64,000 nt of DNA, taken from Mayamaea pseudoterrestris (taxonomy: Eukaryota). This document shows, piece by piece, positions 1 to 64,000 of the stretch. The notes beneath the pieces were generated by a model. The model saw only the letters and a list, made by a program, of their open reading frames with translations. It had not been told where the DNA came from and made no database searches. The position numbers and the translations under genes are program-made. Position 1 is the stretch's first letter, and every line of letters begins with the position of its first letter. The stretch covers positions 186,001-250,000 of the forward strand of contig BROI01000019.1 in assembly GCA_027923505.1 (NCBI GenBank), in the 5' to 3' direction.

Positions 1-3000
1 CGCACCAAAGCGCCTCCCTTGGCGTATCTTTCTGAATTCCTCGCTGCTCACAATCCTGGCGAAGGCGTCGATCGCTACGTTCGGTTTGAGCTTGGCGGCG
101 AACTCGGCCGTTGCGCCGCTCTCGTCGACTTGTTTGGCTCCGCCGGCTACTCGGTTGAGACTACTGCACCCGACTCGTCGCACCAGAATGGCCCAGTTGA
201 ACGTCCTCATCGCACGATCGCCGCTGGCGTCCGCTCTTCCTTGATAGGTGCCGGGCTTGAACCAAAGTACTGGCCCTATGCTCTACATCATTTCCTCCGC
301 GTCTTCAATGCCACTATGCCTTGTGGGGATGACCACAAGACGCCGTTCGAACTGTGCGTCGGTCATCAACCCGACATGTCCAATTTTAAGACGTTTGGCT
401 GCCGTCTGTATGCCCTCCCTAGTCACGGCCGTTCCGCCAAAACCCTCAACGAAGCGAGGACTGGTGTTTTCCTGGGATACGCGCGGACAACCAAGAATGC
501 CCTATACCTGGACCTTGCCAATGGGCAAATCAAGACTTGCCAGCATGTCTCGTTTGACGAGTCTTTCAATGATTTGCCGTTTCACTTAAAGCCTCCCAAT
601 GCGCAACGGCTCGATACAATCCGCGATGACGCCGAGGATCAGGCAGATAATCACCCTCTGGCCCCTACCGACTTAGAGCAATCTCTTCTCGACCTCGACG
701 TTTCTCCCAACATGTTCTACCATACCACCGCCATATCAATGGCCTTGCGCGACGGCGCCATTGCGTGTGACTTTGCACAATGCGAGTACTTGTCTCGGCC
801 CTACGTGTCGGAGTTTCACTCGCTGCCTACCGCCCGCTTTCGTAGCTTTCCTGCTTTTCGCAAGAAATTTGTTGGCTCCTACGTTGGTGCCATCAACGGC
901 ACTCCTGTGTATACTGCCGACGACATCGCCGTCCAGATTGCTGCGCTTGCAGCCACGGCTCTCCATTCCGAAGTAACTCTCGACCTCGCCCCTATTGCGT
1001 CTACCGATCGTTCCCTTCGAACGACGCCTCTCCATCTCCGCCTCGCGGACATTCGCCGTATCAGCGCTCTTATTGCTGTTGATGGGGAGGGGGACAGCGC
1101 TCAGGCATATCAACGTACACTGACAGCCTTCGCGCGCGCTCCCGCAGATAGCGAGCTTCACGAAGCACTACTCGCTACGCACCGCGTAATCAACAGAATA
1201 CAAGCGCCTTGCCTCCGCCCACTTCATCGTCTCCAATCTACCACTATGACCGACGAGGAACGGCGACTGCCTAAACTGAATCGCTCCAGCCTTCGACGAT
1301 TGTCCAACTGGTCTGAATGGGATGCGGCTCACGACAAGCAAATAGATCAACACTACAAAGATGGCACCCTCGGCCTCCCGATGGCGACCCCGATGCCAGT
1401 AGACGGGAAGCGCCCGAATGTCCTACGCGTGGTTTGGTCCTTTATGGTGAAGGAAGACGGCCGGCGAAAAGCGCGTTCATGCATCGATGGATCCAAGCGC
1501 TCTGCCCCATGGCTGCGTCAATTTGCGGAAACATACGCATCCTGTATTGAATTACCATGCCAACGCCTCTTCTTTGCCCTCGCAGCCGCCAAGAATTACG
1601 TGGTCACTATCGCGGACACCACCAATGCGTATCAACAGTCGCCAGGCCCTTCGGAGCAATGCTACTTGCGCATAGACGACGCATATCGCTCCTGGTTTCG
1701 CAAACGCCATGGGCGAGATATTGATCCTGCGACTCATGTGGTTCCCATGCTCAAAGCTTTCCAAGGCCACCCTGAGGCTGGTCGCCTATGGGAACGAATG
1801 ATCGTCGGTATTCTTACGAAACTCGGCTACAAATCGACGACCCACGAGCGCAATCTATATTGCGGTACTACCGACGGCGAAGATGTGATTATATGCCGCG
1901 AAGTGGATGATTTTGCTGTTGCATCAGAGCATTCCGAGACCGCTGATATTCTGATTGGCGCCATCAACGAATTCGTCACCACGGAGAGCAAGGGGATTGG
2001 CAACAAAATTCCTGGGTACGGCATTGTCACCCGCTACAACGGCGTGGACATGATGCAAACGCGCGACTATATTAAACTGCATTGTGAGACCTATCTGGAC
2101 AGGATATTCCATAGTCATGGCTGGTCGGAACCTTCGTCCAGCGCCATGACCGTTCCGCTGACCTCGGATGTGGCTTCCAAGCTGGATAAGTTGACTGGGC
2201 CACCCGAAGGCACGCCCGCCGCGAAACTCATCGAGGACGCCGCTAATTTTGCGTATCGGCAGCTACTTGGCGAGCTTACCTACGCATACGTTATTTGCCG
2301 CCCCGACATTGGGTATGCAGTGACGTTCCTCAGTCGTTTCGCCCGCCATCCTGCCGGGGAGCATTTTACGGCGCTGAAGAACGTGTGCCGATACCTGCGA
2401 GGGACCAAAACATGGGGAATCATGTACTGGCGTCCTGCGCCTCGCACTGACCTTCCTGCTGTGGCACACACTGTTCCACCTGCCGATCCTGCTTCAGTCC
2501 TATTGCCCGCGTTTCCTACTTCGAGGCTCCTCGAACTAGTCGGATTTGTCGACGCCGCTCACGCGACTGAGTCCACCACTCGCCGGTCAGTTACTGGCTA
2601 CTCCTTCAACTTTGCTGGTGGCGCCATTGCCTACAAATCCAAGCTCCAAGCTACTGTCGCCACGTCTTCTACGGAAGCGGAGTTCATTGCTGCTGTTCAC
2701 GCCGCCAAGACCGCCAAATACTTGCGCTCCGTCCTACAGGACCTTGGTTTTCCACCACCAGGTCCAACCTTGCTCTATGAAGACAACCAGGCCACAATCG
2801 CCATGGTCAACAGCAATCGCCCTACCGTTCGCTCTCGGCATATCGACGTTCAGTACTTCGCAATCCAGGAATGGCGCGCCCGCCGCATTGTTGAGCTTGC
2901 GCATATTCCCGGCGTTATCAATCCAGCCGATCAACTCACTAAAGCGCTCGGATGGGTCCTTCATGCCCGCCATGCGCGACGTGCCATGGGACATTTCGGC

Positions 3001-3021
3001 CCGCCTACCGTCCTCAAGTAA
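1..3021 (+). CDS. pol: Copia Pol polyprotein, partial (integrase core, RT, RNase H)
   Basis: Integrase QNGPVERPHRT and FKTFGC; RT KARSC and EVDD; RPDIGYAV; RNase H FVDAAHA, STEAEF, YEDNQ and NPADQLTK. The frame is open from the window edge. Confidence 0.95.
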   Translation, partial: RTKAPPLAYLSEFLAAHNPGEGVDRYVRFELGGELGRCAALVDLFGSAGYSVETTAPDSSHQNGPVERPHRTIAAGVRSSLIGAGLEPKYWPYALHHFLRVFNATMPCGDDHKTPFELCVGHQPDMSNFKTFGCRLYALPSHGRSAKTLNEARTGVFLGYARTTKNALYLDLANGQIKTCQHVSFDESFNDLPFHLKPPNAQRLDTIRDDAEDQADNHPLAPTDLEQSLLDLDVSPNMFYHTTAISMALRDGAIACDFAQCEYLSRPYVSEFHSLPTARFRSFPAFRKKFVGSYVGAINGTPVYTADDIAVQIAALAATALHSEVTLDLAPIASTDRSLRTTPLHLRLADIRRISALIAVDGEGDSAQAYQRTLTAFARAPADSELHEALLATHRVINRIQAPCLRPLHRLQSTTMTDEERRLPKLNRSSLRRLSNWSEWDAAHDKQIDQHYKDGTLGLPMATPMPVDGKRPNVLRVVWSFMVKEDGRRKARSCIDGSKRSAPWLRQFAETYASCIELPCQRLFFALAAAKNYVVTIADTTNAYQQSPGPSEQCYLRIDDAYRSWFRKRHGRDIDPATHVVPMLKAFQGHPEAGRLWERMIVGILTKLGYKSTTHERNLYCGTTDGEDVIICREVDDFAVASEHSETADILIGAINEFVTTESKGIGNKIPGYGIVTRYNGVDMMQTRDYIKLHCETYLDRIFHSHGWSEPSSSAMTVPLTSDVASKLDKLTGPPEGTPAAKLIEDAANFAYRQLLGELTYAYVICRPDIGYAVTFLSRFARHPAGEHFTALKNVCRYLRGTKTWGIMYWRPAPRTDLPAVAHTVPPADPASVLLPAFPTSRLLELVGFVDAAHATESTTRRSVTGYSFNFAGGAIAYKSKLQATVATSSTEAEFIAAVHAAKTAKYLRSVLQDLGFPPPGPTLLYEDNQATIAMVNSNRPTVRSRHIDVQYFAIQEWRARRIVELAHIPGVINPADQLTKALGWVLHARHARRAMGHFGPPTVLK

Positions 3022-3134
3022 GGCTCCCGTAGCTCACGACGACCCTGTCGCACAACGTTATCTCGTTCGTCAGCACGGAGTCTATGTCCAGACCTGCCCT
3101 TTCCTGGCTTCATGATGCTTAAAGCCGGGGAGGG

Positions 3135-3671
3135 TGTTGGAACATGTCTGGGAGAACACTAATTTAGCTACCCTTTGGTGATTCGGTTATGAGGGCTTTG
3201 CCGCGTCAGTCGACGGGCACCACTGGCTGGACCTCGGGACCGATGCACCCGATCACCGATTCGCTCATCTTTCTTTGTACCCTTTAAACTAAAAGCATGC
3301 CATAGACCTATTGTTATACCAAACAATAAGCCTATAAAGCCTACAGCTATATATCTAGGATTACTCCCAGTTGAATAAGAAGCGGGAACGTGGATATCAA
3401 CAGGCAAGTACCCAGTGGCCCTACCGATCCATCGGCCACGAACCAGACTGTTGCAATTGCCGCATAATTGGCCGGAGACGGACAAGCTGACTGGAAACGG
3501 TTGGTCTGCAAGGAATACAGCCTATCAACCGTCGAGTAGAGTCATTGTAGCAGGCCAGTCCTCCTTTGATCCGAACGGCACCCGCAAACGGATTCATTGA
3601 GTAGCGTCAGTGATAGTCATTCCGCTGCAGCAACCCGACCAAGCTCACAGCTGTGCAAGCTTGTTCTAACA
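3135..3671 (+). repeat. 3' LTR of the copia element (~537 bp)
   Basis: Starts TGTTGGAACA directly after the PPT and ends TGTTCTAACA (9/10 inverted match). An alternative pairing, 3138-3678 (TGGAACATGT/ACATGTTCCA), is also possible. Confidence 0.75.
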
Positions 3672-4598
3672 TGTTCCAGCGAACGAAAATTTGTTGGCTC
3701 GCGTTGGGGCCTTGCGAATGGTTGCCATCTTTGGTTGATTCGCTAACGCTGTTGCCTTTTTTCTCTTGGCCGCTGATGGAGACGGCTTAGTTGTCGAGGT
3801 TGGCGAGGTGCTGCTGCTTGTTGGATGTGGCAATGCAGTGGACGGAACGTGTACGGCCGCACTGCTAGCTTTGGCTTTTGAAAACTTGTTTTTCTTCCAC
3901 TGCAGAATGGCTTGGTTAATATCAAGTGCCTCAGACTCGTGATCTACATCAGCCGTTGTGGTTTTCGACTGGAACGCTGTAGAAGCAACAGCCTTTTGTA
4001 TCATACGTTGGACAAGGCGTTGATTGAGCCTATCCGAATCGCCCCGATCCGACCGATACAATACGAGCGGTGCACTGGCCGTGGGTCCCAAACTCAGAGT
4101 CACTGACACAGTCTGATCTGTGCATGTGAAGAAGGATGAATCGCTATCATCTGCATGTTCCTGCAGCGCGTTTAATGCCTTGGCAATATTCATGGCTGGA
4201 ATCTGGCAATTCTCCTGTAGAAACAAGTCGTAACCAAACTGCTCAAACAGCAATCGCAAATCCTCCAATGTCAAGCTTCCGCTGCTGACATCTCTGCCTC
4301 CAGCTCCATCTGCATTCAATATCAAACCTCCAAACTGCACTGAACAAAAGGTGCGCGCGAAATGAAAGAGTGCATCAACGTATACAAGCGCATCTGATTG
4401 ATGCGGCGCCGCCACGTAACTATCGTCGTAGACTGCACTATTCAAGATTGGCGATCTCCAATATAGTCGATGAATGCGATTGTCGTTTGTCTCAGCCAGA
4501 GCCTGAGTCGTCTCGGGGCCGCCGCAGAGCTGCGCGGAAAGGAAAACGACAAATTCTTCGAGGTCAAACGAAGTTGTATGCTGAATGCTGCTAGTCAT
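3666..4598 (-). CDS. Hypothetical protein with a Ser/Thr/Lys-rich C-terminal tail; stop codon falls inside the LTR
   Basis: Long ORF; likely ATG at 4598 (MTSSIQ); divergent from SCC2. No family recognised. Confidence 0.6.
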   Translation of the reverse strand: MTSSIQHTTSFDLEEFVVFLSAQLCGGPETTQALAETNDNRIHRLYWRSPILNSAVYDDSYVAAPHQSDALVYVDALFHFARTFCSVQFGGLILNADGAGGRDVSSGSLTLEDLRLLFEQFGYDLFLQENCQIPAMNIAKALNALQEHADDSDSSFFTCTDQTVSVTLSLGPTASAPLVLYRSDRGDSDRLNQRLVQRMIQKAVASTAFQSKTTTADVDHESEALDINQAILQWKKNKFSKAKASSAAVHVPSTALPHPTSSSTSPTSTTKPSPSAAKRKKATALANQPKMATIRKAPTRANKFSFAGTC

Positions 4599-4955
4599 CT
4601 TTGTATCAGTGAAAAAATATATTTTTGATATTGATCTGAAAACGAGGCTCTTACATGCAATACAGCAACGCGAGAAGCCGCGCTTCCGCCATGGTGATGG
4701 CTGCCCTACTTCGTCGCTTTGCATGTTGGATCCAAATTTTGAAAATATCGCAACGGTGCTCCGGGTCTTTCAATCGCTGGAACCTCGCTTGCGGTGCGAC
4801 TCGCTCGCTTTTCCTGCGCCGCGTTTGTTTGCGGCGTCGTCGCTGCTGCTGCGAACAAGAGATCAGCCTTTGCCGTTTCAATGCGACAATATATATTTGA
4901 TATTGGTATATAAGTAGTTTAGTAAGAGTCATTGCATCAAGATTGCCGCATCATC

Positions 4956-7900
4956 ATGGAAGTTTCAGCGGCGGAACGTCAGCTCGACGCGCAGAACCAG
5001 CGATTCCTCGACACGGTGGATCGCATCGTCCAGCGAGTCAATCTGCAGGAGGGCCGAGAGGGCGGTACGCCGCTGATTAAAAAGGCAAATACATCATCAG
5101 AAGGTCCATTGACAAGTACGGAAATGGGAGAGCTGAGCTTCTTGTGTTCATTGGCGAGTACGCTTCCAGAGTCGACGGAGCTAGTGCCGACTGGATTCGC
5201 CGCCGTGGAGCTTGATCAGTTGAGCGCATTGACGGACCTACTGGATCGTCATATTAATCTTGCGGCTGGAATCAATTTGTTTCAGCAGGCGCATTTAGTC
5301 ATTGTAGGAGAGGACTCCTCAGGAGCGGTTGCGACGGCGCTGGACAAGGTACGACAACTAATGAAAAGATTGCTCTGTCATTTGTCATTGCCTCGCTCCG
5401 ACACTGACCCTCAAGCATTGTCATTTTTGCAGTGGATCAAGCACCAAGGCACGCGTACTATTGTGACTCTACGTATGGGTTTGGAAGCAGCCTCGATTGT
5501 CATTTACATGGCGTCCATGCAAGGCGTCGACCGTCGGGCTACAAATGAGGATGCGATTGAAGCGTCCATTTCCTTGATGCGAAGCCATTTGCAAAAGAAT
5601 ATAATGCCAACTCTGTGTCAGACTGGACATTTGGCTATATCAAGTGGCAACGCTGTATCGCTGGAGGAAAAGATCAAGACGGACTCGTCGCCGGCGGCCA
5701 AGCGCCGAAAAATCTCGGATCATGCCGCTGCCGTGTCGCCCGCCAATATTCGACCAGTCTACAAGCTTATTCTCCCTACAATCAATGCGCAGATTCTTCT
5801 CGTTGAGCGTTTGGAGAATCTTGTCCGCCTAGTGCCATTGGACGATCAGCAGATTATGATGCTGACGAGTCCGGCCATGATGGTCTTGGAGGTTGATTGC
5901 GTTCCAATGCACAGTTGCAAATCCGTTTCGCCTGGGATCTCATTGCAAAAGGCTTACATTGCACTTGCCACTGAAGCCTTTCGTCGATACAAGCTGCACC
6001 GAGAAACCATCTTGGAAGACATGTTTCCTATCATGCTTCGACTACCGACGGGCAGGAAGGCTCGGGCGTGTCATGTGTCATACTTGGGCGTACCTTCGGG
6101 CGCATCCTTTGCCGCTTTCAACGCTTCGTTGCTCAAGGGATTGGTATCCACGGCGACGCAACCACACAATATTCAAATGATGACGGCCATGCTTTTATCT
6201 TTGGTGCAAGCATGTGTCACTCGACCGACCTATGTGGAGTTGGATAACAATTCCGAGCAACAGCAAGAGGACGTCTTTTTAAATGGCTTGCAGGAATGTA
6301 AAATGGTAGTTGACTTTTTCTGCACCCAGTTACTTGGCCGATGTTCCAAGAAAAAGAGCGTCATGGAGTTTCGGCCCATTCTCGTGAATCTTGTGGAAGA
6401 TTTATTGCTTTGCCTTTTGCTGCCGGAATATCCTGCGGCAGAGCTGATGGTATCGGGGCTTCTCTCTCGGCTTACTTTCGACATGAAGCGGTCTAGCTCA
6501 ACATTGAACTCGAAGTCGAAACAAGCGCTCGAAACAACATACTTGAATACTGCCTTTGATTTGGTTGGAAAAATTGGCTCGGTACAAGCACGCATTCTCG
6601 CCGTCTACCGCGACAAGGCTTTGCACATGACAACGACCGAACCCGTTGCACGAGATGAGCACGACGAACTAATTTTGGGGTGCTATTGCGGTAACACAAG
6701 CTCAGGAGGCCATTTGATTATTGAATGCGATAACTGTCAAATCAGCTTTCACGGAAGCTGCGTCAATATTGATCATGACATGGATGAAGATGAATGGTTT
6801 TGCGATGCTTGCAAGCTGAGCCGGCTGTTCGAGCGCGAACGATGCCGACACGAGCACGGCGGCGAGAATAGTTTTGTCAACGAAGAATATGTTTTGTATC
6901 AGTCATTCTTCTCGTTCCTTTCGCACCGAGAGGGAGGGGCATTGAAAGAGCTGCATGATGCTACACAAGTCCATTTGGCACGCTGGACGGCGGTTTTAAA
7001 TCCTCCCACCCAGAAGACAGAAAAATCGGTCAAGCCAAAGCGTATCACGCGCGGTCTTTTGGAGTTCTGGGATGTTCCTGGACCTGGAGCAGAGCCACTG
7101 ACGGACGAAGGCACCAATCGTCTGATTTTATCGTTGGCAGTCAAGACATCGCAAATCTTCAAGTGTTTCCACCCTCAAATATCTGTTATTTTGCAGCTCA
7201 TGGGTGACGGATCACACGCCTTGCGAAAGTTGTCATTGAAAGCTCTCGAAAAGGTGAGATCTCTAACTCGACACAGGAATGGATATGAGCTTGTCGATTC
7301 TATGTCCAGACTAACCTTCTAGTAACCATTTACAGACAGCGGAAGGCGATCCTGCCTTGATGGCCATGAAACATATCACTGAAGGCGTAGCGCAACGTTT
7401 TACAGATGAGTCCATCTCTGTACGCGAAGCTGCGATTGCACTTGTTGGAGCGTACATGATAAGCGCACCGAACATTGCCGACTCGTTCCACTCCTCTTTG
7501 CTTCCGTGCTTGTCGGACTCTGGTGTTAGCGTTCGCAAGCGAGCCGTCAAAATTTTTGAAGGCGTTTTGATGTCGAACGCTTCGTACAAAGGCCGTGCGC
7601 AGGCTTGCCACCTGTTACTGCAACGAGCAGCCGACCCGAAGGAAGAAGACTCAGTTCGCGACAGCATATACGATCTTTTTACGCACTTGTGGCTGCGAGG
7701 AGGACAAGACGTTGTTGCAACGGTGTCTGTGACCCGTCAGAGGGATGTTGCCTTAGTTGAGATGCAATCACCAAGCTCAACGGACGTGTCAGATCAAGCG
7801 AACCTAATTACACCTAATACTCCATCAACAACAAGTTTTGGCAAGAAGACTGTTTATTTGAAACGTTCTGACATTGCCGCGGAGCAGATGATGAAGGTTG

Positions 7901-10390
7901 TGCGATCCGGAGGAACAAATATTCATTTGGCGTCGCTGCTCAAGACGCTCATTGATGGAGAAGACACAGAAATAGTGGACCGTAAGAAGCGTGCGTCATT
8001 GGGACAAAAGTTTCGCGACGAGCTCATTGACTCTCTTTTTGAGCTGCTTATGTCCGTGGAAGAACAAAGGTCGGCTCGTTCCTCTCGCGTTGCAAAGGAT
8101 ATTGCAGCGACTCTTCAAACAATTGCTGTGTTTACAGATTTTGCTCCAATTGCTGTACTTCGCCAGATTGATGTTTTATTACTCTTCTTAAAAGCTGATA
8201 ACGGAGTATGCTTCGAAGACGAGACTGCTATCGTGTCCACTATTTGTGACATTCTCTATCGGCTCGTGATTGTGCTGCAAAATCAAGCTGCTAACCGGTT
8301 GTCCAGCTTGAAGGTGGCCATGGACCTTCGCGGAGTCGTTTGCAAGTTTCCACCGACTACAATTGAAGCAGCTATACGAGCATGGTGCGCCATCATCGAA
8401 CATGAAGATAATAAGCAATCAGAATTCTCAATCAAGTTTTTGGAGCTTTTGCGATCTTTCTATCGCCATCTAGTTTTAAAGAACGATCAGTACAATGACT
8501 TTTCGAAAGCAGATGTAAGTAAAACGAAATCCATGTGCAGGGTTGATGCAATACACTACTTCTCGTCTCACTATGGTAGTGCGCTTCGCAGCAAGATACT
8601 CGAGACAGGGTTGGTCGTTCCTTGGTTGTTATCGGTTTAATCTGCCAATATTACGGCCATCGGTTTGCATTCGTAGATTGGGATGATGTAATGGCAAATG
8701 CTATGTCAGACTTTGTCCTGCCTCCTGCAAAGACTCTCACATGGGATGAAGCGGCAATGGCCTGCTTTAGTATTTTTTCCACCTACTTGCAAAAAGCTGA
8801 CTCTTCGACCAAATGCAAAGCGTTGAGCGGCTACAGTGGCATGTTTCTCGCAGCGCCACGCTTATTGCTGAAGCTCGAAGAAATGAAGTTGATAACGTGA
8901 GTGGAATTGGCCAAGCGGACTGTTTGATCCCCCTCCATGACTAACATTACTCTCTCCCTGCAGAGCATTAATGGATGCTGGCGCCGAGATTTCACTGCAG
9001 CGCGAAACATTGCGATGCTTACAAAAGATATTGGTGGTAAGTAAGACGGTCTTTAACATGTTGCATCTGTTTCTTTCTTTCTCATATGAAATATCTTGCT
9101 TTTTCTGTATAGTCGGAAGAACTACGTATCGACGGCGGCACTGCTAAGCAAAAGGCGAAGGTTGAGCATTCAGTAACTGAACGCATCTCTGGCGACCAGG
9201 ACGGAGATGCGACAATCTTTGGTGGGATTTTGGCGAATCATGCTAATCGGCTCTGCGAAATGACGCAATCTGGGGACGTCGAACTCCGAGACGCCTCGTT
9301 GAAACTCCTCGAGGTACTCCTTCGACAAGGACTGATCAACCCGAATGACGCAGTTCCATATCTATTTGCACTCCAGGGCGACATTAACAACAGCTCAATC
9401 CGCTCGCGAGCGCTTCGTCTTCTCATGACGGAAGCCGACAAGCGCCCCGACATGATTCGTCAACGTGTGTGTGCAGGCGTGAAGAAAGCATATGAGCTCC
9501 AACGAATTATCAACCCAAAAAAGACGGACGTGTCTGCGTTGATTGGGAAACATCATGGCCGGAACACCACTTACGAATGCGTTTTCGACAGTTTGTTCAA
9601 GGAATGTATTCGGTCTAATCGAAAACAGCGCCTCGGCCTTTACGCCAACTTGCTTGGACAGTTTGAACTTTACAAGAACTCAGACTTTGAGGGACCGCAA
9701 ACATCTCGCAAAAACACAAAATCGACTCGGACTGACTTTCCGCTTCTTGGATTTTCTTCCCAAGTCCTGGCGCACTTGTCGTACAACACGGTGACGGATC
9801 CGCTGTTCATTATCCACAGTATTGGTTCTATTGTCGGTTTTCAAGGACCGCATGTGCTCGATCGACTTGCAGCATTACTCCGCCCCGTTGGTCTAGCGAG
9901 TGAAGACGAACTTGATGAAACGAATGCATCCGAAGACGTGTTGGAACGTGCCGCGAAAACCAAATTTCCCAAGAATACCAAGGAGGCGAAGGCAATTCTT
10001 GCCAACAGTTTTGACATGGTGGCTTTCGCCGAGCTATGTCAAGCTGGCGCCGGTTTGGCGCTGCTGCTTCGTTTGAAAGGCTACCTTCGTCAGCTGTATA
10101 ACTTGAGCGAAGCGCGTTGCTTGGAGTACGACCCCAACGCGAAGGAACGTCCCAACGACAAGAACATTTCCAAGAACCAGACACTGCCTCCGTTTGACGC
10201 GCACCTTGATGCTAGCCAAAAGGCCACGTCTGGTGACGTCGACGCGGTGATTCGTCAGTATGCGGATTTTAGAGTCCTTATGCGCGAGGAGACGGTCAGC
10301 GCTCAGGAAGCTGAGTTTGCCGCATCAGAATCCGAGAATGACGAAGTTGGTAACGATGATGCCGGTGAAGCGGACGTTGAGATGGATTAA
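4956..10390 (+). CDS. SCC2: Cohesin loader Scc2/Nipped-B-like protein with a PHD finger; 6 exons
   Basis: LLLPEYPAAE; PHD (CYC...CDNC..FHGSC...WFCDAC); HEAT repeats (DESISVREAA, DSGVSVRKRAVKI); Nipped-B_C (QGLINP..AVPYLFALQ). Frame-consistent introns: 5349-5432, 7254-7335, 8515-8579 (or 8591), 8897-8963, 9037-9112. Confidence 0.92.
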
Positions 10391-11152
10391 GTCAGATCCA
10401 AATACAGTAGCATTTGTCGCTGACCGACGAAAAAGACTCCGTCAATTACTATGAGCAGAATGACGTATTTACACGCATTGCTGGATATTATGGTCTCGCA
10501 TGTTCGATAATTCTTGCTGCCAATCAATTTTTCGCATACAACCCAACAAAAAGGACCCGTTTCGTATTATCCATTATTAGTGCATATATATAAAAACTGT
10601 AGTGAGCTTGCAACAAGTAGTGGTTAGCCAACAAATACTTGCAATCGCCAACTGTGTGCTGTGAGCTATGAGGCGCTATGCCTCCATGGTCATTTCAGTG
10701 TTAATCGAGCGACGCGTGCAACGGCGGAGCCTCAAGATGGAGGCTTAACTAAGTTTTATCTTGTGACACCGTCTAATTAAATACTTGGACTTCCACTTCC
10801 CAGTGACTGTTTCAGTCTTGAGGAAAAGTAAAATAATGCAAAATGACTGGTGCATCTTGGGTTAGGCATAAGAGGATGTTTAGGTCATTAACTCACGGAA
10901 AACGTCCTTGGGCCCTTTTACATTAGTGCCCCAAGGCCATCCACTCACGTGGCGCATGACCATGCGGAGTGCCGAAAGACCCAGCGAAGCTCACATTGGC
11001 CCGACTGACAGCTTCCACCGCCACAACGTTTTCCATCGTCCAACGCGAAGCATCCTCATTATACACCGCATCAGGTGACTCCCCACTAAAGCCTCTTTCA
11101 CTTTAAACGTCTTTTACTAATATCCGATACTACGGTAGCTACATATACAACC

Positions 11153-12388
11153 ATGTCGAATAATCTCCGCAGCGTCCTCGCAAAATTCGAAAATACAATC
11201 CACGAGAATGAAAAATCGGGCGTCTCCTCGGGCATGTACTTGAGCAACGTGGCGAGCCGCGGGCCGCGCGTACCACTGAGCAACGCGCACGCCCGACGAA
11301 TGTCCGCCGTGGCGAGTGGGAATGCTTCCGTCGCATCGGCGTCGTCCGCCTACGCCAATCGGCAGCGGCGCGCCTCGTTGGTGGGAACGCTGGCGGAACG
11401 CAAAACCCTCCGACAAGGGTCCATTGATGGCACCAATTCAACCACCGATAGCACCGTCGAAGATCAGGATGGCTTTGGCGAAGTGATTGCTCTTTCCTCT
11501 TCCGATCGACGCAGCATGCTGGCGAAAACAATGTCGGAGCGATCAATCATCAAGGAGGATGGCAACGAGCCAGACGGCGGCAACGACCCATTCTACGTGG
11601 AACTGCCCGCGACGGACGCCAACGGCTTTCCCATTGCACCTCCGCCAAGGGAGAAGCGAGCGTCGGCGGGCCGGCAGCGGCTGCGTCAAACCTCGCTCAC
11701 GTCGGCGAGTCATTCGTCCCGAAAGGTGGGAGGTGTGCCGAGCGACGCAAGCGGCGGCAGCAAGGAACCATTGTCGTCACGGACGTCAGCAAAGCCATCC
11801 TCTTCACGACAAGAATCGCCACCAACGTCTAGTTCACGACGAGGCAGTGATAAAAGTGAAAAAGAGTTGTCGGATTCACGACATGGGTCATCCGGCGACT
11901 TGTCCAAACCAAAGACTAGCAGTAGCAGTCGCCCCAGTGGAACAAGATCGTCACGTCAAACATCAATTCGATCCGGAGGTGGAGACGATGCAACTGATTC
12001 TCGTCGCAGCAAGCCAAAGGAAGCTGAACCAATATCCGATTCTCGTCATGGCGACAAGCCAAAGAGTAGTAGTCGCTCGGCTCGACAAACGTCGATTCGC
12101 AGCAGCGCCACGTCCAACGCCAGTGACGGCAACAAGGAGCCGTCGCGAAGAAGCAGCGAAAGTCGACGCGGCGACAAGGAGCGCACCCATAAATCAGCCG
12201 GCGAGCATAAATCCAGCAGCAGCAAAAGCAGCAGCAGTCAACTAAAGCGAAGTGACCGGCAAATGTCGGATGTGGAGCGACTCGCCAGTCGATCGAGAAA
12301 ACCAGTGGCAGTTGTCGAGTCGAGCACTTCGCACCATGATTCATTTTTGAATGATAGTGAGAGCTCCAACTTTGGTGATTTTAGTTGA
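11153..12388 (+). CDS. Ser/Arg-rich low-complexity hypothetical protein
   Basis: 411-aa ORF with a good ATG context (ACAACCATG); repeated RQTS and SDSRHG motifs. Confidence 0.7.
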   Translation: MSNNLRSVLAKFENTIHENEKSGVSSGMYLSNVASRGPRVPLSNAHARRMSAVASGNASVASASSAYANRQRRASLVGTLAERKTLRQGSIDGTNSTTDSTVEDQDGFGEVIALSSSDRRSMLAKTMSERSIIKEDGNEPDGGNDPFYVELPATDANGFPIAPPPREKRASAGRQRLRQTSLTSASHSSRKVGGVPSDASGGSKEPLSSRTSAKPSSSRQESPPTSSSRRGSDKSEKELSDSRHGSSGDLSKPKTSSSSRPSGTRSSRQTSIRSGGGDDATDSRRSKPKEAEPISDSRHGDKPKSSSRSARQTSIRSSATSNASDGNKEPSRRSSESRRGDKERTHKSAGEHKSSSSKSSSSQLKRSDRQMSDVERLASRSRKPVAVVESSTSHHDSFLNDSESSNFGDFS

Positions 12389-12621
12389 ATTGATTGTGAA
12401 TTTGTTGACCGGTACGTGATGATTGTTCTTATTTAAATTGCTAATTGCTATGCTACCGTAATTCTGTTGTATCGTACTACGCATGCAATTAGACGAGTTG
12501 ATTACGCAAAACAAATACGGTCCACGACTGCGCCTCTAATCAGGTTGCACCGTCACGCCCTTCTTGTATGTATGTATTTTTAACTCATGCAGCATGCGAA
12601 CGTTTGAGTTTGTAAATCAAG

Positions 12622-13344
12622 CTAAAAATTTTTCTGTCTTACGCCTTGACGGTCTCCAACGTTTTCCAAACGCAACTCATGATAGACCAGTCTCAAGTAC
12701 GCTGGCAGTCCGATTCGATGTTTGCTCAAACTTTGGCTCGTCGAGTTGCATTTCCGTTCCAGCAACTGCTCCTTGACATCTGCTGGCACATATGGACAAG
12801 TCTTGAGCATGTGACGATCCACCATGACAAACATTCCGTGCGGAATATGCTCGAGACAGTTGGTAAACTTGGTGCTTCCAATCAAGACTCTATTAGCATT
12901 GGCGCATGCCACGCAACGAAAGCCAATGTCTCCCAACTTGGTGCGGCGCTTTCGATTGTGCGAAAATGCAGCGTCCTGCTCACTAGCTTGAATGATTTCG
13001 ATCCATTCTGTGAGCAAGTAATTGTAATCGGATAGCTTACTCCGACTCTTCTCCAGCGCTGGGATTTTAAGACTGCTGATTCGATCATCTTTCGACAGTG
13101 GTGATCGGTCATTCATCACTTTACTGCAACTGCCACTGTCATTTGAGGTTCGTTCATTCGTAGCAGCTTTCATGAGACCCGGGCAGCATCGAACGTGTCC
13201 ACCAAAGGCCTGCCGCGTCTTGAAGGACGACTTGTGGCATCCCTGGCACCTCCAAGGGCCATGGAGGGAGAGGTTTCCGTCACAGACGGATGCATGGTAT
13301 TGGACGCTAGCCACGCCGGGGAATATCGGAAGACCACACCTCAA
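12622..13344 (-). CDS. Hypothetical Cys/His-rich protein (PHD-like N-terminus, C2H2-like finger, GFRCxxC...HxxxxCPxxP domain); 5' end uncertain
   Basis: CLRC..YHASVC..WRCQGC; C..SF......GGHVRCC; IGFRCVAC and HMLKTCPYVP. There is no in-frame ATG ahead of the finger, so an upstream exon or a frameshift is needed. Confidence 0.6.
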   Translation of the reverse strand: MRCGLPIFPGVASVQYHASVCDGNLSLHGPWRCQGCHKSSFKTRQAFGGHVRCCPGLMKAATNERTSNDSGSCSKVMNDRSPLSKDDRISSLKIPALEKSRSKLSDYNYLLTEWIEIIQASEQDAAFSHNRKRRTKLGDIGFRCVACANANRVLIGSTKFTNCLEHIPHGMFVMVDRHMLKTCPYVPADVKEQLLERKCNSTSQSLSKHRIGLPAYLRLVYHELRLENVGDRQGVRQKNF

Positions 13345-13792
13345 GCATGCAGAGGCACTTCTTTCTGTGTTTCCATGATATGTTGTTTAGTGCAACCGTT
13401 TTGCAGCTGGTGTTGTTGGCGACGAACAATAGAAGATTGAAGATTGTCGCTCGACGTCGCTCGTACCTCGTACTTGACTGCTTCGCTATTTCTGTATAAT
13501 TTGCTACTAGACTCAAACTACTACCAATTTCGATGCAATTCCAGTCAAACTATATAAACAGTAATTATCTTTGCCTTCAATGCTTGCATGGCTGGTTTGG
13601 AAAGGTGCATTGACGGTCGCCGCGATTTTTGGGATCGCCAAATAATGGTGGTGGTAAGACAGATATGATGGGCACCGGTACGATTCAGCATCCCGCGCTT
13701 TGCGCCCTTTTCGATCCATTGCATCCTTCCACGAAGGTGCTAAGCAATTGCAAACTACTCTGCCATCTAATCACTCGATACTCACATGTAGT

Positions 13793-14926
13793 ATGCGTTT
13801 CCCAGCCCTATTGGTTAGCTCGTCGCGAAACGTGGATTCTCATCCTGACATCTGCAGAGTCCTACGACGCACTGGCGACAGCATGATTGCTTGTCCTTCA
13901 ACATTTCTTGACGAGGAGAGTACGAAACCTTACAAACTCCAAGTCTATGAAATGGAAGCTGGAGTAACTTTGCCACAGCTTTGCAATATCGATCGCGAGA
14001 TTTTGACTCATTTCTTGCTTCGCGATGACGAGATCATAATTCGCCTTGCCAACAAGACTCTTCTCGTCATTCCAAACACGGCGGAACCCATGCAGATTCA
14101 TGGACAAAATGGAGCCATTTACGTCGAGGCCGGCCTTGCGATCGAGGCTTGGACGGGTGGCGCAAGCTGCCGCGCCTTTATTCCGGCCGAGGCGGACCGC
14201 AAGTTGATCCAGCATCGCGATGATTACAATGACATTTTACGTTTCGCGACAAGCTGGCCAGCGCGTGCGAATGGTACCCGTGAGCTTTGCCTCTTTTCAT
14301 CCAATTATCCCGCCGTTCGCGATCAGTTCTTGTTGAGTGACACGACTGATCATATGCGCGAAGAAGACGTAATATCCTTGGAAACATGGCGCGCCTGCTT
14401 CACTCCCGCCACCTTTGCGGGCGGAAAGCTACACTTGATGGAGTTTCAACCATCAGATGAGCAGTGGAACGTTCTAAAGTATATTCCCTTCAGCTTCATT
14501 AGCTGTCACTATGCCAGTCTATCTCATTCCTTTGTGCAGCAAACGCAAACGTCAAAGCTCGAGATTTACAATCCCAAGTTGACTGGTCCAAGGCGAAATG
14601 CTCTCTTCTTTCGTGCGCCCTTGGACATGCAGTATTTTGGTCTTCGATTCAACAAGGTTGGGGATGTGAGACAATTCCTCGGACGGTGGCTCGGTGTAAG
14701 CCGCACTATGCAGCTTCACTACTGCGAGTTTAGCGTCAACAGCTGGAAGGAGTTCTGGCGCGTTGTGGATGGCGCAAAATTATGCACATCAGTCGTCTTT
14801 GTCAACGTCAAAGTCGGAGCAAACGAGGTGGCTTTCAAGCACTTGAGTGTGATCAGCAAGGACGTTTGGAAGATGCTTCATGTTGATGATTTTAATTTCA
14901 ATGTGAAACGCAAGTGGGTCCGTTAG
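13793..14926 (+). CDS. Hypothetical protein
   Basis: Long open frame; start could be 13793 or 13883; no motif recognised. Confidence 0.55.
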   Translation: MRFPALLVSSSRNVDSHPDICRVLRRTGDSMIACPSTFLDEESTKPYKLQVYEMEAGVTLPQLCNIDREILTHFLLRDDEIIIRLANKTLLVIPNTAEPMQIHGQNGAIYVEAGLAIEAWTGGASCRAFIPAEADRKLIQHRDDYNDILRFATSWPARANGTRELCLFSSNYPAVRDQFLLSDTTDHMREEDVISLETWRACFTPATFAGGKLHLMEFQPSDEQWNVLKYIPFSFISCHYASLSHSFVQQTQTSKLEIYNPKLTGPRRNALFFRAPLDMQYFGLRFNKVGDVRQFLGRWLGVSRTMQLHYCEFSVNSWKEFWRVVDGAKLCTSVVFVNVKVGANEVAFKHLSVISKDVWKMLHVDDFNFNVKRKWVR

Positions 14927-15114
14927 AGCAGTCAACCAGCCACTTTTCTTCTGGGGCTTTCCTTCCCCTCATCTGACCTGAATTCGCCATTTGTTTTACC
15001 AAATTTCACGCAAGTTCGAGAATACAACTTACAATAATAGATAGCTTTTATTTTTCTTATTAAAAATTTGAGTAGCATACAAGCGCAGCGCAGCGCGCTT
15101 CTCCTACCGATATA

Positions 15115-16071
15115 TTACCACGACGCTTCAGCAGCAACGGGTTCCACATGATCCTCTCGCTCCTCCTCGTATTCTATTTCAACGCGAGGACCTCGCCGTT
15201 TAGCAGCCGGCTTTTTCGTTTTGCTTGCGGACGGTTTCTTATCTGTTTTACCAGATGAAGGAGACTCTTCATTGTCCGAATCACTTTCGCCGCTCTCATT
15301 TTCACCCCAGTTTCCGTTGCCAAGGTACTCCATATTCTCCACGTCTTCCTCCTCATCTTCCAGTTCATCTTCCTCCTCCGAATCCAAATCTTCCACATAT
15401 TCAACCATGCCATCATCGCTTTCATCTTCCTCTTCCATTTCAGTCTCACTCTCCTGCTCCGTTTCCTCCGCCTGTTCCAGTGCTTTTCGATACGGCGTTT
15501 CCGGAAAGTTGTATATATCACCATAAGTTCCTTTCGCAAGTCGCTCCACCAGTTCCTTTTCAATCGTTTGCTCCAACTTGGCCGCCACGAGCGCCTTGCG
15601 CTCCCGTCGCTCCTCGCGCTGATCAATCTTGCGATGCACGCCCACCAACTTTGCCTTGCGTCCACTTCGTACTTTGAGTTCAATCTTGCGCATGCGAATC
15701 AAGTACTGATGAATTTTCGTGAGCCGCTGCTTGTTGCGATGCATGAGGACCTTGGGAAAGAATTCCAAATGTTCATCCAGCTGCGCCAGTGCCTTGCCGT
15801 AGTTGCGACTCAGTAGTATCTTTTCCCAAACGTTTTTGGGAGAGTGCGCTCGCTCGACCGTCTTGACGAATAAGTGAATTCGGCCATTCTGTTCGCGAAT
15901 GGTGGCGTACTTGCTGTTCGCCAATGGGCAGGAAGTGCGATTGCAGAGACCAGTGACCGAGTAGGGGTTGCGACAAAAGTATGTCTTGTCGGATTTGGCC
16001 TTGCCAATGGTTGTTTTGAAGGAGCAAAAGTTTTGGGATATGACGGACCATATCATTTCATCGTGCTGCAT
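15115..16071 (-). CDS. MAK16: MAK16 60S ribosome biogenesis protein
   Basis: MQHDEMIWSVI...FCSFK, FCRNPYSVTGLCNRTSCPLANSKYAT, KQRLTKI.QYLIRMRK, G.YGDIYNF, acidic tail ending VEIEYEEE. Confidence 0.97.
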   Translation of the reverse strand: MQHDEMIWSVISQNFCSFKTTIGKAKSDKTYFCRNPYSVTGLCNRTSCPLANSKYATIREQNGRIHLFVKTVERAHSPKNVWEKILLSRNYGKALAQLDEHLEFFPKVLMHRNKQRLTKIHQYLIRMRKIELKVRSGRKAKLVGVHRKIDQREERRERKALVAAKLEQTIEKELVERLAKGTYGDIYNFPETPYRKALEQAEETEQESETEMEEEDESDDGMVEYVEDLDSEEEDELEDEEEDVENMEYLGNGNWGENESGESDSDNEESPSSGKTDKKPSASKTKKPAAKRRGPRVEIEYEEEREDHVEPVAAEASW

Positions 16072-16437
16072 GATTAATGGTTTGTTTTCGTTTGATTATA
16101 GTGCGGTAAGAAGGATGCGAGGCAGTTGTTGTTTTAGTTTAGATGCCGCTAGGAAAGAACATGGAACGAGTTTGCCACTTTCGAATTACGTTGCGTTTCG
16201 TGGCTGCGCGGATCATCGTCTGTCCGCCGCATATGTGTCTGACCGGTTATAAAGTCGCACCGGTTTCAAATGTCAAAGCGACAACTGGCGAACGAGTCGT
16301 GGCGATCCGACGAAGCCTCATCTTTGCTTCCGAGACGCAGCCAAACCAAGCAAGATCCATATACTCTTTGTATCAACGGCCAACCGTTTCACATAAAAAT
16401 ACCATCAGCATCCACAACAAAGAAAACTAACTTGATC

Positions 16438-17136
16438 ATGGGAGAACACAAGTATTCAGTCCTGGACGTCGTTGAAGCCAACGAAACAACGCCAAGCAGC
16501 AGCGACAATCATCAGCAACGCGAACCAACGATTGAAGCAGTCGCCACACCAGTCGACACTATGGAGGACGTTCCAAATCTAGTCACCACCAACCCAGCGT
16601 CATCAGAGAGCGTCGTTTTGAACGAATCCAATCCCAAAATGGCCGCCAGCGTCGCCTCTGGCTTACTGGGTTGCTTGGTGGGCGGACCGATCGTTGGTGT
16701 GGCGGTTGGTTTCGGCGCCGCCTACGCGCACGATCGTCCCGGCGCCGTCGGCGATGCTAGTCGCGCCGTGGGCGACTTGGCATGCTTGGCGAGTGTGCGC
16801 GCGCAGGAAATGAATCGCAAACACAAAGTGGCGGCGAACACCAAAGCGGCGGCGCAGCAAATGTTGAATCGGGCGCAGCAGGAGTGTCATCATGGAGACA
16901 ATGTAGTCGAGCAGGCGCAGAATGTATTGGTGCGGGGATGGAACTGGACCAAGGATTTTGTGCATCGGCACAATTTGATTGAGCGAGGCGTTCAAAACGT
17001 TGGCAAAGGAGTGGTGTGGGTGGCGGAAACGATTGCGTCCAAAATCAATGCCATTGCGGAGAAGCATCCGCATCATGGAGAGAACCACGTTCATCACGCG
17101 GAAGCGCGAGTCGAACCATTTGAAGGAACAAAGTAA
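16438..17136 (+). CDS. Hypothetical protein with a glycine-zipper-like hydrophobic segment
   Basis: ORF from ATG 16438; SGLLGCLVGGPIVGVAVGFGAAY. Confidence 0.7.
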   Translation: MGEHKYSVLDVVEANETTPSSSDNHQQREPTIEAVATPVDTMEDVPNLVTTNPASSESVVLNESNPKMAASVASGLLGCLVGGPIVGVAVGFGAAYAHDRPGAVGDASRAVGDLACLASVRAQEMNRKHKVAANTKAAAQQMLNRAQQECHHGDNVVEQAQNVLVRGWNWTKDFVHRHNLIERGVQNVGKGVVWVAETIASKINAIAEKHPHHGENHVHHAEARVEPFEGTK

Positions 17137-17289
17137 TTTGAGTATATGATGAAGGATTGGCTGCATGTATATCAAGTGATAAGTATTTGAGAGTGACTAT
17201 TTTTGACAGAGATCTCTGTGGACTTTCACAGTCCACCTTTTTACGTATTGTACATCTTCCTTTCAACACTTTTCCATTTCCACCTTTAC

Positions 17290-18030
17290 TCAAGATAAGT
17301 TACTCTTGCTCGCATTCATCAAGTCATGCATCATGCTAACACCGTCGAACGAGTCATCCCCGGTAGCTGCCACATCTCCCAGCATGCGTCTCCATCCATC
17401 CAAGACTTGATCCGCCGACGACCCCGACTGCAGACAATGGTCCACGCCTCGCTCCGTCAACACGCGTCCCGTGGCACTCTCGAGCAGCAGCAAGGTGGGA
17501 ACGCCGTGCCGGCGATGCGTTATTTGAATGTCGCGCTGCTCCTTGGCGGCGCAGACGCCAAAGTGTTTCTTGAGCGCCGCTCGCTCCGATACATTTGCAA
17601 AATCAATGTGACTCATGCAAGACGGTTTGAATGCTTGCAGTTGTTTCGCGTCGTAGTCGCTGCTGACATACAAAACGGTCAGTGCTGCGTCGTCGTTGGC
17701 GTCCGACTGCAGCACCCGGCGCAACGACGGAGTGGCAAGCTGGCAGTCGGAACACCAGCCGGCGCAAAAGTACAAGCCCACCATGGGTGACTGCGAAAAA
17801 GCGGAGCGTAAACTAGGAAATCGTTCCAGTAATTCTTCTCTGGAGAGTTGTTCAATTGAAATTGATTCTTGTCGCTCCATCGTTTTGTCGTTGTGAAAAG
17901 TATCAGCATGATCGTCATCGGCATTGCTGCTGCGTCTATTGTAAAGCATCCAAGCCGCTGCGGCAAAGGAGACTGCAACGGCGCTCGTAACAATGACATT
18001 ACTGCTGGTTACTGTCGTTGAATAGCTCAT
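17290..18030 (-). CDS. Nucleoredoxin/tryparedoxin-like thioredoxin-fold protein with an N-terminal membrane anchor
   Basis: VGLYFCAGWCSDC, VLYVSSD, GVPTLLLL; hydrophobic VIVTSAVAVSFAAAAWMLY. Confidence 0.85.
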   Translation of the reverse strand: MSYSTTVTSSNVIVTSAVAVSFAAAAWMLYNRRSSNADDDHADTFHNDKTMERQESISIEQLSREELLERFPSLRSAFSQSPMVGLYFCAGWCSDCQLATPSLRRVLQSDANDDAALTVLYVSSDYDAKQLQAFKPSCMSHIDFANVSERAALKKHFGVCAAKEQRDIQITHRRHGVPTLLLLESATGRVLTERGVDHCLQSGSSADQVLDGWRRMLGDVAATGDDSFDGVSMMHDLMNASKSNLS

Positions 18031-18366
18031 GGTGTTTCTGTTACAGACGGGAGGAGCAACAGCAAGAACGAAGGACGCAAAAATGAGGGATGAGGGGTCA
18101 TCGGCTTGTAACGTTCAAGTTTAAATGTCGCAGCAGCACTGATGCCCACCGATCCCTTTTCTCATTTGATGTTAGCCACCAGTGAAGTCCATTACTGCAC
18201 TGTCAACCACGGTAAGTAGTATCATACGTGGACTACCTAGTACAAAGATCATTCTGTTTTAACGAGTCACTAAAGTTTTATGCATACTATGGTAATAATA
18301 CAATGCGTTTTTCGCAGCTACAAGATCGATTTGGTGGCCGCAAACACGCACTGCCATCATTCATTG

Positions 18367-19675
18367 TTACGCCGTCTTGGCTCCCTGAATGTTGGTGGGC
18401 GGCAAACCGTTGCTGGCAAAGGCTTGCGGAAAGTTGTGCGGCGACGCCGCCATGTTTTTGTTAAACGCGCCATTGCCGGAGGGCGGGCCAAACTTGAGCG
18501 CCGCCAAGTGACGCACCAAACCAGCCGTCATGTTGGGTCCCATGGCAAGCTGCTGCTGGCGTTGCTGATGAGCCTGCATTTGCTGATGATGATGTTGGTG
18601 CTGTTGATACTGTTGCTGCTGCTGCATGACCATGGACAGCTGGTAGCGCAACTGCTGCTCCTGTCGCGCCTTTTCCTCCTGCTGCTGCATGACCAAGAGG
18701 GCCTGGCGCGAGAGCGCCGCCTGGTTGATGCGCTCCTTGAGGCGACGCGACACTTCCATTTCAATCGCCGCGTTCAAGTCGGCGGAAACGTTGGGAAGCT
18801 GCTGCATGGTTGGCGGAGCCGCCACTGGCATGTCGAACGAAACCATGGGCGGGCGCTGCATGACCAACCCGGGGCTCGTCATGCTGGTGGCGCCAGTCAT
18901 GGAGCTGCGCGGGGTCAAGCTCTGGTGCATGGAACGATGAAGCGTGACTACTTCCTTGGCATTCGGTGCAATCATGGCAGGCTTGGTTCGTTTCATGGCG
19001 ACATGCGACTTGGGCGCAGACGTCTCCACCTTGTGGCACGTCATTTGCTCGCACAAGTCGAGACGATCCTTGACAAAGAGCTCATGGTAAAAGGATCCAG
19101 ACTCCTCTCCGCGGTAGTGGCGCATGAAGCCCCAGCGGTGCAACTTGCGCGTGAACGACGAGTACTTGGCGCTTTTAAAGACGCGACCAAGAATCTGAGC
19201 GACGAAGAGCTTGGGCTTGTGCACCACAAAAGACTTGCCCGATGGCGTCCAAGAGATAATGTCACTGTTCGACTCCTCCGTCAAGACCTTCATCAGCTGC
19301 AGAGAAAAAGGTGAAAAGAGCGTGAGCATATTTATATATTGAGTCAGCGACTATATAACATAAGAACGCCATCGAAGCACTCACCTTCATGGGAAAGGGA
19401 ACAGCGCGCTTGCGTCCACTCTTGGTGAATCGCATGGGAATGGTAAACGCGGCATCCGCCTTGATCGTTTTGCTGTTAGATGCAACATTCTCGACCCGTG
19501 ACCCCACGAGGCTGGTCAGGGCGGCAGCGGCCTTTCGCGCCGAATCCTGGTCAAAGTGGTGGTGATCGTCGTCTTCGTCTTCGTCGTCGCTGAGACTCTC
19601 ATCGTCATGCTCCTCCTCCTCCTCTTGCTCTTGGGCAAAGATGTCTTCTGATTCCTTGTCAATGGATGCACTCAT
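18367..19675 (-). CDS. HSF: Heat shock transcription factor; intron 19297-19384
   Basis: Splice joins PFPMK|LMKVL; HSF DNA-binding domain IISWTPSGKSFVV...KYSSFTRKLHRWGF...FYHELF; poly-Q region. Confidence 0.93.
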
Positions 19676-21189
19676 GTTGGATGTAAAAGTCGGACGTGAA
19701 ATAAATTTTGTGAGCACAAAAAGCTTGTTGTGGTCAAAGTGTAGTTTCGCTTTTGTCGCGCCCGCGTTTCAAAGAATGTCAATGTCCAACCGTCACGGAT
19801 ACCCCGCGTCGTTATCCAGTGGGGAGGGGTTCACGGTTCGGCACGTGGACGTTTGTACCAGCCCTATCCGTGAGGCACCTTCGCGTTCATCGCGCAAGTT
19901 CGGATGGTCAATATGTTCGCTGCGAAGCATCAAGACATTTTGACATGTTCCTTGACATTGTACCGAACAGTCAAATTGACCTTAACGATGACTCAATGGG
20001 TTGACACGTCACACTGCATGTTATTACTTAACGATCAAGTCATCACTGGTGGCATTCGGAAGAAATTTTCGCTACGTACGTATGCGCTGCGAAGTCCAAC
20101 GACTTAGATGTGCATCTCCACGATTAAGTTGCCAGTCATTGTTCGGTCATAGTCGGAACAACTCGACTCCGCAGAAGTCGAATTCGATACGTTGAACTTA
20201 TGCCGGACACTACTGGTTGATACATTCAGGGCCTCTTCAATGCGACGAGCTCTTCCGGTTGCAGTTAAGTGATCGAATAGCCCATGAGAAGATGCGGAGA
20301 TGTCGCTAAGTTTTCGGCCATGTCAATATGTAATGTGCTCACAAAGCCCCCGACAAACTGCCAGAATTGATATGTCACCTACTCTAACACGCATTCGTGC
20401 AGGCCAAAAATGTCCAGGAAGTCGCGGACAATCTCACTGTTTGTCCGTGCTTCGCTCACTCCTCCATATCATTGGTTGACGGCATGTCACGGAGGCAGAA
20501 GATTCGTGATGTGGTCGTGGCTGCTTACGTATCAGACTTCGAAAGATACGCGCCTTTGACTCTTGGACAATTCCTGTATGCAGTGTTTTGTCCAACACTG
20601 GCGGCGGTTCACAGGAGAGGTTGAGGAGTTTTGTCCAGACCTAACTTGACTGTGAGTATTCGGAGTACAGTAGTTAATTGAACCGTTGCAAGTTCTTGAC
20701 GCCGTAGTACAGTAGTACAGTACCGTACTCACTGTCAACGCTGCGTCTGGCTCTGTTTGAAGCGTCTCTCATCAGCTTATATATAGCGGAAGTACTGACT
20801 AATCTAACCGGTTCTCTCTCTTGCTAAACTATTCATAAGTGCTTCCACGTGCAACTCGCACACTGTCTGCCAATTTTGGCCTGGTGTAACCATGGATGTG
20901 GAGTTTCGTCAAGCAGTGTCATCGTCCACGCAACTGCGCATTACCCACCAGAAGCTCATCCATATGTCTACATATAATATGATGGCAACTTTCTTTAAAG
21001 CCAGATGGCGTTCAGTATTTATTACGGGCAAAGCCAAGAATAGCGGAGTTTACTACGCGTCGCAGGCACATCGTACCGTTACTCAAGTTGAAGCGTCGAC
21101 GAAATCGGCCATGCGGATTGCCGCGCCAATGAGACGACGAATGCACTGCTTTCTGTAAGCTCACTGCTACTACAAGACGTACGACGTCA

Positions 21190-22653
21190 ATGTCTTCTTT
21201 GCGTGCGATCCTGTGTGTCATAATTATCAATACTGTTTCTCCGCTACAACCAGAATGCCCTCATTCCCATCCTTGGCAACAGCCGACACAGCCTCGACAC
21301 GAACAATCCACCGCCTATAGTAGACGCATCTTCATCGGAGCATCAGTTCTTGGAGTAATAACTCCCTTTATTCCAGTCGACCAATCATCAGCTGCTCTTT
21401 TTCCTTCTCGGCAACGACCATTCTCCTACTCGTATGTACTTAGCCCCGACCGCAATGTCACAGACTCGCTCGCGTCGTCGGAGCGAACGATATCGGCTGG
21501 CCCGGAAGATCTTAGCGCCGAACAGTGTCTCCTGAAACTACTTCCTGTCAGGAATCCATTCTTTCGAGAGCTTGAAGACAAACTGGAACAAATACCTCCT
21601 CTTTGGAGTGGTGACCCGAGTTGGAAGTCATGCTGCAAACTGACCGAGTCCTGCATCAATGAACTCGACAAGCGACGAAGCATTCTTGAACCGGTCTTTA
21701 ATCCAGATGACAATTCACTCTTACAAATATCAAAGGCGGAACGAGGTGAGCGACTCATTGAAGCCTTTCGGCGCCAGCTTGTTATACTTCGAAATGAATG
21801 CAACAAGGGCGATGCTACATCTTCCTCGAAAGCCTTGCAGATTCAGCGACGAGCATTGCTTGCGCTGTCGGAGATTGGCGAACTTCTCGTGGCAGCCTTT
21901 CCATATCCAGTACCGACCCAAGGAAAGTTTAGCTACCTGCCACGGCTATTGGGTCGAGCAAGAGTTACCTTTACAATGTCGAGAAAGAATGTAGTTCTGG
22001 GAAACGTTACGATACTTGCCGACGGATTCATGGCTCCACTGACGGCTGGCAACTTTGTAGACTTGTCGCTCCGCAACTTTTATACGCAATTACCCATTAA
22101 ATTTACCAAGCGTCGACTCGGCAAGACGGGCGCCGACTTTGACGTGGCAAATCTACCCATTCTTGGTTCATACCAGGAAGGTTTCTACGACCCACTGACG
22201 GCCAAGCTTCGTCGCGTACCGCTGGAACTGATTCGGCTCGAGCGATTGAGCGGCGTTCCCAATTTAGCCTACGCGCAGGACGACGACCAGCAAGGTGGCT
22301 TTTCCAGTGACACTGTGTTGGAACCAACCATGAACAGCAAGGCACTGTTGAGCTTTCGACTACCGGGTCTCGTTGCTATGAATCATCCCGACAAGAATAT
22401 TAATGGAGCGTCTAGTGAGTTCTTTGCTTTGCAAAAGTCGAGCATTACGGAAGACAAGCGTGACTACTTTGATGGAGAGTATGCACCGTTTGGATTTATA
22501 ATTGACGGCATTGACGTCTTTGAGCAGCTTCGACCAAACGATAAGATTGAAGAAACCTACGTTGACGAATGGGGACAATTGAACCTTGTCAAATTGCGTC
22601 AGTCGAGCTTTTCAGAAGTTTTGAGCGCTGGTGGAGGAGGATCATCGGAATAA
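21190..22653 (+). CDS. Thylakoid-lumen cyclophilin-type PPIase, CYP37/CYP38-like
   Basis: Signal peptide, then an RR-containing (TAT-like) SRRIFIG segment; YLPRLLGRARV; DGFMAPLTAGNFVDL; GASSEFF; DGEYAPFGFIIDG. Confidence 0.85.
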   Translation: MSSLRAILCVIIINTVSPLQPECPHSHPWQQPTQPRHEQSTAYSRRIFIGASVLGVITPFIPVDQSSAALFPSRQRPFSYSYVLSPDRNVTDSLASSERTISAGPEDLSAEQCLLKLLPVRNPFFRELEDKLEQIPPLWSGDPSWKSCCKLTESCINELDKRRSILEPVFNPDDNSLLQISKAERGERLIEAFRRQLVILRNECNKGDATSSSKALQIQRRALLALSEIGELLVAAFPYPVPTQGKFSYLPRLLGRARVTFTMSRKNVVLGNVTILADGFMAPLTAGNFVDLSLRNFYTQLPIKFTKRRLGKTGADFDVANLPILGSYQEGFYDPLTAKLRRVPLELIRLERLSGVPNLAYAQDDDQQGGFSSDTVLEPTMNSKALLSFRLPGLVAMNHPDKNINGASSEFFALQKSSITEDKRDYFDGEYAPFGFIIDGIDVFEQLRPNDKIEETYVDEWGQLNLVKLRQSSFSEVLSAGGGGSSE

Positions 22654-22746
22654 TTGTATTGTCTTGATTGTAAAATTTCCCCCTGCAAGCTACGTTAGCT
22701 AATCAGTCTAGTTAACACAGTAATATAATCCTTTTTATGATATTAC

Positions 22747-24834
22747 TCACTCAGGAATGCTAGTATCCAGTTCTTCAACTAGCCTTGCCCTCATTTCAGC
22801 AATCGAGTCGGCCAGATCTGCTGCCTCCTCGCTTGTCATGCCTTTTCGGAGACCGAGCTTGTCATCGCCGGCGGCAGCCTGCAGCTTTGCGTAGACACCT
22901 TCTAGAAATTGAGTATTCTCATCGTTGCCAGAAAGTCTCTTGACCGGTGCTGACGCTTCAGGCGCCCTTTCAGTTGCCGCGGAGGCTTGCTGCTCCGGAC
23001 CCTCAATAATGTTGCCTAGTGTCTTCTCCGCCGACACAAAGGCTGCACGTAGAGTCACTAATACTGGCTGCTGCAGTTCCGGTGGACTATTCTTGTACAC
23101 CTGACATGCTGCCTCAATGCAGGCAATCATGCTTCCGACGCGTTCACTAGACGATTGACCGACTGTTGTTGATGCTGCTACGGATGGCCGGCTGGTGCTG
23201 TCACCACCGACAATCGCATCCAGACTCGACACTGCTGATGCCAGCGCCGCGCGCAGCACGCCTAGAACAGATGGCTGAAGTTCTGCCGGACTATTCTTGT
23301 ACATGGTGATGGCGCCTTCCAGTACAACAATGAGACTGTTCACCTTTGTATTCGTGGCCGCGTCACCAGCTCCTTGCCCCATGCTCTGAGGAGCCGACTG
23401 CGTCGCCGACACAGCCGCTGGTACTGAAACACCTTCCTCCTTCAACACTTGCACGAGAACGGTGGACAGGTTTTTGAAAAGGTCGATTTCGTCGCCCTTT
23501 AATCGACCAGCGCCAAAGCCAGGTCCGCCCCGGTGCTTCAAAAGTAGACCCATCAACGTACGAATGTCGGAACGCTTATCATCCTCGGATGGCGGTGCAG
23601 GGTTCGCGGATGGAGTATTAGTTTGCTGCTGCTGTTGCGGCGGCGTGGAGGCGACTGGAGCTTGCGCCTCTGATGCCGGAGCAGCAGGAGTTGGTGCCAC
23701 TCTAAATTGTTGCGTGGAAGGTGCCGACGTCTCCGCAGCAGCAGCATTACCACTGCTCGTCGATGTTGCTGCCTCTGACCCTTGATTTGCCATTGTTCGT
23801 TCTCTCATTTGCTTCATCTTTTCCTTGTAACTAATGCCCGAATAATCCAATGGCACTGGCTTTGACGGCGCCAAGTATTCCGGTTTAAGCATTTCATCCA
23901 TGGACGTTTCCACGGCACCTTGATCAAGTCGCTTGCGCTCCTCCAAGTACGGATTGACTCGCTCCTCAATCTCTTTAATGGACGGATCCTCGAAAACAGC
24001 ATTGGCTTTTTGCGCATCACCCGCCAGCCATGCCTCCTTGCGAATGGCCGAGTCGCGCTTGAGCTGCGCAAAGTACAAGTCGGCCGAGTTTTGAATCTGG
24101 TCCGCGTCGCGGTTGCGGCCGACGCGGCGGCCGTCGGGCGCCAGTACGGCGCCCTGCGGAGGAAAGGCTTGCGGAAAGTTGCCGGGAGTGTTGCGTGATG
24201 GTATTCCTTGGGGTGATGGTTGTTGTTGCTGCTGATTGCCGGCAATCATGCTACGAAACAGCTCGGCCTGCTGCTCGACGGTTAATCCAGCAAGTGCGTC
24301 GGGTGAAATGGCAGCTGCCGATGAAGCGTCTGATTGCACCGGACTCGCTGCCTGCGGCTGGTATGGTTCCACCGTCATTCCCGATGGCATGTTGTTTGGC
24401 GATGCTGCTCCAGAAAATGAACCCCCTTGCGCTTGCCGCTGCTGCGCCTTTTGCAGTAGCTCCTTGAACATGGTTCCACCTTGCGACTCGTCCTTTTCGT
24501 TTTGCTCCTTGATGCGCTGCTTCATTTCCTCGGTAATGACTGCTCCCTTGGTGCCGTCGAGTGGAATCTCGTCGTCGTCGGGAGGAGGCGGCGGCATGTT
24601 GACCAAGTCCTTGCCGAAGCGTGACTGCGCGTAGTAGTCCTCCGTGACGCGCTCGCGCTCGTTTGGATCGGCGGATAGTGAATTGAGGAAATCGTCATTG
24701 TCCCAGCCTTGACCGACGGAGAGTGAAGATTTTGAACGTTGTGTAGAAGTTGATAGTGGCGTCGTCCATGCGATGATTGTTGGAGCGGCGGCGATGGAGA
24801 GGAGAGTGCAAAGGCTGATTGCTGTTATCCTCAT
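22747..24834 (-). CDS. Hypothetical protein, probably plastid-targeted, with an internal duplicated helical domain
   Basis: Signal peptide ending IIA-W plus an S/T-rich transit peptide; two YKNSPxELQ repeats. Confidence 0.75.
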   Translation of the reverse strand: MRITAISLCTLLSIAAAPTIIAWTTPLSTSTQRSKSSLSVGQGWDNDDFLNSLSADPNERERVTEDYYAQSRFGKDLVNMPPPPPDDDEIPLDGTKGAVITEEMKQRIKEQNEKDESQGGTMFKELLQKAQQRQAQGGSFSGAASPNNMPSGMTVEPYQPQAASPVQSDASSAAAISPDALAGLTVEQQAELFRSMIAGNQQQQQPSPQGIPSRNTPGNFPQAFPPQGAVLAPDGRRVGRNRDADQIQNSADLYFAQLKRDSAIRKEAWLAGDAQKANAVFEDPSIKEIEERVNPYLEERKRLDQGAVETSMDEMLKPEYLAPSKPVPLDYSGISYKEKMKQMRERTMANQGSEAATSTSSGNAAAAETSAPSTQQFRVAPTPAAPASEAQAPVASTPPQQQQQTNTPSANPAPPSEDDKRSDIRTLMGLLLKHRGGPGFGAGRLKGDEIDLFKNLSTVLVQVLKEEGVSVPAAVSATQSAPQSMGQGAGDAATNTKVNSLIVVLEGAITMYKNSPAELQPSVLGVLRAALASAVSSLDAIVGGDSTSRPSVAASTTVGQSSSERVGSMIACIEAACQVYKNSPPELQQPVLVTLRAAFVSAEKTLGNIIEGPEQQASAATERAPEASAPVKRLSGNDENTQFLEGVYAKLQAAAGDDKLGLRKGMTSEEAADLADSIAEMRARLVEELDTSIPE

Positions 24835-25140
24835 CCTGTCTCTGCTATCTGCTGCTGTCAAGACAAATAGAGATTGAATAGATTCCGTTTAATTATGCTC
24901 GTTGGAAAAAGATTGATGGCAAGATCAAGTTCTGCTTGCCGTGACGAACGACTGGAAGCGAGGAGAGCGCCATCGTCGTGACGACCTTTGGCGCGCGAGC
25001 GATCATAAGCGTGAATGAAATCCGGTCGTGTTTGACGCTCTGTTTCGTGGATACTTGGGGCGAAACGTCAACCACCAACACCCATCAAAATCTAATTCGA
25101 CCATGGCGATGTGTCCCCACTTTTTCTTATATTGAACACT

Positions 25141-27938
25141 ATGACGATGCTCAAGACTTTCATAATAACGATGATGTCGATGTCTATACTACTGAGATCG
25201 ACTGCTTTTCAAAACTCAGCTTCATTCCTGAGACACCAAAGATCCCAATCATTTCAAAACACCCGACGAACAGTTTCATCCTTTCATCGCTATACATTCA
25301 AAGCCGTTTCGGCATCTACCAATAATGCTCACCTCGTGCAGCAACGCATCCAGGCAGCCCGAGAGAAAAGCGATGCTCGAAAACGTTCGTCACAGGCCAG
25401 AACGCTTCGACACTTGCACGTCAAGCAACTGCTACAAGACAATGACAGCAACAATAGCAATTCATCTACAACAACAACAGTTACACCACCCCCACTCTAT
25501 CAACTCAAAGTAACAGTCTGTGAAGACCTTCGCAAAGACTTGCTGCTGAGTGGTCGAGAGAAGCGAGGACGCGTCTTTGTCGAGCAATCATCCAACGCCA
25601 CTCAGTCGCTCAAGGCGCTCCAAATGGAGCTGCACGGCTTTTTTCGGGCGCTCCGCAAGGGCTCCTATCTACTTTCGGCTGGCTATCCAGTGATTGAAAC
25701 GGATGGAACCATATCAACTGGAGACTTGGATGAAACATGGCCAATTCGCAATGATGAGGATGTTGTCGATATGTTTCGACGAGCCGACGCGTTCTTTGCC
25801 AAGCATGGCAGCAGCAAAAACAACACGACATTTACTTTGAAGCGACCATCGCTCGTCGTTTACGTCCAGCGCGATCCGGACGCTCCTGCCCCTCCACCTT
25901 TACCAGAATATCTACTAGACTTGCCCGATCCAAGCGCAAGTCCAACCATGACAATGCTTTCCTTTTACAGCTTTCCGCCAACCGGCATACACAATCCCGA
26001 AGAGTTTGCCCGACTGCTAAAGTCGCTGTGGAAGCCATTCTCCGCCCTTGGTCGCATTTACGTGGCGCCCGAAGGCGTCAATGCGCAAATGAGTGTTCCG
26101 ACCAACGTTTTGGAGCGCTTCATTGAGTGCTGTCACTCCATTCCGGAGCTTGGCGAATACATGGAGAATGGCATTAACATTGATCCTGTTGCAATATCGC
26201 GCGAGGAGTTTTTCAATGACAGCGAGCAGCCACCGCCGTTTACCAATCTACATGTGCGCGTCCGGAGCAAAATTGTGGCGGACGGACTCGACAAGGCGTA
26301 CGAGTGGCAGCAAGCAGGCTACGACATGCCACCTCTGGAGTGGCACGAAACGCTAAAGCAGGCACGAGAGTTGAAACGACAAGGCCATGAGGAGCAAGCT
26401 CCCATTGTGCTAGACTTTCGCAATGTTTATGAAACGGATGTTGGTCGTTTCGACGGAGCCGAGCCACTTGGTACGACCAACTTTCGCGAAAGCTGGGACG
26501 TTGTGAATGAGCGACTGGCAAGTGTTGACAAAAGTACGCCCATTCTGATGTACTGCACGGGAGGAATTCGATGCGTCAAGGCGGGTGCCTACGTGACGCA
26601 GGAGCTGGGCTTCACCAACGTTTCGCGATTGGCTGGCGGCATTATTGCCTATGATCGCATTTTGCGAGAAAAGGCGGAGGACGAGGAAAGCATGTTCAAG
26701 GGCACCAACTTTGTCTTTGATAACCGGCTGGGACGGCAAATTACGGATGATGCTTTAGGAACCTGCTTGACTTGCGGCGGCGAAACTGCCCTGGTTAGCA
26801 ACTGCCGCAATGAAAACTGCCACAAGAGAATGGTTCAGTGTGAACAGGTGAGGAGTGAAGGAATGATGGCACGTATGTGTAGCTGCGAGCTCGACTGCTG
26901 ACCAACATATTCCTACCTTTGTCGTAGTGTCGAACAAATATGAGAGGAACTTGCTCTGACGCTTGTCAGAATCGCGTGATCAATGGTGAGATGCGACCGC
27001 TTCGGGCGCCTCGATTTAGTGCATATGATGTTGGGACCGAGGCACCAGTTGTATATACGAACCTCGACCAGTATAGTTTGGGTCATTCAACTCCTCCTTC
27101 CTCGATTTACAATGAGATGGAATTGAACACACGAGCGCTAATTCCTTCAGGCTCTCACATGGTGAGTGGAGCAGCTCAAGGCCGGCTTTTAACTCAGCTG
27201 TCATCCATGACAAGAGAAGGACGAATACTCGAGCTTGGCACGTTTACAGGATACGCAACTGTTTGTCTGCTGGAAGGTGCAATGAATGTCGGCAATCTTC
27301 TTGACAGTAGCAGTGGATCGCGAGGATTACGCGAGAGTGGACCTTACGTACTTACAATGGAGCGAGACACTGTGGCATTTAATGTTGCTGCTGCTCATCT
27401 CAAAGTAATTGCAGAGCACGGCCTGGGCGATTCTGCCGCAGAAAATATGTGTCAATATCGAGCTTCCGGCATGCCTAGTTTGCCGAGTGAACCTCTTGTG
27501 ACGTTGGATTGTCAAGGCATCGCTACCTGCGAACTCATGCAAGTTTCGGATGCACTGGCAACAATTGAAGAAATGGCGGCTGGAAAAGGCGACATTCTCC
27601 CAGGTCCATTTGATTTGATCTTTGTTGACGCCGACAAGACTCGTCTTCTGGACTACGCCGAAGCTTGTCTATCGAGCGATCGGCTGCTAAAGAAAGGAGG
27701 CTTACTGGTTGTCGACAATGTGTTGTGGAAAGGCCTCGTCCTCGAGGCTAGCACCGGTAACTTCTCGTCATTACGCGAGACGGATGAGACGGGAGAGGAT
27801 GAATTGCGAAAGAATCGTCGAGCTAGAAAGCTGGCCATGAAGATGCATCGATTCAATAGTGCTATCGTCCAAGATACTCGCGCTGAAGTGCTAGTGCTGC
27901 CAATGCGTGATGGACTGAGTGTCATACGGAAGAAGTAG
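25141..27938 (+). CDS. trhO: TrhO (UPF0176 rhodanese) - class I O-methyltransferase fusion, ~905 aa, putatively plastid-targeted; intron 26848-26927
   Basis: TrhO motifs GRIYVAPEGVN, DFRNVYE..GRF, YCTGGIRC, LAGGI..Y, FKGTNFVFDNR. A phase-0 intron joins QCEQ|CRTNMRGTCSDAC. Methyltransf_3 motifs LELGTFTGY, FDLIFVDADK, GGLLVVDNVLWKG, LPMRDGL. Confidence 0.9.
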
Positions 27939-28262
27939 ACTGGATGATAGCATTAATCGAAATGCATAATTACGGAACTAACTATAAAAAAACCTTGGCT
28001 CAACACATATCTCTCTCCTTGGCCATAAATTGTACATTCCTTGCGGCATCTATCTTCGCTCTAGTGCTCCATCTAAGTTGCAAAGGATTACTTCTTGTCT
28101 CCTCTAAGAGACTACATAGCAGCAGAGGTATTATTTCAATAACGCTGCCGCGGAAGGAAAGCTTTCTAACATACACAGCTGAAGTCATTTATAGTCGCGT
28201 ATTGGCGGACGTTCGGAACTGCCTCTGCTGCATTAATAACCAACAACCAGCGTTTTTTCTGT

Positions 28263-29633
28263 CTACAATTTAAAGTGAGCTGCATAACGCTTCAGTATTT
28301 CCTGATAGATCTGTCGGTCATCCGACTCGGAATCCGGATGAAACACAAGATCCTTGATCCAAAGCGTTGCACGGTGCGATATCCGTTGACTCTCGGCTTG
28401 ATGCTGCAGCATCCACTGGATCATTTCTTCAACATTGGACAAGTCGCTACTGAATGGAATGTAGTGCACCCACGGCTCCAACAACTCCTCCATGGCCCAT
28501 GACGTGAACTTTGGCGGTGGCATTAACACAACCGATTGCGACAGCAACGCCCACTTGAGTCCGGACGAAACGTCGTTGCCTTCCAAAATGATGATGCCCT
28601 TGTAGCGCAACATTTCGTAAAGAGGCAGCTCGGGACCAACAAGGTTAACTCCGTTGACATGCGGTGGTAAATGATTTAACAGCTTTGTCAACTTGGCGTC
28701 AATGAGACTGGAAGATGCGTATTGGTATGCGAGCTGGCAGCGAGGAAGCTCGAAACAGTCAATCGTGTGATTCTGCAAGCCCTTACCAGTGGCAGCTCCC
28801 CGAAAAATGGCCATGTTTCTTTTATCCTTCCAGTGTCTATCGTTTCGTGGAACGAGATATAGATCGCGATAGTGGCGCTTGGCGTTTAGCTTCCAAATGA
28901 TTGGCTGAATGTTGTGTTTGCTTTGGCGCAAGTCGTGGCACTTTGCAGGACGCGCCTGCGCCACCACGTCCAGCGTCTGATCTCGTTTTGGTCGAGATGC
29001 TCGAAACTTTTTGACGTGTGGCACTATTGGATCGTAGAGCAGCTCATGGCCATTCGCACTGTACGCTCGTGCATAGTCCTCATCGCCAAACTGCATCAGA
29101 ATTGGAATGTGCTCGTTCCATGAAATGGTAGTTTTGGCCTCTCTAATCGTTGCAAGACTCTCGGAGCAGTACGGCCCAATCGGCCATTTTCGGTGACTGC
29201 ATTCTGCAAGTGACTCTGGATTGTAGTAGAAAATGGTTGATACCTCGACATGCGGTCGAACGCCAAAGACGCGAGGTTGATGCGTATCATTCATTGCCAT
29301 TTCTGTAACGTATACAATGTCGCTGCCAGCCTCTAATTGTCGATGCACAACCTTTTCTCCGCCACATGATTCAGCGAACCAATCTCCCATGTACAATTCG
29401 ACTCGTTCTTGAACAGACGGAAATCGATAGGGTCGAAAGTCGCGTTCCGTTCTTGATTGATACGACGGCACGATAAAGTAGGTTGATCGACCGAGCTGGA
29501 ACAACAAGAGACATGCAACTAAAATCTGTAGAGCTTTAGTTTGCACCAAATCTCGAAATGATCTTCTTCTTGCGTCATAAGTCTTGTCTTTTGATGAGCG
29601 AGGCAGCGCTTGTCGTCGGTTGGACAAGGCCAT
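28263..29633 (-). CDS. Glycosyltransferase family 90 (CAP10/KDELC-like), type II membrane protein
   Basis: N-terminal TM; WKDK...IFRGAATG; YKGIIILEGNDVSSGLKWAL; LEPWVHYIP. Confidence 0.88.
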   Translation of the reverse strand: MALSNRRQALPRSSKDKTYDARRRSFRDLVQTKALQILVACLLLFQLGRSTYFIVPSYQSRTERDFRPYRFPSVQERVELYMGDWFAESCGGEKVVHRQLEAGSDIVYVTEMAMNDTHQPRVFGVRPHVEVSTIFYYNPESLAECSHRKWPIGPYCSESLATIREAKTTISWNEHIPILMQFGDEDYARAYSANGHELLYDPIVPHVKKFRASRPKRDQTLDVVAQARPAKCHDLRQSKHNIQPIIWKLNAKRHYRDLYLVPRNDRHWKDKRNMAIFRGAATGKGLQNHTIDCFELPRCQLAYQYASSSLIDAKLTKLLNHLPPHVNGVNLVGPELPLYEMLRYKGIIILEGNDVSSGLKWALLSQSVVLMPPPKFTSWAMEELLEPWVHYIPFSSDLSNVEEMIQWMLQHQAESQRISHRATLWIKDLVFHPDSESDDRQIYQEILKRYAAHFKL

Positions 29634-29868
29634 GGTCGATTAGCAGGTTTTACAAGACGAATGATGCAAATCCGTGCAGTGTCGTACCGGGACTTTAAAT
29701 CGTACCGGTACTTCTGCGACATCACGACACGTTCGCCGCGCCCGCGGCCATCATCGTCGCTTCATTGATGCATTTCGCTGGTCGTCTCCATCAGTTTTCC
29801 TTTTTCGCCGCAATACACTTCAAGCAACATTTTACTAGAGACAGGTTTATCATTCTTCAGAGTTGATT

Positions 29869-32814
29869 ATGGATGCGGAGATAGTAACGGCCGATACACA
29901 GGAGGGTCGACAACATGTGCCAGCAGAAGAACATGATTCAATCGTGCCAACCAATTTACTTCCAGCCTACTTGGCCGAAGCTTTTGAAGACTTGTACGCG
30001 GAGGATGGCTTGGCAGTTCTGGGACGCGGGCTTGGAGCTCTTCCTCTTCTCGCTAGCTTGGTTCGATACTACGCCGACACTGAGGAAGGTCACGTTGCCA
30101 CTCTGCGAGAGGAAAACAACAAACATGCAGCAGTCAACAATGCACCCATCAAGCCTCCTCTTGTTATAATACTTGGATTAAAGGACGACGAAGGTAAAGC
30201 TCTACTGCATATACTACAAAGCTGGGGAACGCCAAGTCACATGCTTCCAACCTTTGTCACCAACGAATCTGGTCAGTCCAACGATCGCGCACCCCTCTAC
30301 TGCAGGGGCGGTGTGTTGAGCATTACCAGTCGCATTTTGATTGTTGATTTACTTTCTCATGTCGTGTCAAGCAATGACATTGACGGTATGCTCGTCTTTC
30401 ACGCCGAAAACGTTGTTCCTGAATCCATGGAGGCCTTTATTTTGCGCATCTTTTACACTCAAAAGCAACCATTTGCATCCGGCTTTTGCAAGGCCGTCAG
30501 TCAAGACCCCGAAAAGCTAATGATGGGTTTCGCCAAGGTGGACAAGATTATGAAGGCTCTCAATGTGCAGCGACTGTATTTATATCCACGCTTCCAGCAT
30601 TCCATTCGCGAGGAACTGGAGCGTCAACCACCCGCTGTATTGGAGCTGTTTCAGAAACTCACGCCGCTGCAAAAGGAAATGCAAGCAGCCATTGTCGCGG
30701 CAGTTCAAAGCGTTGTGCGCGAACTAAAGTCGTCGACAAAGGTAATTACTTGGACGGAAGCTGACTTGCGCATTGAAAATTGTGTGTCAAGCTCGTTTGA
30801 TCGAGCCATTTCGCGGCAGTTGGAAAAGGATTGGCATAGGCTATCGCCGCAAACCAAGCAACTGGTACAGGACTTGCGCACACTCCGGACATTGTTTCAG
30901 GGACTCATTCACTACGACTGCATTACCTTTTACACGCTGCTGCGAAACCTAAAGACCACGTCGGCCAAGACGAGGTACCCCAGCATGTGGCTCTTGACGC
31001 CGGCGGCGGATGTTTTGTTTCGCAAGGCCAAGGAGCGATGCTATAGATTGTCGCGTCCAAAACCAACCAAAAAGTGTGCCAATCCAGTGGCAACACTAAC
31101 GGCAGTGTTGGAGCCGAATCCAAAGTGGAACATGCTTGTGCAAGTGCTGGACGAGATTCGTCATGAACATGACAAGAAGGCTAACGATGGTCCGACAACA
31201 ATTCTTGTCATGGTTGACACGGAACGCACGTTGGAAAGTGTCAAGTCGCACTTGGCGGACGGAACGAGTCGGACGTTGAGGATTCGGTGGCTGCGATACC
31301 TTGAAAGCGTCAATGACCGCGCACGGCAAAGAATCAAGGGAGACGGAAACATGCCAGAGGAGGACCGTTTACTCATGGAGGAGGAAAGTCGAGTACGAAG
31401 ACTTTTGTTTGGTGAAAATCATGACAAGAAAAGTGGGACGCGCAAGAAAAAACTCAACGAGGTTCCTGATCATATCAAGAAGCGGCGTCGGGTAGCTGCA
31501 GAAAAGGGGCGTGGTGAAGCTACGCATCAAAAGGAGGATTTGGAACGCGAAGCTGTGTTGGACGATGCCGTAGAAGCAGCCGAACATGCACTTGATAGAA
31601 TCGAAGAAGAAAATGAAATACGTGACTTTTACCAGTCGGAGGAGCTCATGTTTTGCCCCACGAACCCAAACGAGCTGCGAGTTGTTTTGAAGAGCTACTC
31701 GAGCATTGAAGGAGGCGACGCTTCATTGCTGCTGCACGAAGCTCGTCCCGCATATGTAGTGTTGTACGATGCAGATGTTTGCTTCATTCGAGCAGTTGAA
31801 GTTTACACCGCGTTACAAGAGGAGCGAGAGTTGCAAAAGGTCTACCTCTTACTCTTCGAAGCAAGCGCCGAAGAGAAAACATTTGTCAAGTCACTTGAGC
31901 GGGAGCAGAATGCATTTGAGCGACTTATTCACCATAAGAAGACGATGGCTCCTCCAGTCATTCAAGTGCAGGCGACTCAAGAAATGCAACAAGCAATGCT
32001 GAGCTCTGGTGTCGTCGGCAGTTACAACAATGGCACGCTGCCGCTAGCTTGTGACACCAGGCGAGGTCGCGGACGGCTTGATCTTTCCAAGGAGCGAAGT
32101 GAAATTATTGTGGATGTTCGTGAGTTTCGATCGTCTCTTCCTTCTATACTGCATCAAGGAGGCATGGATCTTGCGCCTGTAACACTGACGGTTGGCGACT
32201 TTGTGTTGAGCAGCGTACATTGTATAGAGCGCAAGAGCATAAGTGATCTCTTTGGTTCGTTTGCCAGTGGTCGATTATATACTCAAGCGGAAGCCATGAG
32301 TAAGCATTACAATGTCCCATGCCTTCTGATTGAATTTGATCCCAACAAATCGTTTGGGCTGCAAAATGCAAATGAGCTTGGATCAGATATCCGAAAAGAC
32401 TCCATCATCACAAAGCTTTCCGTGTTGACAATCCACTTTCCTCGACTTCGCATTCTCTGGTCTCGAAGCCCTCACGATACCTTGAAACTGTTTCGAAAGC
32501 TAAAGCGAAACCATGAGGAACCAGATTTGGAGCGTGCGCTCCAAGTTGGTCGGAGCGATTCGATTGAATCATTGCTGGAATCGAAACAAGGAGACGGTAG
32601 TATTGACGAAAGTGACGAAATAAACGAAGCAGCTCGCAATGTACTTCTTTCGCTACCCGGGGTGACAGTTCATACAGCACGACGTATCATGGATGAATGT
32701 GAAACACTGGGTGAGCTAGCTGAAATGTCTCGAGATGACCTTCGACGCATTGCCGGGCCGATTACCGGGCAACGCCTGTTCACATTTTTCCGACAAAAAC
32801 TAGGATCGACATAA
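29869..32814 (+). CDS. ERCC4: DNA repair endonuclease XPF/Rad1
   Basis: SITSRILIVDLL; LYPRF; EPNPKW; IIVDVREFRSSLP; VGDFVLS..CIERKSISDL (ERKxxxD); HhH motif SLPGV. Confidence 0.96.
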   Translation: MDAEIVTADTQEGRQHVPAEEHDSIVPTNLLPAYLAEAFEDLYAEDGLAVLGRGLGALPLLASLVRYYADTEEGHVATLREENNKHAAVNNAPIKPPLVIILGLKDDEGKALLHILQSWGTPSHMLPTFVTNESGQSNDRAPLYCRGGVLSITSRILIVDLLSHVVSSNDIDGMLVFHAENVVPESMEAFILRIFYTQKQPFASGFCKAVSQDPEKLMMGFAKVDKIMKALNVQRLYLYPRFQHSIREELERQPPAVLELFQKLTPLQKEMQAAIVAAVQSVVRELKSSTKVITWTEADLRIENCVSSSFDRAISRQLEKDWHRLSPQTKQLVQDLRTLRTLFQGLIHYDCITFYTLLRNLKTTSAKTRYPSMWLLTPAADVLFRKAKERCYRLSRPKPTKKCANPVATLTAVLEPNPKWNMLVQVLDEIRHEHDKKANDGPTTILVMVDTERTLESVKSHLADGTSRTLRIRWLRYLESVNDRARQRIKGDGNMPEEDRLLMEEESRVRRLLFGENHDKKSGTRKKKLNEVPDHIKKRRRVAAEKGRGEATHQKEDLEREAVLDDAVEAAEHALDRIEEENEIRDFYQSEELMFCPTNPNELRVVLKSYSSIEGGDASLLLHEARPAYVVLYDADVCFIRAVEVYTALQEERELQKVYLLLFEASAEEKTFVKSLEREQNAFERLIHHKKTMAPPVIQVQATQEMQQAMLSSGVVGSYNNGTLPLACDTRRGRGRLDLSKERSEIIVDVREFRSSLPSILHQGGMDLAPVTLTVGDFVLSSVHCIERKSISDLFGSFASGRLYTQAEAMSKHYNVPCLLIEFDPNKSFGLQNANELGSDIRKDSIITKLSVLTIHFPRLRILWSRSPHDTLKLFRKLKRNHEEPDLERALQVGRSDSIESLLESKQGDGSIDESDEINEAARNVLLSLPGVTVHTARRIMDECETLGELAEMSRDDLRRIAGPITGQRLFTFFRQKLGST

Positions 32815-33269
32815 CTTACAAAACATCCTTTCAAGAAATAGTACGTTGTGATGCTATGTAAGTTGTCCCGCCAGTCATATTTTGCGGTTGCTCGCGACTC
32901 CAATTTCTGCGGGTGCAACCTTAGGAAAGATTTCCCTCTCTTGAAACGCAGCTTGTCCTTGCATTGCCTGCAATTAATCATCGGTTTTCAGCCTTTGGAT
33001 ATATCACTTTCATCGACAGGAGTGCGGCTGCATCTACCTTGACGACCTGCAAGCAATGTCATTGGTTTCGGGGTTCCGGGTTGTACAGAATCGTCCTCGC
33101 GCACTAACGCGAGCGCGCGAGCCTCGCCCCATCCACAAAACAGTTGTTGTCCAATCGACCACTTCTTTTTGGCTTTTCCTGTCTTCACTTCCTCGTAGGC
33201 AGCTTAATTCTATTGATTCAAGCTTCAACTGGTGCACGTAACCAGAGCAGGACAACCGCAGATCAGAAA

Positions 33270-34079
33270 ATGAAGAATCAAAGAATGCAAGAAGACGACG
33301 ACCAGCTTGATTCACAGTTCATTCGAGTCGTTGCTCCAGCGACGTTGGAGCAAGGCTATACATTCGACGTCATGCTTCATGGAGAAGCATTTACTGTCAC
33401 TGTACCGGAAGGAGGAGTCACCAAGGGCGAGGAGTTTGAAATCCCATACCCGACGCTGTCGACGGAGGAAACAGTCACTGGCCAAGCATGGACGGACGAT
33501 GATGTTGCCAATGACGACGGAAGCATTGACAAGGAACCAATCCAACATGAGCAACATATTAACGAAGAAACTACATCTAGCACAAAACTGGTTGCTGGTC
33601 GCTGGCGTCACTCGCTCTGCAGTTGCTGCGACGTGTTCACGCAGGCCACCTTTTGGTTGGGCCTTTGCTGCACCCCCGTTTTGATGGCCCAACTCGTGAC
33701 GCGCCTCAAGCTTGACTGGCAAGGCCGCAGCAACGCGAGTCGAGAGGAAGTCAGTCTATCCTTCAACAAGATTATGTTGAGTTTCATTGCCGTCTTGATG
33801 CTTGGATACATTCCAGTCGTTGGATTGTTCATTATTGTGGCATACTTGATTCTGATAATCACATGCGTCGGACGCAACGTCCGGGGATCCATGCGACGCA
33901 AGTACAACATACGGTCTTCCACATGTTGCTGCGAGCCACTGGATGATTGCTTGTGCATGTGTTTGTGCGGTGGTTGCTCGACGATTCAAATGGCGCGGCA
34001 TACGCACAATGATAAGGAGTATCCTGGCTACTGCTGCACAACAACTGGACTGGAGCAGGATGCTCCAGAAGTAGTTTAA
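33270..34079 (+). CDS. PLAC8-family Cys-rich membrane protein
   Basis: GRWRHSLCSCC, CCTPVLMAQL, R.KYNI, DCLCMCLCGGCSTIQMARH. Confidence 0.85.
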   Translation: MKNQRMQEDDDQLDSQFIRVVAPATLEQGYTFDVMLHGEAFTVTVPEGGVTKGEEFEIPYPTLSTEETVTGQAWTDDDVANDDGSIDKEPIQHEQHINEETTSSTKLVAGRWRHSLCSCCDVFTQATFWLGLCCTPVLMAQLVTRLKLDWQGRSNASREEVSLSFNKIMLSFIAVLMLGYIPVVGLFIIVAYLILIITCVGRNVRGSMRRKYNIRSSTCCCEPLDDCLCMCLCGGCSTIQMARHTHNDKEYPGYCCTTTGLEQDAPEVV

Positions 34080-34221
34080 CTATGATTCAATCAGTTAGTA
34101 CATAGAAATGATGAGTGCATGTTCAATGGTTTTATATGGTTACGAAATGAATGTACCGATATCAAAGCAATGCTTAGCGCGTGAAAAGTTCTTCGGTAGT
34201 GTCGCAGCATCAGTAAACGAG

Positions 34222-34523
34222 TATCAATGCAACTTGTGTCGAGTTACCTTGAGGACTTGGTCAAGTAGGAGATGATCAGTCTACTAGCTTGGTAAGAAGA
34301 AGGGGAACGAGACGATTGCGTGTACTTTGCAATAGAATGATTTGATTTAGTAGTTACCGCTATCTTAAGGGGACCGTTGCCGACGTGTTGGTAACGTCGG
34401 CTTGCTTCTGTAGCTTAAGTAACTTGAGTATTCACAGATACTGGATATTAACAGATATCCAGCCATGAGGATCAACCGAAACAAACGGACACTGGCAGGG
34501 CCTGAACCTTAATTGTTTCGACT
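34222..34523 (-). repeat. 3' LTR of the minus-strand copia (~300 bp)
   Basis: Identical to 41020-41179 over its first ~160 bp; bounded by the PPT. The boundary near 34523 is approximate. Confidence 0.8.
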
Positions 34524-34581
34524 CTCCCTCTTGGATCGTTGTTATAGACATAGAGACAAATAACAGAGAAGATGAGCAACT

Positions 34582-37500
34582 TTACCATCCCATAAGGAGA
34601 CGGCGGAGGTGCTCGAATGTGACTTGGGGCAGCGCCTTTGTAAAGATATCCGCTCGTTGCTCCTTGGTGTCAATCTTAACGACTTTGATCGTGCCCTGCT
34701 TTACGTGGTGCTTAAAGTGGTGATACTTAGTAGCGTAATGGCGAGAGCGAGGCGTAAGATGAGGGGCATTGGCGAGCGCAAGGCAGCCTGCGTTATCTTC
34801 GTAAACGGTGCAGTAGGAGCGCGCGTTAACTTGGATGCGTTGCTTCATTTTGTTTCCCATTTCCTTGACGATTGCTTGGATAGGAATGACTTGACGAAGA
34901 CTTGAAGAGAGGGCAACGTACTCGGATTCCATTGTAGATAGAGCAATTTCGGTTTGTAGCTTGCTTTGCCAAAAGACGGGGCAGCCACCGAGCATAATAA
35001 GGTATCCGGTACGGGATTGAGCGCACACTGGATCTTGACCGTCTTCCTTTCCATATAAACCAGCAAAGTCGGCATCAACGTAACAGTCAACCGTGAGGTT
35101 GCCTTCGGGCGTCATGATGAGTCCTTGTTCGCGAGTCTTGATGAGATAGCGGACGATGCGTTTAACGGCGTCAAAGTGTGGCTTTTTAGGACAGTGATTG
35201 AATCGAGCGCATTGATTGACTGCAAAGGCAATGTCAGGGCGCGAGTTACCAGCAAGATAAAGGAGCTTGCCGATTAGCGAGTTGTAGCTCCAGCTTTCTT
35301 GATGATCGGGTAAATCAGCGTTCTTGCCGAGCGTGTCGTTGGCGGGCGTGAAGACTCCGTTAGCAGCCTCCATTCCAGTAGCTTGAATGATGCTGTCGAT
35401 CAAACCCGTTTGAGTGAGCGTGAAAGACTTGCCAGAGCGCTTTATATCAATGCCGAGATATTGACTGAGATCGCCTTCTTCGGTGAGCGTGAACTTGGAG
35501 CGAAGGTCGTCGATGATGGTCTGTAGCTCCTTGTCGGTACGGGCGACGCAGATGCAGTCGTCAACGTAACAGGCGATGATTTGTCCATTGCGGTAGAAGA
35601 GACAGGGATCGAAGAAGCTTTGAGTGAAACCAAGCTCGACGAGTCGGTCGCGTAAGTGTTCGTAGAAGAGCTTTGGAGCGATCTTCGTTCCGTAGCACGA
35701 CTTGAGCAACTTTAAACAGTAATCGCTTGATTGATGACCGTCTTTATGTTGAAAGCCGCGAGGGAATTGAATGTAGATTGGATCCTTTAGTTCTGCTTGA
35801 ACGAACGCGTTGGTGAAATCAATGCACTTGGTTTTGTAGCCGAACGTCAAGGCGAATACCATGAGGACACGAACGGTGCTCCATTGAACGACTGGTGCAA
35901 ACGTTTCAAATACGTCCTTCTGTAGGTCTCCTCGAACGCAGAAGCGAGCTTTGTGTTTCTTAAGCTCACCGCTGGGCGTTCGCTTGCGGCGAAAGGTCCA
36001 TGTGCCGGGGATGATTTGCTTTCCTTGAGGAACCTCGGTCCTTGGGATGACGACCCACGTGCCATGATCTTCGAGCGACTTGATCTCTATTCCTGCGGCT
36101 TTCCTGAACTCTTCAGAGTCATCAGCGCGCATCGCTTCATCGTAGCGGAGTGTGTCGGGATCGTTCGTCGAGGCGAGTAGCACTTGCGTTAAACCGATTG
36201 AGTAAGGGTATTCCGCGTGCGCATGCTCTGCTAACAGCATATTGGTTTCAATCATTTCGTCGCGAGCATGACGGAGTCTCTGAGCTCGAGTGATGACTGG
36301 CTCAGGAGGTCGGTCACGTAAACGTGCGGAGCGTCGTAAAGGAGGATCACTTGCTTGTTGTTGTGGTTGTTGTGCGAGCGTGGGAGCTGTCGTCGGGATC
36401 GTGGACTCGTTTAATGCGTTTGGTGGACTGGGATTGACTGTGACATCGGCTGCGACACGCGGTGTTGGTGCGGACGAGCGCAAAGGATTGCCATCAATGT
36501 GATCTAAATGCTCCCTCTGCTCCCTCTGAAGCTGTGGTTCTGTAGTTTCTTGAGGCGAATGAATTTCAGGAGGCCTTGTCTCCCTCTGATTCGAAGGCGG
36601 AGCGCCTGTGACGGGCGGAGAATCATTGGAAGGAACTGGAGCAACCGCTGGCGGAGCGGCGGGAGCAGGTAAAACTGGAGCGGTAGAAGGAGTCTGTGCT
36701 GCATGTATAGCATCTTGGCGAGCAGCTGAGGCATCAAAGTTGTCCTCCCACTCAGGATTGAGAGCAGGAAGGGGGTCATCGTCGTCGAACGGATACATGT
36801 ACTTGCTTGTCGCAAAGAGACTCGTCCATCTGTCGTCCGTAAAATTTGGAGGCGAATCAGGAAGAGCGTCAACTGTGGTAAACCAATCGTCATGCGTAAC
36901 GTGATACTGAGGACTGATGGTTAATGTATTCAAGTTGAGGACCAGAGGAACTGTAGCCGAGTGCTTGCTGGAGAAGCCGACAAAGATCCCGCGGCGCGAG
37001 CGCACTTTCCAACGAGGAATGGACTTGCCGTCTTGCATGCGAGGATCAAGAACGTAGGCGGGCGATCCAAAAACATGGAGATGATGGAACTTGTGACTTG
37101 CCCAAATGGTACCAGTGAAGATATCAATGGGAGCTTGTCCAGTGGCGACGTTTGGCATTCGATTGAAGATGTAAACTGCGTAGTCGACAGCCATCGGCCA
37201 GAGCGACATATCATCAACGTCAGTCCAATGCATGTTAGCGTGGATAAGCATCGTCCTTGCCATGTTCATAATGGTTTGAATGTTTCGTTCTGCTATTCCG
37301 TTTTGATGATGCGCGCCGACGCCTGCAAAGACGGTCGTCTGTTTGAACTTGGAAAGATGCTCGGTATACTCATGACTCGTGAAACAAGCAGCGTTATCAG
37401 ACAAGTAGCTTTCAATTGAAACGCCGCAGTCTCTTGCAAACTTTTCAAAGTTCCACTTGGAGCGAAGGGTTTCATGAGTGTTCATGACAACTTGGTGGTC

Positions 37501-39270
37501 GACGAAGACGTATCCACTTGCGTGGTCGACAAAGAGGCCGCCACCGCTAAACATTGAGTCGGTCGACGTTTTGCCGCGAGACGTATAGAGGCGTCCCTTT
37601 TGACTGCAAATGTAATGATCAACGGAGACTTGTTGTCCTGGGCGAAGCTTTCCTTGTTTGAGCGATCCGTCGGCTCGAGGCGTTGGTTGACGAGTCGTTC
37701 CGGGCGCGGGTCGACGTTTTGCCTTTCCAAACTCGCAAGCAGCGCACTTGGGTATCTCACAACAAGCAGCTGCTTTATGGAGTTTGCGCATCTCATCGCT
37801 TGTTGCCAGTCGTCCAGAGCGAAGGAGGTTTTGCATGCTGCGGAAGCTGGCGTGGCCGCACTTGAAATGCCATTGGAGAAGGAGCTTTTGAGCGGGCGAC
37901 AAGTTGGCGTTCCGAGCGTCTGTTACACAGGCATTAAACTCAGCATGAAGGGTTTCAGGGCTATCTTGAGTTGCAATCGCTGTAGAAGTTGGCAGGTTGG
38001 TTACCGGATCGAGCGAGCCGTGAAGAAGGGATGGGCGTCCTTGTTTGTGTAGATCAAAGTACCAGAATCCTTCTCCATTAATAGCAAACGTTAAATTCGC
38101 CTCGCGATCGTGTAGCTTGTGGTATCGCGTGTACTGTTGAGGGCACAGTAACTTGCGCGGACTGTCGGGAATGTAGAGAGCTTGACAACGGACTCGTAGA
38201 GGCTTGCCATCGTTGCCATCAAGCGTCCAGTCGATTATACCATGGCCGACCACTTGTAAACCAGATGCGAGGCCCTTTGCAATGATCTTCTTTGTGCTCT
38301 TGCGGTAAGTACCAGGGACGAAGTCATCCAAGTGATTGGCGACGGTTGCAGACGCGCCGCTGTCGTGAATGATTTCGAACGTGGAGGATCGAGCAGCATT
38401 GCTTGGAGAGAATGCAAAGTCATTGACTGTAGAGTCTGCTTGGAAGGTAACGTTGTTGAACTCGAGAGGAGCGAGCGCGCCAAGATAATCCATGAGGCTG
38501 GGGTACTCGATGAGGGAATTAAATTGGGAGATGGGATTGTCGATCCATCGGCATTCCTTGGACTCGACGGGAGTAGTAAACAAGCCCTTGTACCCTTTAA
38601 TGACTTCAATGGGAACAGTCTTGGCATCTGGAAGGGTCTTGAAACGAGGGCAATGGACTCTTTGACGATAGATGCCGTCGCTGCGCAATCTTGTTGGATA
38701 GGAACGGTGATAGCTATAGATGAGTGGGACACGGAGCGTTCTTTTCAATCGTTTCTGTTGGCGAATGCGACGTTTTGATTGGACGGAAAGTTGACGTTCG
38801 TCAGTAGAGTTCTTGCGTTTGTCGTAGTGTTTTTGTTGTTGACGGAGCTTGTCTCTAGTTGGTTGCGGGCGACTCGGAGAAAGGTGATAGGAAAGAGCTA
38901 ATGCTTCGAGGATAACTGTCATCCACAGCAACATCATCTCCCTCTCGAGCGTAGTCGTGAGTAACTCAAACCAAAACCATCGAAGAAACGTTGGAAGAGC
39001 GAGCGCGGCGCGCGAAAAACTGAGCGCATTGCAAGCAAACGAAGAGGCGTTGGCGAGAGTCGAAGACCAGAACCATTGATTGAGCGCAAGTCCACTCAAT
39101 GCGCAAGCGCAAACTGATTCAAGGACGGCTGGTAGGACGGTAGGAAGCATACTCAGCGCAGCCAAGAGGAGCATGGCGGCGACGGGCTTGAGGATGAACC
39201 GGGCGAAGGCAGTCTTGAAACAAAATGCTTGAACAAAGAGAAGAAGAGGCGGCGTCCTTCCGCATTCAAG
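34582..39270 (-). CDS. pol: Copia Pol (hydrophobic insert, protease, integrase, RT, RNase H), in frame with gag past a single TGA
   Basis: IHDSGAS; WHFKCGH..CAAC; VSVDH, SDN, NGIAER; KARFCVRGD; YVDD; YVDADFAG, YEDNAG, ADIFTK. Confidence 0.95.
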   Translation of the reverse strand, partial: LECGRTPPLLLFVQAFCFKTAFARFILKPVAAMLLLAALSMLPTVLPAVLESVCACALSGLALNQWFWSSTLANASSFACNALSFSRAALALPTFLRWFWFELLTTTLEREMMLLWMTVILEALALSYHLSPSRPQPTRDKLRQQQKHYDKRKNSTDERQLSVQSKRRIRQQKRLKRTLRVPLIYSYHRSYPTRLRSDGIYRQRVHCPRFKTLPDAKTVPIEVIKGYKGLFTTPVESKECRWIDNPISQFNSLIEYPSLMDYLGALAPLEFNNVTFQADSTVNDFAFSPSNAARSSTFEIIHDSGASATVANHLDDFVPGTYRKSTKKIIAKGLASGLQVVGHGIIDWTLDGNDGKPLRVRCQALYIPDSPRKLLCPQQYTRYHKLHDREANLTFAINGEGFWYFDLHKQGRPSLLHGSLDPVTNLPTSTAIATQDSPETLHAEFNACVTDARNANLSPAQKLLLQWHFKCGHASFRSMQNLLRSGRLATSDEMRKLHKAAACCEIPKCAACEFGKAKRRPAPGTTRQPTPRADGSLKQGKLRPGQQVSVDHYICSQKGRLYTSRGKTSTDSMFSGGGLFVDHASGYVFVDHQVVMNTHETLRSKWNFEKFARDCGVSIESYLSDNAACFTSHEYTEHLSKFKQTTVFAGVGAHHQNGIAERNIQTIMNMARTMLIHANMHWTDVDDMSLWPMAVDYAVYIFNRMPNVATGQAPIDIFTGTIWASHKFHHLHVFGSPAYVLDPRMQDGKSIPRWKVRSRRGIFVGFSSKHSATVPLVLNLNTLTISPQYHVTHDDWFTTVDALPDSPPNFTDDRWTSLFATSKYMYPFDDDDPLPALNPEWEDNFDASAARQDAIHAAQTPSTAPVLPAPAAPPAVAPVPSNDSPPVTGAPPSNQRETRPPEIHSPQETTEPQLQREQREHLDHIDGNPLRSSAPTPRVAADVTVNPSPPNALNESTIPTTAPTLAQQPQQQASDPPLRRSARLRDRPPEPVITRAQRLRHARDEMIETNMLLAEHAHAEYPYSIGLTQVLLASTNDPDTLRYDEAMRADDSEEFRKAAGIEIKSLEDHGTWVVIPRTEVPQGKQIIPGTWTFRRKRTPSGELKKHKARFCVRGDLQKDVFETFAPVVQWSTVRVLMVFALTFGYKTKCIDFTNAFVQAELKDPIYIQFPRGFQHKDGHQSSDYCLKLLKSCYGTKIAPKLFYEHLRDRLVELGFTQSFFDPCLFYRNGQIIACYVDDCICVARTDKELQTIIDDLRSKFTLTEEGDLSQYLGIDIKRSGKSFTLTQTGLIDSIIQATGMEAANGVFTPANDTLGKNADLPDHQESWSYNSLIGKLLYLAGNSRPDIAFAVNQCARFNHCPKKPHFDAVKRIVRYLIKTREQGLIMTPEGNLTVDCYVDADFAGLYGKEDGQDPVCAQSRTGYLIMLGGCPVFWQSKLQTEIALSTMESEYVALSSSLRQVIPIQAIVKEMGNKMKQRIQVNARSYCTVYEDNAGCLALANAPHLTPRSRHYATKYHHFKHHVKQGTIKVVKIDTKEQRADIFTKALPQVTFEHLRRLLMGW

Positions 39271-40951
39271 TCATTCCTGACTGTCAGCGAAGGGAGCGTA
39301 GTCGGTGAATTCTTCAAATACGGTGTCGGCGCCGGCAAGGATGAAGTTGTTTGCCTCGGGCGACTTGGATTTGTGAGTTGCAGACGTATGATTCCACACC
39401 CACTTGGAGCACTTGTCGCACCACTGGAACTTGTACTTGCCAACCTCCTTGACTTCGTCTTTATTGTTGGCAGCAGGCGGCTTTGTGCGCCATGCAGGAA
39501 GAGGGCGTTCGACTCGCTTTTCGGCGGCCGTCTTGGAGGAATCGCCAGAAGGAGTCGTGTTTGGAGCCTTGGCGTCGCCAGTTGGCGACTGCTTGGCGAA
39601 GCGCTTCTTGTAAGCCTCCAACTGCTTCTTGTCCTTTGTGCGGAGCTCTTTGACCTTGGATTGAACGAGATTGTTGATGTCAATTTGACCGCTTGAGATG
39701 AGAGCAGCTTGCTCGGCGTGGCTGAGTTTCGTCAACGAGTTGATATCGGGCGCTTTCTTGTCGACAATATTGACAAGCGGAGGCCATCCTCCATCAACTG
39801 CTTTGATTTGAGCGTAAAGGTCGTCAGCGCGTTCAACCAACTGGGAGATATGAACGTTTAAACTGAACATGCGAGAGCGCTGCTCGTCGTAGGAGAGGGG
39901 ATTGATTTCACGAAGGGCAGTGTCGTACCGTTCTCCAATGCCAATGAACGTAACACGCATAACTTCCGATGGACACTTGGAAAGCTCTCTAATAAAGATT
40001 AATCCAAGGGAATGGTCCCAGCGCTTGCCATTGTGAAGCTGGCGCTCAGTGTTGAGGAACTTGGCACCAAAATGGTGAACGTCTTGGAAGGAAACGTCGG
40101 TCAATTTGTAAGCACGGAGCTCGGCCTTCATCTTGTCGGCAGCTTCGTATGAGAGATCAGCGTTGGCTTGAGCGATGCGCATAAAGAAGATGGCGAAGGT
40201 ATCATCTTCCTTTCGGCGAGGCTCGACAATCTGTTGGATCGGATCGTGCTCAGTCGTGATTCAACACGAACTCGATCGCCATCGAGCTGTTCTCGTGGTC
40301 CATCGGGCGCCAATTGGCGACATCCTTCTTGCTTTGAGCGATAACGTGAGCGAGCGTGAGTACATCAAAGTTGGTACAAACACTAACGCGCGTCTTGTTG
40401 TCTCTCGACAGCGAGTAAGTGACAGAATCGCCACCAGTCGTTTCAAGCGCACGAAGGATGAGCTCGCCCCACGCGAACATCGGCATGGCCTTCTCTAACT
40501 TGCCAATGGAAGGCTTGAAAGCAATGCGAATGGCGTAGTCTTGAGCAGCACGCTTCATGGTGAGATCGCGGTGGCAAGCTGGCGTCTTGGGGATGTGCTT
40601 GGCGAGTGGGTCGTCCTCGAGCACTTGGGGGAGCGTGTAGTCAAGATTCGGCTTGCCTCCACAGAAGGCAATCTTGCGCTCGGCATCGAGGTAACCACCA
40701 ATGAGGGAAACATATTCGTTGGCCGTTGGAATAGAGGTTTCATCCTTGGGAGGAGTGTCTCCAGGCGACGACGCGTCGGTCGGTTGGACGGCTTGGAGGA
40801 GGATCTTAAGCTGGTCGGTTGGAATCGACTTGAGGGCTGAAATGAGCGTAGCAAGGTCAGCTGCAGCAGACGTTGGAGAGCTAGCTCGGGTTTTAGGAGG
40901 AGGAGTGTCGAAGTACTGCTCCGTATCGGTGTCGTTGTTGTCAGTAGACAT
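39271..40951 (-). CDS. gag: Copia Gag, split by a +1 frameshift near 40250-40262
   Basis: ORF 40951-40250 overlaps a second frame open from ~40260 to 39271; C-terminal WCDKC...H....H knuckle. Confidence 0.8.
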
Positions 40952-40983
40952 GATGCTTTTCTCGGGGTCTAGAACGAGATTTT

Positions 40984-41019
40984 GTAGCGGCAGTAGGGCG
41001 CGTGATTGGGCTCATAACC
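40984..41019 (-). promoter_or_regulatory. Primer-binding site complementary to the 5' half/anticodon arm of initiator tRNA-Met
   Basis: The minus strand reads GGTTATGAGCCC immediately after the LTR, as in Ty5 and Drosophila copia. Confidence 0.85.
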
Positions 41020-41198
41020 TATCAATGCAACTTGTGTCGAGTTACCTTGAGGACTTGGTCAAGTAGGAGATGATCAGTCTACTAGCTTGGTAAGAAGAAG
41101 GGGAACGAGACGATTGCGTGTACTTTGCAATAGAATGATTTGATTTAGTAGTTACCGCTATCTTAAGGGGACCGTTGCCAACCGACGTGTTCGGTAAA
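41020..41198 (-). repeat. Truncated 5' LTR of the copia
   Basis: Matches 34222 onward up to GGGGACCGTTGCC, then becomes scrambled and runs into the gypsy LTR. Confidence 0.85.
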
Positions 41199-41391
41199 CG
41201 TTGCGACATGGCGTTGGAACGGGCGGGCTTCTCAACTTCAGATTTAGCTATTCGCCCAATAGCTATCTAAATTGGCGTTGCCACGGGCCAACGCCCACGA
41301 CTAAACATTTGGAGCTGTAGCTCACGTTTATTAGTATAGTTGTCGATGGATAAAAGAGCTTATAATTTCATTTTAACCACCCGACGTATCA
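41199..41391 (+). repeat. Gypsy 5' LTR lacking its first 14 nt
   Basis: Identical to 46761-46953. Confidence 0.9.
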
Positions 41392-41447
41392 CTCTGAATT
41401 CAGAACCAGTTGGAAATCAAGTTAAGAAAAGCAAGCACCCTATCACC

Positions 41448-42722
41448 ATGAAGGACGACGACGACGTCCCGATACCCTTCAAACCACGGCATGTGTACGA
41501 AGACTTGCCAAGTGTCACCATCTACGGAAACGGCCGCAAGTACAAGGCTCATCGTTGCGATGTACAAGACCCGGAGGTTCTCATCCGCACGATTGTCAAC
41601 CATGGCGAGGCCGCCAAGGTACTCAACGTTGTGAACAACCCAGTTGAGCTCATTAACACCTTTCGACAGATGCTCGGAGAGGTCTTTAAGGACGCCTTTG
41701 ATGGAATCGTCGCCACGATCAATCCTTTGGCTCAAGGCAACATCCAAGCGCGTGTCACCGCCGTCGGCAGATGCCAACGAGAATGGCTCCTGCTTTACAT
41801 GACCACCGACGAAGACTTCGTCGAGCAAAAGACTTACTTGGAGACTGCCCCGAAGCCCTTCTCCAAGTCGACAAGCGAGTTCAAGCAACGCTTTGACATG
41901 ATCCACAAGCTTACCAAGTGGTTTCCTCGCACAGGCAACCCCGATGTGAACGATGACATCTTCACTCAAGTGCAGATTCGCAATTGGATGTTTACCAAGC
42001 AACCTGCCAAACACCAGCAGACGCTGAATGCGATGCCACACGTCAGCTATCAAGATATGGAGGTAGCAGAGCTTTGCAAGTATTTCGACAAGCTCCAACG
42101 TGACGAGATCCGAGAGACAGCTCGTCGCCGCGCTCAAGAAGAGACCCAGCGTAAACGCCGCAACAAGACGGACGCCGAAGACAACTATCGCGCTCGCGCC
42201 GCGCAAGGAAGAGGCCGTCGAGGCAATCGAGGCCGAGGCAACGGAGGCAGAGGCAACGGAGGCCGAGGCTTCAACTCACGCCGCAGCAACGTTCGTTGTT
42301 ACAAACCAGGACACAACCATCTGTGGATCCATTGCCCTGAGAACCCTTACCGCGTTGAAGACGAGGAAGAAGAAGAAGACAAGGATCCTGCAAAGAAGAA
42401 GGTAAGATGGACAAAGGTTAGCTCGAAGAAGAATTCTTCAAGAGGCAACAATAATAACAACAACGACCGCCACGCTATCGACGATGTCGCATATGACAGC
42501 GAATCCAACGACGATGAAGATCAACACGTCATTGAAGAATCCAAGCAAGAAGAAACAAAGGATGATGAGATGCCTTCCGAAGAGGAGGATGAAGATGAAC
42601 CAATGGAAGCGGACGAAGAGCCACACCATATGGAAGATATTGGGATCGAAGATCTTGAAGAAGAACTCGAGTCGCTCGATATTAACGACGACGAAATGGA
42701 AGATGAAAAGAAAGAAGAATGA
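41448..42722 (+). CDS. gag: Gypsy Gag with an RGG-rich region, CHHC-type knuckle and acidic tail
   Basis: ORF directly after the 5' LTR; RGNGG repeats; CYKPGHNHLWIHC; D/E-rich C-terminus. Confidence 0.8.
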   Translation: MKDDDDVPIPFKPRHVYEDLPSVTIYGNGRKYKAHRCDVQDPEVLIRTIVNHGEAAKVLNVVNNPVELINTFRQMLGEVFKDAFDGIVATINPLAQGNIQARVTAVGRCQREWLLLYMTTDEDFVEQKTYLETAPKPFSKSTSEFKQRFDMIHKLTKWFPRTGNPDVNDDIFTQVQIRNWMFTKQPAKHQQTLNAMPHVSYQDMEVAELCKYFDKLQRDEIRETARRRAQEETQRKRRNKTDAEDNYRARAAQGRGRRGNRGRGNGGRGNGGRGFNSRRSNVRCYKPGHNHLWIHCPENPYRVEDEEEEEDKDPAKKKVRWTKVSSKKNSSRGNNNNNNDRHAIDDVAYDSESNDDEDQHVIEESKQEETKDDEMPSEEEDEDEPMEADEEPHHMEDIGIEDLEEELESLDINDDEMEDEKKEE

Positions 42723-45700
42723 GGAAGACTCGCCGAGTCTTTAGCAGTTGAAAACGCTCAAGTAAATCAGATAGATAACATTGATAATGAAAAGGTTGAT
42801 GACCATGTGCCCATAGTGTTACTATTAGTAGGCAAGATGAATGGAACGCCAATGAAGAAAGCATTGACAGCGCTCCTCGACACGGGCTCAACAAGCTCCT
42901 GGATCAGCGAGCGAGTATTGAATCAAACGATCCAAAGGAAGACCACGGCGCGAATGATATCACATACCTTAATGGGAAAGATGGAAAGCGCTCAAAAGAT
43001 TGACCTTATGGATTCAACGCTACCCGATTTTTCGCAATCAAAACGAGTCGACAAGATTGAGGCTCACGTATACACGCAAGACATACGATACGACATGATC
43101 ATTGGCCGCAAGCTGATGCAACAGTTAGGCATGACGCTTGACTTTAAACGCAATGAGATCATATGGGATGGCGACGCAGTCCCCTTCATTAACATGACAC
43201 AATTGAATGGTCGACGACCAAAAGAATTGAAAGAGGCGTTGATTAACCGCTACTTAACGTCCGTCGATGATCCGACGTCCGACGATGGTCACATCGTGAC
43301 TGAAATCCAAGCCGCCAAGTACGATAAAGTGGACATCAACGATGTTGTCAATAAAGCCACTCATCTTGATAAAGATAAACAAGAGGACTTGAAAGAGCTT
43401 CTACTACGCTTTAAAAAGCTATTCAGCGGCAAACTCGGCCATTACAAAGGCGAGAAGATTCACATCAAAATCAAAAAGGACGCGAAGCCAGTCCACAAGA
43501 GGCACTACCCCGTTCCAAGGGTCCACGAACAAACGTTCAAGAATGAACTTGACAGACTCGTAAGCATAGGAGTCTTGGAGCCAACAGGGAGAAGCGAATG
43601 GGCAGCGCCCACGTTCATCATCCCCAAGAAGGATCAAACGGTCCGTTTCGTTACCGACTTTCGCGCGCTCAATAAAGTTATCAAGCGCCGCGTCTATCCG
43701 CTCCCAAAGATACAAGAGATCCTTGCAAGGCGCAAAGGATACAAGTACTTTACAAAGCTTGATATAAGCATGCAATACTACACGTTCGAATTGGACGATA
43801 TAAGCAGCGACCTCTGCACAATCGCGACGCCGTTTGGCCTCTACAAATACATCAGGATGCCAATGGGCGTCAACCAATCGCCTGATGTTGCTCAGGAGAT
43901 AATGGAAAAAGTCTTGAAAGGTATAGAAGACATTGAAAAGTACCTCGACGATGTCGGTTGCTTCAGCAACTCGTGGAACGAGCACTTAACGCTACTCGAG
44001 CGCGTCTTAAAGAGGCTGGAAGACGCCGGCTTCACCATTAACCCACTAAAGTGTGAGTGGGCAGTCAAAGAAACAGACTGGCTTGGCTATTGGCTTACAC
44101 CGACGGGTTTAAAGCCATGGCGAAAGAAGGTACAGGCAATCCTCGACATGGGACCGCCGACCAACATGACGCAGCTGCTTTCGCGCGCTCAATAAAGTTA
44201 TCAAGCGCCGCGTCTATCCGCTCCCAAAGATACAAGAGATCCTTGCAAGGCGCAAAGGATACAAGTACTTTACAAAGCTTGATATAAGCATGCAATACTA
44301 CACGTTCGAATTGGACGATATAAGCAGCGACCTCTGCACAATCGCGACGCCGTTTGGCCTCTACAAATACATCAGGATGCCAATGGGCGTCAACCAATCG
44401 CCTGATGTTGCTCAGGAGATAATGGAAAAAGTCTTGAAAGGTATAGAAGACATTGAAAAGTACCTCGACGATGTCGGTTGCTTCAGCAACTCGTGGAACG
44501 AGCACTTAACGCTACTCGAGCGCGTCTTAAAGAGGCTGGAAGACGCCGGCTTCACCATTAACCCACTAAAGTGTGAGTGGGCAGTCAAAGAAACAGACTG
44601 GCTTGGCTATTGGCTTACACCGACGGGTTTAAAGCCATGGCGAAAGAAGGTACAGGCAATCCTCGACATGGGACCGCCGACCAACATGACGCAGCTGCGC
44701 TCCTTTATTGGACTAGTAACCTACTACAGAAACATGTGGCCAAAGCGCTCACATATACTAGCGCCATTAACATCGTTAACAGGCGTAAAGAAATTTAAGT
44801 GGCTGCCCGAGCACCAGACGGCATTCGAGCAGATGAAGGCAATGGTTGCAACCGACGCGTTGCTCCACTATCCAGACCACAACTTGCCCTTTGACATTGA
44901 AGCAGACGCCTCTGACTATCAACTAGGAGCAGTAATACTACAGAATGGCGTGCCAGTCGCCTACTATTCCCGCAAGCTGACAGCGGCGCAAAGGAACTAC
45001 ACCACCATTGAAAAGGAACTACTCAGCATCGTAGAGACATTGAAGACGTTTCGATCCATGCTACTCGGTGCCGAGATACGGATTCACACCGACCACCGCA
45101 ATCTCACGTATGAGTTAACCACTTACCAAACGCAAAGAGTCTTGCGCTGGAGACTATATCTGGAAGAATATGGTCCCAAATTCTTCTACAAGAAGGGAGA
45201 ACACAATCGACTTGCCGATGCGCTGTCGAGAACGCCAACACCTCGCTCGTCTCCCTTGGTTGGGGAGGAACAAGAGCCCGCTACAGTCGTTCAAGAAGAC
45301 AAAGAAGAGCGACTTGCGCCCTCTCGTATAGAGGATATAAGCTATGATGACGCATACTCATTGCTAGATGAGCCGGAGCTGGCAGAATGCCTCTTAATGC
45401 ATCCGGAGTTCGACGGAACAGGGAGGTACCCATTATCTTATCAAACAATTGCGCAATATCAAACTCAAGACGAGATACTGCAGGCAGCAGCGAATGAGAT
45501 TCAACAACCACAAATAACAAGGAAGACACTCGAAGGGGTCTCCGTCATCGTTTACACGCCTCAAGGGAATCCACACGCGTGGCGTATTTGCATTCCTACC
45601 AGCATGCTTGAACGGCTTGTTAAATGGTATCACTTGACGCTATCCCACGCCAGGATTACAAAGCTTGAAGCAACAATTAACCAGCACTTCTTCCATCCGG

Positions 45701-46614
45701 GGATCCGGACGGCAATAGCAGCTATTGTCGGCAAATGTGACGCTTGCCAAAGATACAAAGCTGGTGGCGGCCATCAATATGGACAACTCCCAATCCGGGA
45801 CCTCAGAGAGGCTCCTTGGTATGAAATACAAGTTGATTTAATAGGACCGTGGTCCTTCAAGAAGGATAACGTCAAGTACGTCTTCCAAGCATTAACAATG
45901 ATTGATACAGTGACCAATCTCGTCGAGCTTGTTTACTACGACACCAAAACGACACAACGAATCGCGCAGCTATTCGAAAACACTTGGCTAGCTAGGTATC
46001 CCAAGCCAGTGAGAGTCATTCATGACAGAGGACAGGAGTTCAAAGGCGAGTTTCGTGCCTTGTTGCTCAGGAATGGAATCGTTCCTCGACCAACCTCCAT
46101 AAAGAATCCAACAGCAAATGCCATTTGTGAAAGGATGCATCTGACCGTTGCTAACGTGTTAAGAACAACATTAAACCAATGGAATCCTCAACCACCTCAA
46201 CAACCACAAGTCGAAGCAACTCATGTTATTGAGTCGGCGCTAGCAACAGCAATGCACGCTACAAGAGCAGCAGCTCATCGCTCACTAAGCAACTTGAGTC
46301 CAGGCGCATTAGTCTTTCAAAGAGACATGTTCTTGGATATACCGTTGATAGCGGATATAATGGCGCTTACTAAGAATAGAGAAGCGATCATCAATGACAC
46401 CTTGTTGCGAGCCAACCAACGGCGCCTCAATTACGACTATAAAGTGAACGAGCGAGTCCTCGTTAAAGTTGCCAATCCTGACAAGCTACAAGAGCGATGG
46501 ATCGGCCCTTATACAATAACAGCAGTCCATGTTAATGGAACAGTTACAGTCCGCCTCACGCCATGGGTAACGGACAGAATCAACATCAAACGGTTGAAAC
46601 CGTATCGATCGTAG
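42723..46614 (+). pseudogene. pol: Gypsy Pol frameshifted by a 520-bp tandem duplication in RT
   Basis: LLDTGS; RFVTDFRALN; YLDD (twice); DASDYQLG, NYTTIEKEL, TDHRNL; H..H..CDAC; DLIGP, DRGQEF, NAICER; GPY. Stop at 44195 follows the duplication junction. Confidence 0.9.
43658..44697 (+). repeat. Tandem duplication, 2 x 520 bp
   Basis: 43658-44177 is repeated at 44178-44697 with no difference seen. Confidence 0.95.
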
Positions 46615-46746
46615 AATCACCCAAGGGTTTATGACTTCCCCAGGATGCCTCCTAAATAGAGCGCTCCTTGCAATAACAAGGAGGGCTGTCAATAATAGTA
46701 AGCAACTTCAGCTACACTACGAAGCGCTTCCTCTGGTGGGGGAGAG

Positions 46747-46953
46747 TGAAAGATCCGTACCGTTGCGACATGGCGTTGGAACGGGCGGGCTTCTCAACTT
46801 CAGATTTAGCTATTCGCCCAATAGCTATCTAAATTGGCGTTGCCACGGGCCAACGCCCACGACTAAACATTTGGAGCTGTAGCTCACGTTTATTAGTATA
46901 GTTGTCGATGGATAAAAGAGCTTATAATTTCATTTTAACCACCCGACGTATCA
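46747..46953 (+). repeat. Gypsy 3' LTR (207 bp, TGA...TCA)
   Basis: Follows the PPT; TG...CA ends. Confidence 0.92.
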
Positions 46954-47157
46954 AGTCGCGTTTGGTGATGCTTCGTCGTGATCGATGACCATGACAATGA
47001 CCCCGCGTATTTGCTGCGCACCTTGCGAGTATGTCGAGTATGATAACATCATGCTTGATTCCTGGATGATGACGAATAGACCGTTCGCCTTGTTACATAA
47101 ATTGTTTTTGCATCAAAGTCTAGAGTGAAGAGCGCTGCTAGCTGGAGATCGACTCTC

Positions 47158-48397
47158 ATGAAGAAGACAGGCCAAAAAATCCTCGGCGCCATTACTCTAC
47201 TTTGGTTCTTCTACTCGTCGCGCCATCAGCAGGACACTCTGCGTCTTAACGAAGGTCAATGCTGGAAAGGAAACGTCAATCGAACTGGAATTCTTCAACG
47301 AATTAACAACCCTCCGCTGCAAACATCATACGAACTTGCCGACTTTCTCGAAGGTCCAGGCTTTGAACATGCCAATTCGACGACGGACAATCGCGTCGCC
47401 TGCAAATTCATCAAGGATGATCACACACCACACTTTCCCCACGCCATGCAGCAACTATATAGATGCTTTTCGTGGTGGCGAGCCTTTCCAACCAAGGATG
47501 CATACTTGATTCTGCCAAACCAGCAGCCGATTGACACGGAATTTTTAAAAGGCTTTATCGAGCGCATGCGCGACGTTTTTGGTGTCAGAGTGGTGCACAT
47601 GCGAAGCAACTTGAAAGTTGTCAGACCTATATACACGTACGACTGGGACGAACAACGGAGCTTCGCCATGCGGAATGAACGGGATGCGCATGAACTGCGG
47701 AACAGAATTTTGGATAGAATGAAACTGCCAGAGGCGAAGAAATCATGTTGGAACCACAAGCTCCGCATACGCATACTATCGCGGAAAAACAGCCGATCCA
47801 TACAAAACGTCAAAGCAATTGTCAGGGCTTTGGAGGATGCGTTTCTTGGGGACGATGACAATGAAAATGCTAGCAGTAGCATTGAAGCAGTGCACGTGGA
47901 ATCGATTCGCGTTGCCACGTTCGAGGAAGCTACATTTCGCAAGCAACTTGAATTCTTGTCGCAGGCTGATATTTTGGTTGCCGCGCATGGGGCCGAGCTG
48001 ACGGGAATTCCCTTTCAACCACAATGTGCAGCCGTGTTGGAGCTGTTTCCAGGTGGATATGCGGTTCCAGCCTTTTTTGGATCGCTTGCCGCCGTCTCGG
48101 GCGTTTCGCATAGCTACATGTACTTGGGGCATGGCGACATGGAGCGAGAGATTCGGGTTGGAATGAGGTGAGCGATTGTTTCTGATTGTGCTAATGGTAT
48201 TTGCCGGTCTTGAAACAAACAGTGCTTTCTAACCTCATTTTGATGCCTTGTTTTCTTATATTAGAGACTTTGAGAGCCGGCAAGCGGCGCGACAGGCAAA
48301 CGTTTGCCCGGATGCGGATCGAATCGTCGCAGCTGTGAGGCAACTTGCCCGAGAGAGAAGAGAATGTTGTGATCAAGCAGCATTGTTGCAACCTTAA
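47158..48397 (+). CDS. Glycosyltransferase family 61-like (DUF563) type II membrane protein; intron 48168-48264
   Basis: N-terminal TM; PHFPHAMQ; ILSRKNSRSI.N; FEEATFRKQLEFLSQADILVAAHGAELT; VLELFP. Confidence 0.85.
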
Positions 48398-48705
48398 TCT
48401 GTCGATTGTAGGAGAAATCATGTTTTCTTCATCTTGGCGCGCAAGAAAGAGTGTCAGGCAGCGTGCGTAACTGTAGTAGCGGTTCCACATTGGACGAAGA
48501 CGAGCTTTCTGCAGAGGAGATGGGGCTCAATTTTAAGCTACGAGCAAAGTAATGATGAATGATAGTCGACGAGCTAACTTCTAGAGATCGCGCAAACTTG
48601 GGATCAGCGTGGGCGCTGAGCATATATGGCCTGCCGTGACGGCCATACGCTGCAAAGCTAGCGGGAAAAAAGGCGGTGGTAGCAAAAGCCTACCACACAT
48701 TAAAG

Positions 48706-49899
48706 TTACGACGTATCCTCATTAGAAATCGGCTTGACCCATCGAATCACCTCATTCGGATACCCATTCTGAAAGTCCCTGGCCGGGAATGCGCGTCTAG
48801 TAACCGGGCGCACTTCCAGCAGTTCCAAAATTGACCCATCGCCGCACACAACATAGAGTCCATCACTTTTGGTTGGCCCGAGTCGCACAATATTCGTCGG
48901 CTCGGTTTTTTCCCGCAACACTCGAGTTTTAACTATTTGCAACTTGACAATCTCTTCTCGTTCACCAATCTGCATGAACATGTAGACACCCGGCCACATG
49001 CTGAATCCTCGGAGCCGATTGTGACAGGTTAGCGCCGACTCTTCCCAAACCTTTAGCTCCGCTTCGCTACTATCAATCATGGCGGCATTGACAACAGCCG
49101 ATTCGTCCTGTTGGCGGGCCGTCTCCATGGTGAGCTTGCCGGAGAATATATCTGGCAAACTGTTCAAAAGTAGCTGCGTACCAATTTGAAACAAGTGCGG
49201 AAGAACAGTCACTGACGTTGCGTCTGGATCAACATGTTCCGCTTGCTGCGCCACAATGGGGCCGGCATCCATTTTGCTGACAGTGAACAGCACCGTCACT
49301 CCCACTGGATTGTCACCCGCCTGCAGCGATCGCTGCACTGGACTGGCGCCTCGCCATTTCGGCAGTAGACTTGGATGAATGTTGATGGTTCCAAAGGTTG
49401 GCGCGGCGAGAAAGCGTTTCGGCAAGTACTGTCCGTAGGCGGCGGTGACGCACAAGTCGGGACGCAAGTCTTGCTCCAGCTCGTTTAAAAACTGAGCGTC
49501 GTTCACTTTTTCGGGACATGACATATATATCCCAAGCTCTTGTGCAATCTTTCCGACGGGGCTTGCTTCCACCTTGCCGTTGCGCTTGCGTCGCTTGGGT
49601 GGTTGCGTCACGACGCCGACGATTTGAAAGTTAGAGTTGGCCTGCAACGATGCCTCGTGTATCGTTTGAAGAGAGGTTGCTGCCACTTCTGGTGTTCCTA
49701 GAAAGACGACTCTTCGCTTGTTGATTGTATTCGCATCGGAGCTACTGGAGTAGAGGCGCCATTGTAGTGAACGTGATGACGAACGATGTAGTACGTATCT
49801 CATCAGTTGACGGCGAGGCGATTGCGCCAGGAGGTTTCTCGATAAGCATCGCACGTAGGTCGACATGGTCAGTATCAACAAAGCTCTTATGTATAACAT
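48706..49899 (-). CDS. FMT: Methionyl-tRNA formyltransferase, organellar
   Basis: VVFLGTPEVA, VVTQPP, VTAAYGQYLP, INIHPSLLPKWRGASPVQ, MDAGPI, RGFSMWPG; N-terminal targeting peptide. Confidence 0.96.
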   Translation of the reverse strand: MLYIRALLILTMSTYVRCLSRNLLAQSPRRQLMRYVLHRSSSRSLQWRLYSSSSDANTINKRRVVFLGTPEVAATSLQTIHEASLQANSNFQIVGVVTQPPKRRKRNGKVEASPVGKIAQELGIYMSCPEKVNDAQFLNELEQDLRPDLCVTAAYGQYLPKRFLAAPTFGTINIHPSLLPKWRGASPVQRSLQAGDNPVGVTVLFTVSKMDAGPIVAQQAEHVDPDATSVTVLPHLFQIGTQLLLNSLPDIFSGKLTMETARQQDESAVVNAAMIDSSEAELKVWEESALTCHNRLRGFSMWPGVYMFMQIGEREEIVKLQIVKTRVLREKTEPTNIVRLGPTKSDGLYVVCGDGSILELLEVRPVTRRAFPARDFQNGYPNEVIRWVKPISNEDTS

Positions 49900-50362
49900 G
49901 AAGCTACGATCGGCTCTTTAAATTATGAGTGCTCTAAAGCATTGACGCATTCGTTCATGCATGATGTTCTTGGGCGTCGCATTGATGGTTGGGTTGCATC
50001 AACTTCTAATGTCGCAGCGTTACTAATTGTGTGATGATGCGACAGAACGACTTTTCGATGCTAATTTCCGTCACAATTCCTCGGCCGCTTGTTTATGGAT
50101 CATGCATGCCAGATGTCACATGAATGACCTTTACTTTATATTGCCCTGGCGAACAAAAGTCATTGAACTACCGGTGGCCGCGAATGCTTGACTGGAAACA
50201 TTCGCCGCGGAACGCGGCAAGCAGATTTGGATCTTTGGCTACAGAATGACTGCATTCTGCATCGCTTCAGATCGTTCATATCCTCTCACTTGTGTCCTTA
50301 TCTTTGCAGCTTGAGAGCAGCATTTGACGTACTCTATCGATAGACCCTGACAAGAACCAGCC

Positions 50363-52484
50363 ATGTCCTCTCCATCCATTGCCGTCTCGTTTAGCGACAC
50401 TTCCACCGCGGCAGGCGCACCTTCGGAAACGATGATGACCATGTCGATGCGCGATGACTTGAGCAACGTGGATGCCATGAACAAGGGACGTCGCCGCGTC
50501 TCGGTCGATGAGTTTGCCGCTGCGACGGGACATATGCCAGTGCTGAACGCCTTTGGGGATCGTTCCAGTCGCTTCTCCGAGCGAGCATCCATTGGTTTGA
50601 AGACGGCCACCTACGAGCTCCGTCGTCGATCCACCGTGACGAGTGGAGCTGGAGCTGCTGGCCGGCCAGGTAGTCGCCGCGTCTCCGTGGTGACGGATGA
50701 AGTAACGCAGGAAGTCTTGATGGATGGCAAAGACATTTTTTCCAACTATGACTACACCAAAAAGGCCAACTCTGTCTTTCGCTGGAACTTGCTGTGGTTG
50801 GTTCTTTGCTTGATTGCTCCCTATCCGCTCTGGCTCACCTTTGTTCCAGGCGCTTGCGCTGCCTCGTATGAGATTACCATCATTGTCAACATGCTTTTGA
50901 CGGTCAATTTCATCTACACGACGGTCCTTTGCTGGCGCTACATGTGGCGCATGATTCGCAGCTTCAACACGCCCTTTTGGCAGGAGTTGGATCCAGAGCT
51001 TCGCAACAAGTTGAAGCATATTGTTGTCATGCCAACTTACAAGGAACCTGTCGAGCTGCTTTGCGAAACCATTTCATCAGTGGCCAATCAGACGGTTGCG
51101 GAAACCATTGTCATGGTTGTCGGTATGGAGGAAAAGACGCCCGACCAAGAGGAGAAGAAGCGCATCATTCGGCAACGCTTTGAAAACAAGTTCTCCGCCC
51201 TGGTATTCTCCATTCACCCCTCGGGTGTCCCTGGCGAGATTCCGGGAGCTTGCTCCAACCGCAACTACGCCGCACGCACGGCGGTCAAGTATATGATCAC
51301 GGAGGGACTCTTGCCGGTGGACGACAAGACCAAGGAGGTGGAACTGGACTTTTGCACCCTCTCGGTTTGTGACGCGGATACCACGTACTACTACCGCTAC
51401 TTTGAGAACCTGTCGTGGTAAGTACAGAGTCGCATGAGGTGTTTATGATTGTGTAGCTAAATGTTTCAACCAATGCTAATAACGCCACCTTCTTTCTACC
51501 CGCAGGGCGTTCCTCAACGAGCCGCCCGAGACTCGCTACCAGGTTTGCTGGCAGTCACCCTTGTTCTACAACATTTCCCTCGACAAGCGCTGGTTCTTTA
51601 CCCGCGTCATGGGAATCCTTCGTTCCTACTTTATGATTGGATTTCTCATTGGTGGCAGTATCAATACCATGAGCATCTACAGCATGTCCCTTGGACTGCT
51701 CGTCAAGTCGCAGTTCTTTCATCCCGGCTACCAGATGGATGATATCATTTACACATTGAGCGCCATGAAAGCAACCGGGGTTCGCATTGAGATCCGTACC
51801 ATTGACATACCCACGCTCTCGGGTCCAACGTCAGGAGTCAACGTACTTTCCGAGTTTAACGAGTGGGTTGTCCAAGCGACGCGTTGGACCATTGGGGCTG
51901 CCGAAGTCTTTCATTACTTTTTCGTCAAGTTGCTCAAGGGAAACTACTTTTTGCCCGGTTTGGCCTACTTTTGGTGGTTTGTGTACTACTACGGATTCGT
52001 CTTGTGCGTCGCGGGTTTGATCGCCATTTGCAACATGATTGCTCAATTCGTCGGCATTGCCCATGAGCAGTACAGCATTGAAAGTTGCAAGCCCTGTCAG
52101 TCTTGGTTTAACCTTACCGACGACTCTCCCTTTTACACGTGGATCATGCCATCCTTCTTGTTCTTCAACTATGGCATTGTGTTCTTGACCGCCTTTGTCA
52201 TGGATGCTCTCGTGAGCCAGATTCTTGCGTTGGACGAGCGCGTGCACCCGATTCGCAACCTTTGCCATTTCATATCGACGCAAGTTGTTTTGTGGGTGTA
52301 CTGCTTGGTCGAGTACAAGGCGATTTTTCAGATTGCCTACTACGGAAAGGAGGTTTGCGGCCACAAGGCGTCGGAGAAGCATGCGTTGGTCGGTGTCAAG
52401 GCAGCCGCCGAGGAGCCTCTCAAGAGTATTACGTCAAAGGAAGAACCCCTGAAGATTGTCGAAGAGGACATTCATGACGATTAG
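50363..52484 (+). CDS. Membrane GT2-fold putative processive glycan synthase (paralog A); intron 51418-51505
   Basis: 2 N-terminal TMs; MPTYKEP; DADT; QMDD; QATRW (QxxRW); 3-4 C-terminal TMs; splice joins NLSW|AFLNEPP. Confidence 0.85.
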
Positions 52485-52895
52485 AGGGTGCGGCGTCGGA
52501 GATTTGGATCAATTTATGTTACGTGTATGTGAGTGAAACTAAGCTTGAAAATTATTGCAAGCGCACCAGGACCATGATGAGTCCCAAGTCTGCCGCTGAG
52601 TAAGACATAGACCGTGCGTATATTACAGTAGCGAATTATGTTTGTCGTAATATGCTTCGGAGCCATGTATCATAGTGTTGCAAGCTGAGATCGCAGCTCA
52701 AACAGGCGCTCAATTTCTTTTTACCGACCAAATATCAAAGCGCACACAAAGGGCCTTCATCGACTACTCTACCGCCCGGTAGTCTATAACCGTTGCGCAT
52801 TGCACATTTTCCGTTTCATTGCATAGAGCCTTTCGAATGTTGATTGTCGACCGCCACCGGCTTTAGGCATTTCGGTCCACTCCGCATTCAAGGAT

Positions 52896-55328
52896 CTAAA
52901 CCGTGAGTTGACCGGTTGCTTCCGCAAACTTCTCCACAATCTCACGCCCACCAACACGCATAATTCCATCTCTCCAGCGCTCACCATCTGGAAAAGCATC
53001 GAAAACCCAGCTATTTGTGGAAGGTAACGTACCATAGAGTAATTGCCATTTTATGATGTTGCCAGCAAGAAAGGTATATTCCCGAATCCGCAACTGATCA
53101 CTTTTTAAGACTTTCGAGAGCTGCTCAGAATCGATTTGAAAGTCAACTGTTTTATTGTTCCGCCATTTGCTGGCATCGCGAATGTTGAAACTTGAAGCAT
53201 CGGCGTGTCTCTTGTGTTGCCGCATCTCACTGGGAAAGGGCGACAAATCACAAGGAATCAGCGATGGGTGGCTACCCACCCAATGCTCCATGGCGTATGC
53301 GTCAACGCCAAGCACATCCATTCCATCGCTTGTCAGGTGCGAATTCAATGCGCCCGTGATTCGCATTGGTAGTGCTTCACGGAGAAAATGGTGCATTTTC
53401 TCAGCAAATTGGACCGGTGGGATCAGTTTATTGATGTATTCGCATGTAGGCACCGTCCATGTGTTTCCAGACATATGCAAGAACGGCAATGTATGGAATG
53501 CAAGCCCGCAAAGATTGCATGTAAGGTTACGGTCCACCTTATGGGGAATAAGGCAAACTGGGTCAACGGCTGCCTGAGTCATAGCGACTATTAAGTTTCG
53601 CTCATCGTCGATGTCTTTTGGAGGATGCAAAAGTTGGTTGCTCATGTAAGTAACACCAATTCTGGGGTGGCGCTTGCAGAAGAGATAGAGCTTCTGCAAT
53701 GTTTCACCCTCGTATAGCTTGGCGCCACTGTATGTTATGTCGCGGCAATCTAGAAACGCTTTGCTCCTGCAAATAGTCAATGCATCCACAGCAGTGTCGC
53801 CCATCGTGTTGATGAATACAGTGGCTTTCTTGCGTTTAGTGAAAGACGCTCCTAAGGCATCCAGTTGCTGGTGAACGACCAGTGCTTTTGACTCGATCTG
53901 AGTTTCGTTCAAGCCGTCTGGAATGAAGACTCTATAGAAAACGCCGTGGTTGATAGTCGAGAAATGTGAAAACATACCTTCCGCATGAATAATTTCCTTT
54001 TCACTAAAAGAATACCATCCTTTCTCGATTGCCCATTCGCTGGTTACTGCGGCGACGGCATTCGCTCCATGCGCTCTTACAGCCTCGCGCCAAAAGTCGC
54101 CATCGTCGTAATGCTTCCAAACCCAAGACGTATTTTCAGGCACCTTGCCGTAGAGCCCATTCCAACGCAGTAGTTGACCGGCCATATTGAAATACTCTCT
54201 TATTCTGACATCGCGCCGCTCTTGTAAAATTGCCGCGTTTCGCTTATCGCTATCAATTACAGGCACGCGAAATCTGGGTTCCCTCGGTGCAAGGGACCAT
54301 TCGAGTTGCGACAACATGGTGCGGTTTCTCTGGTACATATAGAAATGGTCCGGTCCCACATCGCATGGTACAAAATCTGGGTGAGACCCCACCCAATGCT
54401 CCATTGCATAACGTAACAACCCAAATTTGTCGGCTAAATTCATCCTGCTTGGGAATCGCGTGGTGACAATCTCATTCTTGATGCGCATTACCAGAGCTTC
54501 TCCCACAACTTTGGTGAGCCTTTCCAGAAAGTACTCTGTATCAAGAAGCTTGCTCACATAGGAACAACGAGACGACCACATATTCCCAGGGAAGAAATGT
54601 GCCCATAGCATGTAGAATTGCATTCCACAAACGTTGCAGGAATTTTGCTGCAAGTGTTGCAGGCACAAATGACTCACGACGGCCGTCGTCATGGTGTGTC
54701 TCCAAAACTCGTTCTTATCGTTGGCATGAAACGAACCCTTGTTGTGAAGGTACGTGACAATTTGATCAGGTTTGTTCGTAGCCTCGGCGAGTCGGCAGAA
54801 ATCCGTCAAGTATTGCAGGGTGATCGCTTCTGTACCTCGAGTGTGATGAGCAGCAAGCCGGCAATCCAATGGAGAGGGACACATTTGAGATAATCGTTGT
54901 TGCGTCATGACATTCTCGCGTCCAATCGTGATGATGACAACCGGCACAATCGTATCGTTTGCAGACGCGGCGTAGCTCGTCTTGATTTGCATTATTTGTT
55001 CCTTGACAATCCGAAGCGAATTTTCCATTCCCTTTTCATCGTACGGAACAAATACATTGTAGAATACGCTTGTAGCTGGGCTGCGATCCCCAAATGAGGA
55101 TAATAGCTTTTTTAGAAACGTTTCTGGATCAATAGGCGTTGAATCGTCATGTGCGCTTTCGTGGCTCGTCGGTGGATGGAACTCGACTCGAGATGCATCG
55201 GGTACTTGAGAGTTGAGGCGTGCTGGACCAAATTGTCTGAAACAGTAGATTGCTGTCAATAGTCCCAAAATACGACGAAGATTTCTGTTGAAAATAAGTG
55301 TTGGATATGTTACGTGAGCGCATCCCAT
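52896..55328 (-). CDS. Tandem two-domain type II membrane protein, putative glycosyltransferase-like
   Basis: Short N-terminal hydrophobic anchor; two ~345-aa homologous halves (VFY.VF.P, E..TLQ.L..FC, CN.CG..F, GN.W...C.Y..KL, YAMEHWVGSHP..PCD, RIREY...G....W..LYG..P...SWV). The GT assignment is inference. Confidence 0.75.
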   Translation of the reverse strand: MGCAHVTYPTLIFNRNLRRILGLLTAIYCFRQFGPARLNSQVPDASRVEFHPPTSHESAHDDSTPIDPETFLKKLLSSFGDRSPATSVFYNVFVPYDEKGMENSLRIVKEQIMQIKTSYAASANDTIVPVVIITIGRENVMTQQRLSQMCPSPLDCRLAAHHTRGTEAITLQYLTDFCRLAEATNKPDQIVTYLHNKGSFHANDKNEFWRHTMTTAVVSHLCLQHLQQNSCNVCGMQFYMLWAHFFPGNMWSSRCSYVSKLLDTEYFLERLTKVVGEALVMRIKNEIVTTRFPSRMNLADKFGLLRYAMEHWVGSHPDFVPCDVGPDHFYMYQRNRTMLSQLEWSLAPREPRFRVPVIDSDKRNAAILQERRDVRIREYFNMAGQLLRWNGLYGKVPENTSWVWKHYDDGDFWREAVRAHGANAVAAVTSEWAIEKGWYSFSEKEIIHAEGMFSHFSTINHGVFYRVFIPDGLNETQIESKALVVHQQLDALGASFTKRKKATVFINTMGDTAVDALTICRSKAFLDCRDITYSGAKLYEGETLQKLYLFCKRHPRIGVTYMSNQLLHPPKDIDDERNLIVAMTQAAVDPVCLIPHKVDRNLTCNLCGLAFHTLPFLHMSGNTWTVPTCEYINKLIPPVQFAEKMHHFLREALPMRITGALNSHLTSDGMDVLGVDAYAMEHWVGSHPSLIPCDLSPFPSEMRQHKRHADASSFNIRDASKWRNNKTVDFQIDSEQLSKVLKSDQLRIREYTFLAGNIIKWQLLYGTLPSTNSWVFDAFPDGERWRDGIMRVGGREIVEKFAEATGQLTV

Positions 55329-55674
55329 AATTGAACTCAATGAGCCATGCGCTCGCGACAAAAAGGGACTCACTGAGTATTGCAGATCGAGCTGCTGCCG
55401 CTATGACAAACGTTTGTTGCTTTCGTTGCCTTCATGTCGTAGTGATTGCTTTGCTACGGCTTGGTTTGCGCAGCAGGAGGACTGCTTGTAGATGGGACGT
55501 GAGAGGGTGAATTGTCGTCGTGCTGGCATGGAAATTTGGATGGCAAGGGCATGTGTGAATGAAAACTCCCTAATGACTGGGTGGGCTATATTGAAAGTGG
55601 AATGACTGTGACTGAATAGCGCTACGCATCGATACTCACATAGTTAGGTACAGCGCCATCGACAGCCAAAACAG

Positions 55675-55964
55675 TGAGTAGTGAAAGGCTCCGAGAAGCC
55701 TTTCCGAACAAGTACTACCGGTATAAGCGTCAGAGCCTAGGAAGGGGAAGGCCGCTGAAGCCAGGTCGATACCTCAGGATCTTCGAGCCTCGTCCTTCTA
55801 AAGGCCAGTTAAACAACAACAGTCCAGCCGGGACGACGGCCTCAATGGCCACAATCAGCACGATCTGTGCAACCAATACAGTCTACTGTCGTATAAGTTC
55901 ATGTTACCACCGTCTCTAAGCTTTTCGTGACTAGGCCAGGACTCCCACCTCCCAGGTACTAACA
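55675..55964 (+). mobile_element. Probable solo LTR (290 bp)
   Basis: TG...CA ends flanked by a 5-bp direct repeat, AACAG (55670-55674 and 55965-55969); short motif similarities to the LTR at 3135-3671. Confidence 0.6.
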
Positions 55965-56489
55965 AACAGTAAAGCGGTTACGAGTAGGTTACGTTTGTTG
56001 CCGCCGTCGGTTCGCCAGTCGTGCTTTCGTTCTTGGCTTAACCACCAGCCACGACTGTTTTACTATAGCCTGGACATTGGATAGGTGAAACCGTCAACGG
56101 CCTCGCATAAGTGAATGACTCTCCAAGCTGGAGCGCTCCACCTTATGACTGGTGCGTGCGCACTTACCGACGGAAGAGAGTCGCGCGGAATTCCAATTTC
56201 ACTTCAATGAGTCATCGCAAATGAATGACGCCACTGCCAAGTTCAAGCGCACTGCTCATGCCCCCTGGCACTGCGTACTTCTGCTCCTACTGCCTGACGC
56301 GTAGATAGGCGCGCCTGTTACCACGGCGGAAGCAGGCGTCACCATTGTGCCCCTCGCTTTTTCAGACGCGGCGTATCGGGACCGCAGTTTTGGTTGCTCC
56401 TCGATTCATCCTTTCGATTCCCTGATTGCATCCAGCGTCGGCACCTTGAATGACTCATATTAGTTGCTGCTGTATTACATTACATTACA

Positions 56490-59419
56490 ATGAGTCGCCA
56501 ACAACAACAGCAACATGTCTATTGTGGCATTTGCCACGAGCCCTACAATGAGCCAATCTTCCATCCCGACTGCATTTCTCTTTCCGAGTCCATCCGCGAC
56601 GACTTGGAGGATTTAGAGTTTCTCGACAAGCGCATGAACTTTGGGCCTCGACAACATAAACGAACCGCTGCCGCTAGCATTGCAACAACTCCCTTTGCTC
56701 CCAATCTACCAACCCTGGATGAAACCATGCCCGTGGTGAGCGCCTTTGGTGACCGCACCAAGTCATTCACCAGTCGACCATCCATTGAGAAAAAGACGCA
56801 CGCCCTCGAGCAGCGGCGTCGGTCCACGGTGCTCGCCGACATTCGCAAGCGCCGCACCTCCTATCAAACGAACCCACTGTCGCAGCAGCAAGTCGTGGTG
56901 GATGGCCGCGATGTGTTCCAAAAGTACGATCCCGACAAGCCAGCCAACTCGGTGGTGCGATGGAACTTGTTGTGGCTCGTCTTTTGCTGCTTGGCGCCGT
57001 ACCCGCTGTGGTTGACCTTTGTGCCTCATGGAGGATGCAAGCTGTCGTACGAATTGACCATTCTCATGAACGTCATGCTGACGATCAACTTCATGTACAC
57101 GACCATTCTTTGCTGGAAGTACATGTGGCGCATGATACGGGCGTTCAATACGCCATTTTGGCAGGAGCTTGATTTAGAAACACGCAACAAACTGAAGCAC
57201 ATTGTCGTCATGCCCACCTACAAGGAACCAGTCGAGTTACTATGCGAAACCATTAGTTCCATTGCCAATCAAACCGTGGCAGGAAGCATTGTATTGGTGG
57301 TTGGCATGGAGGAGCGAACGCCCGATCAGGAGCGCAAGCGACTGTTGATTCGCGAGCGCTTCGAGCACAAGTTTTGCGCCCTCGTCTTTTCGGTTCATCC
57401 GGCGGGAGTGCCGGGGGAAATACCCGGGGCATGCTCGAACCGAAACCACGCGGCGCGCACCGCCGTGCGGTACATGATTGACGAAGGACTGCTGCCCGTG
57501 GATCCAGTGACAAGGGAGTTGGAGTTTGATTTCTGTACGATATCAGTGTGTGATGCGGATACGACCTACTACTATCGGTATTTTGAAAATTTGTCGTGGT
57601 AAGTGAACGCTGCACCTTGATTTTTTGGAGTGGGAGTGGGAGTGGGAGTTATTGGAGATTACCACGTCTCAATCAATCATTGTCGTTGCGCTGACACCTC
57701 TTGATTCTCATGAGCAGGGCCTTTCTCAACGAGCCGCCAGAGTCACGGTATCAAGTATGCTGGCAATCTCCATTGTTTTACAACATTTCGCTTGACAAGC
57801 GGTGGTTCTTTACGCGCGTCATGGGCATTCTACGGTCCTACTTCATGATTGGGTTCTTGATTGGTGGCAACATTAACACAATGAGTATCTACAGCATGTC
57901 ACTGGGCTTGCTTGTCAAGTCGCAATTCTTTCATCCTGGCTATCAAATGGACGACATAATATACACTCTGAGTGCCATGAGAGCGACGGGTGTACGAATC
58001 AAGATTCGGACCCTTGACATTCCCACATTATCGGGCCCTACATCGGGCGAGAACTTTTTGGCCGAGTTTAATGAATGGGTCATTCAGGCTACCCGCTGGA
58101 CGATTGGAGCTGCCGAGGTGTTTCACTATTTCTTTGTCAAGCTGTTAAAGAGGAATTATTTTCTCCCCGGATTGGCATACTTTTGGTGGTTTGTCTATTA
58201 CTATGGTTATGTCCTCTGCATTTCTGGATTGGTGGCAATTTCGAATCTCATTGCCCAATTTGCTGGCCTGGCACACGAAGAGTACGCGATTGGAACCTGC
58301 AGGCCCTGTCAGAACTGGTTTGGGCTGGAGGATGACTCAGCTTTTTACGCCTGGATTATGCCAGCATTTCTGTTCTTTAACTACGCCATTGTTTTTTCAA
58401 CGGCATTCATCATGGACGCACTTGTCAGTCAGATTCTTGCGCTGGATGAACAAATAAGTCCGCTGCGGAACATTTTACATTGGCTTTCCTCGCAGCTGGT
58501 CCTCTGGGTCTATTGCGTCGTTGAATACAGAGCTGTCATTCGAATAGCTATCTATGGGAAAGACGTTTGCGGTCACAAGGCTTCGGAGAAACATGCATTG
58601 GTTGGCGTCGAAGCGGAGTTTAGCACTCGTGGCGACAGCAATCACGAGGAAGAAATCCCAAAATACTCGTCTCGGTCGAGCACAAGTGCGAAGCTACCGC
58701 GGGTGGATGAAACGTCACACCACGAGGATAGCAGCAATGAGTTTGAAGGCGACACTGGACCGTTATCTTTCTTTCGAGGTTCGGAGCGTCATCCGTCGAG
58801 TAGTTTCAAGGCCGCAATGAGTCAGCAAGTTGGTCGCGGCACCTTTGATCTATCAAATCAAATACTCCTTTTTGAAGAGTCGCAGTCGATGGACGGATCC
58901 AAGCTAAGTGTCACGGACGAAGGCAGTGGAGGAGATTCTAGGGAATCCTCTCGGTCAGTCAACATTTGGGACGAGCAAAGAATATACGAGATTATGAGCG
59001 AATTGAAAGAGACATCGCAGCTGCATACGTTGGGCGATTCTCAATTTAGCTTGCCGTACGATGAAAGGAAAACGGCAAACGAGGGTGGGTACCGAGAGTT
59101 CTTACAAATGGCGGGAGGATCCACTGTTAGGAATGGATTGATTACCAACAAAAGCATTGGCGAAATTATAACCGAGTTGAAAGAAAAGTCCCAGCTCAAG
59201 CTGATGGGGGATTCTCAGTTTAGTTTGCCGTACGACGAATTAAAAGTGGGAAGCGAAGGCGATTACCATGAGCCACCACAAATCTCGGGATGGTCTACTG
59301 CTAAACACGATGAATCTCCACCGAGCGGAGCTAGTGCGAGCGCTTTGGTTGACCAGCCTTTGTCGGATGGGCCTTCAGAAGAAAATCAAGCACGAAGCGA
59401 ATCAATGCATTTCATATAG
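56490..59419 (+). CDS. Membrane GT2-fold putative processive glycan synthase (paralog B); intron 57599-57717
   Basis: Same motifs and identical intron position as paralog A; long disordered C-terminal extension. Confidence 0.85.
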
Positions 59420-59691
59420 GCGCAATGGCACAAGATTCTGCATGCGGCAATGGTTTTTCTAAAAGATTGGCGTTACAAGGAAAACGTAGCTGCGTTTGTA
59501 CCGACGCAGTGGCAAGTTTGGTAGGATACGTACGGGCTAGTTGGTGTCCAGCAATCTGAGCCATGAGAAGTGCCGGCAGCTTCTGATGGAACGATCCATA
59601 CAGGCAATATAACCGGGGTGTAGAGTATTAGTTAATTTAATAGAGTAGATGTATGAGTCTGTCGCTTGTATCAGTCTTTTTCAATGCGCGA

Positions 59692-61086
59692 CTACTGACG
59701 CATATCCTGGCCTCCGTCTCGCGGGCGGTAGTCGTCCACGTCTTCCGGTCGAATGCTGCTCAGTTCCAAAGTACGCAGTCCCAGCAGTTTGCTTCCTCCA
59801 GTCACTTTCCGGTCCACTTGGTATCGAACATTGCCCGGCGTCCAGTCTAAAGTCTTGACCCAGCCCTGGCCGCCAAATGCGCCATCGTCTTGGTCCATGC
59901 GAAACGGGAAGAGCACCGTCGCTCGTCCATCCAAATCCACCAGCATGTATCGACTCGCTTGCTCTTCGTCTATTATCGGAGGAGGATCAAAAATACCACC
60001 TTGAGCGCCAGCAACACCAAACAAAGCGTGGTCTGCCTCCCGGTTGCTGGATTTTCGAATATCTTTGATATTATCAATTCCAATTGGCCAGTCGTTGAGC
60101 GCCTCGCGACAAACCGTCATGGACTTCAAATACAACGGCGGAATCAAATCAGCGACTATTTTCGCTTGCTCCTGCTCGCTATTGGTCAAGACACTGTAGT
60201 CAAACTTGACACGAAATCGCTTTTCTTCAAATTCCAATCCAACTTCGGCGCGATACTCTGAGAACGGACCAAGATGGTTCGTCGTCTCTGCATGCTCAGC
60301 ATCTTTTAGTGGGATAGCAGTGCAGATTGTGTAGGCATTGCCGACGCACATGTTTCCGCAGTCGCCGCGAAAATCCAATGCTGATAGTTGCTCTGGCCAG
60401 TATTTCCTCGATACTACTTGCTTCTCAAAGGCGTGGAGCTCGTCCGAAAGTGGATTGTTGCTTGTTCCAGACGGCGTGACCGCTACCTCCGCGTGACAAA
60501 TGCGTTCAGCGTCGACTGGATAAACAGAGTCCGTTTCAACTCCAATCTTGTATCCCTTGGACACAACTCGAATGGGCCTGGCCGCCTTTACCAATCTTGG
60601 ATACCCATTCTCTTCGTCGGGCACGTCATTTAGAAATGTAGATGTTTGGTAAACAGTCCACTCACCCTTGTACTCGGCGCCTCGCTTGAGTATTTCGGCA
60701 AAGTATGTTTGAAACTGGTACTCATCGTTTCGCCGGCGTCGATCCTCGCGCATGGCTTCAATCTCGGCGTCAACGTTTGTTTCGGATGACGATGGAAAGT
60801 AGTCGTCGCCTTCATCGGCAAAGGCTTGGTAGTCTGGATCATCGTAATTTACAAACTCCAAATCGGGATAATTTGGATCCGCGTATGGATTGTTTGCTTG
60901 ATCATCGTCGTCTGCGTCTTCACTGCCGCTACTGCGTTTCGAACAAAGGACGAATGATGATGATGAATGTAGACAGCTTGACGGCGATGCGAAAAGCGCT
61001 CCTTGGGGTATCAAAATCGGTGCAAATGCATAACATGCATGTAAACCAGACAGTATTGCAATTGAAAGTAGCAGTAAGATTGTCAT
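59692..61086 (-). CDS. Hypothetical plastid-targeted protein
   Basis: Signal peptide ending CYA-FAP (ASAFAP-type) plus an S-rich transit peptide; no family securely recognised. Confidence 0.75.
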   Translation of the reverse strand: MTILLLLSIAILSGLHACYAFAPILIPQGALFASPSSCLHSSSSFVLCSKRSSGSEDADDDDQANNPYADPNYPDLEFVNYDDPDYQAFADEGDDYFPSSSETNVDAEIEAMREDRRRRNDEYQFQTYFAEILKRGAEYKGEWTVYQTSTFLNDVPDEENGYPRLVKAARPIRVVSKGYKIGVETDSVYPVDAERICHAEVAVTPSGTSNNPLSDELHAFEKQVVSRKYWPEQLSALDFRGDCGNMCVGNAYTICTAIPLKDAEHAETTNHLGPFSEYRAEVGLEFEEKRFRVKFDYSVLTNSEQEQAKIVADLIPPLYLKSMTVCREALNDWPIGIDNIKDIRKSSNREADHALFGVAGAQGGIFDPPPIIDEEQASRYMLVDLDGRATVLFPFRMDQDDGAFGGQGWVKTLDWTPGNVRYQVDRKVTGGSKLLGLRTLELSSIRPEDVDDYRPRDGGQDMRQ

Positions 61087-61552
61087 GATGGCAATAAATT
61101 GCTCATAAACAACGATGGATCGCTGCGTTCCAAGGATATGCGAGCGCAATCATCGTCATGGTCGAAAATCTAAAACGGTGCGACGCTTGATGAGTCGTTT
61201 CGCGAACCTTGTCCGACTTCGGGACATAACGTCCACGTTGAAGTCATTGGGGCAATAATAAACAACAGCTGACGTACTTACATCCATGTGCCCGACCGGC
61301 GTGCCATTTTTTCCGTTGCATTTGCGTTCGAAAGATCCGTCCTCCGATTCCACGCTACGTTGCACCATGTGATTGGATCGCTTTCGGCATGGCCTGCCGA
61401 AAAAAGGATTGGCCGGATCGGTGCCGCGCACCTCCACTACTTTGTTGATTGATTCGAGACGGAGAGATTCCAAATCGTCCATCTCGTGCAGTCTTGACAG
61501 TCTCTTGTTAGTCGTTTGGAGTAGCCATTTAACACTCCGCATAATACTGATC

Positions 61553-63739
61553 ATGTTCTCTGCAGGCAAGCAAAAGCTACTGTCTCCATCTCCGCCATCG
61601 TCTCGTAACATTGAACTTGATCTGCGCGCCAAGCAAGACATGGAGCTTGATGCCCTCCGACAGCGGGGTCTCGCCAAGATTTTGAACAAGCACTTTACGG
61701 AAACGACGCGTAAGCTTGCAGCCGAAAAGGCCGCGGCGGATGCGGCCTTGCGTGATTTGGAGCGACGCAAGGCGCAAACAACCGAGTTCACACCATCCAG
61801 CAACAGTGAAATCTCGCCCCTCGATGCTCTCTACCTGTCGGTCAATCAGTGGAGGGCCGAGTGTCGTCGCAAGGAGAAGGAGACTCTTTTGCTGTATCAG
61901 CGCTACGTCCAAAAGTTTGCCAGCGCCGGCTACGTGCAAGTTCCAGGATGCGCGCCACTCACGCCGCCGCGCAGCAACAAGAATCGCGTTCAAGCCACAC
62001 CGCCCACGACGAGCACGGCAGCGTCCTTGACACCAGGATCAACGTATTCTCCTGCTGCTCCAACGCCCGCCAAGACTCCAACTCCAGTTCCAAACTTGGC
62101 AGCGGCCATTGAAAGTACCTTGGAAGACTATTTAAAGTCGGGCGCCATTTCGCTTCCATCCATTGGACAGCTTGGATTGGATGCAACATACGCCAGCGAG
62201 CATGAAAAGGAGGTGCAAGACTTTCGCAACTACTATCGACAGCAGTTGGAGCTTGTGCACTTGCAGGATGATTCGGACAAGCAGCAGCAAGGCAAGCTCG
62301 AAACGACGCCGGAGGAGTTGGAAGGAGAAGTTGAAATGGAGCAGGAGGATTTTTCTGCAAACGCTCCAAACAACTTTTTGCAAAGCATTGAGAATGCACT
62401 GGAAGCAAAGACTCCACAAAAGGCTGGCAAGATTGTTACTCCAGGCAAGGAAGAGGAGGAATCCATTACTGCTGTACAAGATGATGATGACGAAGAAGCT
62501 GACTGCTTCACCCCCATTGACTTTTTGCAGCGAAACAATGACTCGGATTCCGATTCGGTCGTTTCCGGCTTGACCATTAACTCGGCCTTGACGAGAAAGA
62601 TTATCGATGACTGCGAGCGCACCGTCATTACATTCTTTCACGAGGAGCAAGCCTTTGTTCGGCAGCAAATGGAAATGGACGAGCACATGAACGCATCCAG
62701 CTCGTCGCACGTTGGCTCCATGAGCGAGGTTCAAAGCGTACAAATGCAGGCTGCCCTACAAGCGGAAAGCATGGCCAAGCAAATGAAGGAGATTTTGGAA
62801 AAGTTTGAGCGAGACCAGGAGCAGGCGAGTGCGACGGATACTAGTGGCAGCGTTGCAACTTTGCACAAGAGTAAGGAGAGTCGGCCATATCCAACCAACA
62901 ACGACAATGAGGACTGGGTTGTTTTATATGACTCGAACTTTGACCGCGAATATTACCACGAGCGTAACTCTGGTCGTACGCAGTGGGAGCCACCGTTGGA
63001 TGAGGACAGCATTGATTTGATCAGTGGTTCAGGCGAGGACGCCACTTCATCGGGTACGAGTCGTCAGCAGTCGGTCATGCTGGCCGACGCCGAGGTGGAA
63101 CCGCAAGTCAATGCAGCCAGTCGACCCGTTTCACGCATCGCCCTCTATCGCCGCAAGCGCCGTCGCCAGCGTCGGCGCCGCATATTGGCGGCGGGTGTAT
63201 TGATGGGTCTTTGTGCCGTTCTTGGCTCCGTTTGGGTTTATTACAATTCTGACTCAATGATTGCCAAGCGACTCAATATTTTGACGCAGAAGTATGTTCA
63301 GCCTCTGCTGGACAAGTACACGGGCAAAGAAAAGACGGCAGCCATGCTGGAAGAGTTGGCCCGAGAGGAAGCGGACCGCCTTCGCGTCGTCGCAGAGGAA
63401 GAAGAGCGTGTTGCCCGGGCCAAGGCGGAGGAGGAGCGTCGCTTACAGCTGGAACGTGAAGTAGCGGAACGCAAGGCGCGCGAGGAGGAAACCAAGCGTC
63501 TCAAGGCCGCTGCTGCTGCCGAGGAGCAACGACGCAAGAAGGAGCTTGCAGAGGCTGCGGCAGCCGAAAAGGCCAAGAAAGAGGCGGAGCTCTGGATTCA
63601 GCGTCAAGAGGAGGAGCTCAGACGCCCCGTGGGCTGCAACATTCCTTTGGCATACGCCTTTCATGGGAAGTGCCGTCGCTTGGCAAAGGCGAACCCAGTG
63701 TTTGACTTTCAAGGACTTGTAGAATCGATGCTTCAGTAA
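61553..63739 (+). CDS. WW-domain, single-TM, coiled-coil protein
   Basis: EDWVVLYDSNFDREYYHERNSGRTQWEPP (WW); poly-R stretch then TM ILAAGVLMGLCAVLGSVWVYY; E/R/K/A coiled coil. Confidence 0.8.
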   Translation: MFSAGKQKLLSPSPPSSRNIELDLRAKQDMELDALRQRGLAKILNKHFTETTRKLAAEKAAADAALRDLERRKAQTTEFTPSSNSEISPLDALYLSVNQWRAECRRKEKETLLLYQRYVQKFASAGYVQVPGCAPLTPPRSNKNRVQATPPTTSTAASLTPGSTYSPAAPTPAKTPTPVPNLAAAIESTLEDYLKSGAISLPSIGQLGLDATYASEHEKEVQDFRNYYRQQLELVHLQDDSDKQQQGKLETTPEELEGEVEMEQEDFSANAPNNFLQSIENALEAKTPQKAGKIVTPGKEEEESITAVQDDDDEEADCFTPIDFLQRNNDSDSDSVVSGLTINSALTRKIIDDCERTVITFFHEEQAFVRQQMEMDEHMNASSSSHVGSMSEVQSVQMQAALQAESMAKQMKEILEKFERDQEQASATDTSGSVATLHKSKESRPYPTNNDNEDWVVLYDSNFDREYYHERNSGRTQWEPPLDEDSIDLISGSGEDATSSGTSRQQSVMLADAEVEPQVNAASRPVSRIALYRRKRRRQRRRRILAAGVLMGLCAVLGSVWVYYNSDSMIAKRLNILTQKYVQPLLDKYTGKEKTAAMLEELAREEADRLRVVAEEEERVARAKAEEERRLQLEREVAERKAREEETKRLKAAAAAEEQRRKKELAEAAAAEKAKKEAELWIQRQEEELRRPVGCNIPLAYAFHGKCRRLAKANPVFDFQGLVESMLQ

Positions 63740-64000
63740 CTCCTCGGTTTCGCTTACTACCAAATCCCACGAACAGAGCAAAAGCTCGTGCAAAACGAGT
63801 AAACGAATCAGACTGCTAGCAATCAAAGCGCTACCGGTACCACAATGGATCAGCGGAATTATTATATCGTCGACTTTTGCATACCTGCGACGATTATCTG
63901 TGTGTGGAAAAGGCTAATAACATACAAAGTACAGTTAAAATCAAATATAAATAATGATGAGAGTTTCATTTGCTCCGTGCGGTCTCATACTGAATGCGTG

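Follow-up and report, generated by a model that had tools for sequence, protein, structure and literature searches.

A spliced diatom gene joining TrhO-type and O-methyltransferase modules: a candidate enzyme for mo5U on plastid tRNA

Introduction

Wobble modifications of the xo5U type belong to the textbook repertoire of bacteria; organelles, by the usual account, rely on unmodified U34. Chloroplasts, in particular, are generally held to decode four-way with an unmodified U34 (PMC11571807), and the core set of the diatom plastid consists of 27 tRNAs (PMC3971590). RNA from the cyanobacterium Synechocystis, in turn, was found to contain mo5U (PMC12860351). The route to mo5U34 is described for Bacillus subtilis, where, in the parts of the reports that deal with these enzymes, TrhO (YbfQ) or TrhP1/P2 acts before the methyltransferase TrmR (YrrM) (PMC6158493, PMC6599085, PMC7408541). 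The metal ligands of TrmR are given there as Asp133, Asp159 and Asn160 (PMC6158493). For the Escherichia coli enzyme, YceA/TrhO, the corresponding sections report hydroxylation of U34 in vitro and an essential role of residues C200, T201, G203 and R205 (PMC6599085), and a recent preprint mentions approximately two bound zinc (bioRxiv 10.1101/2025.11.10.687516).

A fusion of the two activities is already in print. Sakai et al. (2019, Nat Commun 10:2858, PMC6599085) report a yceA(trhO)-trmR fusion in Phaeodactylum tricornutum, Phytophthora sojae and P. ramorum, three organisms that are labelled there as 'bacterial species'; the fusion served as a guilt-by-association clue for finding TrhO, and xo5U-type modifications were inferred to be possible in eukaryotes. 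The original prediction for the locus studied here held that such a protein was undescribed in a eukaryote, a claim that has to be withdrawn in view of the Phaeodactylum and Phytophthora genes. The fusion is thus not new, and the idea that it implies a coupled pathway, possibly in eukaryotes, was published in 2019. The domain order of those genes, TrhO followed by Methyltransf_3, is the same as in the present gene, one of them is also from a diatom, and the Mayamaea gene is an orthologue; for a eukaryote, however, the passages on the fusion offer neither a gene model nor a targeting signal, and no N-terminal module, distribution or test either. What we add is the distribution in the red lineage, the N-terminal 210 residues with a PB1-like domain, the presequence pattern and the affinity of the methyltransferase. 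Among open-access papers and preprints, we found no paper besides PMC6599085 that mentions the fusion, no report of ho5U or mo5U for plastid tRNA, and nothing linking COMTD1 with TSTD2.

The gene lies in a window of 64,000 nucleotides of Mayamaea pseudoterrestris DNA (contig BROI01000019.1), to which all coordinates below refer. Compared with the B. subtilis route, as far as it is covered by the reports cited above, it would carry out the same consecutive steps (O2-dependent hydroxylation, then SAM- and metal-dependent O-methylation) with the same catalytic loop and metal ligands, whereas the Bacillus enzymes are separate proteins and the diatom modules form one chain. A further difference is that, judged by the likeness of the diatom methyltransferase, TrmR ranks well below other Methyltransf_3 enzymes.

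Results and Discussion

Gene structure, splicing and start site

Both frames in the open reading frame list run on the + strand; they span 25141..26901 (586 aa) and 26940..27938 (332 aa), and were originally predicted to be joined in frame by an 80-nt phase-0 intron. The resulting gene is composed of the following parts:

25141..26847, + strand: exon 1, codons 1-569, ending on a codon boundary; covered by a contig over 25100..26845 without gaps
26848..26927, + strand: intron, 80 nt, phase-0, GTGAGG...CTGAC...TCGTAG, with CTGAC at intron offset 51
26928..27938, + strand: exon 2, codons 570-905 plus the TAG stop (27936..27938)

Exon 2 continues the reading frame of exon 1, and the spliced product has 905 aa. 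A 2002-nt contig from one public run aligns to 25100..26845 and to 26926..27181, skipping exactly 80 nt, and the skip has GT..AG ends once the cut is shifted by +2, that is, at 26848..26927. The same joint occurs in a 571-nt contig from a second public run, with merely 23 nt on its shorter side, while a 225-nt contig from a third run (26766..26990) retains the 80-nt intron; whether these runs derive from RNA or DNA is unrecorded. Since the spliced contigs diverge from the window by approximately 4% (71 letters differ over 25100..26845), their source is a different strain or allele. Moreover, the deposited M. pseudoterrestris protein MPSEU_000832100 consists of exon 1 residues 211-569 followed by exon 2, with an identical splice. 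With the same joint found in two contigs and in the deposited protein, the predicted splicing stands: this is a single nuclear diatom gene, spliced once and coding for a 905-aa fusion.

The ATG at 25141 is the earliest in-frame ATG downstream of the stop TAA at 25093. The deposited model starts instead at Met211 and is without the 210 N-terminal residues, a start that we rejected: the preceding 630 nt share its reading frame, show conservation among orthologues and are covered by the contig from 25100, and this region gives a confident fold. Among the absent residues are those of a conserved basic helix and of a PB1-like beta-grasp domain for which Pfam has no entry, and, because they are absent, any localisation prediction run automatically on the deposited model would be wrong.

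TrhO module

Downstream of these residues, exon 1 and the beginning of exon 2 code for the full TrhO architecture (UPF0176_N, Rhodanese and Rhodanese_C), each domain scoring above its Pfam cut-off:

25951..26274, + strand: UPF0176_N, acylphosphatase-like, residues 271-378 (Pfam PF17773, 6.1e-16)
26368..26649, + strand: Rhodanese, residues 410-503 (Pfam PF00581, 1.7e-07)
26554..26574, + strand: CTGGIRC active-site loop, residues 472-478, within the Rhodanese domain
26698..26969, + strand: Rhodanese_C Cys-rich domain, residues 520-583 (Pfam, 1.9e-12), interrupted by the intron

Together with the Methyltransf_3 match described below (9.5e-28), the profile search thus recovered all four domains of the original prediction. 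It had also been proposed that the splice completes the Cys-rich domain, and this is what we observed: the spliced product matches positions 1-66 of the 66-position Rhodanese_C profile with 61.6 bits, exon 1 alone positions 1-52 with 47.7 bits, and three of the eight invariant Cys come from exon 2 (Cys 570, 578 and 582), the others being Cys 542, 545, 555, 560 and 567 in exon 1. These eight Cys and all seven residues of the CTGGIRC loop are invariant in 77/77 aligned sequences. The loop follows the CXGGXR pattern and includes the Cys, Thr, second Gly and Arg on which the E. coli enzyme depends (PMC6599085). Across the exon junction, the predicted model of the deposited protein has pLDDT values of 83-93.

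The best NCBIfam match is the TrhO equivalog NF001133 (2.9e-48), a model tuned to prokaryotes with a cut-off of 170 bits; the exon-1 product by itself scores 164.4 bits, narrowly below. The best solved relative of the TrhO part is 9j5o, 'tRNA uridine(34) hydroxylase' (4.9e-21). Residues H371, R373 and R375 (H161/R163/R165 in the deposited protein) show conservation of 90% or more and have basic residues of 9j5o as their aligned partners; they may be the counterparts of the basic residues K112 and R114 in the N-domain beta-sheet of the E. coli enzyme.

Methyltransferase module

The remainder of exon 2 codes for the second enzyme, which follows the first after a short linker:

26991..27038, + strand: flexible linker between the enzymes, residues 591-606, the one stretch of the deposited protein (its residues 381-396) modelled with pLDDT <50
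27051..27935, + strand: Methyltransf_3 O-methyltransferase domain, residues 611-905 (Pfam PF01596, 9.5e-28, 97.3 bits against a cut-off of 22)
27228..27254, + strand: SAM motif LELGTFTGY, within the Methyltransf_3 domain
27624..27638, + strand: motif VDADK, whose first Asp is a metal ligand of the Asp/Asp/Asn triad
27708..27722, + strand: motif VVDNV, whose Asp-Asn are metal ligands of the same triad

The SAM motif and the metal triad (D593, D622 and N623 in the numbering of the deposited protein) are invariant in 77/77 sequences. This invariance, the match of the triad to the TrmR ligands and the Methyltransf_3 score of 97.3 bits all point to a competent methyltransferase. Several orthologues carry the JGI name 'predicted O-methyltransferase YrrM', and none of the NCBIfam families matches this part of the protein.

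Methyltransf_3 comprises cation-dependent class I O-methyltransferases, and the claim that the domain belongs to the same family as TrmR can be upheld at the Pfam level only. When solved structures were ranked (n = 44), the top entry was 3cbg (3.9e-17, 65.7 bits), followed by 2hnk, 5lhm and human COMTD1 (2avd), whereas the B. subtilis YrrM/TrmR structure 5zw3 came 22nd of 44 (1.9e-7, 33.9 bits), far behind these, and a second TrmR structure, 8k1f, came 44th of 44 (5.8e-4, 22.4 bits). A comparable order was given by the A2 profile of the closest bacterial relatives (Bacteroidota), of which the diatom domain covers positions 4-213 of 213: 3tr6 scored 213 bits, COMTD1 162, plant CCoAOMT 156-160 and TrmR 144.6. 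By sequence, then, the methyltransferase is closer to the "catechol" O-methyltransferases of the 3cbg/3tr6 type than to Bacillus TrmR. Enzymes of that type have been assayed on catechols, and several of the nearer solved enzymes count as catechol or phenylpropanoid O-methyltransferases. We take 3cbg to be SynOMT of Synechocystis, and the 3cbg/3tr6-like type is presumably also found in cyanobacteria. The solved relatives that score highest, both for the diatom domain and for its Bacteroidota relatives (3cbg, 3tr6, 5lhm, 3r3h and 2hnk), are titled simply 'O-methyltransferase' in the PDB. They have the fold family and the metal triad in common with the diatom domain, but are stand-alone proteins of approximately 220-240 aa, none of them fused to TrhO. 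A tree of 102 methyltransferase domains, built without near-duplicates and without fragments that fell short of most of the profile, is weak in its deep branches (SH-aLRT 80-88).

Presequence

The N-terminus was originally predicted to be a signal peptide ending in STA-F. Two features are found ahead of the conserved part of the protein:

25141..25206, + strand: signal-peptide-like N-terminus, residues 1-22, a hydrophobic stretch ending in STA, followed by Phe23
25207..25314, + strand: Ser/Arg-rich, acid-poor stretch, residues 23-58, which reads as transit-peptide-like

The best 10-residue Kyte-Doolittle mean in the N-terminus encoded in the window is 2.07, with [AGSC]F at residues 22/23. Orthologues were compared by a crude rule in place of a trained predictor (SignalP, ASAFind), namely a hydrophobic 10-mer with a mean of at least 2.0 followed by [AGSC]F. 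The rule was passed by 29/58 long orthologue N-termini, against 5.2/58 in shuffles, in agreement with the predicted signal peptide, although three of the passing sequences (P0093, P0097 and P0098) have the Phe inside the hydrophobic stretch. The other 29/58 failed, and some of these resemble mitochondrial presequences (e.g., P0008 and P0021). Only 1/36 of the short orthologue models passed; these may be truncated gene calls. Residues 23-58, for which the orthologue alignment showed no conservation, could act like a transit peptide within a bipartite plastid presequence. In the diatom version of such presequences (ASAFAP type), Phe (or Trp/Tyr/Leu) comes directly after the signal-peptide cleavage site and precedes the transit-like stretch. 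The occurrence of a signal peptide followed by Phe in about half of the full-length diatom orthologues supports plastid targeting of the protein, as far as such a pattern can predict it.

Distribution of the fusion

TrhO-type domains and PF01596 occur together in 100/120 of the best relatives according to precomputed Pfam annotation, and in 110/120 according to our own profile; in addition, TrhO-type domains were found in 26/47 of the long relatives of the methyltransferase domain that were scanned. Among the matches listed, red algae of five classes and many algae whose plastids are red-derived have the fusion. Outside the red algae, the named taxa comprise many diatoms, Triparma, Epipyxis, Ochromonadaceae, Phaeothamnion, Chattonella, Pelagomonas and Vitrella, and the listed red algae are Rhodosorus, Porphyridium, Cyanidiococcus, Chondrus, Gracilaria, Gracilariopsis, Agarophyton and Pyropia. 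The fusion is also present in MMETSP transcript ORFs. Neither Phytophthora nor any other oomycete was among the named matches listed in the relative searches. For the brown algae Scytosiphon and Ectocarpus, the annotated entries hold TrhO domains without PF01596, which may be missing or merely unmodelled.

In two relatives, the same type of methyltransferase is fused to a SpoU RNA 2'-O-methylase, which points to RNA substrates. Among the closest bacterial relatives, those of Bacteroidota, trhO was found within 4 kb of the methyltransferase gene in 0/80 loci, and thus they lend no operon support; trhO is present elsewhere in the genome in 4/5 of those checked.

Proposed function and alternative explanations

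Taking together the fusion, the conservation of catalytic residues and the type of presequence, we consider it probable that the gene encodes a three-module tRNA-modifying enzyme that makes mo5U on plastid tRNA. In the proposed mechanism, the signal peptide, the Phe and the transit-like stretch would carry the protein through the four plastid membranes. In the stroma, the TrhO module, with its acylphosphatase-like domain, CTGGIRC rhodanese and two-zinc Cys domain, would use O2 to form ho5U34 on the plastid tRNAs reading four-codon boxes. The Methyltransf_3 module, held on its linker of approximately 16 residues, would then use SAM and a divalent metal bound by Asp/Asp/Asn to methylate the 5-hydroxyl, yielding mo5U, which may let a plastid with only 27 tRNA genes read a whole four-codon box by a single tRNA. 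The N-terminal basic helix and the PB1-like domain are conserved additions to this enzyme.

Four other explanations have to be weighed against this proposal, two of which concern the nature of the protein. That the two frames are separate genes, and the fusion an annotation artefact, would be in line with the contig that reads through the 80 nt and with the unrecorded origin of the runs; nevertheless, two contigs omit precisely the GT..AG 80 nt, the first frame is short of three of the eight invariant Cys without splicing, Rhodanese_C is full-length solely in the spliced product, and fused ORFs occur in transcript-derived MMETSP entries of other species, so we regard this explanation as practically negligible. 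Hardly more credible is a protein that is a sulfurtransferase by virtue of its rhodanese part, and no tRNA hydroxylase. Names given by the sources, 'predicted sulfurtransferase' and 'rhodanese domain containing protein' among them, would suggest it, but such names are generic. The full UPF0176_N, Rhodanese and Rhodanese_C set with the CTGGIR loop defines the YceA/TrhO family, for whose member from E. coli the account cited above documents U34 hydroxylation in vitro (PMC6599085), and the TrhO equivalog is the top NCBIfam match.

The two other explanations, each unlikely in our view though deserving more weight than the former, accept the TrhO module as the source of ho5U. The methyltransferase could act elsewhere, its acceptor being a small molecule that resembles catechol, a different position in RNA or a uridine that has been modified further, as its nearest solved relatives are not TrmR and include entries for catechol, caffeoyl-CoA and norbelladine O-methyltransferases. 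Relatives are also fused to SpoU or to a DNA N6/N4 methylase domain, or arranged as tandem pairs, which indicates that the module is used in several contexts. However, the hydroxyl-activating metal triad is invariant, and a fusion kept stably in red algae and in six or more classes of red-plastid algae is hard to explain without one shared substrate. Alternatively, the chemistry may be the one proposed (U34 to ho5U to mo5U) and its site the mitochondria, or both organelles, instead of the plastid alone. The two Phytophthora species named by Sakai et al. (PMC6599085) are plastid-free, the N-termini of orthologues P0008, P0021, P0018 and P0086 are Arg/Ser-rich with no clear hydrophobic stretch, and many orthologues have a Met just ahead of the conserved helix (M-I-P-S-N-Q-E-L-V), from which a second, shorter isoform would be possible. 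Against this, the hydrophobic stretch and Phe of the window N-terminus and of half of the long orthologues follow the diatom plastid-import pattern, the named fusion taxa among the matches listed are exclusively red algae or red-plastid algae, with no oomycete among them, and the short models may owe their length to truncated gene calls.

The preferred reading, mo5U on plastid tRNA, allows a broader proposal, which we put forward tentatively and hold to be clearly less likely than the assignment of this single gene: red algae and all algae with red-derived plastids might place mo5U or another xo5U on plastid wobble U by means of one three-module protein (PB1-like, TrhO and O-methyltransferase). 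Its 3cbg/3tr6-like methyltransferase type, which is also found in Bacteroidota and among animal proteins is most like COMTD1, might then be a real and widespread ho5U methyltransferase distinct from TrmR. If this were true, 'superwobble by unmodified U34' would fail to describe red-lineage plastids, and the unmodified-U34 view of organelles may not hold for a considerable part of the marine primary producers. Moreover, a physiological substrate would be assigned to a subfamily of 'catechol' O-methyltransferases, and animal TSTD2 and COMTD1 would be suggested as a split form of the same pathway. The fusion provides one gene on which the idea of plastid modification can be tested, the gain being one of detail and testability and not of discovery.

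N-terminal helix and PB1-like domain

Between the presequence and the TrhO module, two further features were delimited in an AF2 model of the N-terminal part (mean pLDDT 91.7, pTM 0.82):

25324..25461, + strand: long conserved basic helix, residues 62-107 (AF2 model, its residues 3-48, pLDDT in blocks of 92-98 dropping to 81)
25483..25884, + strand: PB1-like beta-grasp domain, residues 115-248 (AF2 model and VIA-align)

The helix carries the motif N..LV..RL...R.K..AR in the orthologue consensus. For the domain, the top eight VIA-align matches (model range 56..189, 82-102 residues aligned) consist without exception of PB1 domains or of fragments containing one; they range from 1wmh_B (Z 9.3, rmsd 2.3, 82/82 residues) to the eighth, PB1-p62 (Z 7.1), with Z values of 8-9 lying only modestly over the tool background of 7-8. 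With Foldseek, nothing was found at E<=0.001 for the N-terminal domain, the best rows being PB1/UBL, and no Pfam family, the PB1 profile included, matched residues 1-270 at E<=0.01. Because of this lack of a Pfam sequence match, we label the domain PB1-like and do not count it as a PB1 member. It has the beta-grasp fold in common with the PB1 domains of PKC iota/Par6, NBR1, MAP2K5/MEKK3, Cdc24 and p62, but differs from them by extra inserted strands in addition to the missing sequence match.

In signalling proteins, PB1 serves as a protein-protein module; we know of no report of it in tRNA-modifying enzymes. The basic helix and the PB1-like domain were present in 0/5 bacterial TrhO proteins tested; our guess is that in the diatom protein they serve tRNA binding or oligomerisation.

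Gene Structure and Splicing

The gene at 25141..27938 is best regarded as the Mayamaea representative of a red-lineage TrhO-O-methyltransferase fusion, with an unannotated PB1-like N-terminal module. The original prediction held that an in-frame 80-nt intron joins two ORFs, and that the splice completes the Cys-rich C-terminal domain of TrhO.

25141..26901, + strand: ORF 1 of the ORF listing
26848..26927, + strand: intron, 80 nt (GTGAGG at 26848, CTGAC at offset 51, TCGTAG ending at 26927)
26940..27938, + strand: ORF 2 of the ORF listing

Exon 1 ends with codon 569 and exon 2 follows in frame, giving 905 residues and a TAG at 27936; no in-frame ATG stands between a TAA at 25093 and the start codon at 25141. 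The region was found in four small public runs from one study, the kind of runs being unrecorded. A 2002-nt contig of run X2 aligns to 25100..26845 and 26926..27181, skipping 80 nt with GT..AG ends, and the same junction appears in a 571-nt contig of run X3, whose shorter arm spans 23 nt. The intron is retained in a 225-nt contig of run X1. The spliced contigs derive from a different strain or allele, as they diverge by about 4% from the window. Moreover, the deposited 695-aa protein P0003 (hypothetical protein MPSEU_000832100) is made up of residues 211-569 from exon 1 followed by exon 2, so the splice was already annotated. Rhodanese_C is full-length only after splicing (1-66 of 66, 61.6 bits), as compared to 1-52 and 47.7 bits for exon 1 alone. 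Both structural claims are thus confirmed, and the Mayamaea fusion gene is real and was correctly read.

Just 5' of the start codon there is a 10-codon upstream ORF in another frame (ATG 25104, TGA 25134; window 25104-25136), which may be on the transcript, since the X2 contig starts at 25100. One X1 contig lacks 88 nt located 3' of the stop codon (28166-28255, ends TA..TT), which probably reflects a difference in 3' length between strains rather than an intron. The neighboring genes are as follows, Pfam giving no match for the upstream one:

22747-24834, - strand: 695-aa low-complexity protein, Ala/Ser/Gln/Pro-rich, hydrophobic N-terminus; upstream, divergent
28263-29633, - strand: 456-aa protein, Glyco_transf_90 domain (8.2e-16); downstream, convergent

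Domains and Catalytic Residues

The HMM search suggested with the original prediction returned all four domains in Pfam:

Residues 271-378: UPF0176_N
Residues 410-503: Rhodanese
Residues 520-583: Rhodanese_C
In exon 2: Methyltransf_3 (9.5e-28)

When exon 1 alone was scanned, the top NCBIfam match was the TrhO equivalog (2.9e-48; 164.4 bits vs. a cut-off of 170), and the nearest solved relative is 9j5o, a 'tRNA uridine(34) hydroxylase'. In the A4 alignment of 77 fused orthologues, the loop CTGGIRC (residues 472-478) is unvaried, as are the methyltransferase SAM motif, its Asp/Asp/Asn triad, and eight cysteines lying before (542, 545, 555, 560, 567) and after (570, 578, 582) the intron. In E. 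coli TrhO, four residues of this loop (Cys, Thr, the second Gly, Arg) were shown to be essential (Sakai et al., PMC6599085), and about two zinc per protein are reported (bioRxiv preprint 10.1101/2025.11.10.687516); the Mg ligands of TrmR are Asp133, Asp159 and Asn160 (Ryu et al., PMC6158493). The AF2 model of P0003 has a mean pLDDT of 90.4, with the Cys domain folded across the junction (pLDDT 83-93); its sole disordered segment, residues 381-396 (591-606 of the full protein), is the modeled linker between the two enzymes, whose mutual orientation is undefined given a pTM of 0.59.

An N-Terminal Module Missing from the Deposited Model

New here are the apparent N-terminal truncation of P0003 and the presence of a conserved basic helix and a conserved PB1-like domain upstream of TrhO. 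P0003 begins at Met211, without the presequence, the basic helix (residues 62-107) and most of the domain at residues 115-248. The 210 absent residues (window 25141-25770) share the reading frame, show conservation among orthologues and fold with confidence, which suggests that the public entry is cut short at its N-terminus; localisation predictions run on it would be misled. The model of residues 60-268, built from 72 sequences, reached pLDDT 91.7 and pTM 0.82. Foldseek on this model gave nothing significant, its top rows being PB1 and ubiquitin-like domains, and Pfam gave no match within residues 115-248; in VIA-align (48,161 chains), the top eight rows were all PB1 domains or PB1-containing fragments (Z from 9.3 to 7.1). 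A profile of 63 rows (the underlying alignment A1 minus 9 non-diatom rows; cut-off E<=1e-3) gave a match ahead of TrhO for 12 of the remaining 29 eukaryotic members, including Pelagomonas, Phaeothamnion, Scytosiphon, Chattonella, Cyanidiococcus and Rhodosorus, and matched 0/5 Bacteroidota TrhO proteins.

Targeting

The fusion is probably plastid-targeted, the alternative being a mitochondrial or dual location. The proposed signal peptide ending STA-F is partly supported: the window protein begins with a hydrophobic run whose last residues, STA, precede Phe23. Orthologue models with a Met start and the conserved GRE[KR]RGR motif were surveyed (94, of which 58 are long, with 115 residues or more preceding the motif) with a crude rule, a hydrophobic 10-mer of mean >=2.0 followed by [AGSC]F. 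The pattern occurred in 29/58 long N-termini, the other 29 failing, vs. 5.2/58 in shuffles, and in 1/36 shorter models; three passes are doubtful, and the clear cases P0034 and P0040 were missed. In diatom plastids, each four-codon box is presumably read by a single U34 tRNA. Only 27 tRNA genes are common to these plastids (PMC3971590).

In many diatom orthologues (P0017, P0033, P0065, P0078, P0084, P0087, P0089), a Met directly precedes the conserved helix (M-I-P-S-N-Q-E-L-V), and 36/94 models begin near it; the window protein has no Met just before this helix. Such starts may be gene calls that were cut short, or may mark an alternative start codon yielding a form without the plastid signal.

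Relationship to TrmR and Previous Reports

Membership of the methyltransferase in the same family as TrmR holds at the Pfam/COG level, but without special likeness: the window domain scored 65.7 bits against 3cbg, 60.2 against 2hnk, 54.8 against 5lhm and 54.2 against COMTD1 (2avd), vs. 33.9 for TrmR (5zw3) and 22.4 for 8k1f, and was therefore filed as Methyltransf_3. A profile of Bacteroidota relatives ranked 3tr6 (213 bits), 3cbg (203), COMTD1 (162), CCoAOMT (156-160), TrmR (144.6) and 8k1f (129). The enzyme probably works like TrmR, a proposal based on the fusion and not on orthology. The presence of mo5U in Synechocystis RNA (PMC12860351) fits the idea that this methyltransferase subfamily methylates ho5U.

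The supposed novelty in a eukaryote did not survive, as the fusion is already in Sakai et al. 2019 (PMC6599085), who noted yceA(trhO)-trmR fusion genes in Phaeodactylum tricornutum, Phytophthora sojae and P. ramorum. They chose yceA as second hydroxylase from this fusion, and took the trhO homologues of eukaryotes as a hint of xo5U-type modifications there. Beyond that work, our search of open-access papers and preprints found no paper mentioning the fusion and no test in a eukaryote. The idea of a coupled pathway is sound and in print in outline, the activity here being predicted.

Distribution of the Fusion

Among the best 120 relatives of the TrhO part, PF01596 stands beside TrhO-type domains in 100 (our count from precomputed Pfam), and our own profile found the methyltransferase part in 110, the other 10 being mostly short models. 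Among the matches listed, the fusion occurs in diatoms, Triparma, Epipyxis, Ochromonadaceae CCMP2298, Phaeothamnion, Chattonella, Pelagomonas and the chromerid Vitrella, and in five red-algal classes (Rhodosorus; Porphyridium; Cyanidiococcus; Chondrus/Gracilaria/Gracilariopsis/Agarophyton; Pyropia). This red-lineage distribution fits a plastid role. No oomycete was among the matches listed. In rows P0360, P0362, P0366 and P0361, the brown algae Scytosiphon and Ectocarpus have TrhO domains listed without Methyltransf_3, where the methyltransferase part could have been lost or the models could be incomplete, and one eukaryotic protein has TrhO joined to thioredoxin-like domains.

The methyltransferase part was also searched against 1.84 billion representatives, and Pfam was run on 47 longer hits: 26 carry TrhO-type domains, two a SpoU_methylase fusion and one an N6_N4_Mtase fusion, and several are tandem pairs. 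Proteins P0170, P0188, P0215, P0138, P0146, P0150, P0153 and P0155 are of these kinds, with a SpoU RNA 2'-O-methylase (2), a DNA N6/N4 methylase (1) or a tandem arrangement. A quick tree was built from 102 methyltransferase domains, and these forms nest there among the TrhO-fused eukaryotic ones; diatoms, Triparma and P0131 form one clade (support 100), and fused eukaryotic forms lie apart, with weak support (80-88), from a cluster of 25 rows, 22 of them stand-alone proteins no longer than 230 aa, as in Bacteroidota.

For both halves, the most closely related stand-alone bacterial proteins among the matches listed come from Bacteroidota. None of 80 Bacteroidota loci had trhO within 4 kb of the methyltransferase gene, and trhO was elsewhere in the genome in 4/5 genomes checked. 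The nearest stand-alone TrhO proteins among the matches listed (P0374-P0419), from Flavobacterium and Chryseobacterium, are about 450 aa long, vs. 265-352 residues in the solved TrhO chains listed.
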